Both the position numbers and the translations under genes were made by a program. Source: Nitrospirota bacterium (GTDB taxonomy: Bacteria; Nitrospirota; Thermodesulfovibrionia; Thermodesulfovibrionales; SM23-35). From it: a stretch of DNA of 64,000 bases. Below the pieces are notes generated by a model that saw nothing but the letters and a program-made list of their open reading frames with translations, had not been told where the DNA came from and searched no databases. Shown piece after piece: positions 1 through 64,000 of this stretch. How positions within the stretch are numbered: position 1 is the first letter of the stretch; every line of letters starts with the position of its first letter. Where the stretch lies: assembly GCA_014859105.1 (NCBI GenBank), contig JACUUX010000005.1, forward strand, positions 1,759 through 65,758, in the 5' to 3' direction.

Positions 1-167
1 ACATAAGCTGAGAACAGATGGAAGAACTAAATGCTGGATATGCCTACTATTCGGGGATTATGTTGTTTAAGTAGTGATGGAGGGTGGGCAAGATCTCAAT
101 CAATAAACGCATCCTTTAAAAGCTTACTTTGCCTTTCGAATGCCTGTCTTGGATTCCGAGGGTAAAA

Positions 168-1337
168 TCATGGGATGATCGCATATTTTATTCCTTCGCC
201 TTTTGACAGCTTATCGAATGCCTTTTGTATATTTTTTAGTGAATATCTCTCTGAAATAAGCTTCGAAACCTTAAGTTTTTTTGTTCGGAGAAGATCGTAA
301 GCCTTCTGCACATCTGATGGTGTATAATGGAAAACGCATCTCAGCGTTATCTCATTATAGTGGAGCCTACCTGCATCATAGGTTACTTTTGTGCCTGATT
401 TGCAACCGCCAAATAAGATAACTGTTCCGCCTCTTCTTACATAATTTATAGACGACTCCCATACCTCGGGCATTCCGGTGCATTCAAAGACGTAATCAAA
501 TCCAATGTTATTGGTGAATTTATTTAACTTAATATCCCCCTCACCCTTACCCTCTCCCACGAGGGGAGAGGGAATATATTCTTTGAAAAGTGACGATGAT
601 ACCCTATCGGATATTATTTCGTTTCTCAGCCATGTGTGTCCTGATAAACTCCCCTCCCTCGATGGGAGGGGTGTAGGGGAGGGTGAATCAGTAATTTTAG
701 AATTTATTACAAAATCCGCTCCAAGTTTTCTTGCAACATTAAGTTTCTTGCGATGTTTATCTGTTATAGTTACCCGCGCTCCCTTTTGTTTTAAAAGTAA
801 TAGATGTAGAAGTCCGATAGGTCCCGCACCTATAACAAGTGTGTTGTTATTTTTCTGAATATTGAGAGACTCTATGCCGTGAACTACACACGATAAGGGC
901 TCGAGAAAAGCAGCTTCTTCAAAAGTTATATTTTTAGGTTTATGAAATACATTTTGTTTTAGAATATGTGAAGGTAAAACCATATATTCTGCAAAAGCAC
1001 CGAGTATCTTTGTCTCCATTATCTTTTCACAGAGATTAGATGCCTTTTTTTTACAAAAGGCACACTTAAGACATGGAGCGCTATGAACTGACATTATCTC
1101 ATCACCTTCTTTGAATCTTCTCACTCCCCTGCCAACACCAGCAACTATCCCGGAAAATTCATGTCCGAAAACCCCAGGCATAGGGATCACAGGGTGGCCA
1201 CGTTTATAGGCTTTGAGATCAGTCCCACATGTCAGTGCTGCTTTGATCTTTACAAGTATTTCCCCGTGAAATGGTTTCGGAGTATTGATTTCCCGGAGTT
1301 CTATCTTACCCGGTTGAATAATGAAGCATGCCAGCAA
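168..1337 (-). CDS. Zn-dependent alcohol/polyol dehydrogenase (MDR family) with an in-frame repeat insertion
   Basis: Track ORF 168..1478 shows GHEFSG, the structural-Zn Cys cluster CLKCAFCKK and Rossmann GAGPIGL. Start moved to TTG 1337 (GGAG 8 nt upstream), directly after the stop of the upstream small ORF. Confidence 0.8.
   Translation of the reverse strand: MLACFIIQPGKIELREINTPKPFHGEILVKIKAALTCGTDLKAYKRGHPVIPMPGVFGHEFSGIVAGVGRGVRRFKEGDEIMSVHSAPCLKCAFCKKKASNLCEKIMETKILGAFAEYMVLPSHILKQNVFHKPKNITFEEAAFLEPLSCVVHGIESLNIQKNNNTLVIGAGPIGLLHLLLLKQKGARVTITDKHRKKLNVARKLGADFVINSKITDSPSPTPLPSREGSLSGHTWLRNEIISDRVSSSLFKEYIPSPLVGEGKGEGDIKLNKFTNNIGFDYVFECTGMPEVWESSINYVRRGGTVILFGGCKSGTKVTYDAGRLHYNEITLRCVFHYTPSDVQKAYDLLRTKKLKVSKLISERYSLKNIQKAFDKLSKGEGIKYAIIP
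536..688. repeat. ~153-nt palindromic-ended element inside the ADH coding frame
   Basis: Left end is CCCCTCACCCTTACCCTCTCCCACGAGGGGAGAGGG. Right end is CCCCTCCCTCGATGGGAGGGGTGTAGGGGAGGGTGA. The ends are inverted relative to each other and each is a hairpin. The element adds about 51 aa (DSPSPTPLPSREGS...PSPLVGEGKGEGD) in a surface loop of the Rossmann domain. Confidence 0.7.
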
Positions 1338-1339
1338 CT

Positions 1340-1588
1340 TCAGAGCTCCAGCTTTCCGCCAAGTATCTGTCCGATAATAGCAGCAAATGCAAAGAGGGGT
1401 ATAAATTTTATGTCTATATTGGAGATGGTCCTTGCGAGAAGTATAAAGGGTATAGGGATATGTATATATAAGAACCATCGCAGAGAATATCTTCTTGTTT
1501 TTGCGCGTGCATATCCGAATATAAGATTAAGTAAAAGTGCGAATGCTAGGATTGTAAAAACAGCATAAAATTTATTATAAAAATCCAT
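1340..1588 (-). CDS. small hydrophobic membrane protein (82 aa)
   Basis: ATG at 1588 within track ORF 1340..1666. Two or three hydrophobic segments. The stop lies 2 nt before the ADH TTG start. Confidence 0.4.
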   Translation of the reverse strand: MDFYNKFYAVFTILAFALLLNLIFGYARAKTRRYSLRWFLYIHIPIPFILLARTISNIDIKFIPLFAFAAIIGQILGGKLEL

Positions 1589-1730
1589 AGTGAAAAATAC
1601 CTTAAAGATATTATATAAGTCAATTCTGTGGCAAATGTAGAGAATTTTGATATATTTATAATACAATTTATAGAATACTAACTCATTTTATTCATAGCGA
1701 ACTCTGTTCCAATGATTGATACGTTAAGCC

Positions 1731-1790
1731 GTCATTCCCGCTTGCCGGGAATCTTTCTTCAAAGAAGGATGCCGGACAAGCCGGCATGAC
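1731..1790. repeat. intergenic palindromic repeat, family GTCAT...ATGAC (copy 1)
   Basis: GTCAT-TCCCGCTTGCCGGGA-ATCTTTCTTCAAAGAAGGAT-GCCGGACAAGCCGGC-ATGAC: two 5-bp arm hairpins plus a central hairpin. Confidence 0.85.
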
Positions 1791-1974
1791 AAAAAACAAC
1801 CATATTAAATAACTTTTACGATCTTTGGAGATTTATAACATAACAGTATGTATATTAATCATAAAGAGGCAAAATCCATCGGAGGTCGAAGACCGAGAAT
1901 GAGCGAAAATACTATGTCGTGTCTTAATAAATAATCTGGGCTAATTATAAAGTAAGGATATCGAAGACAAAACG

Positions 1975-2181
1975 TTGGAAAACACTGAAGAAAAGATCAA
2001 GGAAATTCTTGAGAGCTTGCAATGTATTTTAACTGCTCATGAGAGTTGTGCAGAATTATTAGAGTTGAAAGATAACAAGGCGGTTATATATTGCGGAGGT
2101 CCATGTAAACAATGTGACAACAGATGTATCGAAGGGGCAATTAAAGAGCAATTACCCTACATCGAGGTTATTATACAATAA
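1975..2181 (+). CDS. NifU C-terminal-like (Nfu-type) small Fe-S protein
   Basis: 68 aa with a TTG start and a CGGPCKQC motif in the usual NifU_C context. Confidence 0.55.
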   Translation: MENTEEKIKEILESLQCILTAHESCAELLELKDNKAVIYCGGPCKQCDNRCIEGAIKEQLPYIEVIIQ

Positions 2182-2195
2182 AATAGGGAGGAATT

Positions 2196-2765
2196 ATGAA
2201 TACGGTATTAAAGGCGATTGCTGAAAGAAGGGCTGTAAGAACTTATGAATCAAAGCCGGTTCACAGGAACATGATTAACAAGATTATAGAAGCAGCAAAT
2301 CAGGCACCGTCTGCCATGAACAGCCAGCCGTGGAGGTTTGTTGTGGTTGAAGACAAAGAATTCCATAAAAAACTCACTGAAGCAGCAATCCCTCAGAGCC
2401 GGAAACGGCTTGAGTCTTTCAAGAATGCTAATCCGGAAAGATATGAGGCTATCATGAAAAGATACGATGAACTTGAGGATCCGATTTACTATTCATCTCC
2501 TGTGATAATATTCGTCATCGGGTCGGGCCCTTTTGCAGATCTTTCATGCCCGCTTGCATGTCAGAATATAATGTTAGCTGCATATTCACTGGGACTTGGA
2601 AGCTGCTGGGTACATTTTGGCTCTCTGGTTACAGATAATGAAGAAATAAGGAAAGAACTTGAATTCAAGGAAGACGAGAAGATATACGGGCCTATAATTA
2701 TTGGTCATACTCAGAAATTCCCTGAACCACCGCCGAAAAAAGAGGCACATGTAAAGTGGATATAG
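2196..2765 (+). CDS. nitroreductase family protein
   Basis: N-terminal RRAVRTY...P motif, SAMNSQPWRFVVV, GGAGG RBS upstream. Confidence 0.8.
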   Translation: MNTVLKAIAERRAVRTYESKPVHRNMINKIIEAANQAPSAMNSQPWRFVVVEDKEFHKKLTEAAIPQSRKRLESFKNANPERYEAIMKRYDELEDPIYYSSPVIIFVIGSGPFADLSCPLACQNIMLAAYSLGLGSCWVHFGSLVTDNEEIRKELEFKEDEKIYGPIIIGHTQKFPEPPPKKEAHVKWI

Positions 2766-2773
2766 TGATTTAT

Positions 2774-5146
2774 TTATTTTAACATTATTAAAGTTATACC
2801 ATTACCTCCTTCTTCGAAAGTTCCGCTCCTGAAGGATTTTACAAGAGGGTGCCCGTTCAAATGTTCATGTATAGCTTTCATTAGCAGTCCCTTGCCGATA
2901 CCATGAATAATTATTCCCTCACGCAATTCAGCTAAAGCAGCATGGTTAAGGAATTTTTCAAGTCTTGATAGTGCCTCATCCACTCTTAAGCCAACGAGAT
3001 TTATTCTCGATGAAACAGTCTCTTCTTTTTCTTTATCGACCTGAAAAGTGCCCTCTTTTACAGGTATAGCTTTATCTTTCTTGAAACGTATCTCTGATAA
3101 CGGGACTTCAATCTCCATATTTTTAGCCAATATTTTTAGCCGGTTATTTTTCCTGTTAATGTCTATGACTGATGCATCGTATCCAAGAGGTATGACAAAT
3201 ACCACGTCTCCCTCTTTTATCTCATCTATTAAAGGAATGGCATGGTCTTCTGTTTCATATTTCATACGTTTTTTCTCGATCTCTACTTTATTGGATTCGT
3301 GTTGCTTGAGAATCTTACGGCTTTCTTCCTTTCCTTTTTTCTTCATTTCTTCAAGCAAGGCATTCATCTGCCTTCGTGTTTCTGAAACGATATCTGAAGC
3401 CTCTTTATAAGCATTTGCGAGTATTTCTTTTTGTCTTTTTTCCAATTCGGATACCCTTTGTCTGAGCAGTCTGTTTTTTTCTTCTATTTCTGCTTTCTGT
3501 TGTTTAAGTTCATTAAGCATTTTTTCGTATTGCAATCTTTTTTCGTTAAGATCAGCTATCAGATTGTCAAATTCAGATTTCATCGTCCCTAATAGACCTT
3601 TTGCTTCATTGATTACATTATCCGGCATGCCATATCTTCTCGCTATCTCAATGGCGTGGGATTGTCCTGGCTCGCCAATCCTTAATCTGTATAAAGGGGT
3701 AAGGGTTTTTAAATCAAATTCCATTGAGGCATTGATCATACTTTCTGTCCTGTGAACAAACCCCTTTATCTCTGACAGATGCGTAGTCGCAAAAACAAGT
3801 GCTTTTCTTTTTCTTAATTCTTTTAAAATCGCACACGATATTGCCGCACCTTCTTCAGGGTCGGTTCCTGTGCCGAGTTCATCTATGAGAATGACTGATT
3901 TAGTATCTTTGTTCTTCAGGATTTCAGATATATTTGATATATGTGCAGAAAATGTGGAAAGGTTTTTTTCTATCGACTGTTCATCTCCTATATCTACTAA
4001 TAGATTCTGGACAAGCGGTATGCTTGATGAAGAGTCAGCAGGTATGGGCATGCCGGATAATGCCATGATAATGAGAAGTCCGATAGTCTTGATCGCCACC
4101 GTTTTTCCTCCTGCATTTGCACCTGTTATGACCATTACAGTATTTCCATTTCCCAAATGGATATCGAGGGGTTCTATACGCTGACCACTGCTTATTTTTT
4201 TTAGGGAGAGTTCAAGAAGAGGATGTCTTGCCTTTTCGAGCTTGATTATATCTGAAGAATTTACTTGAGCAGATTCCATCCGGAGGAAATCAGCAAACCT
4301 TGAAATACAATTAAGGACATCGATGTAGAGGATAGTTTTAAATTCTGCTTCTATTTCGTTTATTACTTTTCTTATCATCGAACAGATATTCCTTAAAATT
4401 CGGATCTCCTCCGCCTTTTGCTCGGCGATAAGATTTTCGAGTTCATTAGAGAGATTTATAATAGATAGAGGTTCAATAAATGCAGTTTCCCCGGATTTTG
4501 AAACATCATGAACAACACCTGGCACCATTCCCTTGGAGTCCATCCTGACGGGTATTACCCATCTTCCAGATCTTGTTGTGATAAAATCATCCTGCAGAAA
4601 AACAGAAATTTTTCCGTCTCTCACAATATCTTCGAGTTTTTTACGTATTCTTGCTTCGAGTTTTCTTACCCGGGCTCTCAAATCAGAAAGAAGAAATGAG
4701 GCGCTGTCAAGGATATTCCCCTCACTGTCAATGGATTTTTTGAGAATATTAAATATATCAGGGAATCCGGTAAGATTATTTGTAATTTTTTTTAAAAACG
4801 GCAGATCAAATCTGTCTTTTAGCTGTTCTGATATATCACAGGCGATGCTCAGTACCGGTATAAATTCAGAAAGCTCCTTTGCTTCAAGAACTGCCCCTTC
4901 GGGTTTTATCTTTACAATGTGCTGAGATATATCCGAAAAAAAAGACAGCTTAAGCGGGCTGCCATCGTGGGATGTTTTCCGTATCTCTGAGACCTGCTTA
5001 AGCCTATTTTCGATATCTTCTTTATTATTAAGAGGATAGATTTCTAAAACAGATTTTTTTGAAGCCTCACTGTTCGAATAATCAGCAATAAGCCTTAAAA
5101 GTTTATCGAATTCAAGGAGTTCCATGGAATTTATAGGAACCATCAT
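2774..5146 (-). CDS. mutS2: endonuclease MutS2 (MutS domain V ATPase plus C-terminal Smr)
   Basis: 790 aa, Walker A GANAGGKTV, DELGTGTDP, coiled-coil linker, and a Smr domain at the C-terminus (LRVDEAL...IIHGIGKGLL). Confidence 0.9.
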   Translation of the reverse strand: MMVPINSMELLEFDKLLRLIADYSNSEASKKSVLEIYPLNNKEDIENRLKQVSEIRKTSHDGSPLKLSFFSDISQHIVKIKPEGAVLEAKELSEFIPVLSIACDISEQLKDRFDLPFLKKITNNLTGFPDIFNILKKSIDSEGNILDSASFLLSDLRARVRKLEARIRKKLEDIVRDGKISVFLQDDFITTRSGRWVIPVRMDSKGMVPGVVHDVSKSGETAFIEPLSIINLSNELENLIAEQKAEEIRILRNICSMIRKVINEIEAEFKTILYIDVLNCISRFADFLRMESAQVNSSDIIKLEKARHPLLELSLKKISSGQRIEPLDIHLGNGNTVMVITGANAGGKTVAIKTIGLLIIMALSGMPIPADSSSSIPLVQNLLVDIGDEQSIEKNLSTFSAHISNISEILKNKDTKSVILIDELGTGTDPEEGAAISCAILKELRKRKALVFATTHLSEIKGFVHRTESMINASMEFDLKTLTPLYRLRIGEPGQSHAIEIARRYGMPDNVINEAKGLLGTMKSEFDNLIADLNEKRLQYEKMLNELKQQKAEIEEKNRLLRQRVSELEKRQKEILANAYKEASDIVSETRRQMNALLEEMKKKGKEESRKILKQHESNKVEIEKKRMKYETEDHAIPLIDEIKEGDVVFVIPLGYDASVIDINRKNNRLKILAKNMEIEVPLSEIRFKKDKAIPVKEGTFQVDKEKEETVSSRINLVGLRVDEALSRLEKFLNHAALAELREGIIIHGIGKGLLMKAIHEHLNGHPLVKSFRSGTFEEGGNGITLIMLK

Positions 5147-5199
5147 GAATAATACCTACTTACAAGTGTCATTGACCCGAAAATGTATCCGCCAGTTTT

Positions 5200-5300
5200 A
5201 TCATGCCGGCTTGTCCGGCATCTTTCTTCAAATCGCTAAATAAGGATTCCCGACAAGCCCTGTTAGAAATGAACTTTCTAACAGGGCAAGCGGGAATGAC
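5200..5300. repeat. GTCAT...ATGAC family copy 2, carrying a nested small palindrome
   Basis: ATCATGCCGGCTTGTCCGGCATCTTTCTTCAAA...GGATTCCCGACAAG[CCCTGTTAGAAATGAACTTTCTAACAGGG]CAAGCGGGAATGAC. Confidence 0.8.
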
Positions 5301-5349
5301 AGCTGGTATAGCATGTGTAAATATTGTTTGGGACATTTTAATATTCCTT

Positions 5350-5438
5350 TGTGCCGACTGGTCGGCATGTCGATTCCTGCGAAAGCAGAAATACAGAAAA
5401 ATAGAAGTATCTGAATTCCGGGTCAAGCCCGGAATGAC
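5350..5438. repeat. diverged GTCAT...ATGAC-family copy 3
   Basis: TGTGCCGACTGGTCGGCATGTCGATTCCTGCGAAAGCAG...ATTCCGGGTCAAGCCCGGAATGAC. Same architecture with different stems. Confidence 0.6.
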
Positions 5439-5464
5439 AGACTGATTATTATTTATTAAATGAG

Positions 5465-6706
5465 TCAAGGATTATAATACTTTTTTTTCTTTTTCAGATA
5501 CTCCTGTTCAACATTTCCACCGAAATCATGAGGATATTTGTATCCGGTTCCGTGTCCCAGTTTCTTAGCACCGGGATAATGGCTGTCTTTCAGATGATCC
5601 GGGACTTCCATTGTTTCTTCAGTTGAAATATCTTTCAAAGCAGCTTCGATTGCTTTATAACAGGCATTGCTTTTGGGAGCTTTTGCGATGTAAATAGTTG
5701 CCTGTGCAAGAGGTATCCTCGCCTCAGGCATGCCGATAAACTCTACGGCCCTCAGTGCAGCTGTGGCTATGATCAATGCCATGGGGTCTGCATTGCCTAC
5801 ATCTTCAGAGGCACATATGACAATGCGCCTTGCAATGAATCGAGGGTCTTCACCTGCATAAATCATTTTTGCGAGGTAATAAATGGCAGCATCCGGATCC
5901 GATCCTCGCATACTCTTTATGAAAGCAGAGATTGTATCATAATGCTGGTCGCCTTTTTTGTCATAGACAACTACTTTTTTCTGAATCGATTCTTCTGCTG
6001 TTTGAAAATTTATTTTTATCTTTCCCTGTTCATCAGGCGCACTTGTTAGTGCGGCTATTTCCAATGCTGAAAGAGCCTTTCTCGCATCTCCGTCAGACAT
6101 TTTAGCTATGTGTTTCAACGCTTCTTCATGAATTGTGATATCCATATTGCCCAGTCCCCGCTCTTTATCCTGTAGTGCGTAATTCAAGACTTTTAAGATA
6201 TCTTCTTCAGATAAAGGCTTTAATTCAAATACCTGGCTTCTTGAGAGGAGAGCTGAATTGACATAGAAGAACGGATTTTCTACTGTTGCGGCTATAAGTG
6301 TGATATTACCTTCCTCAACATCAGGGAGGAGAGCGTCCTGCTGGAGTTTATTGAACCTGTGTATCTCATCAAGGAAGACGATGGTATTTATCCCTTTAGA
6401 CTTTCTTGCCCTGGCATCCTTTATAACTTTCCTGATTTCGTCAAGCCCGATTGTAGCCGCATTGAGCCATCCGAAATGGGATTTTGTCTTTTCAGCAATC
6501 ACACGTGCAAGGGCTGTTTTGCCTGTTCCGGGAGGTCCATACAGGATAACCGATGAAATCCTGTCCGCCTCTATAGCCCTTCTCAGTAATTTGCCCCGAC
6601 CGAGGATGTGTTCCTGCCCGACGTATTCTTCGAAGGTTCTGGGACACATTCGAAAAGCAAGAGGCAGTGAAGAAGGAGAAAAGGCTTTCTCTTCAAATAG
6701 TGCCAT
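5465..6706 (-). CDS. rarA: replication-associated recombination protein A (AAA+ ATPase)
   Basis: GPPGTGKT Walker A, FLDEIHRFNK, and a MgsA C-terminal domain (PDAAIYYLAKMI, EDVGNADP). Confidence 0.9.
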   Translation of the reverse strand: MALFEEKAFSPSSLPLAFRMCPRTFEEYVGQEHILGRGKLLRRAIEADRISSVILYGPPGTGKTALARVIAEKTKSHFGWLNAATIGLDEIRKVIKDARARKSKGINTIVFLDEIHRFNKLQQDALLPDVEEGNITLIAATVENPFFYVNSALLSRSQVFELKPLSEEDILKVLNYALQDKERGLGNMDITIHEEALKHIAKMSDGDARKALSALEIAALTSAPDEQGKIKINFQTAEESIQKKVVVYDKKGDQHYDTISAFIKSMRGSDPDAAIYYLAKMIYAGEDPRFIARRIVICASEDVGNADPMALIIATAALRAVEFIGMPEARIPLAQATIYIAKAPKSNACYKAIEAALKDISTEETMEVPDHLKDSHYPGAKKLGHGTGYKYPHDFGGNVEQEYLKKKKKYYNP

Positions 6707-6919
6707 GAATTATGTTTGCTTATATGGGAGAAAATTTTCAAGCTATAGAAGGCGTGATAGGAATGTTCAGGACAATATTTCCCAACATTGCAATAAAATT
6801 GTATTATTTCTAATAAAAGGCGAAACACAAATATTCAGAATAATACTTTATAGCTAATGTAATGTCTCTCAATTAAGTGGAGTAATCAAGGAGATGATTA
6901 GTAAAGCTGTTCTTACTCT

Positions 6920-6992
6920 GTCATTCAGGCTCGTCCGGAATCTTTCTTCCGTTTCAGAAGGATTCCCGACGCCCTTCGCTTGCGGGAATGAC
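6920..6992. repeat. GTCAT...ATGAC family copy 4
   Basis: GTCATTCAGGCTCGTCCGGAATCTTTCTTCCGTTTCAGAAGGATTCCCGACGCCCTTCGCTTGCGGGAATGAC. Confidence 0.8.
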
Positions 6993-7090
6993 ACTCGTGA
7001 GCTATTACTTATGACACATGAATAACTCCAGTCGTTTGTGAGACACTACACTAATCATATGCTGCGTATTTGATTTTAAAAGGTTAGAAA

Positions 7091-8134
7091 ATGAAAAAAA
7101 TATTGCTATTTTTCTTGCTTTTTTTATCTTCTGTAGCCTTTGCCCGGGAATTCTTAGATGTAACACCTGAATATAGAATAAAACTTCCTGAAGATTTTTA
7201 TTTCAAAAAAGAGTACAGAGTCCAGTGGTGGTATTTTACAGGACATCTGTTTGACAAAAATGGCAGGGAATTCGGATATGAGCTTACATTTTTTGTTGTG
7301 AATGTCCACAAAACAAATTATAAATCTCAATTCGGGGTAAACACTATATATATCTCACATTTTGCGATCTCAGATGTGAACGGAAACAAATTTTATTTCA
7401 GTGATAAGGCAGATGCAGGTGCATTCGGCTTTGCAGGTGCAAAAAAAGATCAGCTTGAGGTGTGGGTAGGGAAAAACGTCCTGAAAGGTAACATCGATAA
7501 AATGAATCTCAAGGCTTCAGATGATAAGAATATGATTGATCTAAAGTTGATGCCTGCAAAGCCCGTTGTCCTTAACGGTGAAAACGGATATTCAAGGAAG
7601 TCGGAAGAATCACCGTTGATTTCTTCGATATACTTTTCTTATACGAACATGAAAACCGAAGGAACATTAAAGACAGGTAATCAAACGTTTAATGTGAAAG
7701 GAAAGAGCTGGTTTGACAGGGAAATCTCATCAAGGGGTCTGTCGGAGAATCAGGAAGGATGGGACTGGTTTGCGATACAGCTTGATGATGGAAGGGAAAT
7801 AATGCTCTATATACTGAGAAATAAGGATGGCTCAATTGACAGGTATTCTTCAGGAACTTTTGTTTGTACTGATGGAAAATACCGGCTTCTTTCAATAGAT
7901 GACTTTAATGTAAAAGTCTTAGCTTCCTATAAATCTAAAAAAACAAAGGCAAGATATCCTTCTAAGTGGGATATCCGGATTCCATCCGAAAATCTTGTCC
8001 TTCTCGTCACACCTCTCATCGAAGATCAGGAAATACTTGCTTACGGCACAACAGGTAATTATTACTGGGAAGGGGCATGTAAGGTTGAAGGGACAGCAAA
8101 GGGCAGGGCATATGTGGAGATGACAGGATACTGA
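7091..8134 (+). CDS. secreted AttH/CrtC-like lipocalin-fold protein
   Basis: Signal peptide, then WWYFTGHL and GYELTFF motifs typical of the AttH / hydroxyneurosporene-synthase-like family. It sits upstream of an ABC ATPase and FtsX permease, as in the att-type cluster. Confidence 0.65.
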   Translation: MKKILLFFLLFLSSVAFAREFLDVTPEYRIKLPEDFYFKKEYRVQWWYFTGHLFDKNGREFGYELTFFVVNVHKTNYKSQFGVNTIYISHFAISDVNGNKFYFSDKADAGAFGFAGAKKDQLEVWVGKNVLKGNIDKMNLKASDDKNMIDLKLMPAKPVVLNGENGYSRKSEESPLISSIYFSYTNMKTEGTLKTGNQTFNVKGKSWFDREISSRGLSENQEGWDWFAIQLDDGREIMLYILRNKDGSIDRYSSGTFVCTDGKYRLLSIDDFNVKVLASYKSKKTKARYPSKWDIRIPSENLVLLVTPLIEDQEILAYGTTGNYYWEGACKVEGTAKGRAYVEMTGY

Positions 8135-8148
8135 TATGTTCAATGATA

Positions 8149-8266
8149 ATAAAAGCAGGATATGGTATTTTCGCTCATTCTCGACCCTTATAAAATCGGG
8201 GTCTGCGAGGCAAATTCTTTCTTCGAAAGAATTTAAATCCGCTCAAATACCATATCCTGCTTTTAT
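8149..8266. repeat. 118-bp element with perfect 22-bp terminal inverted repeats
   Basis: ATAAAAGCAGGATATGGTATTT (8149..8170) is the exact reverse complement of 8245..8266. The interior holds the hairpin AAATTCTTTCTTCGAAAGAATTT. Confidence 0.8.
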
Positions 8267-8316
8267 GGATTACAAAATTAGGGGACAGGAATGTCCCGTC
8301 ACAGGAAAAATGGAGA

Positions 8317-8961
8317 ATGATAAAACTCGAAGATGTAGAAAAATATTACGGTAATAACAGGGTTCTCAAGGGAATAAACCTGGAAGTAAGAAGGGGTGAT
8401 TTTGTCTCTGTTATGGGTAGTTCGGGATCAGGAAAATCCACATTGTTAAACCTTATAGGTGGAATGGACAGGCCGGAAAAGGGAAGAATCTTTGTCGATG
8501 GTTCGGAGATTTCGGCATATAATGACGAGCAGCTTACGCTCTACAGACGGGAAAAGGTTGGCTTTATATTCCAGTTTTTCAACCTTTTGCCGAACATCAC
8601 AGTTTTTGAAAATATCGCAATGCCTCTGCTTTTAAATGGATCTGACGACGAAAAGAAAGTTTTTGAGTTTATAAAAAGGGTTGGCCTGGAGGGAAAAGAA
8701 AACGAATATCCTTATAAGGTTTCAGGCGGTGAACAGCAGAGGGTCGCTATCGCAAGGGCATTGATACATGAACCCGAAATCATTCTTGCAGACGAGCCGA
8801 CAGGAAGTCTGGACAGTGAGACGGGCAAGATGATAATGGATCTGATTACACAACTCGCAGAAGAAAAAGGAAAAACGGTTATCCTGGTTACCCATGAATC
8901 ATATATTGCAGAATACGCACAGAGGATAGTCAGGATAAAGGATGGGATAATTCTAAAATGA
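8317..8961 (+). CDS. ABC transporter ATP-binding protein (MacB/LolD-like)
   Basis: Walker [10 protein letters not shown], signature SGGEQQR, Walker B ILADEPT. Confidence 0.9.
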
Positions 8962-11498
8962 ACAAAAACTTTTTAAAACTGATAAAACTCCTTGTACTAA
9001 AAAACATCAGGCAGGAGAAATTCCTTACCTTTCTGTCCATAATCGGCATAGCTCTCGGCATAGGACTTTTTGTCGGCGTCAAGGTTGCTTCTGACCGTGC
9101 TATTTCTTCCTTCGAGGCGGATATCAAAGGCATGAGTCCGCATGCCAATTACGAGGTTTTTGATATTTCAGGGATAGATTTCAGTGAACATATATATAGA
9201 AACATACGGGAACTAAAAGAAGAAAGCTTCCCTGTATTGAAAACTTTTGCTTATCTTCCCGCGTTAAAAGAGACTGTTGACATAAACGGTATTTATTCTG
9301 TGAAAGCTTTCCGTTTTCTAAATCTGAATCCTGATAAAAAGATTGATATCGAGAACTTTTACAGAAAGCTGAACGGTATTATCCTCACCAAAAAATTTGC
9401 TGAGAGATATTCACTGAAAAAAGGTGATATATTAAAACCCCTTGTTTATAACAGGGAATACACCCTGAATGTAGTCGACATCATTGATTCCGATTCCATC
9501 CTTGCAAATACGGTGATAATGGACATCGGTAACTTTCAGGAGTATTTTGATAAGACAGGTTATCTTACGAGGATTGACATTGCAACAGACGAGAAGACAG
9601 CCAATGAGATAAAAAGAATACTTCCTTTTAATCTCAGGATTGAAAAGAAGGAAGAAATATTTAAAAACCAGAAATCCATGATAGCATCTTTCCGTTATAA
9701 CCTGCAGTTCATAAGTCTGGTTGCAATCCTTGTCGGAATATTTCTGCTCTACAATACCGTATTCATTTCAGTAGTAAAAAGGAGGACGGAGATAGGAATT
9801 TTAAGGGGCATTGGTGCAGATAAAACAACGATAATCATGCTCTTTATTATTCAGGGCATGGTATTGGGCTTTATCGGTTCATTAATCGGTGTCACGTTGG
9901 GGCAGTTAGCAGCCTATTTTTCCGTAATCGCAGTAGAAAAGACCATATCAACAATGTACAGCACAATATCCATTGCTGATTATCTTATAACAAAAAATGA
10001 TGCTTTCATGGCGTTGCTCTTAGGTATGTTAGTATCACTCATAGCCTCGGCAATCCCGGCTTATGAAGCCTCGAAAATAAGACCTAACGAGACATCGAGA
10101 GAAGGTTCGTTCGAGGGCAAGTATAAGGGTTATCAGAAAATTTTTTTAGTTGCCGGAATCTTTTTTATACTATCAGGACTGATTTTATCTTATATTGATT
10201 ATATTTATACTCCGTTTGATTTTCCTATTTTTTCATATCTTGGAATACTTTTTATCATTGCAGGTTTTACATTTATCTCCCCCTTTTATCTGTCCATCAT
10301 TCTAAGAGCCATAAAAAACCCGTTAGAGAAAATATTCAGATCAACTGGGAAGATAACCCTTGGAGATATGAGAGGAAATAGTTACAGATTTTCTGTTGCC
10401 CTGATGAGTGTTGCCATCAGCAGCGCATTGATTATCGCACTTTTAACATTAATCTTTTCCTTGAGAGTGTCTCTGAAAGGGTGGATAAACCAGTACATAG
10501 TGGCGGACGTCTATATAAAGCCTGCCTCGTGCAAATCCAATTACTGTTTTTATCCGGTTTCAGAGGAAGTCTTTGAGACAGTGAAAAGGTTTCCTGAAGT
10601 AGCAGGAGTTGACAAATTCAGGGCTTTGCATCTGAATCTGTACGGAAAGAAAGTTATATCGGGTTTTGCTGATGTCGAAGTTAAAAGAAAATATTCAAGG
10701 AAAATATATTTTGAAAAGGAATATGAGGAAATTCTGAAGGAGATGGAGAGTAATGAGATGGTAGCAGGGATTTCAGATTACCTGAGCATTAAGTACGGGC
10801 TTAAAAAAGGGGACTTTATCGAGCTTGACACTCCGAGTGGGAAGGCGGCATTTCGAATAAATGATGTGTCCTCAAGCTATTCCACAACTTCAGGCTTTAT
10901 ATATATTGACCGGAAATGGTTAAAGAAGTTCTGGGGAATTGATGATGCGACACAATTCAGTATTTACCTGAAAGATGCTGTAGATATTGACAATTTCATT
11001 CAGAAATTGAAAGAAAAACTGTTGCCGTATTATTCTCTTGAAATAATGAACAACCAGGAACTGCGCCGGAAGATCATGGACATATTCAACAAGAGTTTTG
11101 CGATCACATATGCAATAGAACTCATATCAATCATCGTTTCTTTGATAGGAGTGATAAACACTTTGCTCGCACTCGTTTTTGAAAGGAAAAGGGAGATAAG
11201 CATTATCAGGTACCTCGGAGGCAGATGGAAGCAGATACGGAATACACTTGTCCTTTCTGCGGGAATAGTAGGGATTACAGGGATATTCTTAGGTACCATC
11301 CTCGGCCCCCTTATGAGTACAATATTTATTCATGTAGTAAATAAGATTTCCTTCGGATGGGAAATACACTTCCAGATACCATTCCTCTACCTTTCAGTCG
11401 TAATCTTTATTTTATTTCTCACGACACTATTTGCAGGATTTTTGCCTTCTAAAGTTGCTCAAAAAATTGATCCGAAGAGGTTTATTAGTTTTGAGTGA
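8958..11498 (+). CDS. ABC transporter permease with two FtsX domains
   Basis: 846 aa with two blocks of four TM helices separated by large periplasmic regions. Overlaps the ATPase stop by 4 nt. Confidence 0.85.
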
Positions 11499-11557
11499 GG
11501 ACAGGTTTCCATATACCCTAAACCTAAAAATACCTCGCAAGTCTTCTTATGGCATCC

Positions 11558-12751
11558 CTACAGCCTTCTCCTGAACATTGCAAAGAACTTTTCCTTTACC
11601 TTTTCGAAAAATGGACGTTTTATCCACTTATCAAGAGTTATTTCTTCTGAATGTTTCAGGTCTTCATCAAAAACTTCTATCATATTTCTGGCAAAATTTT
11701 CATCAATAATTCCGACATTCCCTTCATCATTTCTTCTGAGTGACTGAAAATCAAGGTTCGCTGAACCTATTATACTCCACATTCCGTCAAACACAGCGGT
11801 CTTTGCATGGAGTATTTCGCCTTGATAATTGTATATCTTCACGCCAGATTTAAGCAGCTTGGTATAAAACGCCCTGCCCGCATAATGAGCTGCCAGGATG
11901 TCCGATTCCCCGGGCAGCAGAAGTTTCACATTCAAACCCCTTATAACCGCATTTTCGAGTATCTGAAGCATCCTCCTGCTCGGTGTGAAGTATGCAGTAG
12001 TCAAATAGATACTTTTTCGAGCCTCATTAATGCTGTAATACAGCAGTCTTCTCATTTTCCTGCGCCCCTTTGCAGAGCTTGCAAATATCGGCAAAACAGG
12101 CAGGCCATCTTGAAAAGGTTCGACATTTTTATCAAAGATTATCGGTTCGCCTTTCCATAAATTCCAGCTTTTTCTGAATATATTTAAAAGTATCAGGGCC
12201 ACAGGACCCTTAAGAAATATACCGGTATCCCTCCAGCCTTCTCTTCTTCTAAATCTGTAGTATCCCCTGTACTCGTCAGCAATATTCAGACCGCCTGTAA
12301 AAGCCTTGAAGCCGTCAACGATAATGAGCTTTTTATGATCCCTGTAAACATAGTTAAAAGGTGAAGTCCACTTAAAAGGCCGGGATGCCTTCACATGAAC
12401 TCCTGCCCGTTTTAAATCTTTCCAGAATTTTCCTGAAGTACCGAATGAACCGAAATGGTCATAAAGAACATAGACATTTACTCCTCCTGAAGCCTTATGT
12501 TTTAATATTTCCGCAAGCTCTTTGCCAGTTTCGTCATTCCGGAATATATAGAATTCAAGGCAGATCAGCTCCTTTGCAGTTCTTACTGCATCGAAGATAG
12601 CCTGAAATGTTTCATTTCCCTTCCATAAAAGTCTGACTATATTGCCTTCAATAAAAGGGATTCCATATCCATAGATCTTATGCAGTTTTTTTTCTGTGAA
12701 ATAAGGATTTATCTCGTTTGGCATAATAACATCATTACCGAAACAGATCAT
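11558..12751 (-). CDS. phospholipase D family protein / cardiolipin synthase-like
   Basis: Two HKD motifs (RDHKKLIIVDG and LHAKTAVFDG...GSANLD). Confidence 0.8.
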   Translation of the reverse strand: MICFGNDVIMPNEINPYFTEKKLHKIYGYGIPFIEGNIVRLLWKGNETFQAIFDAVRTAKELICLEFYIFRNDETGKELAEILKHKASGGVNVYVLYDHFGSFGTSGKFWKDLKRAGVHVKASRPFKWTSPFNYVYRDHKKLIIVDGFKAFTGGLNIADEYRGYYRFRRREGWRDTGIFLKGPVALILLNIFRKSWNLWKGEPIIFDKNVEPFQDGLPVLPIFASSAKGRRKMRRLLYYSINEARKSIYLTTAYFTPSRRMLQILENAVIRGLNVKLLLPGESDILAAHYAGRAFYTKLLKSGVKIYNYQGEILHAKTAVFDGMWSIIGSANLDFQSLRRNDEGNVGIIDENFARNMIEVFDEDLKHSEEITLDKWIKRPFFEKVKEKFFAMFRRRL

Positions 12752-12846
12752 TCTGTCAATTAGAATTATCCGGACGAATCTTGTTCTGTTAATAGATATT
12801 TTTCTGAAAAATAAGTTACAATCAAAAAGTGTAATTTTAGAAAATA

Positions 12847-14298
12847 ATGAATATTTATATAAAGAACATTACCGAGGTGAACTGTGTATGCGATGCCCTG
12901 ATTCTGCCTTTTACAGAAGGAGATTCGGGGCTTTATGATCATCTTGATTCAAATATATCAGGGCTTGTTAAAAAATTATTTTCAAAAGAGTTCAGGGGCA
13001 AACAGAATGACCTTATCTTGATTCCTGCTCCTGAAAACATTAAGCCTGAACGGCTTCTGCTCGTCGGCCTCGGGAAGAAAGAGGAGCTTTCGAACGAACA
13101 TATAAGGCAGGCTGCTGGTAAGGCAGTTGTCTATCTCCGGGACAGGGGTATGAAGAATATTGCACTTTCTTCACATGTTATATCGTCTTATAACTTATCT
13201 CCCATAGACTTCATCGAAGGAGCATTGCTCGGAGTTTATACTTTTGAAAAATATTTAACAGAAAAAAATAATAATAAAATTGACCGCTTGACTTTACTGT
13301 CTGGAGATGTAAAAAAACTTAAAGATGACCTTCATTGGACTGAAACGATAGCCACTTCTGTATGCCTTGCAAGAGATTTAATAAATACACCTTCTAATGA
13401 TATGACACCTGCACAGCTCGCTAGTACGGCTTTATCTCTTAGAAATAATAATTTAAAAGTAAAAGTCCTCGAAAAAAAAGATATGCAGAAACTCGGCATG
13501 GGAGCTCTCTTATCTGTTGCAAAAGGGTCTCATGAACCTCCAAAATTCATAGTGCTCGAATACAAGGATGCTAAGGATTCTCCGGTCGTTATTATAGGGA
13601 AATCTGTAACTTTTGACAGCGGTGGCTTATCTTTAAAGCCTGCTGATGGCATGGAGAGGATGAAGGATGACATGTCAGGTGGTGCGGCAGTTCTTGGTAT
13701 TATGAAAGCGGTTTCTGAAATGAAGATGCCAGTGTATCTTATTGGAATCTTACCTGCAACAGAAAACCTTCCCGGAGGCTCTGCTACAAAACCGGGTGAT
13801 GTAGTGAAGTCAATAGACGGAAAGACCATAGAGATTATTAATACTGATGCGGAAGGACGGCTAATCCTTGCAGATGCTATAGGATATGCTAAACGTTTCA
13901 ACCCGAAGGCAATTATTGACATAGCCACACTTACAGGAGCCTGTTCAATAGCTCTCGGAAACGAGGCAATAGCAATGATGGGAAATCAGAGGGAACTTAT
14001 GGATAAAATAAAAAAGGCTGCCGATAAGACATACGAACGGGTATGGGAGATGCCCCTTTTTAAGGAGTACAAAGAATATCTGAAGAGTGATATTGCTGAT
14101 TTAAAAAATAACAGCGGAAAAAGTGGTGCTCTTGTTACTTCAGCCTATTTTTTATATGAATTTGCAGGTAATATTCCGTGGGTTCACCTCGATATTGCGG
14201 GGACAGCATGGACAGAGAAAGACAGACCTTATATACCCAAGGGTGCTTCAGGTATAGGAGTGAGGCTTATTTTAAACTTAATAAAGGAGTTAAAATGA
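12847..14298 (+). CDS. pepA: leucyl aminopeptidase (M17)
   Basis: VTFDSGGLSLKP and NTDAEGRLILADA motifs. Confidence 0.9.
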   Translation: MNIYIKNITEVNCVCDALILPFTEGDSGLYDHLDSNISGLVKKLFSKEFRGKQNDLILIPAPENIKPERLLLVGLGKKEELSNEHIRQAAGKAVVYLRDRGMKNIALSSHVISSYNLSPIDFIEGALLGVYTFEKYLTEKNNNKIDRLTLLSGDVKKLKDDLHWTETIATSVCLARDLINTPSNDMTPAQLASTALSLRNNNLKVKVLEKKDMQKLGMGALLSVAKGSHEPPKFIVLEYKDAKDSPVVIIGKSVTFDSGGLSLKPADGMERMKDDMSGGAAVLGIMKAVSEMKMPVYLIGILPATENLPGGSATKPGDVVKSIDGKTIEIINTDAEGRLILADAIGYAKRFNPKAIIDIATLTGACSIALGNEAIAMMGNQRELMDKIKKAADKTYERVWEMPLFKEYKEYLKSDIADLKNNSGKSGALVTSAYFLYEFAGNIPWVHLDIAGTAWTEKDRPYIPKGASGIGVRLILNLIKELK

Positions 14299-15119
14299 AA
14301 GTATTTAAGGTATTGATAATTCTTTCTTTTTTATTATTGCCATCTGCAGCATTTGCATGGGGACCACTCACACATATATATCTTGGGAATGAACTGTATT
14401 CCATGGGGGCATTACTCCCTGCAGGTCTGTATGAGATTATCAGGCGGCATAAAAAAGATTTCATTTATGGAAACCTGATGGCCGACATAGTTGTCGGCAA
14501 GAAATATCTGCCTGAAAACAAAAACTCTCATAGCTGGGATGTGGCCTTTGAACTTCTGAGAGCGTCAAGAACAAAACAACAGAAAGCTTTTGTATACGGA
14601 TATCTGAGCCACCTGGCAGCAGATACAGTTGCTCATAACATTTACATAGTTAACAAGAAAAATCTTGGACATTCGATATTGGAGATGAAAGCGGATAGCA
14701 TCATCGATAAAAAATACTGGTATCAGGCTGTAACAATCGATAAGAAAACGCAGGTAAGAAATGATATCTTCCTCGAAAAAGCCCTTGATAGATTTATATT
14801 TTCTTTTAAAACAAATAAAAGGATTTTTAAAAGTATGGTTTTTCTGACAGTTCTCTACCAGGAAAAGATAAATGATTTTATTGATAAAAATCTTATAACA
14901 TCACTCCCCTTAAGAGAAACGATAGAGAAACTTCATGAAGAGTCGATCGATAAGATTGTTGACCTTTTCCAGAACTGGGAAAACTCTGAGGTCGTTAAGG
15001 TACATCCAGCTGGCAACGGATATAAAAAAAAGGAGCCCTTAATATGGAATTTATACATTCCTTTTTCAGATTATCTAAAACAAATAGGTTATGATTTTTT
15101 CACTTTAAGAAGAAAATAG
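14295..15119 (+). CDS. secreted zinc-dependent phospholipase C-like protein
   Basis: ATG 14295 follows a GGAG RBS. The signal peptide ends AFA|WGPLTH, giving a mature N-terminal Trp typical of Zn-PLC, followed by HLAADTVAHN. Confidence 0.6.
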   Translation: MKVFKVLIILSFLLLPSAAFAWGPLTHIYLGNELYSMGALLPAGLYEIIRRHKKDFIYGNLMADIVVGKKYLPENKNSHSWDVAFELLRASRTKQQKAFVYGYLSHLAADTVAHNIYIVNKKNLGHSILEMKADSIIDKKYWYQAVTIDKKTQVRNDIFLEKALDRFIFSFKTNKRIFKSMVFLTVLYQEKINDFIDKNLITSLPLRETIEKLHEESIDKIVDLFQNWENSEVVKVHPAGNGYKKKEPLIWNLYIPFSDYLKQIGYDFFTLRRK

Positions 15120-15133
15120 AAATGTCCGAAAAT

Positions 15134-16312
15134 CTATTTTACCTTCCGGCTTAGTTTATCCCTTCCAAAAGGTGAAAGTAGCCTGAGTTCTTTTATTATC
15201 CCCGGTATAATCTCAATGACTTTGTCTATCTCTTCTTCTGTATTGTATCTGCTCAAAGAAAATCTTATGGAACCGTGGATTGCCGTAAAAGGCACACCCA
15301 TTGCCCTTAATACATGAGAAGGCTCCAGAGAGCCGGATGAGCATGCAGAGCCTGATGATGCACATATTCCATATTCATTGAGTCTCAGAAGTATAGCCTC
15401 GCCCTCAACATATTCAAAACTAAGACTCGTGGTATTTGGAAGCCTGCTGTTTACGTCGCCATTAATTCTGACATCAGTACATAATTTCAAAAGTGAAGTC
15501 TCAAGCTTATCCCTCAATCTTTTAAGATAAACGATTTCTTCATCAAGATTGTTCCTTGCCAGCTCGCAAGCTTTGCCGAGTCCTATAATAGAAGCCACAT
15601 TTTCTGTCCCCGCCCTTCTCCCTTTTTCCTGATGGCCGCCTATTATATAAGGATAGAACCTTGTGCCTTTTCTCACATACAGCGCCCCCACTCCTTTAGG
15701 GGCATGCAGTTTATGGCCTGATAAGGAAAGCATATCTACAGGGAGTTTCTTTAAATCTACAGGGATCTTTCCAACTGCCTGAACCGCATCTGTATGAAAT
15801 AGTATTCGTCTTTCCTTGAGTATTTCTGAAATCTCCTCGAGTGGAAAAATATTGCCCACCTCGTTATTTGCATACATTATTGTTACAAGTAAAGTATCAC
15901 CCTCTATGGCTTTTAATAAATCGTTTATATCCAATTGGCCGTGATTATTTACAGAAAGAAAGGTTATTCTGAAACCTTTTCTCGCAAGATGTTTACAGAA
16001 ATTCCTTACTGCCGGATGTTCAACCCTCGTGGTAATGATATGTCTTTTATTTGGAAATGACTCAACAGCACTCATGATTGCAGTATTATCGCTTTCTGTA
16101 CCGCAGCTGGCGAAAATTATTTCTTCTGGTTCTGCACGAAGGAGTTCAGCTGTTCTTTCTCTCGCTTCTTCTATCTTTTTGTAAAGCTGCCCCCCGAAGG
16201 TATGCATGCTTGAAGGGTTACCGTAAAATTCCTTCAGGTAGGGAAGCATCTCTTCAATTACTTCGGGTGCAATTCTCGTTGTTGCATTGTTGTCAAGATA
16301 TATTGTGTTCAT
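15134..16312 (-). CDS. nifS: cysteine desulfurase NifS
   Basis: PLP Lys context SLSGHKLHAPKG and catalytic loop SSGSACSS. Adjacent to nifU. Confidence 0.9.
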   Translation of the reverse strand: MNTIYLDNNATTRIAPEVIEEMLPYLKEFYGNPSSMHTFGGQLYKKIEEARERTAELLRAEPEEIIFASCGTESDNTAIMSAVESFPNKRHIITTRVEHPAVRNFCKHLARKGFRITFLSVNNHGQLDINDLLKAIEGDTLLVTIMYANNEVGNIFPLEEISEILKERRILFHTDAVQAVGKIPVDLKKLPVDMLSLSGHKLHAPKGVGALYVRKGTRFYPYIIGGHQEKGRRAGTENVASIIGLGKACELARNNLDEEIVYLKRLRDKLETSLLKLCTDVRINGDVNSRLPNTTSLSFEYVEGEAILLRLNEYGICASSGSACSSGSLEPSHVLRAMGVPFTAIHGSIRFSLSRYNTEEEIDKVIEIIPGIIKELRLLSPFGRDKLSRKVK

Positions 16313-17139
16313 TGTTCTTCTACGATTACTTCTCCGCTGACCAGCTCCCTGAGTTTATCCTGGATGCCACTTAGTGTTACACCTGACATGATACATCCTG
16401 TACACATACCACGAAGCGCAACGATTACCCTGTCGCCGTCAATATCAATAATTTCTATGTCACCGCCGTCAGCCTGCAACCCGGGCCTTATCTCTCTTTC
16501 TATAATCTCCTGTATAAGGGCAATCTTCTGCAGGTTTGTGAGCTTTTTAGTTTTTACAGGTTTTACAGGTTTTTTTAGAGACCAGATATCGCTTAGAATT
16601 GCTCCGATTTCCTCCCTGCATTCGCCGCATCCTCCACCAGCTTTTGTATAATTGGTAACCTCATCCACTGTTGTGAGATGGTTTTCTATTGCCACCTTTC
16701 TTATTTTTTCTTCCGTCACGCTAAAACACTCGCAGACAACCCTGCCCTCTTCTTCAACAACCCCTGGAATACCTTTATAATTGGCAACAGCAGCCTCGAG
16801 CGCCTCTCTTCCCATTACTGAGCAGTGCATTTTCTCCTTTGGTAGTCCACCAAGAAATTCTGCCAAGTCCTGATTTGTTATCTGCAAAGCCTCATCTACT
16901 GTTTTTCCCTTTATACGTTCAGTGAGGGCAGATGAACTTGCTATAGCGCTCGCACAGCCGAATGTCTGAAATTTTGCATCTATAATTTTATGTGTTTCCC
17001 TGTCGATTTTAAGGGTTAATTTTAAAGCGTCACCGCATATGATGCTCCCGACTTCTCCAACCGCATCAGGATTTTCTATCTCCCCGATATTTTTAGGATT
17101 TAAAAAATATTCTCTTACTTTTTCCGTATATTCCCACAT
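16309..17139 (-). CDS. nifU: Fe-S cluster assembly scaffold NifU (three-domain)
   Basis: IscU-like N-terminus (GDALKL...FGCASAIASS), a central Cys-rich domain, and a C-terminal NifU domain (GMCTGC). Confidence 0.9.
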   Translation of the reverse strand: MWEYTEKVREYFLNPKNIGEIENPDAVGEVGSIICGDALKLTLKIDRETHKIIDAKFQTFGCASAIASSSALTERIKGKTVDEALQITNQDLAEFLGGLPKEKMHCSVMGREALEAAVANYKGIPGVVEEEGRVVCECFSVTEEKIRKVAIENHLTTVDEVTNYTKAGGGCGECREEIGAILSDIWSLKKPVKPVKTKKLTNLQKIALIQEIIEREIRPGLQADGGDIEIIDIDGDRVIVALRGMCTGCIMSGVTLSGIQDKLRELVSGEVIVEEQ

Positions 17140-17273
17140 ACCTAATTAATTTAATCAAAGCCCCTAAAGAATTGTCAATTTCATATAGCAATAAAAAACA
17201 TGATAGCTATTAAGTCTATATCTTTGTAAAATATATTTCAAATTCTTTATCCCTGAAGAGGAAGGAGGCAAAC

Positions 17274-17558
17274 ATGGCTTATTATGTAGTGTTAAGCACA
17301 CTCACTGATGAGGGAAGAAAAACAATCAAAGAAAACCCCCAGAGAATTCTTGAGGTGAACAAGGAACTCGAAAAAATGGGTGTCACAGTAAAAGAACAGT
17401 TCGCAGTCCTCGGTCCTTATGATTTTGTTAATATCGTCGAGGCACCGGATAATACTACCATCATGAAAATGTCTGTAGAAATCGGGGCAAGGGGATCTGT
17501 ACAGCTTCTGACACTCCCAGCTATACCAGTTGAGGATTTCATAAAGAAGATAAAATAA
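17274..17558 (+). CDS. GYD domain protein
   Basis: 94 aa, GPYDFV motif, GGAGG RBS. Confidence 0.7.
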   Translation: MAYYVVLSTLTDEGRKTIKENPQRILEVNKELEKMGVTVKEQFAVLGPYDFVNIVEAPDNTTIMKMSVEIGARGSVQLLTLPAIPVEDFIKKIK

Positions 17559-17686
17559 GAAGGGGCTATTTAAAAAAATTAATCAAGTTTAGAGTTTATA
17601 AACCCGTGCCTATTGAGGGGAGGAATATCCTTTTTTTAGAGTTACTAAAAAGAAAATAGATAATATCACATTCCTGTACCTATTTT

Positions 17687-17745
17687 GTCATGCTGCCTTG
17701 TCCGGCATCTTTCTTGAAGAAGGATTCCAGACAAGCTGGAATGAC
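17687..17745. repeat. GTCAT...ATGAC family copy 5
   Basis: GTCATGCTGCCTTGTCCGGCATCTTTCTTGAAGAAGGATTCCAGACAAGCTGGAATGAC. Confidence 0.8.
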
Positions 17746-17801
17746 AGGCGATGTAGTATTACTTATAAAATCCTTAGTTAGACTCAATTTAGGAGATATT
17801 C

Positions 17802-18089
17802 ATGAAAACCTGTGCCTTGTGTTGTAAACAAATCGAAATCGATAAATATTTTTCAAGAAAGTCAACCTGTCCAGAATGTGGTGGTGACCTTCATATATGC
17901 CTTAATTGTAAGTTCTATTCTGAAACAAGTCACAATAAATGCATCGAGCCAAAGGCCGAATTCCAGAGATCAAGGGAAAAAGCCAACTTCTGTGATTATT
18001 TTGTTTTCAGGGAAGGTCTTCATTCCTCTGAAAATGAAAAAGGAAAGACAAGAAGAATGTTAGATGAATTATTCAAAAAACCCTCTTGA
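17802..18089 (+). CDS. Cys-rich zinc-ribbon protein, unknown function
   Basis: 95 aa with CxxC...CxxC...CxxC spacing and a GGAG RBS. Confidence 0.55.
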   Translation: MKTCALCCKQIEIDKYFSRKSTCPECGGDLHICLNCKFYSETSHNKCIEPKAEFQRSREKANFCDYFVFREGLHSSENEKGKTRRMLDELFKKPS

Positions 18090-18095
18090 CATTTT

Positions 18096-18287
18096 CTAAA
18101 TCCCCTTCTTTTCCTTGTAAGCCCTTACAATTGCTTTTAAAATTTCGGGGTTAGCAATCCGGTAATATAAATTAACTATTTTCTCTTCACCATAAAAAAG
18201 GTGAACAAAATCCTCGTCTTCCATTAAATAAAATCCTGGCGGCAGTTCCACTAATAAATTTTTGTCTGGCACTCTCCACATCATCAT
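18096..18287 (-). CDS. hypothetical small protein (63 aa)
   Basis: ORF only; no recognisable motif. Confidence 0.3.
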   Translation of the reverse strand: MMMWRVPDKNLLVELPPGFYLMEDEDFVHLFYGEEKIVNLYYRIANPEILKAIVRAYKEKKGI

Positions 18288-18568
18288 ATTAATTGTATGA
18301 TTTTTCTAACCTATTTATTAAAAGACAACCGCCTATAAGTCTGTATAGTTATATTTTTCACTCGAAAAATACCCTTTCCGACAGGCGAAACGCCTGTTCT
18401 ACTTATATAAGTTTATCGCCCCCAAAGTGGTAGAATAGCTGTCTCGGCTGTCTTATGTTCAATTTTTATCCCCCATTGTGTCCGCTTGCCAGAATTCACA
18501 TTTTATGTTCTAAAGCACATTTGTGTCCCGGTGTTATGTTGTTAGAGATATCTTACATACAATCCCAT

Positions 18569-18598
18569 TTGATGTCAATAAAAAATGTAAGATATAAT
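18569..18598 (+). promoter_or_regulatory. candidate sigma-70 promoter giving a leaderless transcript, bracketed by an 11-bp inverted repeat
   Basis: TTGATG, 18-nt spacer, TATAAT (18593..18598), with the ATG 7 nt downstream and no SD. The inverted repeat is ATATCTTACAT (18548..18558) / ATGTAAGATAT (18585..18595). Confidence 0.45.
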
Positions 18599-18604
18599 CA
18601 ACAT

Positions 18605-19231
18605 ATGACTATCGGAAGATACTTCAAGGCAAAAAGAAAAGAGCAAAGATTATCTCTACGTAACGCATCTAAATTGTCCGGGATATCCCATGTCCATGTA
18701 AGAGACATTGAAAATGACAGAATTAAACCTGCATTTGAAAAGGTTATAAAACTTCTCAAGGCGTACAATGCAGACATACAGGACTTTCTCTCAAAAACAG
18801 GTTCTATCTCTCCACGGGATATTGAAACTGTTGAATCTGAAAAACTATACAAAATACCTGTTTTTTCATCGGTTGTAGCAGAAAAATCAGGAACGGCTTA
18901 TGGTTCATCAAAACAGGATAAAGTTTCTGAATGGATTGGAAGCGGCATAGAAGATCATCGTGTCTTTGCACTGAGGGTCAGAGACGACTCTATGGTCCCC
19001 GAGTTTCATGAAGGCGAAATTATTATAGTAAATCCTCATATAAAGCCGGAGCATAACGATTATGTTATTGTTAAAAACGATCAAGGTGAGATTGCTTTCA
19101 AGCAGCTAAAAAAGTATGGCAAAACAACTGTTTTTCATCCTTTAAATCCTAAATATCCGGACATACAGTTATCAGCCAGACAGAAATACACGATTATTGG
19201 TAAGGTTGTGAAAAAAGAGAAGATATATTAA
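18605..19231 (+). CDS. XRE-HTH / S24 peptidase repressor (CI/LexA-like)
   Basis: N-terminal HTH (LSLRNASKLSGISHVHVRDIE). C-terminal S24 domain with Ser (RDDSMVPEF) and Lys (AFKQLKK). Start at MTIGRYF fits the usual HTH domain start. Confidence 0.75.
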   Translation: MTIGRYFKAKRKEQRLSLRNASKLSGISHVHVRDIENDRIKPAFEKVIKLLKAYNADIQDFLSKTGSISPRDIETVESEKLYKIPVFSSVVAEKSGTAYGSSKQDKVSEWIGSGIEDHRVFALRVRDDSMVPEFHEGEIIIVNPHIKPEHNDYVIVKNDQGEIAFKQLKKYGKTTVFHPLNPKYPDIQLSARQKYTIIGKVVKKEKIY

Positions 19232-19297
19232 AAATCCTCTTATTTTTGTCTGAAATTGAAATATAATCTTAGATGTGCTATATTTGTGGCTGGAAAT

Positions 19298-19651
19298 ATG
19301 AGAAACAAGCGTCGGCATAAGCGGGTTCTAATGTCAGGAATTGCCACACTTAAATTCAAAGAGAAAGGCGAGAGCCACTTAATTCAAGCCGTGATAGCTA
19401 ATATTTCTTTACAGGGAACCGGATTGTATTCCTATGATTCAATAAAAGTTAGAAAATGTGTTTCAATTACTATTAATTTCATATCTCTAAATGGCGAAAT
19501 AAGAACTGATTCTGTTGAAGGTCGTGTTATATTTAAGAAAAAAATAGGTAAAACTTATTTTATAGGGATCCAATTTCATGAAGAAATAAACGCTAAAAAT
19601 CAGCCCTCGTTGTTCGACCACATCCAGGGAACCATTACATGGGACGTATAA
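19298..19651 (+). CDS. PilZ domain protein
   Basis: RRHKR motif near the N-terminus and a D/NxSxxG-like ANISLQGTG. Confidence 0.6.
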   Translation: MRNKRRHKRVLMSGIATLKFKEKGESHLIQAVIANISLQGTGLYSYDSIKVRKCVSITINFISLNGEIRTDSVEGRVIFKKKIGKTYFIGIQFHEEINAKNQPSLFDHIQGTITWDV

Positions 19652-19818
19652 TGATAGTTGTTACAAAGTGATTAACTGCCAATTCTGTTTTTACAAATGC
19701 AATAATTTCTATGTATATGACTCGGCATCACAATAAATTCATCTAATCCCGCATTCTCAAACAAAACAGGCAATTTATTCCACAGTACAAAGGCATAAGA
19801 CAACTCTCAAGAAATCCC

Positions 19819-19917
19819 ATGAGATCATTTAAGGAAATTAAGGACAATTATAATTTTACTTCTGATGAAGAACGCAGACTCATGAGGCTGAAACCAACCG
19901 TTTTTTGCCGGGCTTGA
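19819..19917 (+). pseudogene. 32-codon remnant resembling the N-terminus of a globin-coupled (protoglobin) sensor
   Basis: MRSFKEIKDNYNFTSDEERRLMRLKP matches the usual L..YGFTeeDe.lLr.l.P opening of such sensors, then stops. Confidence 0.3.
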
Positions 19918-19942
19918 CAAATAAGAATTAATACTATATAGT
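19914..19942 (+). promoter_or_regulatory. strong sigma-70 promoter for perR
   Basis: TTGACA (19914..19919), 17-nt spacer, TATAGT (19937..19942), 7 nt before the ORF start. Confidence 0.6.
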
Positions 19943-19949
19943 TACAACT

Positions 19950-20393
19950 ATGTATAAGCGGGTAGCGAAAAATGAAATGATGGATGTCTTCTATCAACGT
20001 TCCAAAGAACATGGTCTTAAAATAACACCTCAGCGTACTGCCATTTATCAGGAACTGCTCAAGTCAAAGGATCACCCTTCTGCAGATATAATTTATAAAA
20101 GAATTGTAAAAAAGATCCCGAATATTTCGTTTGATACAGTAAACAGGACTCTCTTGACATTTACCAGGATCGGTATTATACATATTGTTGAGGGCTATGG
20201 ACAAGCCAAACGATATGATCCTGACATTGATATACATCATCATTTCAGATGCATTCAATGTAACAACATAATAGACTTTCACAACAAGAGTTATGACAAC
20301 ATAGCCGTTCCTGAAGAGATAAATAAACAATTCACGGTGATACACAAGAAGGTTGTTCTCGAGGGTCTTTGCAATAAGTGCAGAAGACCGTAA
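19950..20393 (+). CDS. perR: Fur-family regulator, PerR-like
   Basis: Winged helix followed by a HHHFRCxxC...CxxC zinc site. Lies immediately upstream of catalase and peroxiredoxin. The start could instead be an internal Met. Confidence 0.7.
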   Translation: MYKRVAKNEMMDVFYQRSKEHGLKITPQRTAIYQELLKSKDHPSADIIYKRIVKKIPNISFDTVNRTLLTFTRIGIIHIVEGYGQAKRYDPDIDIHHHFRCIQCNNIIDFHNKSYDNIAVPEEINKQFTVIHKKVVLEGLCNKCRRP

Positions 20394-20412
20394 TAATTTT
20401 TTTTCCATTTAA

Positions 20413-20427
20413 TAGTAATTATTACTA
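20413..20427. promoter_or_regulatory. 7-1-7 palindrome, candidate PerR/Fur box upstream of catalase
   Basis: TAGTAAT-T-ATTACTA is a perfect palindrome with the TAAT-N-ATTA core shared with Fur/PerR boxes. Confidence 0.5.
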
Positions 20428-20532
20428 TGTAATATGAATTGGCAATCTTAAGGAGGTGACAGTATGTTCTAAGATAATACTTTCCCAGGATTTAAATATT
20501 AAATAAATAACCGGAATAAAAAGGAGATTGCA

Positions 20533-22047
20533 ATGGCAAAGAAAAAGACACTGACTAACAATTTTGGCATGCCAGTTGCCGACGATCAGAACACCCTGAC
20601 AGCAGGCAACCCGGGGCCCGCTCTTATGCAGGATGTGCACCTTCTCGAAAAACTGGCACATTTTGATCGTGAGCGCATTCCAGAGCGCGTAGTACATGCC
20701 AAAGGGGCTGGCGCTTACGGTTACTTTGAGGTTACAAAAGACGTAACACAATGGACTAAGGCTAAGTTTCTCTCTAAAGTGGGGAAACGCACTGATTTAT
20801 TTATAAGATTTTCCACCGTTGGTGGTGAGAAAGGCTCCGCAGATGCTGAACGTGATCCCCGAGGATTCGCTATAAAGTTCTATACTGAGGAAGGAAACTA
20901 TGATATGGTGGGGAACAATACACCTGTTTTCTTCATCAGGGACCCCCTTAAGTTCGCTGACTTTATCCATACCCAAAAACGTAATCCGGCAACGAACTGT
21001 AAAGACCCTGATATGTTTTGGGATTTCCTCTCATTGACACCAGAATCCATCCACCAGGTTACTATCCTGTTTTCTGACCGTGGGACCCCCAAAACTTACA
21101 GGAACATGCACGGTTACAGCAGCCATACCTATAAATGGTATAACGATAAGGGTAAGTATTTCTGGGTAAAGTACCACTTCAAAAGCGAACAGGGCATCCA
21201 GAACCTTACCCGGGAAGAGGCGGAGATTATGAAAGGGAAAGACCCGGATCATGCCACCCGTGATCTCTATAACGCTATCGAACGTGGAGAATACCCCTCC
21301 TGGAGACTGGAGATGCAGATTATGACGCCTGAGCAGGCAGCAGATTATCGGTTTGACCCATTCGATGTTACAAAAGTATGGCCTCATGGAGACTATCCCC
21401 CTATAACGATAGGCCGTATGGTTCTGAACCGCAACCCTGAAAACTATTTTGCAGAGGTTGAGCAGGCTGCTTTCTCTCCTGGCAATTTTGTCCCGGGGAT
21501 AGGATCTTCTCTGGACAAAATGCTCCAAGGACGTCTCTTCAGCTACCACGACACCCATCGCCATCGACTCGGACCGAATTACCATCTCATTCCAGTGAAC
21601 TCTGCGAAGGGCTGCCCTATGAATAATTACCAGCGCGATGGTTTCATGCGTGTTGACGATAACGGGGGAGGCGCTCCGAACTATTACCCCAACAGTTTTG
21701 GTGGACCAGAACCAAATCCTAAAACAGGTGAACCGCCCTTTGAGGTTTCCGGTATAGCTGCACGCCATCGGTATACTCATCCCAATGATGATTTTGTGCA
21801 GCCCGGAGCATTGTATAACAAAGTAATGACTGATACTGATCGGGAACATCTTATCGGTAACATAGTTTCTCATCTGGGAGGAGCACAGAAGCGCATTCAG
21901 TTGCGCCAGACAGCCCTCTTCTATAAGGCTGCACCGGATTATGGCAATCGTGTGGCTAAAGGGCTCAATCTGGATGTGAAGGATGTTAAGCGTCTGGCTG
22001 AGATGTCTCATGAAGAAAGGGCACAAGCTACAATGTCAGAAGTCTAA
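20533..22047 (+). CDS. katA: monofunctional heme catalase (small-subunit type)
   Basis: [23 protein letters not shown], and the proximal Tyr region [14 protein letters not shown]. Confidence 0.95.
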
Positions 22048-22072
22048 AAACGATTAAATTCTCTAAGTGAAT

Positions 22073-22114
22073 AAGCTGTGGCACGAAGTATATTGCATAC
22101 GAGTGCCACAGCTT
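22073..22114 (+). terminator. 12-bp stem hairpin after catalase
   Basis: AAGCTGTGGCAC, 18-nt loop, GTGCCACAGCTT. There is no clear T-tract. Confidence 0.4.
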
Positions 22115-22252
22115 GAATGAAAGGAGGACAATATGCCACAGGAGTTTAAACCTGGTTGCGCACGACCTACCACCGGGGGAGTTGTAGGAGGTGAAAAGAC
22201 ACAGAAAGAAACTTTACAAACTGAGCAGGCAATAAAAAAGGAGGAAAAGACC

Positions 22253-22861
22253 ATGCTTCTAATCGGTCGAAAAGCACCGGATTTCACAGCTCCGGCCTAT
22301 CATAAGGGGAAATTCGTTAATTTACAATTATCAGAATATTTCGGGAAATGGATTTTACTTTGTTTTTATCCTGGTGATTTTACATTCGTTTGAGCAACAG
22401 AGCTTTCAGCAGTTGCTGAAAAGTATCCGGAATTTAAAAAGCTAGGGGTAGAAATATTTTCCATGAGTATTGACAGTGTCTTTGTACACAAGATGTGGAA
22501 CGACCATGAGCTGTCAAAAATGGTGAGAGGCGGGGTACCTTTTCCTATGTTGTCTGATACCGGTGGGAAGGTAGGAAGTATTTATGGTATTTACGATGAG
22601 AATGCAGGCGTTGAGACCAGGGGGAGATTCATCATTGATCCGGACGGAATAATTCAGGGATATGAGGTATTAACACCACCGGTGGGACGAAATGTCAGTG
22701 AATCTCTCAGGCAGGTACAGGCATTCCAGTTGGTGCGGAAGAGCAAAGGGACAGAGGCGATTCCTTCAGGGTGGAGACCTGGAAAGATGACATTGAAACC
22801 AGGCCCGGAACTTGTCGGAAATGTCTGGAAGGTATGGAAGACGAAGATGGCATTTGACTGA
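22253..22861 (+). CDS. peroxiredoxin (AhpC/Prx1-like) with in-frame TGA at the peroxidatic Cys position; candidate selenoprotein
   Basis: Track ORFs 22133..22393 and 22463..22861 share one frame. Reading through TGA 22391..22393 gives FYPGDFTFV-U-ATELSAV...SIDSVFVHKMW. ATG 22253 follows an AGGAGG RBS. Confidence 0.7.
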
Positions 22862-22866
22862 TTACC

Positions 22867-22982
22867 TTAACCCGGAAAATGCATTTAGTCCTGTAAAGCC
22901 ATACAAGTATATGAGATGCTGAAATACCCTGAACTTGATTCACGGATTGTTTCAGAATACCTACCGGCATTTTTCGGGTTAA
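22867..22982. repeat. ~116-bp element bounded by inverted TTAACCCGGAAAATGC motifs
   Basis: TTAACCCGGAAAATGCA (22867..22883) versus GCATTTTTCGGGTTAA (22967..22982). Related single motifs lie near 5172, 25914 and 37248. Confidence 0.6.
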
Positions 22983-22990
22983 CCAATAAA

Positions 22991-23024
22991 CCCCGTTAGA
23001 AGACCTTTCGCCCTTCTAACGGGG
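22991..23024. terminator. 12-bp stem hairpin between the convergent prx and ATPase genes
   Basis: CCCCGTTAGAAG, 10-nt loop, CTTCTAACGGGG. Related to the nested palindrome at 5258..5286. Confidence 0.5.
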
Positions 23025-23144
23025 TGAAGGATAGAAAATAAACTGATACGGATGTCTTATGAAACTGCCCGAGTATGTGACTCTGCATCGGAGGTCAATT
23101 TAGGTTCACTCTGGGGTCTATAATCTTTGAAGATGATAAATATT

Positions 23145-25871
23145 TTATCTCCGAATGCTTCTCCTCTTCCACCACTTTTCAATCTCAACAGCGAAGAAAA
23201 CAACTGAAGACAGTCCAAAACACAACAATAACTCGGACAACGTAAGGGGGTTTGTTTTGAATATCGGGTTCAGATAAGGCACATATATTGTTGCCAGTTG
23301 AAGCAAGACAGTCAGTATAAATGCACCAATCAATGGCTTGTTAGATAATATCCCCTGTGAATAAAGAGATTCTTTCTCTGACCTGACTGCAAGGACATTG
23401 CCCATCTGACTAAGGCATAATACTGTAAACACCATAGTCTGCCAGTGCGTATTACCTGCATTGATTGCCATCGCCTGAGTAAATATAGAGACAGCACCCA
23501 TAAGAAGACCGACCCAGATTATTTGAATCCACATACCTGTAAATATATTTTCCTGGGGGTCCCTCGGTGGCCTTTTCATAATATCTTTCTCTGCCGGTTC
23601 TGCCGCAAGTGCCAGACCGGGAAGTCCATCTGTAACAAGATTAATCCATAAAATATGGATTGGCAGAAGCGGAAGAGGGAGTCCGAGGAAAGGTGCAAGG
23701 AATATCGTCCATATCTCTCCTGAATTGCTTGTCATAGTATATCTTATAAATTTACGTATATTATCAAATATCCGTCTGCCTTCCCTGACAGCTTTAACAA
23801 TAGTAGCGAAGTTGTCATCCAGTAATATCATGTGTGCTGCTTCTTTTGCCACATCAGTACCTGTAATACCCATCGCCACTCCTATATCCGCCCTTTTCAA
23901 TGCAGGCGCATCATTGACACCGTCTCCTGTCATTGCAACAAACTGCTTCCTGTCCTGAAGTGCCTTGATTATCTTCAACTTCTGTTCAGGTGCTACACGT
24001 GCATAAACTCTTATATCTTCAACCTGTTCCTCGAATTCTTCTAATGGTAATTTCTCAAGCTCCATCCCTGTGATTAGCGCTTTTGAATCATCCTCAATGA
24101 TACTGAGCCTCTTAGCAATTACCCTTGCTGTAATTGGATGATCACCTGTAATCATCACGGGTTTTATCCCCGCAGTTTTACATAATGCTACTGCCTCTTT
24201 AGCTTCTTCTCTTGGAGGGTCCATCATGCCTATAAGCCCTAAGAGGGTAAGCTCTGATTCAATATTTTCAGGTGACATATCATCTGGCAATGCATTCCAG
24301 GTTCTCATTGCAATACACAAAACCCTTAATCCATCAGCAGCCATTCTTTCACCTGCCTGTATTATTTCCAATGGATTGACAGGTTTTATTCCCTCTGCTG
24401 TAAAGATGCCCATTGATCTTTCAATAAGCACATCAATCGCACCCTTTGTGAAGGAAACAAATCCCCCCCTGCCCCCCTTTTCTAAAGGGGGGTGAGGGGG
24501 GATTACATGAAACGTGGTCATACACTTCCTGTCTGAATCAAAGGGTATTTCACTGACCCTTACAAATTTCCTTTCAAGCACTTTTTTATGAAAACCGTTA
24601 TCTTTCGCAATATTATAAAGGGCAATTTCTGTGGGGTCGCCGATGACATTGCCCTGGGCGTCCATATGTGCATCGTTGCTTAAGGCAAGAGCAGTCATCA
24701 GTAAATCATGCGGTGATTGAAATAAGGATGCATGATGCATGATACCAGATGCATTATTTCCTGTATCCTGAGGCTTATATCCGGAATCCTGCACCGTGCA
24801 TCTTAACTCCTGTACCTTGATCATCTTTCCATCCACCCGCAACTCTTCCACCGCCATCTTGTTCAATGTAAGTGTTCCAGTCTTGTCAGAGCATACGTAT
24901 GTGACGGATCCGAGGGTCTCCACCGCAGGGAGTTTTCTTATGAGAGCATTCTGTTTGACCATCTTTTTAGCACCAATTGCAAGAGAAATGGTTACAACCG
25001 CAGGCAGTGCCTCAGGTATTGCTGCAACAGCAAGGGATACGGCTGTGAGAAGCATCAAAAGAGGGGGTTCTCCTCTAAATATTCCTATGCTGAAAACAAT
25101 AGCGCATATGCCCAAAACTGCAATAGCGAGTTTCTGACCAAACCTGGCAAGCCTCTTCTGGAGAGGTGTCTTTACCTCTTTTTCTTCCTGAAGCAAGGTT
25201 GCAATCCTGCCCAGTTCTGTCTCCATACCGGTCATTGCAACAATACCTGTTCCCCGACCATATGTAGCGAATGTTCCCTTATACGCCATGTTTTTCCTGT
25301 CACCGATTGGTAAAAGCTCACCATGCAGTGGCTTAGTATGTTTTTCTATCGGTATGGATTCCCCTGTCAATGCTGCCTCTTCAATTTTTAGCTGAACAGC
25401 CTCCGTAAGCCTCATATCGGCAGGAACAATCTTTCCTGCTTCAAGGATTACAATATCACCCGGAACGACTTGAGATGCAGGGATATTTAAAAGCATCCCA
25501 TCCCTCATTACTGTTGCAATGGGCGCTGCCATTTTTTTAAGGGCGGCCATTGCCTTCTCAGCCCTGTATTCCTGAACAAATCCTATTACGGCGTTTATGA
25601 TGATAATCACCAATATTGCTATGGTATCTGCAAGCTCTCCGATTATTCCTGAGACTATTGCAGCAATCATAAGGACAATAATCATGAAGTCACTGAATTG
25701 ATCAAGGAACATTATGAGAGGGTTTTTCTTCTTTTTTTCTTTTAATATGTTTAGACCATAATGCCCGAGTCTCCTCCTGGCTTCATCACTGGAAAGTCCG
25801 TCCGGCGAAGTTTTTAACTCGCTAAAAATGCTGTCTATATCTTTTTGGTGCCAATGCATATTATTTTTCAT
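23145..25871 (-). CDS. cation-transporting P-type ATPase (P2, Ca2+/Mg2+-type) with two in-frame repeat insertions
   Basis: DKTGTLT, TGES, PEALPAV (TM4), [11 protein letters not shown]. Confidence 0.9.
24470..24514. repeat. 45-nt G6/C6 palindrome inside the ATPase frame
   Basis: AATCCCCCCCTGCCCCCCTTTTCTAAAGGGGGGTGAGGGGGGATT; encodes [15 protein letters not shown]. Confidence 0.85.
24726..24793. repeat. ~70-nt CAGGAT/ATGCATC-rich element inside the ATPase frame
   Basis: Encodes [24 protein letters not shown] related element is present in tgt. Confidence 0.65.
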
Positions 25872-26039
25872 ACCTTAAAAATAGAAAGAAAGGGCATATG
25901 CCTTATATCAATTGCATTTTTCGGGTTATTATTTTCGCAGAAGATTATTCAGCCACATGCTTATACATGGAAACGAAAATTTGAGAGACAGGGATGCCAC
26001 GCCTATCGATAGACGGGATTTTCTAATCCCGTGATGGAT

Positions 26040-28091
26040 CTACATTTTTTCAAGAACAAAGAGCAGTTGTCCTTCAATGACAAAGTCATTCAATTTTACA
26101 CAGATTTCAGCAATTTGACCATCAAAAGGAGAAATAATTGCATTCTCCATCTTCATTGCCTCAAGATTGGCAATCTCCTCCCCCTTATGCACAATGTCAC
26201 CTACCTTTAATGCACCTCTTTCAGGATTACCAATCCTCCATATATTCCCGTTAATGGGGGCTCCGATTTGGCCAATACCTTTAGCCATCCTTATCTCGGT
26301 CTTCTTGGCCCTTGGTGTTTCAACGGTATAAACTCTCGTTTTATTATTAACACGCATAACAACATGAATAATTCCTTCGTGTTCGGCACCAATTGACACA
26401 AGTTCAATACTGTAAGGTTTTCCCCAGAGTTCGAAATCTACTCTGTCACCTTGTTTTTTCAGACCTTCTCTCCAAACAGGAGTTGGTAATACAAGTGGCG
26501 ATTCTCCGTATTGTTCTCTGAACTCAATCATCTCCAGGGCATCTTTCGGATGCATGAGGAAAAGGATAAACTCATCTTCTGTCGGCATTCTGCCGATATA
26601 ATCAGACAGCTCTTTTCGAAGTTTTTCAAGGTCGTCATCCTCCAATGAATCGAGCGGTGAAAGTTCTATCCTTTCTTTAATTTTACGTTCCCACTCATCC
26701 CCGAAAGTGCTCTTGTATACCCACTCCGGAGGCCAGCCCATGGGAAGCTTGCCATAATGACCGAGAATGAGGTTTTTAAAGTCTCCCGGGGCATTTCTGA
26801 AAAGCCCCAAAAGTTCTTCCTGTTCTTCTTTTTCCATAGCTTCAAAATTCAATGATTTTTCATCAATAAATTTTGCAAGAAGCATAAGAAGGTATTTGAC
26901 GCCTGCCTCACCTTTAGCCTTTGCATACTTGTTTACAATTCCGCTACATGTTACCCAGGTAATCTGCGAACCGGGAGTAACATCGAAATAGTGAATAATC
27001 CTGTTATACAGAGACATTACCTTTAATATGGCCGGCATCAGGTGAAGGAATCCTCCTTTATCTGCCTGTTCAAACGAACTCGGGAATGCCCCGCCTGGCA
27101 TCTTATGATAAGTTACTGTATGATCAAACCCTTTAAACGGCGATTCAGCCCATTCATAGTAGCCTATCCATTCCCGCACTTTCCGTACAGCAGCCTCTGC
27201 CTCTTTCCTGTGCAGATTTACAGGGATACCTGATTCTTCAAAATAGGCTTGAACTCCCAGTATCGGTGAATGTCCGTAAAACCGGGCAAGAGAATCTTCC
27301 TCTACATCAAAAATCCTGGCTCCAGCCTGCGCTGCTGCAAGAAGTGCTGGTATTGCAAGTCCATCGGTTATATGTCTGTGATACTGGATGACAAGATCTG
27401 GATATTTCTGTTTAATGGAATCAATAAGACTGCTGATACTCTTTATATTTCCAACACCGGCCATGTCTTTAATGCATAGTATTATCTCATCAGTGCCTGA
27501 ACAAAGATCTATGATTTCTTCAATCCCTTTAAGGTAGTAATCATTAGAAGCCCAGTCAGCAACAGTAAAAGAAATAGCGGGTTCAAAAAGCCGTCCCCTC
27601 TTCATTACGACTTCTGCAACAGTACGCATATTCCTTACATCATTTAAGAAAGAAAAACATCTCCATACATCAATATCAACCCTCGAAACAACATACTCTA
27701 TAACATTCCTGGGATATGGTCTGTATCCCCATAGATTTGTCTCTCTCACAAGCGTCTGGAGAAGGACATCTGGCATAAGTTCCCTTAATATATTAATTTC
27801 TTCAAATGGGCTCTCTCTTCTGTTCATCACCCCGACATGCCATCTTGCACCTCCATGACATTCAGCGCTGAATAATCCCATGTTATTGTAATATGGCGCA
27901 AGGGTTGATAGGTCGTATATGCGATGGCGGTTTTTATAATCGGACTGCCCTGCATCACGCATACCAACTGAAGTAAAACAAACCCCTTTAAGACCGCGGA
28001 CAGCCTTTATTATTTCCCCTGGCGACATGCCTGGTTTTACAAAAATATAATTATTTTCCATTTTTACAAAGATACTTTCCTTTACATCCAT
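26040..28091 (-). CDS. carboxyltransferase plus biotinyl-carrier subunit (pyruvate carboxylase B / oxaloacetate decarboxylase alpha-like; possibly a 2-oxoacid carboxylase large subunit)
   Basis: KDMAG, HRH metal site, and C-terminal biotinylation motif EAMKMEN. The N-terminal motif reads MRDAGQS rather than the usual LRDGHQS/RDAHQS. Confidence 0.75.
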   Translation of the reverse strand: MDVKESIFVKMENNYIFVKPGMSPGEIIKAVRGLKGVCFTSVGMRDAGQSDYKNRHRIYDLSTLAPYYNNMGLFSAECHGGARWHVGVMNRRESPFEEINILRELMPDVLLQTLVRETNLWGYRPYPRNVIEYVVSRVDIDVWRCFSFLNDVRNMRTVAEVVMKRGRLFEPAISFTVADWASNDYYLKGIEEIIDLCSGTDEIILCIKDMAGVGNIKSISSLIDSIKQKYPDLVIQYHRHITDGLAIPALLAAAQAGARIFDVEEDSLARFYGHSPILGVQAYFEESGIPVNLHRKEAEAAVRKVREWIGYYEWAESPFKGFDHTVTYHKMPGGAFPSSFEQADKGGFLHLMPAILKVMSLYNRIIHYFDVTPGSQITWVTCSGIVNKYAKAKGEAGVKYLLMLLAKFIDEKSLNFEAMEKEEQEELLGLFRNAPGDFKNLILGHYGKLPMGWPPEWVYKSTFGDEWERKIKERIELSPLDSLEDDDLEKLRKELSDYIGRMPTEDEFILFLMHPKDALEMIEFREQYGESPLVLPTPVWREGLKKQGDRVDFELWGKPYSIELVSIGAEHEGIIHVVMRVNNKTRVYTVETPRAKKTEIRMAKGIGQIGAPINGNIWRIGNPERGALKVGDIVHKGEEIANLEAMKMENAIISPFDGQIAEICVKLNDFVIEGQLLFVLEKM

Positions 28092-29539
28092 TTCTGAGGA
28101 CCGAGCGCGGATATTTCTGCAACATACTTTGCAATCTTTAATACCTCATCCTCGCTGTTTTTCTCCTTGAACATTGAGATAAGTTCGTCCATACGTTCTT
28201 CTATGAAACGGGTTGAGAACTCTCCGGCTATAAATTTAGGGTGTCTGATTATACTTAGAAGAAGCGGTGCAAGCGTTTTCACCCCCTCAACCCGCAGATT
28301 TCTGCTGAGTGATCGATCCATAACCCTTATAGCATCTGCCCTGTCAGCACCTGCTGCAATTACTAACATGAAAAGTGAATCATAATACGGAGGTATATCT
28401 GCACCTTCATAAACACCTGTTGCTATCCTGACACCTGGTCCCTGTGGCACCTGAAGACGTGTTATTTTCCCGAAAGAAGGACTGAAAGTTTTTGGGTCTT
28501 CTGCATTTAACCTTCCCTCGAGTGCCCACCTGTTAGGCAAAATATCAGACTGTTTGAATGGTAGTTTATTGCCCATTGCGATATCGATCATTATGCCGAC
28601 AATATCAAGTCCCGTAATTAGTTCTGTTATACCGTGTTCTACCTGTAATCGGGTGTTGACCTCCAGAAAATAGAAATTCTGTGAGGACGTATCATAAAGA
28701 AATTCTACAGTCCCCGCTGATGTGTAACCTATTTCACGCATAAGGCGTGTTGCTGTAAAACATATTTCCTGACGGAGAGCATCGTCAAGACTTGGGGAAG
28801 GAGCTTCCTCAATGATCTTCTGATTGCGCCTTTGAATAGTACATTCCCTTTCAAAAAGATGCGCAACATTTCCGTATTCATCTGCAACAACCTGCACCTC
28901 TATATGCCTGCCACGTTCTATGTATTTTTCTACCAGTACCCTGTTATCCCCAAAGGCCTTCATTGCTTCCGAACGGGCCTGTTCAAAAGCCTGGGGTAAT
29001 TCATTCTTGCTTCCCACCTTAACCATCCCTTTTCCACCACCACCCGAAACCGCTTTAATCATTATTGGAAAACTGACATGCTGCTCTTTCATCCATTTTT
29101 TTATATGATCAATGTTGGTAACATCGATAATCCCCGGTATGGTTGGAACATTGGCCTTCTGTGCAAGCCTTTTTGCCTGAATTTTATCTCCAAGGGCACT
29201 GATGACTTCCGGAGACGGCCCGATCCATATAAGGCCAGCATCTATTACCATCTGTGCAAATTTAGCGTTCTCTGCAAGGAAACCCCATCCCGGATGTATT
29301 GCGTTCGATTTACTTTTAATTGCAGCATTTATCATTTTTTCCATGTTCAGGTAGGATTCTGCTGGCGGAGCTTCACCGATATGCACAGCAGTATCAGCCA
29401 TGAATACGTGATGGGCAAGACGGTCCGGAGTACTATAAACAGCAGTAGTAGGTATCTTCCTGTCCCTGCATGTATGCATTATCCTGACAGCTGTTACCCC
29501 TCTATTTGCAATTAATATCTTTTTAATTTTTCGGCTCAT
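28082..29539 (-). CDS. biotin carboxylase subunit (PycA/AccC-like)
   Basis: ILIANRG, ATP-grasp GGGGKGM, and EVNTRLQVEH. Start taken at ATG 29539 (MSRKIKKILIANRG). Confidence 0.9.
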   Translation of the reverse strand: MSRKIKKILIANRGVTAVRIMHTCRDRKIPTTAVYSTPDRLAHHVFMADTAVHIGEAPPAESYLNMEKMINAAIKSKSNAIHPGWGFLAENAKFAQMVIDAGLIWIGPSPEVISALGDKIQAKRLAQKANVPTIPGIIDVTNIDHIKKWMKEQHVSFPIMIKAVSGGGGKGMVKVGSKNELPQAFEQARSEAMKAFGDNRVLVEKYIERGRHIEVQVVADEYGNVAHLFERECTIQRRNQKIIEEAPSPSLDDALRQEICFTATRLMREIGYTSAGTVEFLYDTSSQNFYFLEVNTRLQVEHGITELITGLDIVGIMIDIAMGNKLPFKQSDILPNRWALEGRLNAEDPKTFSPSFGKITRLQVPQGPGVRIATGVYEGADIPPYYDSLFMLVIAAGADRADAIRVMDRSLSRNLRVEGVKTLAPLLLSIIRHPKFIAGEFSTRFIEERMDELISMFKEKNSEDEVLKIAKYVAEISALGPQKWM

Positions 29540-29655
29540 AAAATAACTTGAATAAATTCGTAACATTAATTTTAACATAAAAAAGTGGAAGATGTAGCTG
29601 TGAATATTCTACTCCATGTATAATAATTAGAATCGAATCTCCTTCGGGAGGAAAT

Positions 29656-30915
29656 ATGACAATTACTGAAAAAATTCTTGCTGTACATTGTGGCAAGAAA
29701 AAGGTTTTCCCTGGAGAACTGATAAATGCAAAGGTTGACCTTATTCTTGCCAATGATATAACTGCTCCGATTGCAATTTCAGAGTTCAAAAGGATCGGGG
29801 CAAAAAATGTCTTTGATAGAGACCGTATAGCTTTTATCCCCGATCATTTCGCCCCCCAGAAAGATATCAAGGCAGCAGAGCAGTGCAAAATTTTAAAAGA
29901 ATTTTCAAGAGAATATAAGCTCGGTCTTTATTTTGAAGTTGGAAGGATGGGGATCGAACATGCACTTCTCCCCGAAGAAGGTCTTGTTGTGCCGGGAGAT
30001 CTCATTATCGGCGCCGACAGCCATACATGCACATATGGCGCACTCGGTGCATTCTCAACAGGCGTTGGTTCAACGGATGTGGCAACAGCCATGGCAACAG
30101 GTGAATGCTGGTTTAAGGTGCCTGAATCGATGAAATTCGTATATTACGGGAAACTCAATAAATGGGTTGGCGGGAAAGACCTGATACTCCATACAATTGG
30201 AGATATAGGTGTTGATGGTGCGATTTACAGAGCAATGGAATTTCAGGGAGAAGTTATAAGAAACCTTCCGATGTATGGAAGGTTAACTATGTGTAATATG
30301 GCGATAGAAGCAGGGGGAAAAAACGGGATTATTGTTCCCGATAGAATAACAAAATTGTATGTGACAAAAAGGGCCAAAAGACCTCCTGTATTTTATAATT
30401 CAAATAAAAATGTAAAGTACATTGAGGTTCGCGAATATGATTGTTCAAAGATCCCTCTAACGGTCTCCTGTCCACATCTTCCATCAAATGCAAGACCCGC
30501 AGCTGAATTGTTCGAAGTTGCCATTGATCAGGTTGTCATAGGCTCCTGTACAAACGGCCGTCTCGAAGATTTAAGGGAGGCTGCGGCGGTCATAAGGGGC
30601 AGAAAAGTGAATCCGAATGTAAGGATGATAGTGATACCCGCTACGCAGAAGATATACCGGCGGGCTATGAAGGAGGGGTTACTTGATATTTTCATAGAAG
30701 CCGAGGCAGTGGTATCAACACCAACCTGTGGCCCATGCCTTGGAGGTCATATGGGTGTACTCGCAAAAGGTGAAAGGGCTATTGCAACGACAAACAGGAA
30801 TTTTATTGGCAGGATGGGACATCCTGAGAGTGAGGTATATCTCTCCAATCCGGCAGTTGCGGCAGTATCAGCAGTACTCGGGAGAATCGGGACACCGGAG
30901 GAATTAGGATTATAA
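29656..30915 (+). CDS. leuC: aconitase-family dehydratase large subunit (3-isopropylmalate / homoaconitate dehydratase type)
   Basis: 419 aa with DSHT, the Cys ligands GSCTNGR, and CGPCLG. No small subunit is adjacent. Confidence 0.8.
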   Translation: MTITEKILAVHCGKKKVFPGELINAKVDLILANDITAPIAISEFKRIGAKNVFDRDRIAFIPDHFAPQKDIKAAEQCKILKEFSREYKLGLYFEVGRMGIEHALLPEEGLVVPGDLIIGADSHTCTYGALGAFSTGVGSTDVATAMATGECWFKVPESMKFVYYGKLNKWVGGKDLILHTIGDIGVDGAIYRAMEFQGEVIRNLPMYGRLTMCNMAIEAGGKNGIIVPDRITKLYVTKRAKRPPVFYNSNKNVKYIEVREYDCSKIPLTVSCPHLPSNARPAAELFEVAIDQVVIGSCTNGRLEDLREAAAVIRGRKVNPNVRMIVIPATQKIYRRAMKEGLLDIFIEAEAVVSTPTCGPCLGGHMGVLAKGERAIATTNRNFIGRMGHPESEVYLSNPAVAAVSAVLGRIGTPEELGL

Positions 30916-30964
30916 AGTTTAAATAAGTATAAAATTATAATAACCGATTATTAGGAGTAACAGA

Positions 30965-31423
30965 ATGTCCCCCGAAGAAAAACTCAAAGAACTTGGCATT
31001 GAATTCCCTGAGGCACCTTCGCCTCTCGGCTGTTATATTCCTTTTGTCAGAACAGGAAACCTTGTTTTCCTCAGTGGAATATTGCCCTTGATAGAAGGCA
31101 AACTTTTAAGGCAAGGAAAAGTTGGTGAGAATATAAAAATTGATGAGGCAAGGGAAGATGCAAGGATTGCCACAATTAATGCTCTGTCAATATTGAAATC
31201 GAACCTTGGCAGTCTTAGCAACGTCAAAAAATGCATTAAGATTACAGGTTATGTTGCATCGGCACCTGATTTTATAGACCAACCGGAGGTCTTGAATGCA
31301 GCATCTGATTTGCTTTTTGAAGTTTTCGGTGAAGGCGGCAGGCATGTACGGTCAGCTGTAGGGGTAAACGTGCTCCCTCTTAATTCTCCGGTGGAGATTA
31401 AGTTTATCTTCCAAATTATATGA
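30965..31423 (+). CDS. RidA/YjgF family protein
   Basis: 152 aa with the family C-terminal pattern R.AVGV..LP....VEI. Confidence 0.75.
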   Translation: MSPEEKLKELGIEFPEAPSPLGCYIPFVRTGNLVFLSGILPLIEGKLLRQGKVGENIKIDEAREDARIATINALSILKSNLGSLSNVKKCIKITGYVASAPDFIDQPEVLNAASDLLFEVFGEGGRHVRSAVGVNVLPLNSPVEIKFIFQII

Positions 31424-31457
31424 TTACTAAGGCGGCTATAAGTAAAGCTACATTGAT

Positions 31458-31522
31458 GTCATTCCCGCTTGTCGGGAATCTTTCTGAAAAAACCAGAAGG
31501 ATTGCGGACAAGCCGCAATGAC
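31458..31522. repeat. GTCAT...ATGAC family copy 6
   Basis: GTCATTCCCGCTTGTCGGGAATCTTTCTGAAAAAACCAGAAGGATTGCGGACAAGCCGCAATGAC. Confidence 0.85.
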
Positions 31523-31586
31523 AGAAAGTGATATGAATGTCGCCTTACTAATGACCGCATTAGTAATTAACAGATATAAAAAGAGA

Positions 31587-32135
31587 ATGAACCATCTTTC
31601 AACTTACAATGTAAAACTTGGCTATCTCACAAGCAATCTAAAAAAGCGCGATCAGGCAACATATAACCAGGCAATTCAGTATTTAGAGGATATTTTTAAG
31701 AATCACGGTCAAAAACTGCAAGAGGTTAAAGAGCTTGCCTGGAAGATAAAAGAAGGTTTTGAAAAGATAAGCCCTCTCATTCAAAAATTCACCGGGGAAA
31801 TTTGTCCTACCTGTAAAGATGTATGTTGTATAAATAAACATGGTTTTTATAATTTTGAAGACCTTATCTATCTGCATTCTCTCGGATTAAGTCCGCCTGA
31901 TTATAAATTTCAAGGAGATGAGCTGGACCCCTGTCAGTTCCTCTCCTCAAGGGGATGCATTCTTGAACGTCAATTTCGTCCTTCCGGATGTAACTGGTAC
32001 TTCTGCGATCCCCTGCTTGAACATATGGAGAAAATTCCGGAATATGAGGAATTTGATGGTTCCCTGACAGCGCTGGCCGAACTCTGGATAGAATTAATTG
32101 ATCAATTCAGCAATGCTATTATGAAAATAGATTAA
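31587..32135 (+). CDS. YkgJ-family CxxCxxCC cysteine-cluster protein
   Basis: CPTCKDVCC plus downstream Cys pairs. The start is uncertain: the track ORF begins at 31518 inside the repeat. Confidence 0.5.
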   Translation: MNHLSTYNVKLGYLTSNLKKRDQATYNQAIQYLEDIFKNHGQKLQEVKELAWKIKEGFEKISPLIQKFTGEICPTCKDVCCINKHGFYNFEDLIYLHSLGLSPPDYKFQGDELDPCQFLSSRGCILERQFRPSGCNWYFCDPLLEHMEKIPEYEEFDGSLTALAELWIELIDQFSNAIMKID

Positions 32136-32222
32136 AATCAGATAACCTGTGATAAAAATTATTTGATACTCTATAATTATTCATAGTCTTTAAATAACAG
32201 ATGGTTAATATGGAGGTTTATA

Positions 32223-32411
32223 ATGAGTATTCAACCTAAGGGTGAAGATCTGAGAAAAGCTGTCAGATGGATATCTGATGAACTTCAATCCGGAACAGAT
32301 GTTAAACTTTCCAGTTTAATTGAAGAAGCATGTATCAAGTTTAATATATCACCTGCGGATTCAGAATTTCTCTTTAACTTTTTTAGTGAAAAGGACAAAA
32401 AGGAAAGCTAA
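32223..32411 (+). CDS. hypothetical small acidic protein (62 aa)
   Basis: ORF with GGAGG-like RBS; no motif recognised. Confidence 0.35.
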   Translation: MSIQPKGEDLRKAVRWISDELQSGTDVKLSSLIEEACIKFNISPADSEFLFNFFSEKDKKES

Positions 32412-32460
32412 TCCACTTATTTCTTTCTCCTTAAAACTAAATTTAACCTTAATGGTCAAT

Positions 32461-32583
32461 TAATACAAACGCATTAAGTAAAATGTCATTGCGAGGAGCG
32501 CTAGCGATGTGGCAATCCCAAAAACGAGATTGCTTCGCTTCGCTCGCAATGACAATGTAAAGATATTAAGTGCGTTTGTATTA
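32461..32583. repeat. ~123-bp element: CATTGCGAGG...GCAATGAC core flanked by 13-17-bp inverted repeats
   Basis: Core is GTCATTGCGAGGAGCGCTAGCGATGTGGCAATCC...GAGATTGCTTCGCTTCGCTCGCAATGAC. Outer inverted repeat is TAATACAAACGCA / TGCGTTTGTATTA. Confidence 0.75.
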
Positions 32584-32611
32584 GTTGTAAAAATATTCAA
32601 AAATAATTTTT

Positions 32612-33943
32612 ATGGCGAAACCAATTGTCGTTATAGTAGGCAGGCAAAATGTTGGCAAGTCCACGTTGTTTAACAGGATGACCCGGACATATAGTGCTAT
32701 TGTAGAGTCTATCCCCGGTGTCACAAGGGACAGAAACTATCTTGATGCCGAATGGGAAGGCAAAAAATTTATCGTAGTTGATACCGGCGGTTTCTATGCA
32801 GAACCTCCCGGGGATATCTTTTCTCAGATTAAAGAACATGCAATGTTTGCGATTGATGAAGGTGATGTAATAATCCACCTGTTCGATGGAAAAGACGGTC
32901 TTACACCTTCTGATGTGGAACTTTCATGGTTGCTCAGGTCATCCGGTAAAAAAATACTCTGGGTTGTTAATAAAATTGACTCGCCAAAGCATGAAGAAAG
33001 GCTCTATAACTTCTATAAAATAGGTGCGGAGGAGTTATGGCCGGTTTCTGCCCTTACCGGATATGGATATGATGATTTTATGGATAAACTTGTTTCTTTA
33101 TTGCCAGCCTGTGTCGAGGAAAAAATCGATTATCCGAAAATTGCAGTTGTAGGAAGACCAAATGTTGGAAAATCAACTCTGATAAATACTCTGATCGGGA
33201 AAAAAAGGATGATCGTGAGTCCTGTTCCCGGAACAACGAGAGATTCTGTCGACAGCATCTGCACATATTATGGCAGGAGTTATATGTTAATAGACACAGC
33301 GGGAATCAGAAAAAAGAACAGGGCTGGCTATTCAATCGAGAGATTCTCGGTTGCAAGGGCAATAAGGAGCATAAATAGATGCGACGTTGCTTTAATTGTT
33401 TTAGATGCAACGGAGGGTATTGTAGAACAGGATCAAAGAATAGCAGGCATTGTTGAAAATTATGGCAAGGGAGCAATATTTCTCCTGAACAAATGGGACA
33501 TTATTGATACTCATGAAGACTCGTATAAGAAATTGACTGAAGAAATAAAAAGGAAGATGTGGTTCATGTATTATGTGCCGGTTCTAACCGTATCAGCTCT
33601 GGAGAAAAAACGAGTTGCAAAGATTTTTCCAATAATTGATGAGATAATTAAAGAACGAAAAACGAGAATACCAACTGCTGATTTAAACAGTTACTTCAGG
33701 GAAATTATAACCAAAATGTCTCTGCCTTTATATAAGGGTAAGCCAGTAAAGCTTTATTATATAACACAGGTCAAGACAGAGCCTCCTGCTTTTGTATTGT
33801 TTACAAACTATCCTGCTGCGATCAAGGAGTCGTATATGCGGTATATGGAAAAGGTCTTAAGGGATCATTTTCAATTTAAAGGAACACCTGTGAGAATATT
33901 TATAAAAGCAAGAGGACGGAAAATTCGTGAAAAAAAAGATTAA
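32612..33943 (+). CDS. der: ribosome-associated GTPase Der/EngA
   Basis: Two G domains (GRQNVGKST, GRPNVGKST) and a KH-like C-terminus. Confidence 0.95.
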   Translation: MAKPIVVIVGRQNVGKSTLFNRMTRTYSAIVESIPGVTRDRNYLDAEWEGKKFIVVDTGGFYAEPPGDIFSQIKEHAMFAIDEGDVIIHLFDGKDGLTPSDVELSWLLRSSGKKILWVVNKIDSPKHEERLYNFYKIGAEELWPVSALTGYGYDDFMDKLVSLLPACVEEKIDYPKIAVVGRPNVGKSTLINTLIGKKRMIVSPVPGTTRDSVDSICTYYGRSYMLIDTAGIRKKNRAGYSIERFSVARAIRSINRCDVALIVLDATEGIVEQDQRIAGIVENYGKGAIFLLNKWDIIDTHEDSYKKLTEEIKRKMWFMYYVPVLTVSALEKKRVAKIFPIIDEIIKERKTRIPTADLNSYFREIITKMSLPLYKGKPVKLYYITQVKTEPPAFVLFTNYPAAIKESYMRYMEKVLRDHFQFKGTPVRIFIKARGRKIREKKD

Positions 33944-33955
33944 GCAGTTTATTTG

Positions 33956-34768
33956 ATGAGATATTTTAAGCTCCTCATAAAAAGTTTTATGGATTTTTTT
34001 AGAGATGGCGGGATGATACTCGCAGGTTCTATCTCGTATTTTTTTATGATGGCTTTCCTTCCTCTTTGTATTTTTCTAATAACTATATTCGGATATATCC
34101 TCGGATATTACCATGGATTCTATGAATTCTTTTCTAACAGGCTTATAAATCTTTTTCCTGAAATTACATCAGAAATTACCGATGAACTGAGGAAACTTAT
34201 AATATTCAGGGGTATCGGGACACTCAGCATAATTTTATATGGGATCCTTTCATATCAGGTTTTTGCCTCACTCGAAAATGCAATGAATACTATTTTCAAA
34301 GTGGGAAAAAAGAGGTCTTTTTTGTGGTCAATCATCGTTTCCCTGTCCATTGTAACACTCATTATCCTGATACTTATTATTTCGTTTATGGCAACATCTC
34401 TCATACCCTTTTTAAAAACTTTAAGGCATATTTTCCCTGAATTAAGGATGGGCATTATTACAGCATTTCTCATACGGTATGTGGTTCCTTTTTTAATGGT
34501 CTTATTCACCTTTTCTGTGGTTTATATCTTTTTCCCAAAAACCAAAATCAAAATTTCACATGCACTCACAGGTGCCCTTTTTACTACTGTTTTCCTCGAG
34601 ATTGCAAAACATATTTTCACATGGTATGTGGGAAATATTGTACAATTTGGAACAATTTACGGGCCTTTGAGTGCATTTGTTATTTTTTTACTCTGGGTCT
34701 ATTACTCTTCCTGTATCCTTTTAATAGGTGCGGAAATAGTACATAACCTTTCTGTTAATAAAAAATAG
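33956..34768 (+). CDS. YihY/BrkB family membrane protein
   Basis: Six hydrophobic segments and the C-terminal LLWVYYSSCILLIGAE pattern. Confidence 0.75.
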   Translation: MRYFKLLIKSFMDFFRDGGMILAGSISYFFMMAFLPLCIFLITIFGYILGYYHGFYEFFSNRLINLFPEITSEITDELRKLIIFRGIGTLSIILYGILSYQVFASLENAMNTIFKVGKKRSFLWSIIVSLSIVTLIILILIISFMATSLIPFLKTLRHIFPELRMGIITAFLIRYVVPFLMVLFTFSVVYIFFPKTKIKISHALTGALFTTVFLEIAKHIFTWYVGNIVQFGTIYGPLSAFVIFLLWVYYSSCILLIGAEIVHNLSVNKK

Positions 34769-34802
34769 TTTCTACCAAAACAATAAAGCGGTATAATACT
34801 AA

Positions 34803-35139
34803 ATGATCAAACTCAGGGAAGCCTCAGTTAAAGGAGCACTTATAACAAGGCAGCAATTGAATCAGGCCGTGGAGAGGCAGGTAATATTATGTGATAACAG
34901 AATTAAGGCTATTACATGCACTCGAAAGATATTACAGTATAAAACGTGACTTACGCTATGCAGGCTTAACCGATAGATTCAATCCTGAAACAAAAGTTGA
35001 AGAAAGCTTTATTGATAAAATCAAATTTGCATTTACAGAGGTTAAGGATACTGAAGAAATTGCAGGTATTCTGGTAAATGATGCGTATAAATTAGCTTCG
35101 AGAGCAGCGATCAGATTGAAGATACAAGGCACAAAATAA
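34803..35139 (+). pseudogene. possible frameshifted small gene with T2SSE_N/MshEN-like repeats
   Basis: A 48-codon ORF (34803..34949, ...GALITRQQLNQAVERQVIL) overlaps the +1-frame ORF 34891..35139 (VITELRLLHALERYY...). Joined, they read as one domain. Confidence 0.3.
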
Positions 35140-35175
35140 TTGAGATTGCAGAGATGAAGGTTTAAGAAAATCAAA

Positions 35176-35868
35176 ATGGCTGTCCTGATAATTAAGAACA
35201 TAGAAACAGAGGGGCCCGGAACAATAGAGGATTATCTCAGGAGAGAAGATGTATCTTTCAGTATAATAGAACTCGGTTCAGGCGAAACACCCCCTTCTTT
35301 AGAGGAATTCGACACATTAGTTATTTTGGGTGGACCTATGGGAGTATACGAGATGGATGAATATCCGCATCTGATGGCGGAGTCACGTCTTATAAGGGAA
35401 GCTATAAACAGGGAATTAAAGGTGCTTGGCATATGCCTCGGTTCACAGATGATCGCCTACTGTCTCGGCGCTGAAATTTATCCTGCTCCCAAAAAAGAGA
35501 CCGGCTGGTACCATATAGAACTCACAGGGGAAGGATTAAAAGATCCCCTTATGAGACAGCTTGCTATCCATCCGGGAGTAGGCGATTTCTGGAGGCGATT
35601 CAAGGTTTTCCACTGGCACGGTGATACCTTTGATCTTCCATCCGGTGCTTTTTTGTTGGCCAGTTCTATCCTTTATAAAAATCAGGCATTCAGATACGGA
35701 AATAAAGTATATGGCTTTCAGTTTCATCTGGAGGCCACAACAGATATGATCCTTTACTGGTCTAAAGGCTTGCCGGATATAGATAAGATGTCAAAAGAAA
35801 CAGAAAAGATATATGAAGAATATTCAGGAAGGGCTTTAAGATTTTATAAGGCCTTTTTCGGAAAATGA
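35176..35868 (+). CDS. class I glutamine amidotransferase-like protein
   Basis: Nucleophile elbow GICLGSQ, later HWH. Confidence 0.7.
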   Translation: MAVLIIKNIETEGPGTIEDYLRREDVSFSIIELGSGETPPSLEEFDTLVILGGPMGVYEMDEYPHLMAESRLIREAINRELKVLGICLGSQMIAYCLGAEIYPAPKKETGWYHIELTGEGLKDPLMRQLAIHPGVGDFWRRFKVFHWHGDTFDLPSGAFLLASSILYKNQAFRYGNKVYGFQFHLEATTDMILYWSKGLPDIDKMSKETEKIYEEYSGRALRFYKAFFGK

Positions 35869-35895
35869 TGCATTAGAAAATCAGGAGGTAGGAAA

Positions 35896-37251
35896 ATGCC
35901 CAGAAAGAAAAACAAAAACAATTTACAAAAATCAAGGGACAAGAAAGATGTAATGGAACTGATAAAAAAACATGATGTCAAGTTTATAAGACTATGGTTC
36001 GCAGACATTCATGGTCAACTCAAAAGCTTCGCAATACCCGTGGATGAACTAGAATTTGCCTTTAATGAAGGCATGGGGTTTGACGGTTCTTCAATAAAGG
36101 GTTTTGCAAGGATTGACGAGAGTGATATGATTGCGAGGCCAGACCCCACAACATGTGTAATACTTCCATGGCGGCCTAAAGAGAAGGCGGTCGCAAGAAT
36201 GTTTTGCGATATCTATGAACCCGATGGATCACCTTACAAAGGTGATCCAAGATATATCCTCAAGCTAAATCTTGATAAGGCAAAACAGGAAGGTTATACA
36301 TTTTATGTTGGACCTGAACTTGAATACTTCTATTTTAAATCAGATAAAAGCACAGAGCCACTCGATGAGGGCGGTTATTTCGATTATCCTACAGATGCAG
36401 CAGAAGACCTCAGAAGGGATACAATTCTTGCTCTGGAATCAATGGGGATAAAGGTTGAATATTCACACCATGAGGTAGCCCATTCCCAGCATGAAATAGA
36501 TTTAAGATATGAAGATGCTCTTAAAATGGCTGATATAGTAATGACTTACAGGGTAATCGTAAAGGAAATAGCCAAACAGTATAATGTTTATGCCACATTC
36601 ATGCCCAAGCCAATATATGGACAGAACGGAAGCGGTATGCATACGCACCAGTCCCTTTTTAAAGACGGCCAGAATGCATTTTTTGATCCGAAGGATCAGT
36701 ATTTCCTATCGGACACAGCAAAGAAATACATTGCAGGACTCCTTACTCACGTAAAAGAGATTACGCTTGCTTTGAATCAATGGATTAACTCTTATAAGAG
36801 ACTGGTCCCTGGTTATGAAGCCCCCGTTTACATATGCTGGGCAAGGCGTAACAGGTCAACCCTTGTCAGGGTTCCGCTTTACAAGCCTGGCAAGGAAAAA
36901 GCAACAAGGGTTGAACTGAGGTCACCGGATCCTGCCTGTAATCCTTATCTCGCCTTCGCCTGTATGTTGAATGCCGGGTTAAAGGGCATAGAAAGAAATT
37001 ATCATCTTCCTGAACCAGTTGAAATGGATGTTTATCATCTTTCAGAAGAAGAAAGGGCAAAGTACAATATAGATTGCCTGCCGGGAAGTCTTAACAGGGC
37101 AATAGAATATGCAGAAAACAGTGAACTTCTGAGAGAGACCCTCGGCGACCATATTTTTGAGCAGTTAATAATCAGTAAGAAGGTTGAATGGGATGACTAC
37201 CGAATAAGGATTTTTCCATACGAAATAAAGCGGTATCTGCCCATTCTTTAA
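35896..37251 (+). CDS. glnA: glutamine synthetase type I
   Basis: FDGSSI, GSGMHTHQS, NPYL, and an AGGAGG RBS. Confidence 0.95.
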   Translation: MPRKKNKNNLQKSRDKKDVMELIKKHDVKFIRLWFADIHGQLKSFAIPVDELEFAFNEGMGFDGSSIKGFARIDESDMIARPDPTTCVILPWRPKEKAVARMFCDIYEPDGSPYKGDPRYILKLNLDKAKQEGYTFYVGPELEYFYFKSDKSTEPLDEGGYFDYPTDAAEDLRRDTILALESMGIKVEYSHHEVAHSQHEIDLRYEDALKMADIVMTYRVIVKEIAKQYNVYATFMPKPIYGQNGSGMHTHQSLFKDGQNAFFDPKDQYFLSDTAKKYIAGLLTHVKEITLALNQWINSYKRLVPGYEAPVYICWARRNRSTLVRVPLYKPGKEKATRVELRSPDPACNPYLAFACMLNAGLKGIERNYHLPEPVEMDVYHLSEEERAKYNIDCLPGSLNRAIEYAENSELLRETLGDHIFEQLIISKKVEWDDYRIRIFPYEIKRYLPIL

Positions 37252-37290
37252 CCCAGAAAATGCAACTTTCAGGTTAAGAAATAGTTTTCA

Positions 37291-39483
<2,193 letters not shown>

Positions 39484-39532
39484 AAAATTGCAGTCAAGAT
39501 AGGACATTCTTTTGCAGGTTTCAATAAATATA

Positions 39533-40666
39533 TTATATGCGGATTTTATATTCTCTTATCTTCGACCTTAAGGTATTACGGTTTATCCCGAGCGTCCTTG
39601 CAGTCTTAAGCTGGTTAAACCCGGTTTCTTTAAGGACTATTGCGATCAGTGATCTTTCAACCTCTGAAAGTACAGTATTATAAAGATTACAGTTTTCGAG
39701 TTTTGTCATTTCTTTAATATATCGTCTAAGTTTTTCTTCGAGAAAATCTTTTATAGAGTATGAACTGATATCCTCTATCAGGAGGTCTTTCTTGGTTATA
39801 ACAGGGCCGTTGGATAGAATCGCTGCTTTCTTCAGAGTATTTTCAAGTTCCCGTATGTTACCGGGCCAGTCGTATTTTTCAAGGAAGTCTATTGCATCTT
39901 TTGAAAGTTCTTTCTCTCCTGTATCGAATTTTTTAACCGCTTCTTTCAGAAGATATTTTGCAATGGGCAAAATATCTTCTTTCCTCTCTCTCAGATGCGG
40001 CATCTTAATATGCGCTGTATTGAAAATTTTATAAAGGTCCTCTCTGAATTGACCTTTATAAGTGAGTTCTTTTAGGTTTTTACTGGTTGAACCGATCACC
40101 CTGACATCCGAATTTAAACTCTCACCGGTGCCGGTATGATCAATCGCTCCTTCCCTCATAAAACGGCAAAGCTTTTCCTGGAGGTCAATATCCAGTTCTG
40201 ATATCTCATCAATGAACAATGTTCCCCGGTTTGCCTCTTCTATCTTACTGTATCTCTTTTCGGCAGCTTTCGAAAATGCCCCTTTTTCATATCCAAACAA
40301 TTCTAATCCGACTATCTCAATTGGAACGGATACCAGGCTGACTGCAATAAAAGGACCTTTTGATCGCAGGCTGTTATAGTGAATTGCCCTTGCTGCAAGT
40401 TCCTTATAAGTTCCATTTTCGCCTGTTATGAGAACTGTAACGTCTTTTCGTGATATTTTTTTAATCTCTCTGAAGACCTTAAGTATCTTTTTACTCTTGC
40501 CCATTATCTGTGGAGGTTGAACAAAAACATCCATGTCTAAACAGAACTCCGTTTGAATATCTCTATTAAAATTTACAAGAGGGAAAAATGCTTTATCGAA
40601 GGAACTACAAGTTCCTGTATACCCCAAAACTATGATGACTTTATCATAAGAAGGCAAATTTTGCAA
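39533..40666 (-). CDS. sigma-54 enhancer-binding-protein-like regulator (AAA+ plus Fis HTH) with degenerate catalytic motifs
   Basis: GENGTYKE replaces GESGTGKE and GAFSKA replaces GAFTGA. Walker B is GTLFIDEI. C-terminal HTH is TARTLGINRNTLRSKI. TTG start and no receiver domain. Confidence 0.7.
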   Translation of the reverse strand: MQNLPSYDKVIIVLGYTGTCSSFDKAFFPLVNFNRDIQTEFCLDMDVFVQPPQIMGKSKKILKVFREIKKISRKDVTVLITGENGTYKELAARAIHYNSLRSKGPFIAVSLVSVPIEIVGLELFGYEKGAFSKAAEKRYSKIEEANRGTLFIDEISELDIDLQEKLCRFMREGAIDHTGTGESLNSDVRVIGSTSKNLKELTYKGQFREDLYKIFNTAHIKMPHLRERKEDILPIAKYLLKEAVKKFDTGEKELSKDAIDFLEKYDWPGNIRELENTLKKAAILSNGPVITKKDLLIEDISSYSIKDFLEEKLRRYIKEMTKLENCNLYNTVLSEVERSLIAIVLKETGFNQLKTARTLGINRNTLRSKIREYKIRI

Positions 40667-40675
40667 GAAGTTACA

Positions 40676-40705
40676 TTGACATGGAATTTATTAAACTGGT
40701 AAAAT
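40676..40705 (+). promoter_or_regulatory. candidate sigma-70 promoter of the rpsU operon
   Basis: TTGACA (40676..40681), 18-nt spacer, TAAAAT (40700..40705). Confidence 0.4.
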
Positions 40706-40742
40706 TACCATTGACTTTTTAACAGAGAGGAGGGGTATATGG

Positions 40743-40940
40743 ATGCCCTATGTAAGGGTTCGTCAGGGTGATTCTTTCGAAAATGCACTGAAAAAGTTCA
40801 AAAAACAGTGCGAAAAAGAAGGAATACTTTCCGAGATAAAGAAGAGAGAGCATTATGAAAAGCCAAGCGTAAAAAAGAAAAAAAAGGCGATTGCTGCTCG
40901 TAAAAAGGCTGTTAAAAAAGTCAGAATGGCGGTCAGGTAA
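40743..40940 (+). CDS. rpsU: 30S ribosomal protein S21
   Basis: [31 protein letters not shown]...HYEKPS. Confidence 0.95.
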
Positions 40941-41107
40941 TGCCCCTTCTTCAAACATTTGACGACGATCTTAAGTCTGCACTGAAAACATCGGACAACC
41001 TGAAGGTTTCTGTTCTAAGAATGCTTAAAGCAGCCCTGAAGAATAAACAGATAGATAAAAGGGGTGAATTGTCCGATGATGACATAATCTCTGTTAGAAA
41101 TTCTTGA
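40940..41107 (+). pseudogene. GatB/YqeY-domain gene remnant (internal deletion)
   Basis: A 55-codon ORF ([52 protein letters not shown]...) matches only the YqeY N-terminus. An out-of-frame ...DLVEILKIE* tail follows. Full-length YqeY proteins are roughly 150 aa. Confidence 0.6.
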
Positions 41108-41154
41108 ATATTGCGGCTTCAGAAGATTTAGTCGAAATTCTTAAAATAGAATGA

Positions 41155-42840
41155 ATGAAAACTGACAGGCTACTCGATGAAATAAAGTCAAAAGTTGACA
41201 TCGTAGAATTTATATCCGATTACGTCCCTTTAAAAAAATCTGGCCAGAACTATAAAGGACTCTGCCCTTTCCACTCTGAAAAAACTCCATCATTTATGGT
41301 CAGCCAGTCCAAACAGATCTTCCACTGTTTCGGATGCGGAGCAGGTGGCGATTTGATAAGTTTCTTAATGAAACATGATAATCTGACATTTGGTGAAGCA
41401 ATACGGTATATCGCAAAAAAGGCCGGGATAAATTTAAAAGACTTTAAGTTCGATAAAAATAATACTTCTGAAAAGCGTGAAAAACTAATACAGGCAAATG
41501 AGGAGGCAATAAAGTTTTATTCAAGAAACCTTGCTGATTCAGAGACAGCTAAAACATATCTCAAAAAAAGAGGTATTGCGGAAGAATCTATTCTCAGCTT
41601 TCGGATAGGTTATGCAAACGATGAGAGAGACGGCCTTTTCAGACATATGAAGAAGATGGGATACAGCGACTCTTTGATAAAAGACGCAGGGCTCATTGTA
41701 GCAGATGGCAGAGGATACAGGGATTTATTCAGGAAACGTATCATTTTCCCGATATATAATCTGCAGAATGATGCAATCGCATTCGGAGGCAGGGTTACGG
41801 ACGATTCTCTTCCCAAATACATTAACTCACCCGAAACCGGGGTGTTTAAAAAGAGCGAATCCCTTTTCGCGATAAGCCTTTCTAAGGAGGCTATCAGAAA
41901 GAAAGGTCTTGCCATTATTGTCGAGGGATATCTTGATGCTATTATATGTCACCAATATGGTTTTAAAAATACAGTTGCACCTCTCGGAACAGCTCTCACT
42001 CCGATGCACTTGCGCAGGCTAAAATTAGTTGCCAGAAAAGTCATTTTGATTTTCGATGCTGATGAAGCAGGCATTGCTGCTGCAAGAAGGTCACTGTCAA
42101 CACTTGCTGAACTTGACTTCAGATCTAAGGTCATGTTATTGCCCCGAGGTGAAGACCCCGACAGCTTCCTCAGAAAACATGGCAACAAGACATTTAAGAA
42201 AATGCTTGCTGAGGCAATGTCGATGGTGGAATTTCTGCTTAAGACATCAAAAGGAGATAAAATTGACAATGTAAGAGAGACACTTGGTATTATTTCAGCT
42301 ATGCAAGACCTGATTATAGCGGATGAGATGTTAAATGAACTTTCTGACAGATCAAAAATCAACGAGGCTGTTCTCAGAGAGGAACTTAAAAAGATAAAAA
42401 AGAATTTAAAGTTAAGTAGCCATGCAATAGAGATGAAACCAGTCGGGACACAAATTAACAGGGAAGAATGTATTCTGCTAAGCGCTATCATCTCCTTTCC
42501 GGAAAAGGCTGATGATGTACTTTCAAGACTGGTTATTGAAGATCTGACGGATGCAAATATCAGATCGATATTAAGAAAAATTGAAGCGGTTAAAGATAAT
42601 TTAAACATAAGTACATTGCTTGAGAAGGCTGACGAGAAAGAAAGGGCACTGATTACAGAGCTTTCATTTAACCCGGGCTTTGATCCTGAACATGTTGAGA
42701 AAAATATTAATGATTGTCTGAATATCCTGAGACAACGAAAATTCGAGGAGAAAAGAAAAATCGCCGAGGAATACGGGGATATCTCACTACTTGATTCATT
42801 ATTAAAAGAAAAACGGAGGCTTATTAAGAAGGAGCGATAA
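41155..42840 (+). CDS. dnaG: DNA primase
   Basis: Zn finger [11 protein letters not shown]...CFGCG and a TOPRIM domain (EGYLD, DADEAG). Confidence 0.95.
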
Positions 42841-44399
42841 TGAAGTATAATTCTGATTACTTTGATTATTTTGAATACTACAATAAGGAAAGAGACGATC
42901 TTGATTTTGAGGCAGAAGCTGAGGATGTCGAATTAGACGAAGAAATAAAACCCTCTTTTATTGAAAGTGAAAAAGACCCGGTCCGTATTTATTTAAGGGA
43001 GATGAGTACCGTACCTTTACTAACAAGAGAAGGTGAAATCGAAATTGCTAAAAGAATAGAAAAGGGAAGAGAAAAAGTCTACAGGGTAATATTTTCAATG
43101 CCCTTCGTGCTTAAAAAACTGATTATGATGGGAAAGCTGTTCAAGAGCGGGGAAGCACCGGTTACAGATATAATTCAGGTCAGCGAAGATGACACCGAAG
43201 AAGAGCTGCTCTCGTACAGAAAGAGATTTTTTGAGATTACAAAGGAAATAGACTATTTAAATAAAAAAAGAAGATTCTACCTGAAAAGATTTAAAGAAAT
43301 TACATCCCTTATAAACTCAAAAGAAACTTCCAAAAATAAAATTACTAGGGAAAATATCAACATATATCAAAAATATATTACGATTCTCGAGGAAAACAGA
43401 AAACAGATATTAGAAAAAATCAGGGAGTTAAGATTAAAAGAGGATGTTATAACAGCATTTTCGGAAGAATTGAAGCGGACAGTTTCAGAATTGGACTCTA
43501 TTCAGAAAAAAATCTCAAATTTAAATAAAAAATGTAAAATTGTTAAATTTGATAAAGAGAGAGAACTCCAGCAGTGCCTCAAGAAGATTAAGAAAAAGGA
43601 AATTGTATTTGGCATGAAGGCTTCCGAGATCAAAAAAGCATTGAAGGTTCTTCTGGAAGGAGAAAAAAAAGTATTCGAAGCGAGAAAAGCCATGATAGAG
43701 GCAAATCTGAGGCTCGTAATAAGTATAGCAAAACGCTATTTGGGAAGAGGGCTAAGCTTTTCTGATCTTATTCAGGAAGGTAATAGCGGGCTTATGAGAG
43801 CTGTTGATAAGTTTGAATATAAACGTGGATACAAATTCAGCACTTATGCAACCTGGTGGATCAGACAGGCAATCAGCAGGGCACTTGCGGACCAATCAAG
43901 AACTATAAGGATACCGGTACACATGGTTGAAACCATTAATAAAATCACAAAAGTGTCAAGGGAGCTTGTACAGGAACTTGGCAGAGAACCGGCACCCAGG
44001 GAGATTGCCGAAAAACTGAAAATGCCTGTTGAAAAGGTAATGGCAATTTTAAAGATATCAAAAGAGCCTATTTCTCTTGAAACTCCTATAGGCGAGGAAG
44101 ACAGTCACTTAGTGGACTTCATAGAGGATAAAGCAATATTATCTCCGCTCGATTTTGCAATACAGGATGACATGAGAGAAAAAATCAATAAAATTTTATG
44201 CTCACTTCCTCCAAAAGAAGAAAAAATCATCAGAAAGAGATTTGGTATAGGCGTTGATCTGCCGCATACACTTGAGGAGGTCGGACAGGAATTCGACGTG
44301 ACCCGTGAAAGAATAAGACAGATTGAGGTAAAAGCAATAAGAAAATTGAGACACCCATCAAGAAGCAAATGGCTCAGGGAATTTATTGAAAAGCCTTGA
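42840..44399 (+). CDS. rpoD: RNA polymerase sigma factor RpoD (primary)
   Basis: Regions 1.2-4.2, [25 protein letters not shown], in the MMS operon context. Confidence 0.95.
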
Positions 44400-44472
44400 C
44401 CAGATAATTAAAATATTTTTATATTATTATTTATGCATTATCGTTTGTAATTCTTATTTTGAGCTTTTTACA

Positions 44473-44548
44473 GGGCCCATAGCTCAGCTGGAAGAGCTAC
44501 CGGCTCATAACCGGTTGGTCCCAGGTTCGAGTCCTGGTGGGCCCACCA
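44473..44548 (+). tRNA. tRNA with CAU anticodon (elongator Met or lysidine-modified Ile2)
   Basis: Cloverleaf: acceptor GGGCCCA/TGGGCCC, D stem GCTC/GAGC, anticodon stem ACCGG/CCGGT with loop CTCATAA, T arm CCAGG-TTCGAGT-CCTGG, encoded CCA. Confidence 0.9.
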
Positions 44549-44595
44549 TTAACAGGTCATAGATAGAGAATAGAGTTTATGGAATATAATTAAAA

Positions 44596-45312
44596 ATGAC
44601 AGTTAAGCACCAACTTAAAAGTTTAATAGAACTACAGCAAATTGACTCAAAAATCTTTGATACAAAGAGAATATTAGATAAGATTCCATTAAAAATATCT
44701 GAAGCAGAAAAACCATTTAAAGACTCAGAGGCTGCTCTTGATATCATCAAACAAAAGCTTTCCTCCCTTGAAAAGAAAAAACGTGGCAAAGAAAGGCAAC
44801 TGGACGATATAAATGAGAAGATTAATAAGCTGAAAGTCCGCGTTTCAGAAATAAAAACAAATAAAGAATATCAGGCCCATCTTAAAGAGATAGAATCCGT
44901 AGAAAAGGAAAGGTATTCAATGGAAGACGAGATACTCATTATCATGGAAGAAATTGATAATACTTCCAGACAGACGGAATCAGAAGAGGCAAATCTTAAA
45001 AAACAAAAGGATAAAATCGAAGTTTTAAAAAAGAAACTCCAGGAAGAAAAGTCAAAGGTAGAGAAAGAACTGATGACCGTCAAAGAAATGCGAACGAAGA
45101 TTGTAGAGACATTAGATGAGGATTTGTATAATCAATATATTAACCTTATTGAATCATGTAATGGGCTGGCAGTTGTAGAAGCAGAGAATGAAATCTGCCA
45201 GGGATGCAACATGAACATACCGCCGCAACTTTTTGTAGAATTAAAAAAGAATGATGAAATCATTAACTGCCCTCAATGCCGAAGAATACTTTATTACAAA
45301 AATAATAAATAA
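44596..45312 (+). CDS. coiled-coil protein with C-terminal C4 zinc ribbon (COG1579/DUF164-like)
   Basis: Long heptad-rich region, then CQGC...CPQC. Confidence 0.7.
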   Translation: MTVKHQLKSLIELQQIDSKIFDTKRILDKIPLKISEAEKPFKDSEAALDIIKQKLSSLEKKKRGKERQLDDINEKINKLKVRVSEIKTNKEYQAHLKEIESVEKERYSMEDEILIIMEEIDNTSRQTESEEANLKKQKDKIEVLKKKLQEEKSKVEKELMTVKEMRTKIVETLDEDLYNQYINLIESCNGLAVVEAENEICQGCNMNIPPQLFVELKKNDEIINCPQCRRILYYKNNK

Positions 45313-45404
45313 CACGTTTTTATAATACCTTTAAAGAATTTTTATAAAAATTCGTCCTCTTTTAAAAATTAAATAGTTATTATATAATAATAAAACTTTA
45401 TTAT

Positions 45405-45801
45405 AAGTCAGAGCAGGGAAGTGGTCGCTCGGCTTTGATTTTTAATCATAGCCGAGAGGAAAGTCCGAACTCCGCAGGGCAAGGCGCTCCGTAATACGGA
45501 GTGGGGGAAACCCTAAGGAAAGTGCCACAGAAAGGGAAACCGTCCCGACTTTGTCGGAATAAGGGTGAAAAGGTGAGGTAAGAGCTCACCAGTTGGGGTG
45601 GTAACACCTCAAGCTTGGTAAACCCCGCCTGGAGCAAGGTCAAATAGGTTCCGCCTTGAGAAGGGCCCCTTCGAATCCTGACCTGCATAATGGAATCAGG
45701 GAGGCGGAACGGGTAAGGACTGCAAGAGTCTGATGGCAACATAAGACCTTAGATGAATGACCACACATATACAGAACTCGGCTTACAGCCTGCTCTGACT
45801 T
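45405..45801 (+). ncRNA. rnpB: RNase P RNA, bacterial type A
   Basis: P1 pairing AAGTCAGAGCAGG / CCTGCTCTGACTT. Conserved GAGGAAAGTCCG, ACAGAAA, GGTAAGAGCTCACC, GGTAAACCCC and ACAGAACTCGGCTTACAG. Confidence 0.95.
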
Positions 45802-45851
45802 ACAAAGTTACTGAGGAGTTCATATTTCAATTCAGTTTTGGGAGGGTATGA

Positions 45852-46760
45852 ATGGAAGATCACAAGCTGAAAGTCTTCTGCACAGTAGCAGAAACAAAAA
45901 GTTTCTCCAAGACCTCTGAAATTATCCATCTCACACAACCTGCTGTAAGCCTTCAGATTCAGGCCCTTGAAGAGAAATACGAAACAAAATTATTTGACAG
46001 ATCCTCCAGCACCGTTACACTGACTCCTACAGGCGAGATTCTGTATAAATACGCAAAAGAAATCCTTGCTTTATATGCGTCCGCTGAAAAGACTATAGGA
46101 AAACAAACAGGACTCGTCAAGGGAAGTTTAACAATTGGTGCAGGTTCGAATATTGGTAATTATATCCTTCCAAGTGTAATTACAGAGTTCAGGGCTACAC
46201 ATCCTAAGATAAAAATATATCTTATTGTTGGTAACACAAAAAGGGTTGTTGAATTACTGAATGCCGGCAATATAGACGTAGGCCTTGTTGAGGGTGATGT
46301 CTCGCGGCAAAAAATGATTGTTAAAAAACTTCTTTCTGACGAACTCATCTTGATAGTACCACCAAATCATCCATGGGCAAAGAAAAAGGAAGTTTCTATA
46401 TCAGAATTAGTCAAAGAACCCTTTATCTTCAGAGAAGCCGGATCAGGAACAAGGCAGATCATTGAAAAATTTTTAGCCAGGCACGGCATTACACCTCACG
46501 ACATGAAGATATCAGCTGTTCTTGGAAGTACAGAAGCGATTAAAGATGCTGTCGAGAATGGCCTGGCAATCTCAATAATATCACGCTGGGCAGCGAGAAA
46601 GGAAAGCAAATACGGTACATTACGGCTCCTCGGGTTAAAAGAGGAGAAGATGATGAGAGATTTTTCAGTCATTTTTAATAAAAATGCGGTTTCATCAAAT
46701 GCCCTCGACGAGTTTTTAGCATTCCTGAAATCGTATCCCTTTGATAAGCTGTTACCTTAA
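45852..46760 (+). CDS. LysR family transcriptional regulator
   Basis: N-terminal wHTH (FSKTSEIIHLTQPAVSLQIQALE) and a substrate-binding domain. Confidence 0.85.
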   Translation: MEDHKLKVFCTVAETKSFSKTSEIIHLTQPAVSLQIQALEEKYETKLFDRSSSTVTLTPTGEILYKYAKEILALYASAEKTIGKQTGLVKGSLTIGAGSNIGNYILPSVITEFRATHPKIKIYLIVGNTKRVVELLNAGNIDVGLVEGDVSRQKMIVKKLLSDELILIVPPNHPWAKKKEVSISELVKEPFIFREAGSGTRQIIEKFLARHGITPHDMKISAVLGSTEAIKDAVENGLAISIISRWAARKESKYGTLRLLGLKEEKMMRDFSVIFNKNAVSSNALDEFLAFLKSYPFDKLLP

Positions 46761-46768
46761 GTTTCTGT

Positions 46769-48376
46769 TTAATCATCATTTTCACTTTTAAAATACCTAT
46801 AATCGATTTTCTGGAATATATTATCTATGTCTTCTATCTCTTTGAGCTTTTCTCTTGAAATATTCCCTGTTATAATTGAGTGATAAAGATAATTGAATCT
46901 GCCTATATGTTCCGCAAAACGTTTTCTTGCGTATTCTGAAGTGTTGCCGGTCCTTATCATAAATGTCCAGTCACTCTGCTGTGATAAAAGAAGTTCCCTC
47001 GCAGCCTGGTTGAGCGTCCTTTTCTGAATATTATCTGCCTCAAAAAATTTATCTGCAAGATATATCATCCTTTCTGTAGCCTTCAATATGTGCGGATAAA
47101 CATAGTCATTAGATTCATTCAACCAGACTTCACTGTAACCCTTATAGCCCCAGCTCGACATTGATGGCTGACAGGCTTGTAAATATTCAGTTTGATGCGT
47201 GTTCAGATGCAGATACTCTGATGGTGTTACGGTTTTAAAATTCCTGCGTGTCCGGGATATACCTCTAAAAAGAAAATAAAGCCATTCAGGCCCTTCAAAC
47301 CACCAGTGACCGAAAAGCTCTGTATCATAAGTAGCAGTGATTACCGGTTTGATTTTTAGGGTTTGTGAGAGAAAATCAATCTGTAGTTCTCTGTTTTGAA
47401 TAAAATTATTTGCGTGTTCAGAAGCTTTCTCTTTTGCCTGCTCAATTACATAAGGTTCTTTATGATCTGTCTTCCCGGTTATTCTGTAATACTTGAGCCC
47501 GGTGTAGGTTTTTGTTCCGAATTGATTAATAAAAGCTTTTATATGCCCGCATTCAAGATCATACCCTATATCCCTGTAAAAATCCCTGTAATCAAAGTCC
47601 CCGGGATAACCAAAAATAGAAGACCAGACCTGTTGAGAAGATTCAACATCCCGCCCAAAAGCAAAAACACCTGAAGGACAGACTACCGGGGCATAAACAT
47701 TAAACCCCGGTGATGGATTTCCACAGGTTATTCCATGTGTTTCAAGGAAAAAAAACTTTATATCCTCCTCTTTCAGATAATTGTCAAAGCCCGGTTCATA
47801 GCCGCATTCAGGAAGCCAGATACCTTCAGGTTCCTTTCTGAAAAATTTTCTGTACAAAGCTGAGCCTATCTTTATTTGCGCTCTCACTGCCTGGGGATAT
47901 TTCGATAATGTGGGAAGAAATGCATGGGTAGCAGCAGAGGTTATAATTTCTATTTTTCCTGTTTGCTCCAACGCCTTAAAGGCAGCAACAATATCTCTAT
48001 GATACAGGTCCTCAAACAAATATCTTATTCTCCTGAACCTCTCATTATACATCCTTGTAACAGGCTCAAAATTGATATCCCCTCTTGTCCTGTAAACTTC
48101 TTTGTCTGATAGATCTATTAAATTCTCAATATGCCTTTTATATCTGTTGCGCAAAAGCCTGTCATTTAACATCTCAATAAGGGTTGGGCTAAGGGAAATT
48201 GTTATACGGAAATCTATTCCTTCATTTAAAAGTCTTATGAATACATCAAGGAGTGGTATATAAGTTTCTGTTATTGCCTCAAAAAGCCAGTTTTCCTCAA
48301 GGAAATATTCATATTCAGGATGTCTGATAAAGGGTAAATGGGCATGAAGAACAATGCAAAGATAGCCCTTATGCAT
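46769..48376 (-). CDS. GH57 family alpha-glucan branching enzyme-like protein
   Basis: LHAHLPF(I/V)RHPE opening, internal ELFGHWW, about 535 aa. Confidence 0.8.
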   Translation of the reverse strand: MHKGYLCIVLHAHLPFIRHPEYEYFLEENWLFEAITETYIPLLDVFIRLLNEGIDFRITISLSPTLIEMLNDRLLRNRYKRHIENLIDLSDKEVYRTRGDINFEPVTRMYNERFRRIRYLFEDLYHRDIVAAFKALEQTGKIEIITSAATHAFLPTLSKYPQAVRAQIKIGSALYRKFFRKEPEGIWLPECGYEPGFDNYLKEEDIKFFFLETHGITCGNPSPGFNVYAPVVCPSGVFAFGRDVESSQQVWSSIFGYPGDFDYRDFYRDIGYDLECGHIKAFINQFGTKTYTGLKYYRITGKTDHKEPYVIEQAKEKASEHANNFIQNRELQIDFLSQTLKIKPVITATYDTELFGHWWFEGPEWLYFLFRGISRTRRNFKTVTPSEYLHLNTHQTEYLQACQPSMSSWGYKGYSEVWLNESNDYVYPHILKATERMIYLADKFFEADNIQKRTLNQAARELLLSQQSDWTFMIRTGNTSEYARKRFAEHIGRFNYLYHSIITGNISREKLKEIEDIDNIFQKIDYRYFKSENDD

Positions 48377-48563
48377 TTACTATTATTTTCCCTGAACCTC
48401 TTTCAATCCTGCCAATAATATAAAAAATTCCACCACTGTTAAGATCCGACGGACCTAATTTCCCGGCTCAAACTGCTTTTTTAACTTTTTCTGTCATCTT
48501 GTATTTCAAAGTGTATTCTTGTTTTAATTAATGTTAACACATATCCTTTTACCTTATAGTACT

Positions 48564-49643
48564 TTATTCCGGAATTCTTTTGAACAGATAAATGGCAATT
48601 ATTCCAAATATTACCGGCATAATCCACGCAGCAAGTAGTGGCGGGAAAATTCCGGCATAGCCCATCGAAAGCATCAGTGTATATCCAAGCCAGTATAAAA
48701 AACTTATAAAAAGGCCGAGGCCCGCTGCGAACAGACTAACCCCTACCCTGCCACTTACTGACAGAGATATACCAAGTAAGAGCATAAATAAATTCGTAAA
48801 AGGATACGAGACCTTTGAGTTCATATCTACTTTCAGTTTTGAATCTTTAATACCCATAGTTTTTAATTTTTCTGTGTATCTGTAAAGCTCAAAAATACCC
48901 ATTTCTTCGGGCTTTTTAATCCTTTCTCCGAAGAACTCTGGCGATTCAAGATATGGATATCTCATCTCCGCCAGGCTTTTCACTGTCCCTTTTTCTATAT
49001 CGTATACATTTACATTTTTCAATATCCATGTGTTTTGAGACCCGTTGCCATCTACCCACTCTGCTTCCTCCGCCTCTATTCTCTTTTTGAGCATCGAGTG
49101 TTTGATTGTAAATAGACTAATTTTTTTAGCAATTTTCTTTTCTGGTAAATATAATTCAATATTAACAAGGGCGCCTTCTTTGGCCCTCATCCATAACGTT
49201 CCTTCTTTAAATTTAAATTCCTCCTGCTTTTTTTTAAGAGAATTTTTTAACTCACGAGCCCTTTCTGAAAAGTCAGGCACAACAACTTCCCCTATAAAAA
49301 AGCCGAAGAAACTGAACAGCATACCTAAAAAAACAAATGGATAAAAAAGTTTCTTCAGTCTTCCACCTATCGCTTTCAATGCTATGAGTTCTTTGTTCCT
49401 TGAAGCCTGACTGAATACGAACAAGCTACAAATAAGTAAAGCCATTGGCAGAAGGTAATAGAGATATTTGGGAAGGTTAAAAAATATATACAAAGAGAAA
49501 TTAATAATCGAGGGATTGCCCGCCATAAATTCATCTATTTTGTCTATTAAATCCAAAATGCTGAATATAAGTGCGAGTCCAAGGGCTATAATCCCGAGGA
49601 TCTTGAGAAATTCCTTTATATAATAAGCCTGTATTATTCTCAT
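48564..49643 (-). CDS. lptG: LPS export ABC permease LptG
   Basis: YjgP/YjgQ topology. ATG 49643 (MRIIQAYYIKEF) overlaps the lptF stop by 4 nt. Confidence 0.8.
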   Translation of the reverse strand: MRIIQAYYIKEFLKILGIIALGLALIFSILDLIDKIDEFMAGNPSIINFSLYIFFNLPKYLYYLLPMALLICSLFVFSQASRNKELIALKAIGGRLKKLFYPFVFLGMLFSFFGFFIGEVVVPDFSERARELKNSLKKKQEEFKFKEGTLWMRAKEGALVNIELYLPEKKIAKKISLFTIKHSMLKKRIEAEEAEWVDGNGSQNTWILKNVNVYDIEKGTVKSLAEMRYPYLESPEFFGERIKKPEEMGIFELYRYTEKLKTMGIKDSKLKVDMNSKVSYPFTNLFMLLLGISLSVSGRVGVSLFAAGLGLFISFLYWLGYTLMLSMGYAGIFPPLLAAWIMPVIFGIIAIYLFKRIPE

Positions 49644-50707
49644 TTCGAATATTCTTTTTTGAATATCAGAAAGGCAAGTACACCAAGTATAACAGATGGG
49701 CTCCAGGCACCGATATAATGTATTATCTTGCCCGCCTTTACGAGGTTCTCGCCATATAGTAAAAGCATGTAATAGAGAGTAAAGACTGCCAATCCCAGTG
49801 TTAATCCCCCAAGCCTGCCCGATTTTCCTGCTATCAACGCCAGAGGTGGTCCGAAAAATATAAGGATTATGCATAACAAAGGCAGTGAAACCCTTCTGTG
49901 AAGCTCAAGGTATAAACTTAGAGCATTACGTATATCCTCTTTTTTTATCTTCTGTATTATTTCAAAGGGAGTGAGTTCTGCTTTTTTTCCTGAAAAACTA
50001 TCAGATTCGAGCCTTAATACCATATTATATTTTTTAAAAAATAATTCTGTTGTTCTGTTCCCCTTTACAATATTAATGTAACCGTCCTTGAGATAAAAGT
50101 TTATGTCAAAATCTTTCTCTGTGTATATTTCTCCTTCTTTTGCTATCAAAACCCTCGGTTCTTTTTTATCCCGATTATCATATATAAAAATCCCCCGTAC
50201 GGTTTTATCAGAAACCCTTTCTTTTATATAAATTGTTGTGTCTTTGAATGATGAATTGAACCTTCCCTCTTCAATAGCAAGCGGAGTTCGAGCCTTTATA
50301 ATATTTGTTATCTCTTCCCTCAGTTTTATGCTACTTTTAGGCCCTAAGTAAAAACTAACCGCCATATTCAAAAAAAAACATAAAGTGCCAAGTAAAACAA
50401 CAGCCCTCGAAATATCTAAAAAATTCATACCACTGTTTCTGAGGATGATAATTTCATTATCGAAATTGAGACGGCCATAAACAAGAAGCGTAGACAACAG
50501 GAGGGCCATTGGAATGGTGAGCAAGAACAGCTGAGGCTGTATGTAAAAGATTATTCTGACCATATCCAATATAGATGTGCCAATGCCGGAAAGTAACCTG
50601 CTAAGCTTGAGCAGTTTCTCCATCATCAGAATAAAATTCAAAGAAGCAAGACTTAGGATAAATGTAAAGATTAATTCTTTTAATATCGATTTATGTATTA
50701 TTTTCAT
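49640..50707 (-). CDS. lptF: LPS export ABC permease LptF
   Basis: YjgP/YjgQ family. Start at ATG 50707 (MKIIHKSILKEL). Confidence 0.8.
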   Translation of the reverse strand: MKIIHKSILKELIFTFILSLASLNFILMMEKLLKLSRLLSGIGTSILDMVRIIFYIQPQLFLLTIPMALLLSTLLVYGRLNFDNEIIILRNSGMNFLDISRAVVLLGTLCFFLNMAVSFYLGPKSSIKLREEITNIIKARTPLAIEEGRFNSSFKDTTIYIKERVSDKTVRGIFIYDNRDKKEPRVLIAKEGEIYTEKDFDINFYLKDGYINIVKGNRTTELFFKKYNMVLRLESDSFSGKKAELTPFEIIQKIKKEDIRNALSLYLELHRRVSLPLLCIILIFFGPPLALIAGKSGRLGGLTLGLAVFTLYYMLLLYGENLVKAGKIIHYIGAWSPSVILGVLAFLIFKKEYSK

Positions 50708-50914
50708 GGATTGATAAGAATATAATATTTTATCATAATCATTCACTGTCCATTTATAAACTGAAAATCAGTCCGCAGGATGAAAGAAGAAAATTGTTTT
50801 ATATGTGCATTCTGATATTTTCTGTCACGTTTTGGTCACGGTAAAAAAAGGTAAAAATATGGATAACACTAATGTATAACAAGAAAAAAAAGGTGTTGGA
50901 TCAGACACATTTAG

Positions 50915-51051
50915 CAGCAATTCTCGGTGAAATTGAAAACCCTTGAGATTGCTTCGCTTCGCTCGCAATGACAAAACAATATTTCGTAAACAGTCATTGC
51001 GAGGGGCCTTATCCTGAAGCAATCTCCTAACTTTTTCGCCGAGAATTGCTG
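50915..51051. mobile_element. 137-bp MITE-like element with 13-14-bp TIRs and a flanking direct repeat
   Basis: TIRs are CAGCAATTCTCGG (50915..50927) and CCGAGAATTGCTG (51039..51051). Flanks are CACATTTA (50906..50913) and CACATTTA (51052..59). The interior holds two inverted CATTGCGAGG/GCAATC modules. Confidence 0.75.
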
Positions 51052-51175
51052 CACATTTATTTTCTTGTTAGTTTAAAGCTATGAAAATATGGTATTGTAT
51101 GCTAAACATTAAAGTTAGAGAAACCTCAAAGCTTTAAGGGCTTTGAAATTCTTATTCAATCAAGCGAGGGTAAAT

Positions 51176-51514
51176 ATGGGCAAAAAACTGTATGTAGGAA
51201 GTATCTCTTTCAATGCAACTGAGGAATCTCTCCGGGAACTCTTCTCAGGCATTGGAGAGGTTGAATCGGTGAAATTAATAACCGACAGGGACACGGGGCT
51301 TTCTAAAGGTTTTGGCTTTGTTGAAATGTCATCTGATGAGGATGCTAAAAAAGCTATAGAACAATTAAACGGCAAAACATTTATGGAACGTGCTTTGATC
51401 GTTAACGAGGCCAGGCCGCAGCAGCAAAGGGAGAGACGGGATTTCGGAGGAAGAGGAGGAGGAGGCGGTTTTGGACAAGGAAGGGGAACAGGTTATGGAA
51501 GAGGCAGGAGATAA
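51176..51514 (+). CDS. RRM-type RNA-binding protein with a Gly/Arg-rich tail
   Basis: RNP2 LYVGSI, RNP1 KGFGFVEM, and a C-terminal GGRGGGGGFGQGRG tail. Confidence 0.9.
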   Translation: MGKKLYVGSISFNATEESLRELFSGIGEVESVKLITDRDTGLSKGFGFVEMSSDEDAKKAIEQLNGKTFMERALIVNEARPQQQRERRDFGGRGGGGGFGQGRGTGYGRGRR

Positions 51515-51517
51515 ATT

Positions 51518-51712
51518 ATTATAGAGATAAAAGTAGTCGGCAATGATATAGAAAAAGCCATTAAAACTCTGAAACGCAAAGTTCAGATTGAAGGTCTTCT
51601 AAAGGAGCTCAAGACGAGAAGTTCCTATGAAAAGCCTTCAGTAAAAGAAAAACGGAAACGAGCAGAGGCACGCGAGAAAAGGGCGAAGGCTCAGAAACAC
51701 AGAAGGTTTTGA
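51518..51712 (+). CDS. ribosomal protein S21 paralog lacking any canonical start codon (proposed ATT start)
   Basis: The open frame 51515..51712 reads IIIEIKVVGNDIEKAIKTLKRKVQIEGLLKELKTRSSYEKPSVKEKRKRAEAREKRAKAQKHRRF. There is no in-frame ATG/GTG/TTG. AGGAG (51506..51510) lies 7 nt before ATT 51518. Confidence 0.6.
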   Translation: MIEIKVVGNDIEKAIKTLKRKVQIEGLLKELKTRSSYEKPSVKEKRKRAEAREKRAKAQKHRRF

Positions 51713-51864
51713 TAAGATTCTAAAAAGACATATCGATTTTGATACATAATCTTTTCCTGTTAACATCTGATATTGCTGCGGATATTATCGCCTTCATGGT
51801 TTGCTGCATGGGCAGTTCGGGGCGCTGACCCGCAAAGAATACCGAGCAAAAGGAGAAACAAGCA

Positions 51865-52410
51865 ATAGCTAATCGAAGACGAGTATTGCCCGGTAGGGTT
51901 GTCGATCGGACTCGCGTAAACGACCAGATCCGGATGATTAAAGCCAAGAAAATACGGGTCGTTGCCGATGAAGGGCAGATTGGCATCATAGATATTGAGT
52001 CAGCACTGAAGTTGGCCGGGGAACGAGATCTGGATCTTGTAGAAATCAGCGCCGATGCCGATCCGCCGGTCTGTAAGATCATGGACTACCAGAAGTTCAA
52101 GTTCAATAAGGGCAAGAAACTTCAGAAGTCAAGAAAAAAACAGGCGACGCTAACCCTCAAAGAAATCAGGATGCGCCCGTTGATTGGCACCCATGATTAC
52201 GAGTTCAAGAAGCTTAATGCGAGGAAGTTTATCGGGCATGGGGACAAGGTTAAAGTGACAATCCGTTTTAGAGGGCGAGAATTGAATCGCCAGGAACTGG
52301 GGGAGAAGGTTCTGAACAGGTTAGCTTCAGAACTAAAAGATATTGCAAAAGTGGAATTACCGCCGAAGATGGAAGGCCGCCAGATGGTGATGATTCTCAT
52401 GGCCTTGTAA
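51865..52410 (+). CDS. infC: translation initiation factor IF-3 (start ambiguous: ATA 51865 or TTG 51886)
   Basis: RVNDQIR...VRVV.DEG, DLDLVEIS..ADPPVCKIMDY, LKEIRMRP, ITIRFRGRE. AGGAG lies 9 nt before ATA 51865. No SD precedes TTG 51886. Confidence 0.85.
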   Translation: MANRRRVLPGRVVDRTRVNDQIRMIKAKKIRVVADEGQIGIIDIESALKLAGERDLDLVEISADADPPVCKIMDYQKFKFNKGKKLQKSRKKQATLTLKEIRMRPLIGTHDYEFKKLNARKFIGHGDKVKVTIRFRGRELNRQELGEKVLNRLASELKDIAKVELPPKMEGRQMVMILMAL

Positions 52411-52510
52411 GTCCCTTGATAGGTTTTTTGGATTCGCTCACTCTATGATAATAGATTAGCATCAGGTTCTTTCGTGCTATATCAAATATGCTTATTTTAA
52501 GGAGAATGCT

Positions 52511-53941
52511 TTGAAAGAAAGGGATATTTTTGAAGAGATTATAGAAATAGGCAAAAGGCGCGGAAAACTTACTTATGATGAGATAAACGATGCTGTTCCC
52601 CCGGAATATTTTTCCCCGGAAGAGTTAGAAGAACTTATGGACCTTCTGCACGATATGGGCATTGAAGTTGTAGATGAACAGGAGACTGAAAATGCTGAAG
52701 AAGTCTTAGCTTCTGAGGATGAAGAGGAATATGCTGAAACTGAGGATATTGTTCAAACATATTTCCATTCGATGTGGAATATTAAAATACTTACAAGGAA
52801 TGAAGAAATAGAGCTTGCGAAAAAATTAGAGGAAGGAAAAGAGATTATTAAAGGGATAGTTACGGCGCTGCCTTTATACAAGCAAGTCGAAGTAAGTTTA
52901 AATGGTAAAGACGAAGAAGATTCGGACTATTCAGAGGAAGAAAAAGCCGATGAAGCTCTGGAAATGAGCTTGAAAGTGCTTGACAATCTTCTGTTGAAAG
53001 TAGAAATTGCAGAAAGAAAGATTGCAAGATATGGGACTTTAAAAGATTTAAAAAAAATAATAAATCAAAAAAAGAAACAAGATATCAATTCCATACAACT
53101 TAATACCATTGCAAAAGAAGTTCAGGATGAGTATAAGCGGGTTGCATCAGAGGTTGGGATCAAGATTGATGAATTGAAAACGAAGTGGGAGAGAATAACC
53201 AGGGCAAGAACCCTTATTAGTGAAGCAAAGAATGAATTGGTAACCCGGAATCTGAGATTAGTAGTCAATCTTGCCAAGCATTATATTGGAAGAGGTCTTT
53301 CCTTTCTTGACCTCATTCAGGAAGGCAATATCGGTCTTATGAAATCTATAGATAAGTTCGACTATAAAATGGGATTCAAATTCAGCACCTATGCAACATG
53401 GTGGATAAGACAAGGAATAACGAGGGCATTAATTGATCAGGCAAAGACTATCAGAGTTCCTGTACACATGATGGAATTTTATAACAAAGTTACCAAGGCT
53501 TCCAGAGAACTTATATCGTATCTTGGAAGACAACCGAGCAAGGATGAAATTGCCAAAAAATTGGAAGTATCAAATAGAAAAATCGAGGAAGTATGCAGGG
53601 CAATACAGGATACAATAGCTCTTCAAACTCCGGTAGGAGATGATGGTTCAACAATTGAGGAGTTTATTAGTGACAAAGAAAGTCCTTCTCCATACTCTAA
53701 TGCAGAACAAAATGATATCACTGAGAAGATGTTAGAGATTTTGCAGACCCTAACCCCAAGGGAGGAGCAGATAATAAGGATGAGATTTGGTATTGGGGTT
53801 GATAGAGGCCAAACCCTTGAAGAAGTGGGAAGACATTTTTCCATCACACGAGAAAGGGTAAGGCAGATAGAAGCGAAAGCCATGAGGAAACTCAAACATC
53901 CAAGTAGGCTCAGAGCACTAAGGGCCTTAAATACCGCTTAA
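52511..53941 (+). CDS. second RpoD-like (group 1/2) sigma-70 factor
   Basis: Acidic N-terminus, [26 protein letters not shown], region 4.2 RERVRQIEAKAMRKLKHP. TTG start follows GGAG. Confidence 0.85.
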   Translation: MKERDIFEEIIEIGKRRGKLTYDEINDAVPPEYFSPEELEELMDLLHDMGIEVVDEQETENAEEVLASEDEEEYAETEDIVQTYFHSMWNIKILTRNEEIELAKKLEEGKEIIKGIVTALPLYKQVEVSLNGKDEEDSDYSEEEKADEALEMSLKVLDNLLLKVEIAERKIARYGTLKDLKKIINQKKKQDINSIQLNTIAKEVQDEYKRVASEVGIKIDELKTKWERITRARTLISEAKNELVTRNLRLVVNLAKHYIGRGLSFLDLIQEGNIGLMKSIDKFDYKMGFKFSTYATWWIRQGITRALIDQAKTIRVPVHMMEFYNKVTKASRELISYLGRQPSKDEIAKKLEVSNRKIEEVCRAIQDTIALQTPVGDDGSTIEEFISDKESPSPYSNAEQNDITEKMLEILQTLTPREEQIIRMRFGIGVDRGQTLEEVGRHFSITRERVRQIEAKAMRKLKHPSRLRALRALNTA

Positions 53942-53978
53942 TTATATATTTTATACAATAAAATTCCTTGATTTATGT

Positions 53979-54179
53979 ATGGAAATAGGTAAACATATGT
54001 TGATTCTCCTGACCATTAGCATAACTTTTCTTGCTTGCAGTTCTGAAGTCAAGAAAGGGTTACCTCCTCTAAAGGTTGTTACTTTCGTTTATCTAAACCG
54101 GTACGCTGGAACATGGCATGAGATCTCCCGCTATCCAAACCGCTTTCAAAAAGGATGCGTTGGAGAACCCAGGTGTTGA
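53979..54179 (+). pseudogene. truncated bacterial lipocalin (Blc-like) N-terminal fragment
   Basis: Lipobox FLAC, then YLNRYAGTWHEISRYPNRFQKGC (the Blc signature), stopping after 66 aa. Full-length Blc-type lipocalins are much longer than 66 aa. Confidence 0.55.
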
Positions 54180-54285
54180 CAGAAATAATAAACCTCACCT
54201 GTAAGTGAGGCTATATGAACTGGGAAATAACGCACTAAAAGACGCACATGCAATAAAAAAATTTATGAGATAACAGATAGTGTAA

Positions 54286-55233
54286 ATGCAAAAGATTAAA
54301 ATCGGAATAAGTACTTGTCTTCTCGGCGAAAAAGTCCGGTATGACGGGGAACACAAGCTTGATAGGTACATAACGGATACACTCGGTCATTATTTTGAAT
54401 GGGTTCCGGTATGTCCAGAAGTAGAATATGGTCTTCCTGTGCCGAGAGAATCAATGCATTTAATCGGTGATCCCGCCTCACCTCGTATTGTAACGGTAAA
54501 AACTGGCGTTGACCATACCGAGGGCATGAAAGAATGGGCTGGAGATAAATTAAGACAGCTTGAAAGAGAGGATCTCTGCGGTTTTATTTTCAAGAGTAAG
54601 TCGCCAAGTTCCGGGCTAAGCGGTATAAAAGTCTATACTCCTTCAGGGATGCTAAGAAACAGGGGAACAGGCATATTTGGTGGAGCATTCATGCGTTATT
54701 TTCCACTCATCCCGGTTATAGATAATGGAAGGCTACATAATCCGACCCTGAGAGAAAACTTCATAGAACAGGTCTTTCTATATAAACGATGGAAAGAATT
54801 TCTGAAGAATGGCATCAAAATCAGGGATCTAATTGCATTTCATACTAATCTCAAACTTTTAATATTATCTCATAGCCCAAAACATTACAGTACCCTCGGA
54901 AAACTTGTTGCTCAAGCAAAAAAATATCGGCCTGATGTGCTCTATTCTGAATACATAAGGATATTGATGGAGGGGGTGCGTATTCTTGCCACGATCAAAA
55001 AGAATACAAATGTGTTACTGCATATAGCTGGATATTTCAAAAAACAGCTAACGTTGGAGGACAAAAGGGAATTGCTTGAAGTTATCGAGCAATATCACAA
55101 AGGGTATATACCTTTAATAGTCCCGATAGTCCTTATTAATCACTATTTGAGAAAATTAGATGAATCCTACCTAAAGAATCAATTCTATCTGAATCCTCAT
55201 CCCGTAGAATTAATGCTTAGAAACCATGTTTAA
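54286..55233 (+). CDS. YbgA-like protein (DUF523 plus DUF1722)
   Basis: N-terminal IGISTCLLGEKVRYDG...CPE, with a helical C-terminal half. Confidence 0.7.
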   Translation: MQKIKIGISTCLLGEKVRYDGEHKLDRYITDTLGHYFEWVPVCPEVEYGLPVPRESMHLIGDPASPRIVTVKTGVDHTEGMKEWAGDKLRQLEREDLCGFIFKSKSPSSGLSGIKVYTPSGMLRNRGTGIFGGAFMRYFPLIPVIDNGRLHNPTLRENFIEQVFLYKRWKEFLKNGIKIRDLIAFHTNLKLLILSHSPKHYSTLGKLVAQAKKYRPDVLYSEYIRILMEGVRILATIKKNTNVLLHIAGYFKKQLTLEDKRELLEVIEQYHKGYIPLIVPIVLINHYLRKLDESYLKNQFYLNPHPVELMLRNHV

Positions 55234-55953
55234 GAAAAAATACCGCTCCTAACCCGATGCTAAAGCCAGCAATGAAAAGAAAAAGTCCAACGATATCAAT
55301 CCGGGAAAAAACTTTATTGTTCCAAATGCCTGAGTAAGCAAATAACTGTTCCATATTTCAGATAAAATTATATCAAGTAATAGCCAAATGAGCCAGCGTT
55401 TTGAGCTAACAGGGTTGTTAGTAGAAACTTAGTTTATCTGAAGTTCCTCGATTCTTCACAATATAAGATTATAGCTTCGTATCGCACAGCCGAGGAAATC
55501 CCAAAAGATATTCAGAATAACCGTCTTATCTAAAAACAGGTCGATCTTCTTAATCCAGTAAGCGCAGGGAACTTTTTACAAGGTCCTTAAATATGATTTA
55601 TCTCATACATTCTTTAGGAGCAAAGAATTGTGAACAGCTCGATATAAAGCTTCCAAAATTCTGCGGGCAATGCTGCCAGGCAAGTCGGCATTAAAAAGAT
55701 CCTATACCTTGGTGGTATCGTTCCTGACAGCCGGAATGCATCTTCTCGGAATGAAAAATCTTATAATCCGAATTCCTCTTTTTGCCGAATATCTATCCGC
55801 CCTATGGATACAATTGATAACCGGTTTGATCAGCGAGAATAAAAAGCTGAGCTTCTAGTAATTCTTTGGTTAAATTTACAGGCAAATAGAATAATGTAAT
55901 ACTTTAAATAGTCAGTATAATATATTGATTTTATGTAATTTAATTACTTGATC

Positions 55954-55988
55954 ATAGATATGGCCGGCATTATGCCGGCCATATCTAT
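55954..55988. terminator. perfect 17-1-17 palindrome just 3' of the lipoprotein gene
   Basis: ATAGATATGGCCGGCAT-T-ATGCCGGCCATATCTAT. Confidence 0.5.
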
Positions 55989-56001
55989 ATGCTTGAGTGG
56001 A

Positions 56002-56616
56002 CTATTGTATCTGGAAGGATGTTTCCCTGGAGTCGCTTAATGTAGGCCCTTGAACAGTCATGATGACACTATATTTGCCTTTTTTTGCATCCATAGGCAA
56101 CGTTAGAGGAATGCTCGAGGAATAGGTACCGTCGCTGCGTGAAACACTGATCTGAGGTTTGCCGTACATTTCGCCCTCGTATCTGATTTCGCGGGTTTCT
56201 GAGATCTCCAATTCCTTGCCAGGCGCAACACCCAACACCGCATAGGTCATCTTCATCTCTACCTTATCTCCTGGTTTGGCCACAGAAGGGCTGACGGAAA
56301 CGTCTTCGATTCTGATCAGCGTCCCCTCTGATGGCTTGTAGTCATATTGTTGCGCTGTTTCCTCTTTGGTCTTTTTCTTATCATAAGCATAGTGTCCGAT
56401 TGCCCCTCCTGCAAGTGCCCCGAGAAGGCCACCTACCACTGCCATCTCTGTCTTGGCCCCTTCTGAGCCCAATAATGCCCCGGCTACTGCTCCTGTTGCT
56501 GCACCGATTCCAGCTCCGGTTGTTGCGCCCTTGTGTTCTTCAGGAATGGACGCACAGCCAAAAACCCCGATAAGAAACGTCAGAATAACCGCCACGGAAA
56601 TAATTTTTCGATACAT
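56002..56616 (-). CDS. glycine-zipper lipoprotein
   Basis: Lipobox VFGC and Gly-zipper TGAGIGAATGAVAGALLG...GGLLGALAGGAIG. Visibly GC-richer than its surroundings. Confidence 0.7.
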   Translation of the reverse strand: MYRKIISVAVILTFLIGVFGCASIPEEHKGATTGAGIGAATGAVAGALLGSEGAKTEMAVVGGLLGALAGGAIGHYAYDKKKTKEETAQQYDYKPSEGTLIRIEDVSVSPSVAKPGDKVEMKMTYAVLGVAPGKELEISETREIRYEGEMYGKPQISVSRSDGTYSSSIPLTLPMDAKKGKYSVIMTVQGPTLSDSRETSFQIQ

Positions 56617-56651
56617 AATTCATCCTCCTTTCATGATTTTAAGGTTTATTC

Positions 56652-56727
<76 letters not shown>

Positions 56728-56898
56728 AAGTCTTATTAAAATAGCACATTTTTATATTCCATTGTCAATGTTATTAAAAATGGCTGGAACCCCTGAAATG
56801 AACTACCCCGCATCTGAGCTTCGATGAATTTTTTGATTAAATCCAGGTCACAGAGCTTGCATCGACAACAAAATAAAGTTTATGATTACCAGACTTAC

Positions 56899-57273
56899 AT
56901 GATTTATGGTATTGGCATAGACATCGTTAGAATTCAGAGGATAAAAGATGTAGTGGAGAAATGGGGAGAGAGTTTTCTTAAGCGGGTATTTACAGAAAAC
57001 GAGATTCGTTATTGTTACATGAAGAAAAATCCCTATCTCTCGCTTGCAGTCCGATTTGCAGCAAAAGAGGCCCTTATTAAGGCAATAGGTTCTGACATCC
57101 CGGTTTCTTTTACTGAAATTGAAATTATAAACAGAGATAAAGGAATCCCTTCAGTAGAAATTCATGGAAGACTCGGAGATTTTCTGCAAGAGAAAGCAGT
57201 TAAAAAGATACATCTAAGTCTAAGTCATGAACATGATTATGGTGTTGCCTGTGTGGTTCTTGAGCACTATTAA
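56899..57273 (+). CDS. acpS: holo-ACP synthase
   Basis: MIYGIGIDIV..RI opening, FAAKEA, SLSHE. Confidence 0.9.
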   Translation: MIYGIGIDIVRIQRIKDVVEKWGESFLKRVFTENEIRYCYMKKNPYLSLAVRFAAKEALIKAIGSDIPVSFTEIEIINRDKGIPSVEIHGRLGDFLQEKAVKKIHLSLSHEHDYGVACVVLEHY

Positions 57274-57306
57274 CTCAGTTTATTCTAAAATATTAACAAA
57301 AACCGT

Positions 57307-58185
57307 TTATATTTTGATCTCCGAGCCAATGCCTTCTCTTGTGAATATTTCGAGGAGCAAAGAGTGATGGACTCTCCCATCAACAATATGAGTTTTTGCA
57401 ACCCCGCCTTCTAATGCCTTCAAACAAGCCTGGACTTTGGGAAGCATACCACCTGAAATCGTCCCGTCATCTATGAGCTTCTTTATCTTATTTTTTCTGA
57501 GTGAAGGAATTATTTTATTATTTTTACCCATGATACCTGAAACATCCGTAAGGAGTATTAACTTTTCGGCTTTCAATGCTGATGCTATTGATGCAGCGAC
57601 ATAATCAGCATTAATATTAAGTGTCTCTCCTTTTGGACCTACTCCTATAGGTGATATAACAGGGATAAAACCATCTTTTTTTAAAGAAACCAATATATGA
57701 GGGTCAACATGTGTTACTTCTCCTACAAGACCTATATCGATTATCTCATTAATGCCCGTCTCAGCAGATTTTTTTATTACTTTCTTCTTCGCTTTTATCA
57801 GTCCTCCGTCTTTTCCACTAAGACCTACTGCTTTTCCACCGAGGTTGTTTATCATAGAGACAATCTCTTTGTTGACAAGGCCACCGAGAACCATTTCTAC
57901 TATATCCATTGTCTCCTTATCGGTAACACGCTGGCCCTGAATAAAGGTAGCTTTTTTGCCCATCTTCTCCATTGTGGCGGAAATCTTAGGCCCCCCGCCA
58001 TGAACAATTGCAGTTCTTATACCTATGAAATTAAACAAGACTATATCCTTGGCAAAAGACTCCTTAAGTTCATCCTTTACCTGTGCCGAACCCCCGTATT
58101 TAATAACAAATGTTTTACCAAAAAAATTCTTAATATAAGGCAAAGCCTCTATCAATATCTCTGCTTTAGTAATGATATCTTTCAT
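57307..58185 (-). CDS. argB: acetylglutamate kinase
   Basis: VIKYGGSA, VHGGGP, NINAD. Start at ATG 58185. Confidence 0.9.
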   Translation of the reverse strand: MKDIITKAEILIEALPYIKNFFGKTFVIKYGGSAQVKDELKESFAKDIVLFNFIGIRTAIVHGGGPKISATMEKMGKKATFIQGQRVTDKETMDIVEMVLGGLVNKEIVSMINNLGGKAVGLSGKDGGLIKAKKKVIKKSAETGINEIIDIGLVGEVTHVDPHILVSLKKDGFIPVISPIGVGPKGETLNINADYVAASIASALKAEKLILLTDVSGIMGKNNKIIPSLRKNKIKKLIDDGTISGGMLPKVQACLKALEGGVAKTHIVDGRVHHSLLLEIFTREGIGSEIKI

Positions 58186-58207
58186 TTCATGCTCCACTAA
58201 TTTCCCC

Positions 58208-58789
58208 TTACCCCTTCTCGAAACACGGAATGCACACAATATTCCCGTTTTTCACCCTTGCCTTTGGCTCCATCATTTTTTCATTGCAAATAGTACATCT
58301 AAGACTCGGATAAATTCTTGCCTCTTCGGGCAGACTCATTTTGCCTCTTGTTATCTTACAAAGTTCCTCATCCTTTATATTAAGTATAGCCTGAATCTTC
58401 TTTGCTTTTCTGTTATGGACAGCCCGGACAACTTTCTGAGAACGGTCTCCTTTCATATACCTGTCCCACATGTTCTTTTCTTCATCCGTCTCTTCAGGGG
58501 GATTCCAATCAACAGAAATCCTTATCCCTTCACCTGAAGGTCTTTTCATAAATGTATAGACCTGCTTTCCGTAATCTTTAAAAATCAGATTTCCCTTGCC
58601 GAAGGTACATCCTGTAACTACCTGGACTGCATCGACCGCACATGAATTGTTTTCAACAATCGCAACGAGTTCTTCATCAGATGCCCTCTTCCCGATTTCC
58701 TTCAGGGCAAGTATAGCTACCCTGTAGCCGAGTGCAAGTCCGGGGCATGTATGGCCGTGAAAATCAACAACGTCCTTGAAAGTTTTCAT
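58208..58789 (-). CDS. FmdE/FwdE-family protein with a C-terminal zinc ribbon
   Basis: FHGHTCPGLALGYR and a C-terminal CxxC...CxxC. Confidence 0.75.
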   Translation of the reverse strand: MKTFKDVVDFHGHTCPGLALGYRVAILALKEIGKRASDEELVAIVENNSCAVDAVQVVTGCTFGKGNLIFKDYGKQVYTFMKRPSGEGIRISVDWNPPEETDEEKNMWDRYMKGDRSQKVVRAVHNRKAKKIQAILNIKDEELCKITRGKMSLPEEARIYPSLRCTICNEKMMEPKARVKNGNIVCIPCFEKG

Positions 58790-59236
58790 CAGAGATGATT
58801 TTAACTCAAAATAAGGAAATTTTGTAAATCAATTTAAACATATAAAGTTTCAGCCCAGATTATGCATAAATTTTCCGTCGTTTATTAATATTTTGTGAAT
58901 TAACTGGGTTAGCAATAAAGGTGGATCGAAAAATAAAGAATATCCTGATAACAAATCAGCCTGAATAGGCAAAACAGCATCAGGCTATGTTAGTGTTAGC
59001 AATAGAATATTATGATCAGAGAAGATGGATGAAGCAGCCGGACCCGATCATAAGATGCTGCCCTTGGCCCGAATTGAGCGGTTCTTTTCACAAATCAATA
59101 ACAGCAAAGAGGGCTGTCCTACTCAAAAGGTGAGAGCTTCAAGCCCGCAGGACGGGCGTCTAGCCTGTCTCTGTGGCATTATATAAGGTAATAAATCGCT
59201 CAATTTAATATAATAAGTGTTATAATCAATCAAGCA

Positions 59237-61147
59237 ATGTTCAAGAAGGCAATTTGGATAGTCGTATCGATTATCGCAGCTGTTGCTCTCTCAGTGGTCG
59301 CAGGAATTATTACCCCCTCCGAAAAGATAAATGCATTGTGGCTTGTTACTGCTGCAGGATGTTTTTATATCATCACCTATAGATTTTATTCGTCTTTCAT
59401 TGCTGCAAAAATCCTTGTTATTGATGAACAACGGACTACCCCTGCAACAAAACTTTATGACGGGATTGACTATTATCCTACAAACCGGTGGGTGCTATTC
59501 GGCCATCATTTTGCCGCTATAGCAGGCGCAGGGCCATTAATAGGCCCTATGCTGGCTGCCCAATTCGGCTATCTGCCCGGATTCCTCTGGATTCTGGTAG
59601 GTGCAGCTCTCGGGGGTGCTGTACATGACATGGTCATACTCTTCGCCTCTGTGAGAAGAAATGGCCATTCGCTCGCACAGATAGCAAGAGAAGAAATCGG
59701 TCCTGTAGGAGGCATTGCTGCAGCACTGGCAATACTTTTCATAATAATCGTTGCCCTTGCAGGTCTCGGGCTTGCTGTAGTTAATGCCCTGTCAAAAAGC
59801 CCGTGGGGGACATTCACTATTGCACTTACAATCCCTATAGCATTATTCATGGGAATATACCTGTATCGTTTAAGACCCGGGAAAATTGCGGAGGTAAGTG
59901 TAATAGGCGTTACCCTTCTCCTTTTAGCTGTTTTCACAGGCCATTATATCCCCGGTTCTTTTCTTGATCCTGTCTTTAACCTCACCAGAAATAATCTCAT
60001 ACTTTCAATCGTTATTTATGGCTTTGTGGCCTCCGTACTCCCGGTCTGGATGCTCCTCGCTCCAAGAGATTATCTGTCAACATATATGAAGATAGGCACA
60101 ATTTTACTCTTAGCCATTGGAGTGATTATAATATCACCCGATATACAGATGCCCGCAGTTACAAGATTTGCTGAGGGCGGGGGGCCTATCATACCGGGGA
60201 AATTGTTCCCTTTTATGTTCATTACGATTGCATGCGGTGCTATATCGGGTTTCCATGCCTTAATCTCATCGGGGACTACCCCGAAGATGATCATGAATGA
60301 GAGAGACATACGATTTATAGGATATGGTGCAATGCTCATGGAAGGATTTGTAGCCGTCATGGCTCTTATTGCTGCAACGATACTGATACCTGGTGATTAT
60401 TTTGCTATAAATACCAAATTGCCTGCAGATGCCATATCGGCTCTGGGATTTCCTGTAGAGAGGATTAACGAACTTTCAAAACTTGTTGAAACGGATGTCT
60501 CAGGGAGACCCGGCGGAGCAGTTTCACTCGCCGTTGGGATGGCTTCAATTTTTTCAAGTATTCCCGGTATGAAGGGCATGATGCCTTACTGGTATAATTT
60601 TGCATTGATGTTTGAAGCACTTTTTATCCTGACGACAGTAGATGCAGGGACAAGGGTTGCAAGATTCCTCCTTCAGGAACTCGGAAGCCATGTATATAAA
60701 CCTTTATCAAAAACGGGCTGGCTTCCGGGAAATATCTTTACAAGCCTTCTTGTTGTCATGTCATGGGGTTATTTAATATATTCAGGAAGTATTTCTACAA
60801 TCTGGCCGATGTTCGGTCTTGCAAACCAGCTCCTGGCAGCAATCGCTTTCGGGGTAGGCACTATGGTTATCGTAAAATCCGGGAAAATAAAATATGCCTT
60901 GGTAACTTTCATCCCCATGCTATTTATGTTTTCAACAACACTCACAGCCTCATGGCAATTAACGGTAATGTTCAGAGAAAAGGCAACATGTGCCTTATCA
61001 CAGGCAGAATCGCTCACTTTCAAGATAGACGCCTTCCTTGTTGTTTTGATGGCAGCACTGGCAATCACTGTATTATTAGATTTTCTCTATAAGCTTTACC
61101 TGAATCTTTCAGGAAGGGCCGAAGCAGTCAAAAACTACAGGCGTTAA
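59237..61147 (+). CDS. cstA: carbon starvation protein A family transporter
   Basis: 636 aa, polytopic, [22 protein letters not shown]. Confidence 0.9.
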
Positions 61148-61747
61148 TTATTCCTTCTCTTTTTTTAATTCTTTTTTTTCATATTCCCTGATTTTTGCCT
61201 TTAAATCTTCTGCATTTTTTCTTTCCTGTTCTAAATGTAACTTTAATTTATCCCTTTCTTCCATCGCCTCTTTTAAAGTCTTCTCCTGCATCTCTATCTT
61301 CTTCTTAAGTTCTTCAATCCGGATTTTAAAGGCATCATTTGTTTCTGCAGTTTCACTTATTTCAGGTTCTTTATGTGTTTCGATATGAAACTTCTTTATC
61401 TTCTCCAATTCCTCATCAACAAACGGAAGGAACGGACTTTCAGGAAACTGCTTTTTCATATAAGAGAAGATTTCTTTGGCCTCCACAAAAGATTTCGTCT
61501 GAATCAAAGATTTAGCAAGCCAGAACATTGCAGCGTCCTTAGCAGAACTGTCAGTAAATTCAGCGAGGAATGTTTTGAAGTCTTTTATTGCCTCTTCAGG
61601 CCTGTAAGAGATATAGTTTTCGTAAGCCTTATCAAAAAGCTCCAATTCACTGAAGGAAGCATCAATGTCTGTTAAAGAAAATAATAAAACGTAAAACAGT
61701 AAAATTAATATTAATCCTTTTGTATCTTTACAGAAGCCTTTTCCCAT
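61148..61747 (-). CDS. membrane-anchored TPR-like / coiled-coil protein
   Basis: N-terminal TM segment, a YbgF-like helical repeat region, and a K/E-rich coiled-coil tail. Confidence 0.5.
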   Translation of the reverse strand: MGKGFCKDTKGLILILLFYVLLFSLTDIDASFSELELFDKAYENYISYRPEEAIKDFKTFLAEFTDSSAKDAAMFWLAKSLIQTKSFVEAKEIFSYMKKQFPESPFLPFVDEELEKIKKFHIETHKEPEISETAETNDAFKIRIEELKKKIEMQEKTLKEAMEERDKLKLHLEQERKNAEDLKAKIREYEKKELKKEKE

Positions 61748-62673
61748 AATACCTCAATCCAGTTATTGAATAATTTTTCTCTTTTCTGCTCGAATAGATA
61801 ATAATATATTTCCCTCTCTACTTCTTCAATCGGTTTATGAAGCCCGGTTTTTCGGTCAATTAGATGCAAGATGTAAACACCGTCACTAACCCATACCGGA
61901 TCGCTTATCTCTCCTTTCTCCATAGAGAATACCTTTGTATCCAGGGGAGGTATCAACTCGCCTTTTGTAAATTCTCCCAATATTCCCTCCTGACTTTTTA
62001 GGGGCTCATCAGAATATTCATATACAAGCCTGTCAAAACTTTCTCCTTTTTTCAGCAAAGAAGCTATCTTCAGAGATCTGCGTTTCAATTCTGTAATTTC
62101 CGTAACAGAAGCGTCTTTTTCCACTCTGAGAAAAATTGCTCCTGCTACCACTGACACCGGAATTTTTATATAATTTTTTTTATTTTCACTGTAAAAAGCT
62201 TCAATTTCATCATCATTTATTACAACTTTTGAATCCATGTAAATATTGATAAGTTTTAAAGATATTATTTTATCTCTTGTAAGCCTCATGTAATCATTTA
62301 GATCCATTCCTTCTTCCCTGAGAAATTCTTCAAACTCCTCCTGAGACACTCCGTTTTCTTTTATGAACGCCCTCATCCATTCATCCACATCTTCATCGCT
62401 TACCTCTATCCCTTTACTTTTCGCCTCCTGAAGAATGATCCTTTCTTCTATCAGTCTTTTTAACAATGTCTCATCAACAACATCTTTATTTTCCATTTTT
62501 CCTGTATCTTCTATATTACCATCCATGCTTTTAACAAACTGTTTATAATCTGTCAGAGTTATCACATCATTGCCAACTGTGGCAATAACCCTGTCCACGG
62601 TGATAGCATAAGAAGGACATACTGCCAATGAATTTATCAAGAACATAAGGAACAGCGTAATATTGCGTATCAT
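61711..62673 (-). CDS. SurA/PpiD-like periplasmic chaperone-PPIase
   Basis: Signal peptide, SurA_N-like region (VDRVIATVGNDVITLTDY), and a parvulin-like segment. Start at ATG 62673. Confidence 0.65.
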   Translation of the reverse strand: MIRNITLFLMFLINSLAVCPSYAITVDRVIATVGNDVITLTDYKQFVKSMDGNIEDTGKMENKDVVDETLLKRLIEERIILQEAKSKGIEVSDEDVDEWMRAFIKENGVSQEEFEEFLREEGMDLNDYMRLTRDKIISLKLINIYMDSKVVINDDEIEAFYSENKKNYIKIPVSVVAGAIFLRVEKDASVTEITELKRRSLKIASLLKKGESFDRLVYEYSDEPLKSQEGILGEFTKGELIPPLDTKVFSMEKGEISDPVWVSDGVYILHLIDRKTGLHKPIEEVEREIYYYLFEQKREKLFNNWIEVLWEKASVKIQKD

Positions 62674-62687
62674 GTAACTTTTACTTT

Positions 62688-63416
62688 TCAAGCTGAACTT
62701 CTTAATTTCTCCAGAACCTTCTGTGCATCCTCCCAGGTCCGCCATTTATCTTTTGGGTTCCTGATTAAATAGGCAGGGTGAAATGTCGGCATCAAGAGAA
62801 TACCCTTGTAATCGAAAAATTTGCCACGTATTGATGTTATTTTTAACTTGGGATTTCCTGTAAGGGTTAGTGCTGCTATCCTGCCCAGGGCCATAATTAT
62901 TTTCGGCCTTATTATTTCTATCTGCCTTTCAAGAAAACTCCTGCATTTTTCTATCTCATCTGCTTCAGGCTCCCGATTCATAGGAGGTCTGCATTTAACT
63001 ATGTTTGCAATATATACATCCTCCCTCATGAATCCCATTTTTTCTATGAGCCTAGTGAGCAACATGCCTGCGTCTCCTACAAATGGTTTTGCCTGTAGGT
63101 CCTCTTGCTTACCGGGTGCCTCACCAATAAACATAAGATTTGCATCGGGATTGCCTTCTCCGAAAACTATATTTGTTCTTTGGATTGAAAGCTTGCACCT
63201 CCTGCAATCATTAATCTCTTCTCTCAGTGCTTTCAAGGCTGCCTCTTTAATCCCCCCACACCCCCCTTTAGAAAAGGGGGGTAAGGGGGGATTTTGGTTC
63301 AGAGATTTGACATCTGTAATTTGACTTTTGATTTTTAATTTTATCGGTAGATGTTCAAATCCTAATGCCTGATAAAATTCGAGAATGTTTTTTATTTGCT
63401 CAACAATACTTGCCAT
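62688..63416 (-). CDS. uracil-DNA glycosylase family 4 with an in-frame 45-nt palindrome
   Basis: CRRCKL, GEAPG, FHPAYLIRNP. Start at ATG 63416. Confidence 0.85.
   Translation of the reverse strand: MASIVEQIKNILEFYQALGFEHLPIKLKIKSQITDVKSLNQNPPLPPFSKGGCGGIKEAALKALREEINDCRRCKLSIQRTNIVFGEGNPDANLMFIGEAPGKQEDLQAKPFVGDAGMLLTRLIEKMGFMREDVYIANIVKCRPPMNREPEADEIEKCRSFLERQIEIIRPKIIMALGRIAALTLTGNPKLKITSIRGKFFDYKGILLMPTFHPAYLIRNPKDKWRTWEDAQKVLEKLRSSA
63249..63293. repeat. 45-nt G6/C6 palindrome inside the UDG frame
   Basis: AATCCCCCCACACCCCCCTTTAGAAAAGGGGGGTAAGGGGGGATT; encodes [15 protein letters not shown]. Confidence 0.85.
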
Positions 63417-63464
63417 TCTTAATTTTGAATTTTGAGTTTGAATTTTGAATTTCAAATTTTTTTA

Positions 63465-64000
63465 TTATCGTTCCCCCCACTTTAATTTTGTTCTGAGAAT
63501 TTTGAAATAATCTCTCTCGCAAGGAACGAAAAGTTTTGTTTTGAATTTGGATTTCTTTACTTCAACAACATCATCCTGTTTTAAAGAAAAACCGACCTGC
63601 CCGTCGAGTGTAAGAAAAACATCTTCATTATGTGACTTCAGGATTATTTCTACCAATATGTTGTCAGGCATTATTATTGGCCTGTTTGTCAGGGTATGGG
63701 GACAGATTGGTGCTATTCCTATACTGTTGAGCGTTGGGTAGAGAATGGGACCTCCTGCAGAGAGGGCATAAGCCGTCGAACCTGTTGGAGTTGAAACTAT
63801 AAGCCCGTCAGCTTTAAATGTAGCGACATAAATATGGTTTATATAAGTCTCAAGGTCAATTATCCTTGCAAGTGCCCCTTTATTTACTACAACATCATTC
63901 ATTACAACAAATTCAGCAATACATTCACTATGTCTGAAAACACATGCTGTAAGCATAATCCGTTCTTCAATAGAACATTCACCGGCAAGCACTTTTTCAA
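63465..64000 (-). CDS. nadK: NAD kinase (partial; N-terminus lies beyond the window)
   Basis: NDVVV.KG, ADGLIVSTPTGSTAY, PICPH. The frame is open to the window edge. Confidence 0.85.
   Translation of the reverse strand, partial: EKVLAGECSIEERIMLTACVFRHSECIAEFVVMNDVVVNKGALARIIDLETYINHIYVATFKADGLIVSTPTGSTAYALSAGGPILYPTLNSIGIAPICPHTLTNRPIIMPDNILVEIILKSHNEDVFLTLDGQVGFSLKQDDVVEVKKSKFKTKLFVPCERDYFKILRTKLKWGER

Follow-up and report, generated by a model that had tools for sequence, protein, structure and literature searches.

Intrastrand-triplex motifs have been described in E. coli under the names BoxC, PIT and TM_ECO (Bergler and Bachellier, 1990s; Hoyne and Maher, 2000; Holder et al., 2015, PMC4666352). 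The published TM_ECO pattern is CCCTCNCCC N3-6 GGGNGAGGG N3 GGGNGAGGG (Holder et al., 2015, PMC4666352), and a class II purine-motif triplex requires a mirror third block. A stable intrastrand triplex has been shown by CD and NMR in single-stranded DNA for the E. coli consensus only, and triplex formation was not detected in vivo in E. coli. TM-linked local instability and hairpin-preserving deletions have been reported in that organism. Two other systems are close: REP/REPIN sequences with their RAYT transposases (Nunvar, 2010; Bertels and Rainey, 2011; Di Nocera, 2013, PMC3733652) and the Rickettsia palindromic elements, RPEs (Ogata et al., 2000; reviewed in PMC10969869).

The 64,000-nt stretch analysed here (the window) comes from a Nitrospirota (Thermodesulfovibrionia) MAG, of which 74 kb of genome were covered. 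It carries an MDR zinc-dependent dehydrogenase (ADH) gene with an in-frame insert (Table 1). The ADH product is 100% identical to P0001, contains the Pfam domains ADH_N and ADH_zinc_N and matches sorbitol/threonine dehydrogenases in PDB (E 1e-38). The initial annotation had proposed a clean in-frame insertion in a zinc-dependent dehydrogenase, and the PDB and Pfam alignments do break exactly there (query 217/281 versus 3qe3 227/245). The reading frame is unbroken, and neither the catalytic nor the zinc ligands vary. Six orthologues are 0.83/0.90/0.51 identical at codon positions 1/2/3, a sign of purifying selection on the ADH protein. The gene recurs in a second metagenome (L002), where the insert DNA is 100% identical, and an orthologue with 77% identity in an NCBI MAG (L003) also has the insert; the insert is therefore not an assembly artefact.

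Table 1. Features of the ADH gene and its insert in the window.
Feature	Position	Strand	Details	Basis
MDR zinc-dependent dehydrogenase (ADH) gene carrying the insert	168..1337	-	389 aa, TTG start	ORF list
In-frame insert	537..689	-	51 codons, 153 nt; residues 217-267 of the 389-aa protein	Translation, orthologue alignments, AlphaFold2
Native ADH codons adjoining the insert downstream	488..535	-	DIKLNKFTNNIGFDY	Identity to L003 as high as that of the insert
Module B, TM_ECO/BoxC/PIT intrastrand-triplex motif	538..572	-	Coding strand	Exact pattern match
Spacer (centre) between the modules	573..650	-	78 nt, AT-rich	Only in L001/L002/L003 among 1.2 Mb
Module A, triplex-motif variant with 8-nt stem	651..683	+	Opposite strand	Pattern match, unique in window
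Outer terminus TGAAT	684..688	.	Reads ATTCA... on the gene's strand, at the 5' end of the element	Family alignment and flank logos

The insert had been placed at 536-688. Its length of 153 nt or 51 codons was right, but these coordinates are one base out of codon register; in the correct register (537-689) it reads DSPSPTPLPSREGSLSGHTWLRNEIISDRVSSSLFKEYIPSPLVGEGKGEG. By the family boundaries the element extends over about 534-688, with TGAAT and positions 534-537 corresponding to the family termini TCACCC...GGGTGAGGGGGAT. Perfect G/C hairpins are present at both ends (550-558/564-572 and 651-658/664-671) and complementarity of the outer 18 nt, 541-558 with 669-686, is 72%, in agreement with the mutually inverted C/G-tract hairpins described at first. 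The entire element is able to fold as a single long hairpin. In ViennaRNA, which models duplex hairpins only, the insert folds at -33.4 kcal/mol as DNA (z -4.5) and at -69 kcal/mol as RNA (z -4.8), in both cases beating all shuffles. An 18-nt direct repeat (507-524/691-708) was considered as a TSD and rejected, as in the orthologue alignment both flanks are native codons and their length equals that of the empty site.

The two ends were found to be more than the simple TIRs that had been assumed. Each module consists of three blocks: a pyrimidine arm, a purine arm complementary to it and a further purine block mirroring the purine arm. Module B (CCCTCTCCC-CTCGT-GGGAGAGGG-TAA-GGGTGAGGG) is an exact fit to the TM_ECO pattern, with zero matches in 100 shuffles. 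It is ~92% identical over 40 nt to the copies in E. coli. Of 5426 E. coli genomes, 5338 contain such copies (median 13), for example TTCCCTCGCCCCTTTGGGGAGAGGGTTAGGGTGAGGGG between flgF and flgG. Module A (CCCCTCCC-TCGAT-GGGAGGGG-TGTA-GGGGAGGG) lies outside the exact TM_ECO pattern and fits an analogue with 8-nt stems, CCCCTCCC N5 GGGAGGGG N4 GGGGAGGG. The partners of the third block (GGGAGAGGG with GGGTGAGGG, GGGAGGGG with GGGGAGGG, AAGGGGGG with GGGGGGAT) are mirrors and not complements. In 1.9 Mb of loci, the mirror block was found on one side in ~90% of such hairpins, with ~92% for those of the CCCCTCCC type, and it co-varies with the stem across at least seven stem families. Covariation within the stems (one of 21 pairs doubly changed) is uninformative, because the search pattern fixed both stems. 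Since one end fits TM_ECO and the other is a variant on the opposite strand, the insert reads as an inverted triplex-motif pair with a 78-nt spacer. Judged by sequence, it is an inverted pair of BoxC/PIT/TM_ECO-type motifs, a class for which the triplex itself is established for the E. coli consensus only.

The insert end patterns have no second occurrence in the window and none in 100 shuffles, and the ADH copy is the only copy of modules A/B in the 74 kb of host genome. The search for the end sequences elsewhere in the genome, suggested by the initial annotation, gave nothing within that range and did find copies in related loci. The 78-nt centre, which contains TATCAGGACACACATGGCTGA, has no further copy in 1.2 Mb beyond L001/L002/L003. 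Plain and transition-tolerant alignments detected no significant similarity of the centre to the L028 centre, to the centres of other orthologues or to modules A/B, and they lend no support to its derivation from module B by duplication or from a third hairpin by decay. The peptide encoded by the insert (for example EYIPSPLVGEGK) gave no candidate in a word-indexed search and nothing at E <= 0.001 with phmmer against 1.84 billion representatives, an uninformative result because the query is short and of low complexity. Apart from noise, there was no Rfam match at E <= 1. An intein or self-splicing intron finds no support, given the lack of an Rfam match and a 51-aa low-complexity stretch without a domain. 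A literature string search for the peptide or the DNA motifs of the insert returned no matches.

The modules belong to a repeat family that is dispersed in other loci, as had been supposed for the insert ends. Copies are dispersed in related MAG loci, and short A/B module pairs of 76-87 nt occur in at least 120 metagenomic loci. The 153-nt segment as a whole, which had been taken as the repeated unit, is not that unit: the repeated unit is a module of about 36 nt, mostly present as the 76-87-nt inverted pair, and the 78-nt centre is confined to the L001/L002 gene and its L003 orthologue. Family spacers are normally 5-35 nt, against 78 nt in ADH. The pairs end in TCACCC... and ...GGGTGAGGGG. 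The GC content of their hosts ranges from 0.35 to 0.68, and no module pair was found in viral contigs. The initial annotation had regarded homologues with the same segment in repeat-less genomes as evidence against its reading; homologues do share the segment, but related genomes hold dispersed copies as well, and the reading is not refuted in this way. Single modules are also dispersed without a partner (E. coli, L028 and L014).

Module pairs are mostly intergenic and a minority is in frame in unrelated enzymes. Among the matches listed, 93 of 126 copies are open for fewer than 30 codons on one side or both; the number open for at least 60 codons on both sides is 17. The in-frame hosts by Pfam are GT1, PIG-L, GT2, HypF and a second MDR paralogue. 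In other genes the modules lie in either orientation and in different frames. The module DNA is read variously as PSPLVGEGKGEG, PLPQGERE, PSPTGGEG and others. Only one of the three sense frames is open, and the family lengths are even over mod 3. Adaptation of the family to translation was rejected, as the open-frame count does not differ from that of shuffles and the lengths show no preference. The window was also said to hold a third in-frame element family. Of its repeat families, only triplex-type ones were found in frame, namely the A/B pair and, in the genes for an ATPase and a UDG, the C6/G6 hairpins; the GTCATTCC... dimers are intergenic.

Compared with BoxC/PIT/TM_ECO, the ADH insert shares the exact pattern in module B and the same three-block class II purine-motif architecture (PMC4666352). 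An inverted pair of two motif types is also present at 5 of 18 E. coli sites. Here, too, no link to mobility genes was found in 1.9 Mb of loci, and the neighbourhood is unusually variable. The differences are the 8-nt stems of module A, the 78-nt spacer, the Nitrospirota host (all 262 genomes reported with the motif are proteobacterial) and the location of the pair, which is intragenic and translated. This location departs from the described behaviour, because the motif in E. coli MG1655 was reported to be always intergenic; intergenic location describes the MG1655 copies and is not a structural definition. With REP/REPIN the pair shares inverted ~35-nt hairpin dimers, variable spacers, the lack of a TSD, occasional nesting and occasional intragenic location (PMC3733652). 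It differs in that the ADH modules are without the GTAG/CGTC tag and have an extra mirror purine block, and no RAYT association was found. RPEs resemble the element as ~150 bp palindromic repeats located in frame in unrelated housekeeping genes at sites that suit the fold and the function of the protein (PMC10969869). Unlike the module family, RPEs are translated in a preferred frame into a conserved peptide; they probably belong to other sequence families and are from another host, and the module copies are mostly intergenic. Fungal mitochondria carry GC clusters and double-hairpin elements. Their G/C-rich hairpin modules, set in an AT-rich genome, insert into each other and, in frame, into coding regions. 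These are organellar and unrelated in sequence, and the analogy is a lead only.

The insert is located in a surface loop of the Rossmann domain, between strand bC and the helix preceding bD. The ancestral loop has 32 residues by orthologue alignments, and the ADH with insert has 83 residues there. Of 200 orthologues, ~85 have the empty 32-residue loop; all deep outgroups and some close relatives are among them. The initial annotation asked whether the insert is extruded from the Rossmann domain, and AlphaFold2 models it as an unstructured excursion: residues 215-276 have pLDDT 30-41 and no secondary structure, flanked by a strand (209-212) and by a helix (269-274) and strand (280-285). This model was built from 120 sequences (pTM 0.73); a model from 50 close sequences reached a pLDDT of just 55.7 and was discarded.

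Across the 200 orthologues, all internal indels of at least five residues fall in this one loop, with insertions at core positions 209-222. The loop has been invaded and reshuffled by triplex-type repeats in more than 100 related genes and carries at least three families of such repeats, with nested insertions (e.g., L005) and in-frame deletions (derivatives P0031, P0034 and P0042). Its contents include degenerate copies, deletions that keep the hairpins, swapped spacers and one frameshift, inside module A of the L080 copy. The junctions of the ADH insert are GAT-TCACCC...GAGGGG-GAT, and those of orthologues differ (TAT/TTT, CAT/TAC). An NJ tree of the orthologues was too noisy for counting gains and losses. 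Selection alone, acting on the sole permissive site, could confine the indels to one loop instead of a locally raised mutation rate.

At identical amino acids in six orthologues, third-position identity reaches 0.92 in module A and 0.88 in module B, against 0.53 in the gene body. At synonymous sites the modules keep ~90% identity in a host gene that is saturated, which is direct evidence of something acting on the DNA motif itself. Between L001 and L003 the element has 8 mismatches in 153 nt (P about 1e-12) and the native codons just downstream have 3 in 48 (P about 2e-4), versus 266 in 969 for the gene body; the 48 nt upstream of the insert have 21 mismatches in 48. The divergence is thus 5% in the element, 6% in the next 48 nt and 27% in the gene body.

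The explanation that we favor as probable is that a structure-prone repeat is tolerated in a disordered surface loop and has made this loop unstable. A pair would have entered ADH in a single event, in the inner-clade ancestor, and a second repeat family presumably entered the L009 clade independently. The pair may be tolerated because it is translated as a disordered Pro/Ser/Gly/Glu-rich surface excursion. By analogy to E. coli, such motifs would stall replication and provoke slippage and repair, so that the loop becomes a hotspot in which selection would leave only the frame-preserving outcomes. The loop history is consistent with the TM-linked instability of E. coli; the step from structure to instability is taken over from that organism, where the triplex went undetected in vivo. 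The modules would be held near the family consensus by homogenisation and not by selection on the peptide. Homogenisation may take the form of ectopic gene conversion with other copies and of exchange of homologous segments between lineages, as the L001/L003 comparison suggests. With a sole A/B copy in 74 kb, conversion partners within the host genome are hypothetical.

With lower probability, an active process specific for sequence or structure holds the motifs at consensus and re-delivers them to the same site; this is possible and we think it unlikely. Such a process would be, for example, an unrecognised mobilisation or templated-conversion machinery common to Proteobacteria through Nitrospirota. 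If it exists, the ADH loop is a recurrent landing pad and the DNA motif, not the peptide, is under selection in the gene.

It is less likely again that the pair is a REP-type hairpin dimer moved in trans as ssDNA by a RAYT or IS200-IS605-type HUH tyrosine transposase and that the loop was hit repeatedly. With its two inverted hairpin modules, a spacer of variable length and no TSD, the pair does have the architecture of a head-to-head REP dimer, some copies are nested in other palindromes or intragenic as REPs are, and the whole element folds as one long hairpin. IS200 TnpA and E. coli RAYT probes detected three Y1_Tnp-like genes by tblastn in 1.9 Mb (L097, 4512-5084; L206, 13600-14517; and L011), but none of these is flanked by modules A/B and no transposase related to the module pairs was found in this search. 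The GTAG/CGTC terminal tag is not conserved, GTAG being sporadic and the termini being TCAC.../...GTGA, and the E. coli authors report no link to mobility genes.

Slightly less probable still is a use for the DNA or mRNA structure itself, as a programmed replication or translation pause between the Rossmann halves or as a surface-loop diversifier. The high synonymous-site conservation could reflect such a function of DNA or RNA structure in ADH, and the stable mRNA fold and the high diversity of the loop among orthologues would agree with it. On the other hand, modules elsewhere are mostly intergenic, in either orientation and in varied frames, the 85 of 200 orthologues without any insert include close relatives, and the loop contents look like debris. 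In E. coli, PIT elements are without promoter or terminator activity or in vivo effect.

A classical MITE, that is, a non-autonomous derivative of a DDE transposon recognised via terminal inverted repeats, is very improbable here. The element is multi-copy, below 200 bp, has inverted termini (TCACCC...GGGTGA) and is sometimes in frame, as are RPEs and the MITEs of Coxiella and Anabaena; this reading is unsupported because no TSD was found in the flank logos of 69 complete pairs and there is no link to a related transposase, and single modules are dispersed alone and the conserved part is the internal three-block motif, beyond the mere tips. An assembly chimera or a dead gene is scarcely credible in spite of the L080 frameshift and the error-prone G/C homopolymer tracts, as the insert is identical in two independent metagenomes and is found in the NCBI MAG and dozens of orthologues, and the gene has an intact frame, invariant ligands and a body under strong purifying selection.

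The kind of repeat is known, and what is new is its intragenic, in-frame occurrence in Nitrospirota. BoxC/PIT/TM elements have been known for ~30 years in E. coli, with local genome instability as the only reported phenotype. The ADH locus is a natural experiment in which the motifs, in a distant phylum, lie inside a reading frame that is essential: selection on the frame filters the effect of the motif on its surroundings, and more than 100 orthologues record the outcomes. For genome annotation, many "PSPLVGEGKGEG", "PPFSKGGQGG" and "SPLPLWERVRVRG" peptides in MAG proteins may be translated triplex repeats.

The window begins within a block syntenic with the metagenomic contig Ga0645781_00593 (JGI 3300076001) of a Thermodesulfovibrionia-like Nitrospirota. 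The top PDB relatives of its zinc dehydrogenase (ADH) are sorbitol and threonine dehydrogenases, and both PDB and Pfam alignments break at residues 217/281. The frame stays open through the extra codons, which confirms the in-frame insertion described in the initial annotation; its coordinates (536-688) marked the right segment but were one base off. A perfect G/C hairpin lies in each end of the insert, and the outermost bases of the two ends repeat each other in inverted form, as had also been read from the sequence. The insert DNA is 100% identical in a second metagenome (L002), and a 77%-identical ADH orthologue in GCA_040960625.1 (L003) also carries the insert (91% identity over the BLAST alignment). 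It was concluded that the insert is real and not an artefact. In an AlphaFold2 model (120 sequences, pTM 0.73, Rossmann core pLDDT ~90), residues 215-276 show no secondary structure (pLDDT 30-41) and sit between strand 209-212 and the native helix 269-274, which is followed by strand 280-285. On the structural question raised in the initial annotation, the insert is modelled outside the Rossmann core; this prediction, of moderate confidence, fits a disordered excursion on the protein surface. The antisense frame across the insert is open too (SPSPLPSPTRGEG...LPSLDGRGVGEGE) because the C/G tracts are palindromic, and spurious gene calls are likely there.

Window coordinates of the dehydrogenase, its insert and other hairpin repeats
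Feature	Position	Strand	Basis or remark
Medium-chain zinc dehydrogenase, 389 aa	168-1337	minus	Pfam ADH_N + ADH_zinc_N; PDB
Insert, 51 extra codons, frame uninterrupted	537-689	minus	translation
Module B	538-572	minus	exact TM_ECO pattern match
Module A, analogous motif, 8-nt blocks CCCCTCCC / GGGAGGGG / GGGGAGGG	651-683	plus	pattern match
Antisense ORF, 117 aa	505-858	plus	
C6/G6 hairpin, in frame in P-type ATPase (23145..25871)	24459-24505		
C6/G6 hairpin, in frame in UDG-family protein (62688..63455)	63248-63294		
GTCATTCCCGCTTGCCGGGAATC ... GATGCCGGACAAGCCGGCATGAC dimers	1727-1794, 5196-5271, 17683-17749, 31454-31526, 39421-39487; also 6916-6951		
Identical 30-mers GAGATTGCTTCGCTTCGCTCGCAATGACAA	32526-32555, 50945-50974		
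Adjoining GTCATTGCGAGG-type partners	32473-32499, 50981-51007		

In what follows, module A is the end of the insert on the gene-5' side and module B the end on the gene-3' side; the A-B pair was compared with plasmid and E. coli genome sequences. About 40 nt of module B match at ~92% in 5338 of the 5426 complete E. coli genomes; the median number of such places in a genome is 13. This repeat was originally described as BoxC and later as the PIT (potential intrastrand triplex) element; Holder et al. (2015) named it TM_ECO, with the published pattern CCCTCNCCC N3-6 GGGNGAGGG N3 GGGNGAGGG (PMC4666352). In 1.9 Mb of loci, ~90% of such hairpins have, as third block, the mirror of their own purine arm, and the mirror block is kept across at least seven stem sequences, the C6/G6 family included (AAGGGGGG with GGGGGGAT). 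A third block that mirrors the purine arm, instead of complementing it, marks a purine-motif triplex rather than a duplex. The exact match of module B and the mirror-block analogue in module A therefore identify the "palindromic-ended element", by sequence pattern, as an inverted pair of putative triplex motifs. The inverted pair configuration is found at 5 of 18 sites in E. coli, with two different motif types every time (PMC4666352). The insert shares sequence pattern, mirror block and pair configuration with BoxC/PIT/TM_ECO but is intragenic, whereas the E. coli copies are reported as intergenic. Intragenic copies and Nitrospirota are unmentioned in the one primary study of these motifs reached by our limited search, and reports may exist elsewhere. 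Mobilisation as a REPIN by a RAYT transposase would fit the architecture of the pair, which resembles REP dimers; it appears unlikely, as the GTAG/CGTC tag of REPs is absent and a probe search of 1.9 Mb of loci found no transposase linked to modules A/B. A search of Rfam gave no match above noise for the insert.

The window contains further hairpin repeats (Table). Two C6/G6 triplex-type copies (AATCCCCCC-N3-CCCCCCTT-N5-AAGGGGGG-N3-GGGGGGATT) are mutually 94% complementary, and their family also fills the ADH loop in other lineages. The intergenic inverted dimers GTCATTCCCGCTTGCCGGGAATC ... GATGCCGGACAAGCCGGCATGAC, none in frame, look like REP dimers, and GAGATTGCTTCGCTTCGCTCGCAATGACAA/GTCATTGCGAGG form one more hairpin family. 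A 190-aa RAYT-like protein in another locus (L097, 4512-5084; Y1_Tnp borderline, 22.7 bits vs. cut-off 23) seems to include a further type of hairpin repeat in translated form (VETHSRASINAETHNNASL), and similar repeats lie directly downstream of its gene.

Alignment to MDR dehydrogenases showed a clean insertion, as predicted: the GAD-to-ECTG segment has 32 residues in all deep relatives (e.g., GADFVFKPEKIENKIKSITNGIGFDYVFECTG) and 83 in the window protein. We jointly aligned 120 database homologues (57-77% identity) and 80 orthologous loci of species-representative genomes. The loop is short (≤23 residues between conserved V and FD) in 85 of the 200 orthologues and long in 115. All internal insertions of at least five residues fall at core positions 209-222, with none comparable in the remaining ~330 columns. 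Long loops contain G/C-hairpin peptides of the window type (SPSPTPLPSREG...PSPLVGEGKGEG) and others (NPPSPPFSKGGQGGI, IPPRPPLVKGGWGD, THPCTPLKRG), nested insertions (L005) and in-frame deletion derivatives (P0031, P0034, P0042). The orthologues differ mainly in the A-B spacer (NNKKKV, a THPC hairpin, or longer mixtures). Probably as an independent acquisition, a separate deep clade (L009, L013, L020, L024, L026, L054) has a C6/G6 hairpin of 54 nt inserted upstream by a few codons. One 76%-identical orthologue (L080, JBGOWS010000004.1, 10651-10744) is frameshifted within the module A loop (CCCCTCCCCCCTCGAGGGAGGGG), either a true repeat-caused inactivation or a homopolymer assembly error.

Purifying selection acts on the ADH body (identity 0.83, 0.90 and 0.51 at codon positions 1, 2 and 3, six orthologues). 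Third-position identity at identical amino acids is 0.53 in the body, 0.92 in module A and 0.88 in module B in these orthologues, and this higher synonymous-site identity indicates that the DNA motif is conserved independently of the protein. The same values would suit a DNA or RNA structure functional in the ADH, which we regard as quite improbable. Between the window allele and L003, the element diverges by 5% (8/153 aligned bases substituted, with one additional in-frame indel of 6 nt), the 48 native nt downstream by 6% (3/48), the 48 native nt upstream by 44% (21/48) and the gene body by 27% (266/969). The low-divergence island reaches into native codons and is most simply explained by exchange of the segment between the two lineages through homologous recombination.

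BLAST of the element against fetched loci showed that its two ~36-nt ends are dispersed repeats and that its centre is present only in the window, L002 and L003. No source of the 78-nt centre was found in 1.2 Mb of these loci or by alignment to the centres of other orthologues and to modules A/B; neither end has another copy in the 64-kb window, or in shuffles. A-13 nt-B pairs are intergenic in L083 and L021, and solo modules occur in L028 (also at 9352-9390 and 9739-9814) and L014. L028 also has an A-125 nt-B pair (8516-8705) in frame and in opposite orientation, directly before the GxGxxG motif of a second MDR dehydrogenase paralogue (ORF 8016..9263) that adjoins the orthologous ADH. A metagenome scan (hairpin A, 5-35 nt spacer, hairpin B) found at least 120 loci, bearing out the proposed repeat family. 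Among the matches listed, complete pairs measure 76-87 nt (mode 84), have termini TCACCC...GGGTGAGGGG, lie in loci of 35-68% G+C and show no target-site duplication, which makes a classical MITE very improbable. An assembly artefact or ADH pseudogene is scarcely credible, given the insert in L002 and L003 and the selection on the ADH body. In L104, L107, L160, L161, L181, L188, L194, L200 and others the pair is central in a larger inverted repeat (CTAAGGAGTTCATAAGTAA ... TTACTTATGAACTCCTTAG), and a second subfamily is embedded in ATAGAGTCTGTTTATTAAC-type repeats; in both arrangements, palindromes are nested to form a composite. A pair outside any ADH (L123, 62-170) has a third hairpin in its spacer (ACACCCCTAAACCCCTCTCAAGAGGGGA). 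ADH orthologues P0003 and P0007 have this THPCTPLKRG module in the A-B spacer too, which fits spacer swapping through conversion with other copies.

The 153-mer has one open sense frame, open frames are no commoner in members of the A-B family than in shuffles, and the lengths of these members are evenly spread over mod 3. The family is not adapted to coding, and in-frame copies are therefore survivors of selection. Among the 126 metagenomic pairs listed, at least one side has fewer than 30 open codons in 93, and the frame is open for at least 60 codons on both sides in 17, some of the latter being spurious ORFs in high-GC contigs; Pfam confirmed GT1, PIG-L, GT2 and HypF as real hosts of in-frame pairs. 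Rickettsia palindromic elements are likewise tolerated in frame, but the A-B family has no preferred frame or conserved peptide.

As single-stranded DNA, the E. coli motif folds into a very stable triplex, and in vitro it is a block to DNA polymerase; it shows neither promoter nor terminator activity, and no triplex was detectable in vivo (PMC4666352). Loci with the motif are far more rearranged than controls, and palindromic pairs suffer small losses that usually preserve the hairpin (PMC4666352). We propose that the ADH received an A-B pair in a permissive loop, where translation would give a harmless Pro/Ser/Gly/Glu-rich excursion. The pair may make slippage and faulty repair more frequent in its vicinity; only products that keep the frame would last, and conversion and exchange would hold the pair near consensus. 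The interest of the element, which we rate as moderate to fairly high, rests on the loop hotspot and the synonymous-site conservation more than on the insertion as such.

Follow-up and report, generated by a model that had tools for sequence, protein, structure and literature searches.

The 64-kb stretch of DNA analysed here (hereafter, the window) carries a Fur-family regulator gene, a monofunctional catalase gene and, next to the latter, a peroxiredoxin (Prx) gene with one in-frame TGA codon (Table 1). As the initial annotation had described, the two open reading frames at 22133..22393 (86 aa) and 22463..22861 (132 aa) lie in one common frame and are split by this codon only; indeed, when 22253..22861 was translated, the TGA at 22391..22393 was the sole internal stop and was found within FYPGDFTFV*ATE, exactly at the peroxidatic position of Prx. 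The Prx sequence runs on normally beyond the TGA, again in agreement with that annotation, and is uninterrupted up to the stop codon at 22859..22861 with no further disruption of the gene. With the TGA read as selenocysteine (Sec), the active site takes the PxxxTxxU form, namely P80-G-D-F-T84-F-V-U87.

Table 1. Features at and around the prxU locus (positions are those of the window)
Feature	Position	Strand	Remarks
Fur-family regulator, PerR-like	19950..20393	+	Pfam FUR; best NCBIfam matches are PerR models, below cut-offs (105 vs 180 bits)
Perfect 7-1-7 palindrome TAGTAAT-T-ATTACTA	20413..20427		Fur/PerR-box-like, upstream of catalase gene; putative function
Monofunctional catalase gene	20533..22047	+	Immediately upstream of prxU, same strand; Pfam Catalase and Catalase-rel; NCBIfam match
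Shine-Dalgarno (SD) AAGGAGG	22121..22127	+	5 nt before ATG 22133; SD-like motif at the long start in most relatives
prxU full-length CDS	22133..22861	+	242 codons + stop; codon 87 for Sec; long form of the thioredoxin-dependent peroxiredoxin PrxU
Cys9 codon TGC	22157..22159	+	N-terminal motif K-x-G-C-A-R-P-T-G-G(-P); candidate resolving cysteine
Internal Shine-Dalgarno AAGGAGG	22238..22244	+	Within the coding sequence, 8 nt before ATG 22253
Internal ATG, Met41	22253..22255	+	Start of Prx domain; candidate second initiation site; short form of 202 aa, Sec47
Cys77 codon TGT	22361..22363	+	LLCFYPGDF; ten residues ahead of Sec; invariant in 91 sequences
UGA selenocysteine codon	22391..22393	+	Peroxidatic position of PxxxTxxU; Sec87 in long form, Sec47 in short form
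Bacterial SECIS hairpin	22404..22421	+	5' arm UUUCAGC 22404..22410; loop AGUU 22411..22414 (central GU); 3' arm GCUGAAA 22415..22421
13-bp perfect hairpin	22990..23025		Between convergent prxU and P-type ATPase genes; T-rich tail on minus strand only

The gene was translated with Cys in place of the TGA and compared with the NCBIfam equivalog model for PrxU (peroxi_PrxU, NF040737), the cut-off of which is 270 bits. The long form from ATG 22133 scored 415.5 bits and covered profile positions 2-233 of 233, and the short form from ATG 22253 scored 394.6 bits with positions 36-233 only. By the AhpC equivalog model (TIGR03137), in contrast, the long form scored 185.9 bits, which is below the cut-off of 272. 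The gene in the window thus has the marks of the PrxU family: namely, the equivalog score, the full-length coverage, the UGA at the peroxidatic position and the conserved SECIS hairpin described below. We are highly confident that 22133..22861 represents an intact prxU, whose predicted product is a thioredoxin-dependent Prx of the AhpC/Prx1 fold with Sec, inserted at UGA 22391..22393, as the peroxidatic residue. Very probably, the TGA at these positions is a genuine Sec codon accompanied by its own conserved RNA hairpin.

Relatives of the gene were collected by scanning one genome per species, which confirmed at least 597 of them, and the best 80 were analysed. These 80 belong to Nitrospirota, Desulfobacterota/Syntrophales, Spirochaetota, Fibrobacterota, Calditrichota, KSB1, Acidobacteriota and Anaerolineae, and the closest ones among the matches listed are from Nitrospirota (89% and 88%). 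Their alignments cover residues 1-242 of the query or begin from residue 3 or 8. Conservation of the TGA in relatives was raised as a check in the initial annotation; when this was examined, the codon at the Sec column was found to be TGA in all of the best 80 among the at least 597 relatives. Over the 153 codons past the TGA, furthermore, comparison with the nearest relatives gave pN/pS of 0.04-0.05 with pS of 0.65-0.83, i.e., with synonymous sites near saturation. The part downstream of the TGA is therefore clearly translated, and the values point to strong purifying selection on it. While a Sec-containing Prx had at first been called rare, the family is in fact widespread, as at least 597 relatives were confirmed and NCBIfam has an equivalog model devoted to it.

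In terms of protein databases, the Sec column looks different: among the best 120 homologues, Trp was found there in 108, Gly in 1, and Cys in 9. Also, the gene calls on a Logan contig of the same sequence split prxU into proteins of 86 and 132 aa, so that the expected mishandling of the gene by standard gene callers was indeed observed. Taken literally, the Trp and Gly residues would speak for an alternative code (table 4 or 25), in which TGA specifies Trp or Gly. TGA is, however, the regular terminator in 12 of the 44 long open reading frames of the window, and the organism thus uses the standard code, as do the phyla of the relatives; no other convincing or gene-like pair of open reading frames split by an in-frame TGA was found in the window. 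Neither Trp nor Gly can act as a peroxidatic residue, moreover, and the only residue other than those derived from TGA at this column in the examined matches was Cys, the catalytic one, which a minority of homologues encode by TGC or TGT. The Trp and Gly are most simply artefacts of gene callers that translated TGA under code 4 or 25, and the chance that the organism itself reads the codon in this way is practically nil.

Insertion of Sec in bacteria involves a SECIS element, and a hairpin of this kind was found at 22404..22421. It begins 10 nt past the UGA, and 17 nt (22394..22410) separate the UGA from the loop. Across 81 sequences, 99.5% of the cells of the stem (22404..22410/22415..22421) are paired, with changes on both sides of a pair in 95 cells, and none of 500 shuffles was as good; control stems slid along the alignment were only 40-70% paired. 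RNAalifold returned exactly the same seven pairs. The covariation falls on third codon positions: for example, the pair at the Ser/Ala wobble position is GC in 48, AU in 23, UA in 7, and CG in 2 sequences, amounting to four pair types, and that at the Ile-Leu/Glu wobble position is UA in 53, CG in 24, and AU in 2. Compensation that accompanies an amino-acid change was seen as well; in L031 and L039, replacement of Ala by Ser together with that of Ala by Gly gives a U-G pair, and in L073 and L081, the GAU codon resulting from replacement of Glu by Asp pairs with a codon ending in A. The loop is RGUY throughout the family with the G and U columns invariant in the 81 sequences, and the outer R and Y change in concert like a base pair (AU in 44, GC in 35, and GU in 1) with the GU left between them.

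The hairpin was further compared with the model of Zhang and Gladyshev for bacterial SECIS (bSECIS) elements, taken from the legend of Fig. 2 in PMC13188914, namely a loop of 3-9 nt on an upper stem of 4-16 bp. In this model, G is placed in loop position 1 or 2 and is usually followed by G or U, the distance from the UGA to the apical loop is 16-37 nt, and the free energy is -7.5 kcal/mol or lower. On all of these four published points, the hairpin in the window lies within the range: a 4-nt loop on 7 bp, the loop sequence A-G-U-U, a distance of 17 nt, and a free energy of -8.2 kcal/mol (7-bp hairpin). The energy is within the limit in 80 of the 81 orthologues. Like the consensus bSECIS, therefore, the element is a stem-loop in the coding sequence shortly past the UGA and has G at loop position 2 followed by U, but it differs in that the outer R and Y would pair to leave only GU unpaired, making the loop of PrxU tighter than the generic pattern.

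A different hairpin had been proposed to start at the UGA itself, with AGCAAC at 22393..22398 pairing with GTTGCT at 22412..22417. This structure does form as the minimum free energy fold when 22385..22450 is folded as a single sequence, but its z score relative to shuffled sequence is -0.30, and it is not conserved; in the 81 sequences, 71.6% of its cells are paired as compared with 71.2% in column shuffles. We thus rejected it as a conserved element, and the conserved hairpin is the one at 22404..22421. The support for a SECIS element accordingly comes from the comparison with relatives, with the single-sequence fold alone being statistically unremarkable. No SECIS family was hit when Rfam was searched with the whole window at the gathering threshold and with 22200..22600 at a permissive E-value; the only match was a chance one to a lncRNA.

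As a small control, six Cys-type homologues were also inspected and found to keep 4, 5, 6, 7, 4, and 5 of the seven pairs; the one with all seven pairs has a GAUC loop without the GU. In these six homologues, either the stem has decayed or the loop lacks GU, suggesting that the constraint on the hairpin goes with the UGA. This bears on an error of sequencing or assembly at 22391..22393, where the true codon would be TGC or TGT. Single-base errors do occur in metagenome assemblies; nonetheless, the window has an intact hairpin, like the Sec-type and unlike the Cys-type sequences, and all the closest relatives among the matches listed have TGA. Also, the Logan contig from run SRR11917416, an independent assembly, is 100% identical to 17717..22946 of the window, albeit the same reads may underlie both. 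We consider such an error extremely improbable.

It may alternatively be supposed that the gene is a pseudogene with a nonsense mutation at the codon for the active-site Cys, given that one base change suffices to turn TGC or TGT into TGA, that gene callers split the gene, and that no Sec machinery was seen in the window. A decaying gene is nevertheless difficult to reconcile with the TGA at exactly the same column in all of the best 80 relatives (of at least 597) across phyla, the low pN/pS past the TGA, the absence of other disruptions, the covarying hairpin at the canonical SECIS distance, and the orthology to an annotated prxU. The pseudogene is hence effectively refuted and remains as a very improbable explanation. 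Indeed, the conservation of the TGA and the pN/pS values together render all three readings, i.e., the pseudogene, the alternative code, and the sequencing error, very unlikely. The proposal in the initial annotation that the gene encodes a Sec-containing Prx, a kind of protein known from Eubacterium acidaminophilum, is instead supported by the family model, the orthology, the TGA conservation, the purifying selection, and the covarying hairpin.

As for the machinery to insert Sec at this codon, no tRNA-Sec was detected in the 64-kb window by either ARAGORN or Rfam, and none of selA, selB, and selD was found among the approximately 29 open reading frames of the window that were scanned, which include housekeeping genes only. 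In the 2026 review, selC is described to be embedded in selB in Nitrospirae (PMC13188914), so that the use of Sec in this lineage would be plausible.

The surroundings of prxU point to a response to peroxide. The genes for the PerR-like regulator and catalase are located upstream of prxU together with the Fur-type box; prxU is thus probably in a peroxide-stress unit, and we infer PerR-type peroxide regulation. In the closest relative among the matches listed (L002), a regulator with 76% identity is located directly upstream of prxU without catalase, and a box upstream of its prxU, TAGGAAT-A-ATTCTTA, is similar to the palindrome at 20413..20427. In the window, the catalase gene and prxU are possibly co-transcribed as an operon. 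Between the two genes is a perfect inverted repeat of 12 bp, with arms at 22073..22084 and 22103..22114 and no T-tail. Beyond the other end of prxU, the hairpin at 22990..23025 is likely a transcription terminator.

A tblastn search of a plasmid collection hit the prxU gene on the megaplasmid NZ_CP007453.1 of Peptoclostridium (Eubacterium) acidaminophilum DSM 3953, with 68.6% identity over residues 1-242. The RefSeq-derived record of this bacterium uses the gene name prxU and annotates the gene at the equivalent long start, giving a 240-residue form. A Sec-containing peroxiredoxin was reported in E. acidaminophilum by Sohling et al. in 2001, as cited in PMC13188914, and this 2026 review lists the Sec-Prx family under the characterised prokaryotic selenoproteins, apart from those “predicted with high confidence.” In the literature that we searched, only one experimental report on the PrxU enzyme was found.

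The genes in the window and in P. acidaminophilum have the UGA at the identical peroxidatic position, and the 18 nt of the hairpin following the TGA are identical between them (UUUCAGCAGUUGCUGAAA / TTTCAGCAGTTGCTGAAA). The N-terminal motif MPQ(E/D)FKPGCARP is also shared; the protein of P. acidaminophilum begins with MPQDFKPGCARP, and that of the window with MPQEFKPGCARP. In addition, both genes have the internal SD and ATG, and both proteins lack the canonical C-terminal resolving Cys. The hosts are nonetheless of different lineages, and the nearest relatives of PrxU and PerR in the window are, among the matches listed, in metagenome-assembled genomes of Nitrospirota but not in Clostridia. 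The genomic context differs as well: upstream of prxU, the window has perR and the catalase gene with a Fur-type box between them.

The closest solved structures are those of typical 2-Cys Prx (Prx1/AhpC) proteins. Compared with these AhpC/Prx1 proteins (e.g., PDB 4fh8, 1qmv, and 1yep), PrxU has the same fold, a core identity of ~40-50%, the PxxxTxxC/U motif, and the catalytic Arg; in contrast, their peroxidatic Cys is replaced by Sec in PrxU, their C-terminal resolving Cys in VCP has no counterpart in the window protein, and PrxU has an additional N-terminal arm of 40 residues with an invariant Cys. When EAIPSGW of the window protein is aligned with EVCPAGW of the solved 2-Cys Prx, the canonical resolving Cys is indeed missing; the position is occupied by Ile in the window, Ala in the P. 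acidaminophilum protein, and Thr in most relatives. The statement in the initial annotation that there is no resolving Cys is thus correct for the canonical C-terminal residue, but the protein does contain two invariant Cys residues, Cys77 and, in the N-terminal arm, Cys9.

Cys9 belongs to the protein only if translation begins upstream of 22253, the start assumed at first. The coding sequence more likely begins at 22133, however, as indicated by the coverage of the NF040737 profile, its own SD, and the arm that is in frame in the relatives. In every one of the best 80 loci (of at least 597 relatives), the 40 codons upstream of 22253 continue the frame without a stop, and homologues are mostly 236-242 but not 202 residues in length. 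All of 91 long-form sequences have Cys9, while the synonymous sites of the arm vary freely: the Cys9 codon is TGC in 44 and TGT in 36, and Gly and Arg are encoded by all of their four and six codons, respectively. Conservation of the motif with such free synonymous variation indicates that the arm is translated and selected as a protein. Most likely, therefore, prxU starts at 22133 and has 242 codons, with the predicted arm of 40 residues and its invariant Cys being part of the protein. When a natural Cys-form homologue was modelled as a monomer with AlphaFold, the Prx core had a mean pLDDT of 85, and residues 1-40 had values of 39-64 with the arm undocked; from this low confidence, the arm is taken to be flexible.

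The internal site is conserved in a different manner. Among the 81 sequences, the codon at the internal start is ATG in 77, GTG in 3, and ATT in 1, and GGAGG or AGGAG precedes it by 5-11 nt (mode, 8) in 78 of the 81 orthologues as compared with 14 of 485 other in-frame ATGs (Fisher p = 6e-77). In the six codons before the internal start, furthermore, Glu is encoded by GAG and GAA at 95 : 19, as opposed to 98 : 291 in the remaining arm (p = 2e-29). Conservation of the SD and the bias to GAG indicate selection on nucleotides, not on amino acids, in front of the internal ATG, and the conserved pair of SD and ATG 22253 suggests that long and short isoforms are both made. The arm is kept in Cys-type members of the family, too, as is the internal site in most of them, so that these would be features of the family and not tied to Sec.

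One may then ask whether the Sec gene is real but has a functional product only in the 202-residue form from ATG 22253, with the upstream 40 codons being a leader or an artefact of annotation. The strong SD and the ATG at 22238..22255 with their conservation at the nucleotide level would fit this idea, and so would the size of the counterpart in P. acidaminophilum: translated from Met38, which is equivalent to Met41, its prxU gives 203 residues with Sec at position 47, reportedly the size of the protein purified in the original description of PrxU in 2001. The upstream codons are, nonetheless, always in frame and stop-free, are preceded by a strong SD of their own, and encode a motif with the invariant Cys that is conserved at the protein level despite free synonymous variation; the arm also adds 21 bits to the PrxU score, and it is the long form that is annotated in the public record of the type organism. 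We therefore regard a short form as the sole functional product to be rather unlikely and keep the long form from 22133 as the main reading of the gene, with the short one probably made in addition.

How PrxU would work can be outlined from these features. By analogy with the canonical bacterial mechanism, from which this step is deduced, the hairpin at 22404..22421 in the mRNA would be bound by SelB with Sec-tRNA(Sec), and the UGA would then be read as Sec but not as a stop. Peroxides are predicted to be reduced by the selenolate of Sec87, which lies together with the catalytic Arg163 in the conserved PxxxTxxU pocket. Given that Ile occupies the canonical C-terminal position of the resolving Cys, recycling must use another thiol, and the best candidate would be the invariant Cys9 on the flexible arm of 40 residues; alternatively, thioredoxin might act directly on the oxidised selenium. 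In addition, initiation at 22238..22255, with its own ribosome-binding site and ATG, probably yields a short form without the arm. We tentatively entertain the possibility that one PrxU frame provides two proteins: namely, a long one in which Cys9 would be the resolving residue through a selenenyl-sulfide with Sec87, and a short, armless one that would be a 1-Sec enzyme. If true, this dual-product reading would reconcile the 203-residue protein that was reportedly purified with the annotated 240-residue form. Our literature search on PrxU and on an N-terminal resolving Cys in Sec-containing Prx gave nothing relevant, and no description of the architecture with an N-terminal Cys arm and an internal ribosome-binding site was found in the literature searched.

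In conclusion, prxU in the window is a further member of the already known and widespread PrxU family of selenoproteins, which makes it a sound but ordinary find. The locus should be annotated as one intact selenoprotein gene and not as two fragments, a pseudogene, or a gene for a Trp-containing protein; most of the database homologues of PrxU appear to be translated with Trp at the Sec column. Comparison within PrxU yields a clean SECIS model supported by covariation for the whole family, and the presence of prxU marks the source organism, which is probably affiliated with Nitrospirota, as a very likely user of Sec. The point of wider interest is the predicted arm with the N-terminal Cys that extends over the family, together with the putative internal ribosome-binding site and its conservation at the nucleotide level. 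These features raise the questions of which thiol recycles the oxidised selenium in PrxU without the usual resolving Cys and of whether a second isoform of PrxU arises from the conserved internal start.

Some compensatory changes in the SECIS stem, the 7-bp hairpin just after the UGA of the selenocysteine peroxiredoxin gene prxU, were found to alter the protein in four related loci (L031, L039, L073, and L081; alignment A2, columns 27/42 and 31/38). The changes are of two types: in one, Ala to Ser goes along with Ala to Gly; in the other, Glu to Asp is paired with an A-ending Ile/Val codon. Amino-acid conservation yields to the SECIS RNA structure in these four loci. Also, a Cys-type homologue (P0040 in L085, Logan ERR14846708 contig) keeps all 7 bp of the stem with the loop GAUC, as opposed to GGUC or AGUU, and its Cys-form gene may have arisen by a recent Sec-to-Cys conversion.

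Within the prxU frame, the internal Shine-Dalgarno sequence and ATG (see the table) are conserved at the nucleotide level in the window and at the equivalent position in the 80 best genomic relatives (L002-L081) and in L089. GGAGG or AGGAG is present at this site in 78 of the 81 sequences comprising window prxU and those relatives, and a marked preference of GAG over GAA is confined to this spot. Such conservation together with the local codon bias suggests a second initiation site and hence two isoforms of PrxU. PrxU is equipped with an N-terminal arm, which ordinary AhpC/Prx1 proteins do not have; the arm is predicted to be flexible and may carry the resolving cysteine.

Features in and around prxU and elsewhere in the window (window positions unless another locus is named)
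Feature	Position	Strand	Remark
nifS-nifU pair, Fe-S cluster assembly	15134..17139	-	above equivalog cut-offs
Perfect 7-1-7 palindrome, TAGTAAT-T-ATTACTA	20413..20427		between PerR-like and catalase genes
Similar box	L002, about 5881..5895		directly upstream of prxU
12-bp perfect inverted repeat, 18-nt spacer	22073..22084 and 22103..22114		in catalase-prxU gap
N-terminal arm of PrxU, 40 residues	22133..22252	+	invariant motif G-C-A-R-P-T-G-G
Cys9 codon	22157..22159	+	within invariant motif of arm
Internal Shine-Dalgarno and ATG	22238..22255	+	within prxU frame
Cys77 codon	22361..22363	+	likewise invariant
13-bp perfect hairpin	22990..23025		prxU and P-type (Ca-type) ATPase gene converge on it
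RpoD-like sigma-70 gene 1	42840..44399		after dnaG; above RpoD cut-off
tRNA-Met (CAU)	44473..44548		next after rpoD
Class A RNase P RNA	45409..45801		278.6 bits
RpoD-like sigma-70 gene 2	52511..53941		below RpoD cut-off
tRNA-Ala (GGC)	56652..56727	-	
Locus with prxU homologue and AIRS-domain gene (348 aa)	L082, 6061..6723		Desulfoferula mesophila AP028679.1

In L002, the closest Nitrospirota relative, no catalase gene lies between the palindrome-like box and prxU; the catalase gene of the window may be an insertion into an older perR-prxU unit. The gap from the catalase stop to the prxU start is 85 nt, and the inverted repeat in it, which has no T-tail, may serve as a hairpin for RNA processing or stability or as a site where a protein binds. 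The 13-bp hairpin downstream of prxU has a T-rich tail on the minus strand only and is likely a terminator.

Elsewhere in the window, the RNase P RNA is of class A, which speaks against an origin from Bacillota. The two RpoD-like sigma-70 genes are within 10 kb, and the second may encode an alternative group-2 sigma factor. The nifS-nifU pair precedes the peroxide-stress cluster by ~3 kb. In L082, a Cys-form genome, the AIRS-domain gene is the second gene downstream from the prxU homologue; it may be selD or some other member of the PurM family.

Of the 120 database proteins most similar to that of the window, 108 have Trp and one has Gly at the Sec column. The DNA at this column is TGA in all of the 80 genomic loci (the best 80 of at least 597 relatives). 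PrxU would therefore appear to be systematically mistranslated in public metagenome protein sets.

Follow-up and report, generated by a model that had tools for sequence, protein, structure and literature searches.

A C6/G6 palindrome carried in frame by a Nitrospirota P-type ATPase gene as a probable copy of a dispersed stem-loop repeat

The 45-nt palindrome found within a P-type ATPase gene of a Nitrospirota bacterium is probably one copy of a dispersed family of REP-like, untagged stem-loops of about 45–47 nt with the consensus (A)AAT-C6-N3-C6-TTT-N3-AAA-G6-N3-G6-ATT(T). Most copies lie between genes, and the sizeable minority that survive within genes are those that keep the frame, contain no stop codon and occupy permissive places, where they are predicted to be translated as a 15-residue segment rich in Pro-Pro and Gly-Gly. 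In some lineages, including that of the uracil-DNA glycosylase (UDG) copy of this genome, the paired arms have remained fixed while the neutral sites turned over, and in others the copies decay neutrally. By analogy with REPs and their RAYT/HUH enzymes, the element may spread by a hairpin- or single-strand-dependent route that leaves no target-site duplication, with the help of a factor whose gene lies elsewhere in the genome. Its intactness could be maintained by selection on the DNA or RNA hairpin or by correction from other copies, and would in either case depend on that lineage-specific factor.

Two copies of the element and their host proteins

Two elements were counted for the source genome within the 64-kb stretch of DNA that was analyzed in full (64,000 nt; the window). 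Their coordinates and those of the host genes are collected in Table 1.

Table 1. Positions of the two element copies, their parts and their host genes in the window
Feature	Position	Strand	Description
Ca2+-type P-type ATPase gene	ORF 23145..25871	-	908 aa; copy 1 lies inside the long uninterrupted ORF
15 inserted ATPase codons	24459..24503	-	aa 457-471; frame "B", shifted 1 nt relative to the palindrome
G6/C6 palindromic element, copy 1	24460..24504	.	+ strand AAT C7 TG C6 TTT TCT AAA G6 TGA G6 ATT
Copy 1 (ATPase), parts	arms 24460-24480 and 24484-24504; loop 24481-24483		unpaired spacers 24469-24471 and 24493-24495
Family-4 UDG (PF03167) gene	ORF 62688..63455	-	copy 2 lies inside the uninterrupted ORF
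15 inserted UDG codons	63293..63249	-	residues 42-56 in 242-aa numbering; frame "A", no offset from the palindrome
G6/C6 palindromic element, copy 2	63249..63293	.	+ strand AAT C6 ACA C6 TTT AGA AAA G6 TAA G6 ATT
Copy 2 (UDG), parts	arms 63249-63269 and 63273-63293

Both copies are 45-nt hairpins of the form AAT-C6-N3-C6-TTT-N3-AAA-G6-N3-G6-ATT, in which two 21-nt arms surround a 3-nt loop. The arms are 86% and 90% complementary; only the two N3 spacers contain mismatches, and these stay unpaired, leaving a stem of 9 + 9 bp split by a 3 × 3 internal loop. The folding energy predicted for the RNA hairpins is −35.1 to −37.0 kcal/mol, that for the DNA hairpins about −19 to −21 kcal/mol, and z values are −3.7 to −5.2. 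Five C6-N3-C6 matches appear in the window, arising from the two elements, against 0.07 expected from shuffling, and none of 100 shuffles reaches five. The runs of G and C do not reflect codon preference, since CCC makes up 20% of the Pro codons and GGG 19% of the Gly codons in this window. An initial sequence-only reading had assigned both copies to one dispersed palindromic repeat, and this assignment is supported by the motif excess over shuffles, the matching arms and the copies present in metagenomes. That reading had given the UDG copy its correct position; the 45-nt string that it quoted for the ATPase copy is exact but was placed 10 nt away, at 24470..24514.

A search of the window against Rfam 15 at the gathering threshold returned RNase P RNA and two tRNAs only, with no family at the element, where generic hairpin models gave weak matches of at most 26 bits against thresholds of 38–100. 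A function as an intrinsic terminator was considered and rejected: neither copy was called as a terminator-like site, and this role is further disfavored by the absence of convergent or 3′-end bias among intergenic copies.

The ATPase appears intact: five Pfam domains are recognized in it, and the motifs DKTGT, TGDH and GDGVNDAP are all present. The protein matches at 100% a MAG protein labeled "Nitrospirae bacterium" and aligns with Listeria LMCA1 (9euq) with an E value of 6e-190. The inserted codons are ATC CCC CCT CAC CCC CCT TTA GAA AAG GGG GGC AGG GGG GGA TTT. In the AlphaFold model, strands at residues 450–456 and 471–477 flank an unstructured segment at 457–470, and the pLDDT falls below 50 at 461–467 within an otherwise confident N domain. 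A 5-residue turn, FNENK, is present at this point in LMCA1. The insert is predicted by the model to be the disordered tip of an N-domain β-hairpin.

The UDG protein in the database starts at 63416 and contains 242 residues. The element occupies a variable linker that joins a conserved N-terminal helix (LEFYQALGFExLPI) to the core (KEAALKALREEI.DC..C). The AlphaFold model has a mean pLDDT of 80.7; residues 22–53, set between helices at 2–17 and 54–68, are unstructured with pLDDT below 50, and the insert is predicted to lie in a disordered linker. In-frame read-through in otherwise intact proteins, as had been proposed, is upheld by the unbroken long ORFs and by the domains retained in both enzymes. 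The loop or surface position anticipated for the inserts agrees with the low-confidence, unstructured segments in which both are found in the AlphaFold models.

The element is read in different frames by the two genes, and the two copies are oppositely oriented, as shown by the loop triplet, which on the gene strand is AGA in the ATPase gene and TCT in the UDG gene. Depending on the frame, the 15 encoded residues read NPPxPPFxKGGxGGI or IPPxPPLxKGGxGGF. The expectation that a PP..KGG.GG-type peptide would be encoded either way round holds, since such peptides are found in two frames and in both orientations.

A clean gain of 15 residues in the ATPase had also been suggested, and this description fails. 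The two closest orthologues (77% identity) hold FHKWKDGF or HNFRPDI at this place, and the net gain relative to them is about 10 aa. The loop is hypervariable and is occupied in about 60% of the orthologues, and for these reasons the insert is not a clean 15-aa gain.

Family distribution, genic copies and element boundaries

The exact 45-nt pattern was recovered from at least 120 JGI metagenome contigs and from 3 viral contigs. The same architecture is present in MAGs labeled Nitrospirota, Thermodesulfovibrionia, Syntrophaceae, Deltaproteobacteria, Dehalococcoidia, Geomonas, Nitrospinota and Calditrichaceae, and variant forms appear in Cyanobacteria and Chloroflexota. Full-text literature searches using the peptide strings, the DNA half-sites and REPs in Nitrospirota or Desulfobacterota returned no description of the element. 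The family is widespread in uncultured anaerobic bacteria and apparently undescribed.

On the metagenome contigs, where genes were called crudely as stop-to-stop ORFs, 36 copies are genic and 59 intergenic. About 88% of this DNA is coding, so the density of intergenic copies is about 12-fold higher. Roughly 30% of the copies lie in frame inside housekeeping enzymes. The genic hosts are unrelated to one another and include CarA, CarB, a MetH-like protein, TatD, an NuoG/Fdh-like protein, FabZ, a GT2 glycosyltransferase, RNR, CofH/MqnC, TsaD, ferrochelatase, MnmA and PrmC; 14 enzyme families are represented beyond the ATPase and UDG, and the copies often fall between Pfam domains. The intergenic copies lie between codirectional (39), convergent (12) or divergent (8) genes, near the length-based baseline.

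The exact-pattern scan fixes the length of the element at 45 nt, so no bias toward multiples of three can be read from it. When the length constraint was removed, 19 copies were obtained, of which 6 are genic and span 43, 44 or 46 nt from AAT to ATT. Four of these six were read closely; in these the ORF is kept by a switch from frame A to frame B inside the element together with a flanking T. Divisibility of the length by 3 is consequently an uninformative test, because the 44- and 46-nt variants also sit in ORFs through the frame switch.

The flanks of 118 oriented copies carry less than 0.25 bit beyond position ±1, which is A/T, and 25% of the copies oriented by their loop are then followed by TGA. 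No target-site duplication was detected, as directly repeated flanks are no more common than in permuted controls. A larger MITE surrounding the core was considered and rejected; some intergenic copies share flanks (ATTTGAAAGTTATTT; ATGAAAAT...), yet none of these is informative over the 118 oriented copies. On the evidence of the aligned copies, the repeated unit is shown to be the palindrome itself rather than a larger transposon. Head-to-head dimers do not occur in the window, and some composite or duplicated-arm forms are seen elsewhere.

Genome fragments, rather than whole genomes, were searched for a transposase. Neither a transposase nor a RAYT was found by Pfam among the 30 ORFs of the window. 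When an IS200 TnpA query was compared by phmmer with 6146 ORFs from 1.6 Mb of loci, only an unrelated Ruminococcaceae contig was matched. The genes between paired copies in loci L134 and L003 are ordinary. No closely related pair of filled and empty sites was found among the orthologues compared, so that both the edges of the element and its insertion were deduced from orthologues with no more than 70–77% identity.

Maintenance and decay of orthologous copies

Conservation of the element was examined in UDG orthologues. Among the copies of four lineages with 71–78% protein identity, 0 of the 8–9 four-fold sites within the element are changed (P = 8e-5 to 1.5e-3), in genes of which 52–69% of the four-fold sites differ. 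The closest UDG orthologue, P0122, is 88% identical outside the element; its own copy sits at precisely the same site in decayed form and has 5/9 variable bases in common with that of the window. All 9 departures among the 36 conserved bases are on the P0122 side, giving 0 changes against 7.2 expected in the lineage of the window (P = 3e-4), with equal distances to the outgroups. The orthologues P0135, P0185 and P0167 have the insertion site in common, and in each pair of them the arms differ at 0/36 positions and the variable positions at 2–3/9. Copies at orthologous sites in other genes also share variable bases (8/9 in TatD, 7/9 in CofH and 6/9 in RNR; about 4 for random pairs). The copies in the sister lineages P0122, P0004 and P0091 decay at about the neutral rate. 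The earlier description of the element as selfish DNA tolerated inside proteins is incomplete: intact copies are conserved at synonymous positions far beyond their host genes, and the copies are more than decaying junk.

The ATPase copy is identical at 45/45 nt to that of the P0021 clade, although the genes are only 72% identical. It had been argued that orthologues from repeat-free genomes with the same 15 residues would speak against a repeat. The residues are indeed present in P0021-type orthologues, which are about 72% identical overall and in which they are encoded by the same DNA element; this indicates sharing or recurrence, and the repeat interpretation is not refuted. The P0021 clade is absent from the homologue list once the loops are deleted from the query. 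The 45/45 identity is prone to a look-elsewhere effect, because the clade had entered the list through its matching loop, and its use as proof of an ancient conserved insertion was downgraded. Within the P0021 clade, the element copy drifts at near-neutral rates. The list of ATPase homologues was visibly biased by the shared insert.

It is possible, with less than even probability, that the hairpin is a nucleic-acid signal selected by the host, such as a binding site for a recombination, topoisomerase or nucleoid protein or a hairpin that acts in RNA stability or pausing, and that the peptide is a by-product. This explanation overlaps the preferred one of a dispersed repeat, from which it differs in who benefits: the copies would be kept through purifying selection and would not be parasites. 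It would account for the arms frozen at synonymous positions, for the unchanged UDG copy of the window, for the invariant arms of P0135, P0185 and P0167, and for the recurrence of the bipartite C6/G6 design across several phyla. It is opposed by the near-neutral decay in the three sister lineages and by genic positions that look haphazard and limited by tolerance; there is also no preferred intergenic context, no terminator signature and no Rfam family.

A bolder proposal, which we consider unlikely, is that the hairpin is no passive junk but the cis-element of an unrecognized, widespread system with a putative trans partner that keeps orthologous copies perfect, even in essential genes and over divergences at which synonymous sites are saturated. 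If so, decay would set in wherever a lineage had lost the partner. The bipartite design with its unpaired N3 windows is found again in Cyanobacteria and Chloroflexota as well as in Nitrospirota.

Alternatively, the intact copies found at one site in diverged orthologues could be independent, recent insertions of a site-preferring, homing-like element, with intact copies being young ones; this is improbable. Insertions of this and other repeat families have occurred many times, on scattered branches, in both the ATPase loop and the UDG linker, and the identity of the P0021 copy to the ATPase copy would be explained, as would the near-neutral drift within that clade. In the IS200/IS605 paradigm, DNA internal to the element guides the choice of target, and guidance of this kind would fit. 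However, three empty ATPase sites (TGG AAT GGT GGC TTT, TGG AAC GGT GGC TTT and TGG AAA GAT GGA TTT) were compared, and the first and third of these are unlike the end of the element. The flanks of 119 copies hold no target motif beyond the A/T at ±1. A fresh insertion in UDG would have needed to overwrite exactly the place of the decayed P0122 copy, and more of the variable bases agree between copies at orthologous sites than between random copies. For the ATPase site, target mimicry and microhomology were likewise rejected, as no G-run half-site is present in the three empty sites.

Selection for the PPxPP...KGGxGG peptide as a protein motif to which the palindrome is incidental, perhaps a loop used in interaction or regulation, is very improbable. 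Several orthologues do carry the peptide in the same loop, but most copies are intergenic, the peptides differ by frame among hosts that are unrelated proteins, and the conservation falls on third codon positions that are invisible to the protein; the segment is moreover predicted to be disordered, and many orthologues have no such segment. A sequencing or assembly artefact, from poly-G/poly-C runs or a chimeric join at a repeat, can be practically dismissed: a loose scan of the genome collection did give at least 120 matches that were mostly poly-C/poly-G runs in high-GC assemblies, many at contig ends, but the element is structured rather than homopolymeric and lies in frame, well inside long contigs. 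Independent assemblies of different samples, from NCBI, JGI, ENA and Logan, also contain it, with spacers specific to each site.

Relation to known repeats and significance

In-frame insertion of a palindromic repeat is a known kind of event of the REP or RPE type; the copies described here are unusually intact. The nearest known relatives of the dispersed repeat are the untagged REP-like stem-loop repeats and, by behavior, the Rickettsia palindromic elements (RPEs), and it is a member of neither. A likeness to RPEs had been pointed out from the sequence, and the parallel holds for in-frame behavior and fails for size and tag features. Like RPEs, the element is palindromic, is present in many copies, and is found in frame at tolerated places within unrelated, working-looking genes, with other copies intergenic. 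RPEs are about 100–150 bp long, encode roughly 30–50 aa and form about ten families limited to Rickettsia, whereas the element comprises 45 nt and 15 aa. The RPE sequences of R. conorii end in CGTC (PMC3733652). CGTC is missing from both ends of the element, whose bipartite C6/G6 arms contain an unpaired N3 spacer and whose carriers are free-living uncultured anaerobes of several phyla; the distinction from RPEs is one of description. The resemblance is one of behavior, not of membership.

The element broadly resembles REPs and REPINs, which are short, G+C-rich, imperfect palindromes that are highly repeated, mainly extragenic and without target-site duplication. Intragenic REPs were reported by Di Nocera et al. 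(2013), with a minority wholly within ORFs of known proteins, including DNA-repair genes (PMC3733652), and REPIN populations have been reported to persist for millions of years (PMC8049555). REPs and REPINs are GTAG- or CGTC-tagged, whereas the element ends in AAT...ATT and has neither tetranucleotide. REPs measure 20–40 nt and lie mostly downstream of ORFs, often as inverted dimers; the element measures 45 nt with an interrupted stem, showed no preference for positions downstream of ORFs, and was counted for abundance across metagenomes. The RAYT (a Y1/HUH transposase) that is cognate to REPs, and whose gene the repeats typically flank, was not found for the element in the DNA fragments examined, and its intragenic share of about 30% appears high beside that of REPs.

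Untagged small hairpin repeats have been listed in M. tuberculosis, D. radiodurans, Bordetella, Brucella and Cyanobacteria (PMC3733652). The element resembles these in being very small and dispersed, with no terminal tag and no known transposase. Cyanobacterial contigs carry a related C6-N3-C6...G6-N3-G6 variant, which is set by description beside the small dispersed cyanobacterial repeats of 21–27 nt. Like the MITEs (Correia/NEMIS, ERIC, RUP and others), the element is non-autonomous and can fuse in frame with host ORFs; MITEs, however, are 70–400 bp long and have terminal inverted repeats, and DDE transposases produce the target-site duplications around them, whereas the element is 45 nt, is entirely hairpin and is not flanked by a duplication.

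Proteins decorated by tiny palindromic repeats are best known from Rickettsia; they are shown here to be common in free-living, uncultured bacteria of sediment and groundwater, where core enzymes are affected. Together with other short repeat families, the element fills hypervariable loops in many orthologues, as in about 60% of those at the ATPase loop, and such repeats therefore look like a major source of variation in loop length. Elements of this kind can mislead annotation through spurious small ORFs, and can also mislead alignment, homology ranking and MAG assembly. Frozen and decaying copies at orthologous sites provide a testable handle on whether REP-like repeats are parasites, domesticated signals or self-maintaining replicators.

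The element and its two host proteins

The G6/C6 element has the layout AAT-C6-N3-C6-TTT-N3-AAA-G6-N3-G6-ATT, with 36 conserved arm bases and nine variable bases in the two spacers and the loop. In both copies a 3-nt loop separates a pair of 21-nt arms (complementarity 86% and 90%). Since the N3 spacers are unpaired, the predicted hairpin is a 9 + 9 bp stem with a small internal loop. Its predicted stability (-35 to -37 kcal/mol as RNA and -19 to -21 kcal/mol as DNA) exceeds that of 200 of 200 shuffles. The motif C6-N3-C6 appears five times in the window, always inside the two elements, against 0.07 occurrences expected from dinucleotide-preserving shuffles of the window. Codon preference was rejected as the cause of the C and G runs, CCC and GGG each providing about 20% of their codon family in the window.

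The copy in the ATPase gene was matched exactly at 24460..24504, 10 nt upstream of the interval assigned by the sequence-only reading (24470-24514), and the sibling in the UDG gene lies at 63249..63293, where that reading had placed it. The orientation is opposite in the two genes (loop triplet AGA versus TCT on the gene strand). Both copies lie within long minus-strand ORFs, neither of which is interrupted. The ATPase is otherwise intact, as had been claimed: its 908 residues include all five Pfam domains, it has a 100% identical counterpart in a "Nitrospirae bacterium" MAG, and Listeria LMCA1 is a match with E = 6e-190. The element is read in frame as 15 residues in each protein, in register with the palindrome in UDG and one base off it in the ATPase (aa 457-471, codons 24503..24459). 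In the alignment with LMCA1 the ATPase segment stands in place of a 5-residue turn joining two strands of the nucleotide-binding domain.

The loop location anticipated for these insertions is found on both predicted structures. The AlphaFold model of the ATPase is poor overall (mean pLDDT 56.7) and good in the N domain (80-88), where strands 450-456 and 471-477 are predicted on either side of an unstructured segment, 457-470, with pLDDT below 50 at 461-467. The UDG model (pLDDT 80.7, good) places the element in a disordered linker, predicted to join a conserved N-terminal helix to the catalytic core; residues 22-53 have pLDDT below 50.

Coordinates of genes, RNAs and repeats in the window, and of the viral copies
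Feature	Position	Strand	Remarks
Ca2+-type P-type ATPase, 908 aa	23145..25871	-	five Pfam domains
Family-4 UDG	62688..63455	-	database protein starts at 63416
Second repeat family in ATPase (aa ~357-385)	24717..24802		in frame, 24-letter peptide
Second repeat family in tRNA-guanine transglycosylase (TGT) ORF 38163..39353	~38728..38829	-	
Possible decayed G6/C6 copy	~38757..38800		nested in TGT insertion (TCCCTCTTTACTAAGAGTGGACAGAGGGGGGGTAT)
Inverted repeat	32479..32559		TAAAATGTCATTGCGAG / CTCGCAATGACAATGTA, 47 nt between arms
Perfect 17 + 17 nt palindrome	55954..55988		ATAGATATGGCCGGCAT / ATGCCGGCCATATCTAT, 1-nt centre
Peroxiredoxin-like ORF	22463..22861	+	AhpC-TSA match from residue 2, profile 66-122 of 124
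RNase P RNA, class A	45409..45801	+	278.6 bits
tRNA	44473..44545	+	
tRNA	56655..56727	-	
Viral copies (IMG/VR)	L253:847-891, L254:1502-1546, L255:4870-4914		all in frame inside long ORFs

A second repeat family, unrelated to G6/C6, is an imperfect inverted repeat (GATGCATGATGCAT... / ...ATCCTGTATCCTG) read in frame in both the ATPase and TGT. In TGT the Pfam match exceeds the length of the profile by about 31 aa; the decayed candidate there was left uncounted as a copy, with more than 10 gapless mismatches to the 36 conserved bases. The inverted repeat at 32479 is possibly another dispersed family. The perfect palindrome falls where a crude stop-to-stop ORF list leaves an apparent gap, between ORFs 54286..55233 and 56002..56616. 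The mechanical ORF 45446..45742 (-), which falls within the RNase P gene, probably does not represent a genuine gene. For the peroxiredoxin-like ORF the profile match is confined to the C-terminal half; the real start may be further upstream, or the gene could be disrupted.

A dispersed family of hairpin repeats

The element is a dispersed hairpin repeat. Its exact pattern was detected in at least 120 JGI metagenome contigs, and only three exact copies were found among 2.9 million viral contigs. Poly-C and poly-G runs of high-GC assemblies dominated the output of a looser scan of species-representative genomes; genuine copies were recognized in MAGs labelled Nitrospirota, Thermodesulfovibrionia, Syntrophaceae, Deltaproteobacteria, Dehalococcoidia, Geomonas, Nitrospinota and Calditrichaceae, and variant forms of the same bipartite design in Cyanobacteria and Chloroflexota. 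The flanks of 118 loop-oriented copies are essentially without information past an A at -1 and a T at +1, and no target-site duplication was found around copies, so it is the hairpin alone that is repeated.

When these 118 copies (loci L121-L240) are oriented with the loop purine-rich, TGA follows directly in 25% (ATT TGA), and the mirror TCA on the opposite side in only 4%. Subsets share flanks, among them ATTTGAAAGTTATTT, ATGAAAAT... and ATTACTnATTTTCAT, which in some copies would frame a 19-codon mini-ORF, MK(I/M)SNPPxPPFxKGGxGGI and stop. Composite forms, in which the inner hairpin or the right arm is duplicated (peptide NPPSPPFSKGGKRGFEKGGQGGI; DNA AAT-C6..G6-ATAATAATT-C6..G6-ATT), appear in UDG orthologues P0124, P0137, P0170, P0209 and P0215 and at loci L195:3062-3136, L196:7203-7280 and L173:4609-4764, which suggests nesting or tandem duplication of half-elements.

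Genic copies are filtered against: by crude gene calls of the metagenome contigs, 36 copies are genic and 59 intergenic, with about 88% of the DNA coding, an intergenic enrichment of about 12-fold. Convergent or 3' contexts are not clearly favoured by the intergenic copies. The genic copies are mostly in frames A (NPPxPPFxKGGxGGI) and B (IPPxPPLxKGGxGGF), often between Pfam domains of unrelated housekeeping enzymes (CarA, CarB, a MetH-like protein, TatD, a NuoG/Fdh-like protein, FabZ, a GT2 glycosyltransferase, ribonucleotide reductase (RNR), CofH/MqnC, TsaD, ferrochelatase, MnmA and PrmC). Variants of 43, 44 and 46 nt are also found in ORFs, so divisibility by 3 is unusable as a test; the four read in detail begin in frame A and end in frame B.

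Permissive loops and the fate of orthologous copies

The ATPase loop between MTTFH and [FY][VI]SFTKG is hypervariable across orthologues. The first homologue list was biased, the shared insert adding bit score over a narrow score range; when both variable loops were deleted from the query, the clade of orthologue P0021 disappeared from the top 120. Among the top 119 orthologues of the loop-deleted query, about 37% have short loops (e.g., KWKDG, TWNGG), and the rest divide into other long insertions (50%), G6/C6-like peptides (7%) and a PPxPPWQGG variant (6%). The two orthologues most similar to the query (77% identity) are short-looped, so it gains about 10 aa net and not the clean 15 claimed from the sequence alone. 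Element-bearing orthologues are scattered among short-loop ones in a neighbour-joining tree with unreliable deep branches, and other repeat families occupy the same two ATPase loops. The UDG linker is likewise variable and occupied across orthologues. Both sites are thus permissive and have been occupied repeatedly.

In ATPase orthologues P0003, P0009, P0019, P0031, P0099 and others, the two variable N-domain loops also carry several other recurrent repeat-like peptides (KSEETEKLLTLNSQLLTF, SAVSGQQS, ITHHSSLITLF, PPSPPWQGGELRGG); P0003 has G6/C6-type peptides in both loops. Cognates of the second-family peptide appear in either loop.

The few comparisons of orthologous copies are given in decreasing order of trust. 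The closest UDG orthologue, P0122 (88% identity outside the element, same gene neighbours, 35% of 4-fold sites different), has at the same position a copy that has decayed. Measured against the 36 conserved bases, all nine departures fall on the P0122 side; 7.2 are expected per lineage under neutrality, against none in the window's lineage (P = 3e-4). The two proteins are equidistant from three outgroups. Among the UDG genes of the window, P0135, P0185 and P0167 (71-78% identical, 52-69% of 4-fold sites different), the element's own 8-9 4-fold sites show no differences (P = 8e-5 to 1.5e-3); P0135, P0185 and P0167 also share the insertion site and differ at 2-3 of the nine variable bases. Orthologous-site pairs from the metagenome scan, unbiased at the nine variable bases only, share eight (TatD), seven (CofH) and six (RNR) of these, random pairs about four; 46-55% of host-gene 4-fold sites differ. 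The ATPase copy is identical to the reconstructed P0021-clade copy (gene 72% identical, 62% of 4-fold sites different), an identity exposed to a look-elsewhere effect, the clade having been listed owing to its matching loop. Copies within the clade drift roughly 0.4 times as fast as 4-fold sites, and the P0004 copy has lost 9 nt. Arm maintenance is lineage-specific. Overall, some lineages keep copies intact and others let them decay neutrally, and there is evidence for active or selective maintenance of the intact ones.

Relation to known palindromic elements

In-frame palindromic insertions are established for the Rickettsia RPEs, and likewise for GTAG/CGTC-tagged REPs of several free-living bacteria, where DNA-repair genes are notable hosts. 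The RPE resemblance proposed earlier holds for this behaviour and not for defining features: the element has neither a GTAG nor a CGTC tag, at 45 nt is larger than REPs and far smaller than RPEs and MITEs, and shows no target-site duplication. It fits a loosely defined class of untagged stem-loop repeats and belongs to the REP/RPE-like class rather than to one of its own. Exact-string searches of full-text literature for the peptides, the half-sites and REPs in relevant taxa returned no description of it.

Mobility would proceed by a hairpin- or single-strand-dependent route free of target duplication, like that of REP/RAYT or IS200/IS605, with a trans-acting factor presumably encoded elsewhere in the genome. 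In the genome fragments analysed, neither the window nor the DNA beside copies yielded a candidate mobilizing enzyme, empty ATPase sites contain no target mimic, and no filled/empty pair was found among close relatives. Maintenance could operate through selection on the hairpin or through correction from other copies.

The sequence-only reading described a real feature and was mostly right in kind, its coordinates for the ATPase copy and its clean insertion apart. New beyond it are the extent of the family, which is large and broadly distributed, the finding that the same protein loops have been occupied time and again, and evidence for maintained intact copies.

Follow-up and report, generated by a model that had tools for sequence, protein, structure and literature searches.

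A probable degenerate copy of a dispersed inverted heptamer-array element, translated within a Nitrospirota P-type ATPase

In-frame palindromic repeats have, to our knowledge, been regarded as an oddity of Rickettsia, and repeats of heptamers as intergenic DNA. MITEs are marked by defined terminal inverted repeats, by target-site duplications and by a parent IS. The cyanobacterial STRR of Mazel et al. 1990 are reportedly heptanucleotide repeats. As far as the account in PMC10969869 describes them (after Ogata et al. 2000, 2002), the Rickettsia palindromic elements (RPE) are about 150 bp long, fall into families of defined sequence and are confined to Rickettsia. Other heptanucleotide repeats have been described in Beggiatoaceae (TAACTGA, PMC4679880), Xanthomonas (GGGAATC) and Nostoc (GGGGAYT) (both PMC4692102); the published ones are described as mainly intergenic and at least the G-rich ones as under-represented in coding regions (PMC4679880, PMC4692102). 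In the portion of the literature represented by PMC3733652, REPINs are tied to a RAYT transposase, and a GTAG or CGTC tag is found on most REPs.

We analysed a segment of 26 codons lying in frame in a P-type ATPase gene, within a 64-kb stretch of DNA from a Nitrospirota bacterium (hereafter the window; Table 1). The segment is best explained as an old and partly decayed copy of an element made of two opposed arrays of heptamers. Like the RPE, as they are presented in the account cited above, this element is a small dispersed palindrome that lies in frame in unrelated genes and is translated at fold-compatible positions, leaving the host ORF intact. It differs from the RPE of that account in being about 70-105 nt long (78 nt for the ATPase copy), in consisting of tandem heptamers of variable unit number, and in occurring in Nitrospirota, with relatives in other phyla; that account does not describe the RPE as arrays of 7-nt units, and the two, for which we expect no relationship in sequence, are likened here by description. 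Because its length and host differ, we consider that the heptamer element works like an RPE and do not count it as a member.

With the heptanucleotide SSR and STRR, the element shares a 7-nt unit repeated head-to-tail, a variable copy number, dispersal in the genome and a scattered phylogenetic distribution; inverted pairing also occurs in a few Xanthomonas arrays (PMC4692102). In contrast to these repeats, which are described as predominantly intergenic, its arrays are set head-to-head around an A-rich centre, lie in frame in conserved genes and are built of other unit sequences. Like MITEs and REP/REPIN, it is short, hairpin-forming, dispersed and present in many copies per genome, but the ends of its arrays are ragged and the features that define MITEs and REPINs are not demonstrable; inspection by eye revealed no GTAG or CGTC tag at the ends of the copies inspected. 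The Borg tandem repeats, in what PMC9879509 relates of them, resemble it as DNA repeats that are translated into new, probably disordered protein segments, but they are described as tandem direct repeats, whereas the heptamer element is inverted, dispersed and has a 7-nt unit. Our literature searches on the unit sequences and peptides returned nothing, and those linking RPE-like elements to Nitrospirota or Chloroflexi returned nothing relevant.

Table 1. Features of the window discussed in the text
Feature	Position	Strand	Basis or remark
Host gene, P2A-type (Ca2+) P-type ATPase, 908 aa	23145..25871	minus	PDB matches and invariant motifs
Putative degenerate copy of the inverted heptamer-array element	24726..24803	minus	26 codons, translated as part of the ATPase
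5' array, about six decayed units (AGATGCA CGGTGCA GGATTCC GGATATA AGCCTCA GGATACA GG)	24760..24803	minus	Sequence reading
A-rich centre (AAATAAT)	24753..24759	minus	Family-profile alignment and comparison of copies
3' array (GCATCTG GTATCAT GCATCAT GCATCC)	24726..24752	minus	Tandem Repeats Finder; pattern match at 24727-24752
Second family copy, in frame in tgt	38727..38832	minus	nhmmer, E=2.3e-13
Nested 33-nt segment (ccctctgtccactcttagtaaagaggg...) in the centre of the tgt copy	38762..38794	minus	Insert state in the profile alignment
C-run/G-run palindrome of a different family, in the ATPase loop before SFTKGA	24459..24505	minus	Repeat with 63248-63294

Among solved structures, the ATPase is most closely related to LMCA1, the Listeria Ca2+-ATPase (E=6e-190 across residues 9-897), SPCA1 and SERCA, and its protein is 100% identical to an NCBI protein labelled 'MAG: Nitrospirae bacterium' (P0001, 904 aa). 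An alignment of 27 sequences placed DKTGT, TGES, MITGDH and one more catalytic motif in invariant columns, so that the P-type motifs are kept, as the preliminary description had claimed. That description had located a repeat insertion of 23 codons at 24726-24793. Its sequence and its peptide were both found on the minus strand, but the span ends one base short: 24726-24793 is translated out of frame, while 24726-24794 yields the peptide. The element also reaches three codons upstream of the start first proposed, to 24803 (RCT...), and heptamer-like units may continue as far upstream as about 24815.

In the protein, the element corresponds approximately to residues 357-382, at the start of the N domain. 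The reading of this segment as an extra, insertion-like piece agreed with the alignment: the loop that follows DKTGTLT...VDGK has 41 aa, compared with 14-19 aa in the shortest close orthologues, and LMCA1 is about 24 aa shorter across this stretch. The length of the loop is hypervariable among orthologues. One of them, P0032, carries a related segment of the QD type at the same place, which is why the insertion may be an ancient, shared one instead of being lineage-specific. We used an AlphaFold model, calculated with 27 close orthologues, solely to contrast the N domain with its inserts. The overall quality of the model is poor (mean pLDDT 58.7); the N domain for the most part reaches 80-89, and residues 358-381 and 462-467 fall below 50. 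The 26 extra residues probably form a surface loop, predicted with low confidence, at the start of the nucleotide-binding domain.

In the layout of the family, (CAGGATR)n is followed by an A-rich centre and this by (CRTGCAT)n. Its 5' unit is CAGGATR, its 3' unit GCATCRT (equal to CRTGCAT) and its canonical centre GAWRAAAAAT, and canonical relatives have 4-6 near-perfect units per array. As the two arrays are roughly reverse-complementary, a single strand is able to form a long imperfect hairpin. The ATPase copy shows the same arrangement, with period-7 units opposed around an A-rich centre and two halves that pair in the predicted hairpin, its 5' units being decayed. Tandem Repeats Finder detected a period of 7 with 4.0 copies and 71% matches in its 3' half (24727-24754), and the 3'-array pattern fits the opposite strand of its 5' half with 4 mismatches. 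Read in frame, the family gives the consensus IQDxGYRIQDxxNHASCIMHHAS. The peptide of the ATPase copy is identical at 15 of the 20 defined positions of ..QD.GY..QD..N.AS.IMHHAS and is 55-70% identical to canonical copies, with one outlier at 43%. The number of units differs among family copies. Complementarity of the flanks was seen in a few canonical copies and is anecdotal. The idea that the whole element is unusually free of stop codons was dropped: on average about 2.3 of the 6 frames are open per copy, which is close to chance for about 77 nt and makes the absence of stops in the whole element unremarkable. By inspection, only the repeat units are stop-free.

To assess membership in the family, we used an nhmmer profile for which 19 copies had been taken from other Nitrospirota genomes, and none from the window. 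This profile found exactly two sites in the window, one in the ATPase (24725-24803, 50.5 bits, E=6.7e-15, aligned gaplessly to profile positions 6-84) and one in tgt (45.6 bits), the next match having an E-value of 0.69. Canonical copies score 65-79 bits, and the lower values of these two speak for decay. For the 3' array this profile is no independent test, because the pattern used to collect the copies derives from those of the window. The 5' array had no role in that pattern, and a profile restricted to it is independent; it again ranks the two sites first, with E-values of 5e-6 and 4e-4, the latter for the ATPase (24759-24806), and 0.45 for the next unrelated match. The word CAGGATNC occurs 10 times in the window, twice in the ATPase segment and twice in tgt at 38797-38825, and words of the ATGCATC type are clustered at both sites. 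Tandem Repeats Finder also detected a period-7 array in tgt (38728-38758). The word structure that had been proposed as common to the ATPase segment and the tgt insert is thus upheld by CAGGATNC and the ATGCATC words, by both profiles and by the period-7 arrays at both sites. These results bear on whether the segment is simply a native, lineage-specific linker of the N domain that resembles tgt by compositional chance. All P2-type ATPases do vary in this loop, which in SERCA is much longer, and direct DNA similarity between the ATPase and tgt sites is weak (21 nt, 90% identity, E=0.06), but the native linker is contradicted by both profiles, by the period-7 signal and by the match of the peptide to a consensus from unrelated enzymes, which makes it very improbable.

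The distribution of the family was investigated by scanning the DNA of species-representative genomes with a 42-bit pattern, for which about 0.3 chance matches were estimated. At least 119 stretches matched. Nine of the matches listed belong to Nitrospirae bacterium GWF2_44_13, and the family profile adds six further matches in the examined loci of this related MAG. The source genome is absent among the matches listed and was examined over the 64 kb of the window, in which both copies are genic. In related genomes, in-frame copies were found within CobB, TrpE, a MurD-like protein, QueA, QueC, HypF, CarB and others; 35 of 123 matches listed elsewhere sit in frames that stay open over 80 codons or more on each side. 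In 37 of 124 matches, versus 0 of 106 controls, the 42 nt upstream have an identity of 60% or more to the copy's own 3' unit, reverse-complemented and repeated in tandem; the arms differ in sequence between lineages while staying complementary. A family or class with this layout spans several phyla, including Nitrospirota, Nitrospinota, Chloroflexota, Bacteroidota and Desulfobacterota. The preliminary description would have been overturned by a segment present in distant orthologues and lacking further copies; instead, copies are found in tgt and in many unrelated genes of other genomes, and most orthologues are devoid of the segment. The same DNA pattern gave a single match against viral contigs, and hence no sign of carriage by phages.

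Protein searches returned less. A phmmer search of 1.84 billion representatives with a 30-aa ATPase segment gave only 5 matches at E<=0.001, a query of 30 residues being underpowered here; three of them are translations of (CAGGATA)n arrays and the other two unrelated repeat proteins. A 47-aa probe built from two element peptides yielded no candidate with three common words in a word-indexed protein search. All of the at least 119 matches listed come from MAGs, and short tandem repeats can confuse assemblers. An assembly artefact is nevertheless hardly credible: the segment keeps the reading frame and lies midway along a long contig, the identical NCBI protein comes from a contig of 101.7 kb, and independent MAGs from different studies share the element at an identical site within one gene.

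We consider it likely that the ATPase segment is a copy of this dispersed repeat that arose by copying, drifted by slippage and is tolerated as a passenger. It would have been copied from a pre-existing copy, the candidate routes being hairpin-dependent transposition and recombination or gene conversion. Since a transposase, defined termini and a target-site duplication are not demonstrable, the copying step is a conjecture; no target-site duplication was recognisable at the two decayed copies of the window, whose arms are inverted and whose ends are ragged. The number of units would then have drifted through replication slippage. Persistence in the gene could be accounted for by units that are stop-free in the sense frames, a length that is a multiple of three and a tolerant, probably surface-exposed, loop, and survival in genes in general would be limited to sites where the reading frame and the protein fold permit it. 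The element would now be a tolerated passenger rather than a working part of the pump, and its consequence for the ATPase is probably nil apart from the 26-residue extra loop in the N domain.

Alternatively, the arrays could have grown in place from a short seed in the loop, by slippage and fold-back template switching, with no transfer between loci. Heptanucleotide repeats are reported to be the most abundant long simple repeats of bacteria and slippage has been proposed for them (Mrazek et al. 2007, as relayed in PMC4679880 and PMC4692102). The differing unit number would fit such growth, as would the hairpins of other units, including the period-8 YTCTCAAC, that have the same layout in the same ATPase loop of orthologues. 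However, independent growth would not yield one and the same unit, centre and array order in unrelated genes within and across genomes. Moreover, a single 7-nt step shifts the reading frame, and stepwise expansion inside an essential gene would therefore be strongly counter-selected. We regard growth in place as distinctly unlikely.

Predicted folding was compared between copies and strands. The RNA hairpin of the ATPase copy has an energy of -23.2 kcal/mol, with z=-2.2 relative to dinucleotide shuffles, compared with z=-3.8 for a canonical copy, and its two strands behave alike (-27.6 and -27.5 kcal/mol). In the Nitrospirota type, the complementary strand folds better by about 10 kcal/mol (mean -31.1 versus -20.9 kcal/mol, n=19), and means of -37.4 versus -27.2 kcal/mol were obtained for the Chloroflexi type (n=14). 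This asymmetry is due to G·U pairs, which number 72 in the predicted stems of the complementary strand versus 8 in the other. In cobB orthologues of three species, the 5' array keeps 37-39 of 40 nt (93-98% identity), compared with 45-64 of 80 and 45 of 60 in the coding DNA at its flanks (56-80%). Some members therefore look maintained, contrary to purely passive passenger DNA; the conserved copies were collected with a pattern that favours undecayed ones.

These observations raise the question of whether the element is a selected nucleic-acid structure, either an RNA of the complementary strand or a hairpin of single-stranded DNA that a protein recognises, with the ATPase gene serving merely as its host. 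The 5' array of cobB is indeed far better kept than the coding DNA around it, and a better-folding strand rich in G·U pairs is typical of selected RNA structures. On the other hand, the ATPase copy is a decayed one whose two strands fold equally well, the pattern that yielded the conserved copies favours undecayed ones, and concerted evolution among copies could mimic selection. Rfam returned no family for the element, its best hit being a meaningless match to a miRNA precursor (E=0.65), a scan for promoter and terminator signals around the ATPase element found none, and the intergenic copies showed no clear orientation bias relative to neighbouring genes, as delimited by crude gene calls. A selected structure thus seems to us rather unlikely. 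A broader proposal, which we put forward tentatively and hold to be doubtful, is that there exists a class of maintained in-frame hairpins in conserved genes, in which arrays of 7-8-nt units oppose each other across an A-rich centre. Such a class, found in several phyla, may include the ATPase insert as a worn member; the cobB conservation and the strand bias speak for maintenance. If so, a dedicated mechanism or function would be implied, for example a hairpin-specific enzyme, templated repeat addition or a role as RNA or single-stranded DNA. The unit CAGGATG presumably equals the CsrB repeat. A connection with CsrA was rejected, as no CsrA-like ORF turned up when the window was searched with a crude motif and the units of the Chloroflexi type are devoid of GGA.

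Whatever the route by which the copies spread, two features otherwise reported apart, in-frame palindromes and heptamer arrays, are joined here in core enzymes of uncultured, free-living Nitrospirota, and the layout recurs in several other phyla. With such segments present, protein alignments and domain boundaries become inflated and distorted: the QueC, QueA and HypF domains that carry the element are 40-50 residues longer than the Pfam profiles. Translations of the element can also pass as spurious repeat proteins. The elements also map, by a natural experiment, which loops of well-studied enzymes tolerate insertions. Should the conservation and the strand asymmetry hold, they would point to an unknown mechanism for maintaining small hairpin DNA.

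Compared with solved TGT structures, the tgt copy adds a clean insert of about 31 aa; residues 177-210 of tgt have only 3 counterparts there. The segment nested in its centre has a small stem of its own in the predicted fold (CUCUU/AAGAG). The ATPase gene had further been said to carry two different in-frame elements, and this proved correct: in addition to the heptamer element, the palindrome of Table 1 occupies a second loop of the N domain. This palindrome forms a predicted hairpin of -35.6 kcal/mol. Its second copy lies in a UDG-like ORF, and the two copies match both as inverted and as direct repeats. In orthologues of the ATPase, PPLxKGG-like peptides are found in either loop.

The segment under study lies in an ORF whose closest solved relatives are the Listeria Ca2+-ATPase LMCA1 (E=6e-190, residues 9-897), SPCA1 and SERCA. 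An identical protein is recorded as 'MAG: Nitrospirae bacterium' (101.7 kb contig) and the next relative is only 75% identical. The DNA quoted in the preliminary description is on the minus strand, and the range given for it, 24726-24793, is one base short: 24726-24794 translates to the 23-residue peptide. Alignment with 26 orthologues (72-77% identity) confirmed that the P-type motifs are kept: DKTGT, TGES, MITGDH and one further motif fall in invariant columns. The same alignment showed two N-domain loops of hypervariable length. The loop following VDGK has 41 residues here, compared with 14-19 in the shortest orthologues, and LMCA1 is about 24 residues shorter across it. An AlphaFold model, computed from a shallow alignment and poor overall (mean pLDDT 58.7), gave pLDDT values of 80-89 across most of the N domain and below 50 at residues 358-381 and 462-467, which are the two inserts; this weakly suggests that both may form flexible surface loops. 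As had also been proposed, the gene carries a second, different in-frame element, the palindrome AATCCCCCC...GGGGGGATT, which belongs to an unrelated family.

On the coding strand, the ATPase element consists of a 5' array of decayed heptamers, an A-rich centre and a 3' array (see table). Tandem Repeats Finder independently detected period-7 arrays at 24727-24754 in the ATPase and 38728-38758 in tgt, and both sites rank within the top six of the window by lag-7 autocorrelation. The two halves of the ATPase element pair as an imperfect RNA hairpin (-23.2 kcal/mol, z=-2.2 against dinucleotide shuffles), a signal that is weak when the element is folded as DNA. The structure that the segment was said to share with the tgt insert is borne out by the same DNA layout at both sites and by the profile matches described below. 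Solved TGT structures, bacterial and human, have only three residues corresponding to tgt residues 177-210. The centre of the tgt copy holds a nested piece that faintly recalls the PPLxKGG palindrome, a different element family.

Direct pairwise DNA similarity between the two copies is modest (21 nt, 90% identity, E=0.06), and their relationship was therefore tested through the wider family. Four copies, two of them from the window and two from the ATPase orthologue P0032, were used to write the 3' array as an IUPAC pattern, which was scanned against a 596-Gb collection of species-representative genomes, with about 0.3 matches estimated by chance. It returned at least 119 stretches. The listed matches include Nitrospirota, Nitrospinota, Chloroflexota, Bacteroidota, Desulfobacterota, Acidobacteriota, Planctomycetota, candidate phyla and one cyanobacterium; all 119 (L005-L123) come from MAGs, none being labelled a cultured isolate. 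Many are plain tandem arrays. The upstream 42 nt were at least 60% identical to the tandem reverse complement of the match's own 3' unit in 37 of 124 listed matches versus 0 of 106 controls. Arm sequences vary by lineage while complementarity is kept: the 5' and 3' units are CAGGATR and CRTGCAT in Nitrospirota, GCAAGAR and CYTGCAT in Chloroflexota and, as perfect complements, CACRATG and CATYGTG in Muribaculaceae and CAGGATG and CATCCTG in Sulfomarinibacteraceae. Among its examined loci, Nitrospirae bacterium GWF2_44_13 has at least nine strict-pattern matches and six further profile matches, 6 of these 15 copies being on one 24-kb contig. Viral contigs (2.9 million) yielded a single match, located in a giant-virus MAG (L127). 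Three public 'proteins' (P0122, P0124 and P0125) are translated (CAGGATA)n arrays throughout (QDTGYRIQDTGYRI...) and were probably called in error over long runs of the heptamer.

A profile HMM was built from 19 Nitrospirota-type copies, all from other genomes and with ATPase orthologues left out. It matches exactly two sites of the 64-kb window, 24725-24803 (50.5 bits, E=6.7e-15) and 38727-38832 (45.6 bits, E=2.3e-13), the next match having an E-value of 0.69. Weaker opposite-strand matches at both sites are expected because the element is palindromic. Since the scan pattern derived from the window's own 3' arrays, a second profile, restricted to the 5' 50 nt, was run as a check; tgt again came first (5e-6) and the ATPase second (4e-4), followed by an unrelated match at E=0.45. 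The ATPase peptide agrees at 15 of 20 defined consensus positions and is 55-70% identical to most genic Nitrospirota copies, with one outlier at 43%. The ATPase segment and the tgt insert thus belong to one dispersed repeat family. Canonical copies score 65-79 bits, which indicates that the window copies are worn.

In 35 of 123 listed pattern matches, the frame runs without a stop for 80 or more codons in both directions, and open-frame Nitrospirota copies read ...RIQDAGYRIQDxxNHASCIMHHAS.... According to Pfam, genic Nitrospirota copies sit between or within the conserved domains of a radical-SAM/DUF2344 protein, a CobB/CobQ-type amidotransferase, anthranilate synthase I, a MurD-like ligase, a PMT_2 glycosyltransferase, QueC, QueA, carbamoyl-phosphate synthase and HypF. 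No sense frame of the repeat units contains a stop codon. Read on the opposite strand, (CATGCAT)n has TGA, and this accounts for the single orientation shared by the examined Nitrospirota-type genic copies. The usable frames are limited by the centre. About 2.3 of 6 frames are open over the whole element, which is near chance for 77 nt and precludes a stronger claim of stop-freeness.

The ATPase loops of orthologues also carry varied elements. P0032 has QD-type elements in both loops, P0052 a hairpin of GGAGTTA units in loop 1 and a QD-type element in loop 2, and P0004 and P0005 period-8 (YTCTCAAC) hairpins in loop 1; several other orthologues have PPLxKGG-type palindromes in either loop, and peptides resembling PPLxKGG are found there in many orthologues. 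All share the order of purine-rich array, GAARAAAAT-like centre and pyrimidine-rich array. These loops are therefore either unusually tolerant of insertions or attract them. The P0032 element starts after [MV]IK, at the same point as the heptamer-like units of the window ATPase, and the two may represent a shared old insertion.

Three species carry the element in cobB orthologues, and its 5' array, which lay outside the scan pattern, is identical there at 37-39 of 40 positions, versus 45-64 of 80 and 45 of 60 in flanking coding DNA. Such sequence conservation, tempered but not removed by the ascertainment of undecayed copies, points to maintenance, to concerted evolution or to site-specific re-insertion. 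The element is 92-98% identical between species and the flanks 56-80%. The RNA fold of the strand complementary to the purine-rich-first QD strand is about 10 kcal/mol more stable in both the Nitrospirota (n=19) and Chloroflexi (n=14) types (loci L006-L110); in the Nitrospirota set, 72 G·U pairs are predicted in the stems of the complementary strand versus 8 in the other, nine times more. The ATPase copy lacks this asymmetry. Intergenic copies, scored with crude gene calls, showed no clear orientation bias relative to their neighbours, no Rfam family matches the element, and no promoter or terminator was found local to the ATPase element.

The ATPase element resides in frame in a permissive loop, beside intact motifs, and is decayed relative to canonical copies. 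It would derive from a pre-existing copy; that unrelated genes hold the same units, in the same order and around the same centre, speaks against independent growth at each site. Slippage would then alter the unit number, and selection would retain only frame-preserving copies at fold-tolerant sites. No termini, target duplications or enzyme were identified for the copies. The preliminary observation is thereby confirmed and its interpretation supported. The element most likely rides along in the ATPase as a harmless passenger. The closest functional parallel is the Rickettsia palindromic element (summarised in PMC10969869), but length, host and construction differ, and we did not file the element there. 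Its arrays are of the same structural kind as heptanucleotide simple repeats, reportedly the most frequent long SSRs of bacteria. Those studied in cyanobacteria, Beggiatoaceae and Xanthomonas are said to be for the most part unpaired and to lie mainly between genes (PMC4679880, PMC4692102). A literature search found no publication carrying the unit strings or element peptides. The family is a new variant of known repeat kinds, whose conservation and strand asymmetry are worth following up.

Coordinates of the repeat copies, their host genes and other features (window positions unless a locus is named)
Feature	Position	Strand	Description
ATPase ORF	23145-25871	minus	908 aa; contains the element
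ATPase 5' array			coding strand, six decayed 7-nt units: AGATGCA CGGTGCA GGATTCC GGATATA AGCCTCA GGATACA GG (family unit CAGGATR)
ATPase A-rich centre			coding strand, AAATAAT
ATPase 3' array			coding strand, four roughly complementary units: GCATCTG GTATCAT GCATCAT GCATCC
tgt ORF	38163-39353	minus	34-residue stretch at residues 176-209
Nested piece, centre of tgt copy	38762-38794	minus	33 nt; own small stem; encodes 11 residues
Unrelated palindrome, ATPase	24459-24505		encodes 14 residues in frame
Unrelated palindrome, uracil-DNA-glycosylase-like ORF	63248-63294		encodes 14 residues in frame
ATPase orthologue loci	L124:1001-3703, L126:126-2849		hairpin in the same N-domain loop; period 8, YTCTCAAC
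ATPase orthologue locus	L003:3562-6240		hairpin in the same N-domain loop; period 7, GGAGTTA
CobB/CbiA orthologues	L033 ~7896-7970, L046 ~6303-6379, L089 ~2289-2366		element at same site, three species
Peroxiredoxin	22133-22861	plus	in-frame TGA at codon 22391-22393
Catalase	20533-22047		adjoins peroxiredoxin
Period-7 arrays	63421-63460, 63320-63342		AAATTCA/AATTTTG units
GTCATTCCCGCTTGCCGGGAATCTTTCTT repeats	1727-1794, 5196-5271, 6916-6951, 17683-17749, 31454-31526, 39421-39487, 47233-47268		intergenic family
GAGATTGCTTCGCTTCGCTCGCAATGACAA	32526-32555, 50945-50974		exact 30-nt repeat, distant sites
RNase P RNA	45409-45801		class A
tRNA genes	44473-44545, 56655-56727		two genes

Other features of the window were noted in passing. 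The in-frame TGA of the split peroxiredoxin stands exactly where the peroxidatic cysteine is expected (DFTFV*ATE), and the gene probably encodes a selenocysteine peroxiredoxin. The UDG-like gene has the further period-7 arrays both a short way upstream of its probable start and within its N-terminal extension. At gene ends, the GTCATTCCCGCTTGCCGGGAATCTTTCTT repeats are often arranged head to head in pairs, one of which lies just upstream of tgt.
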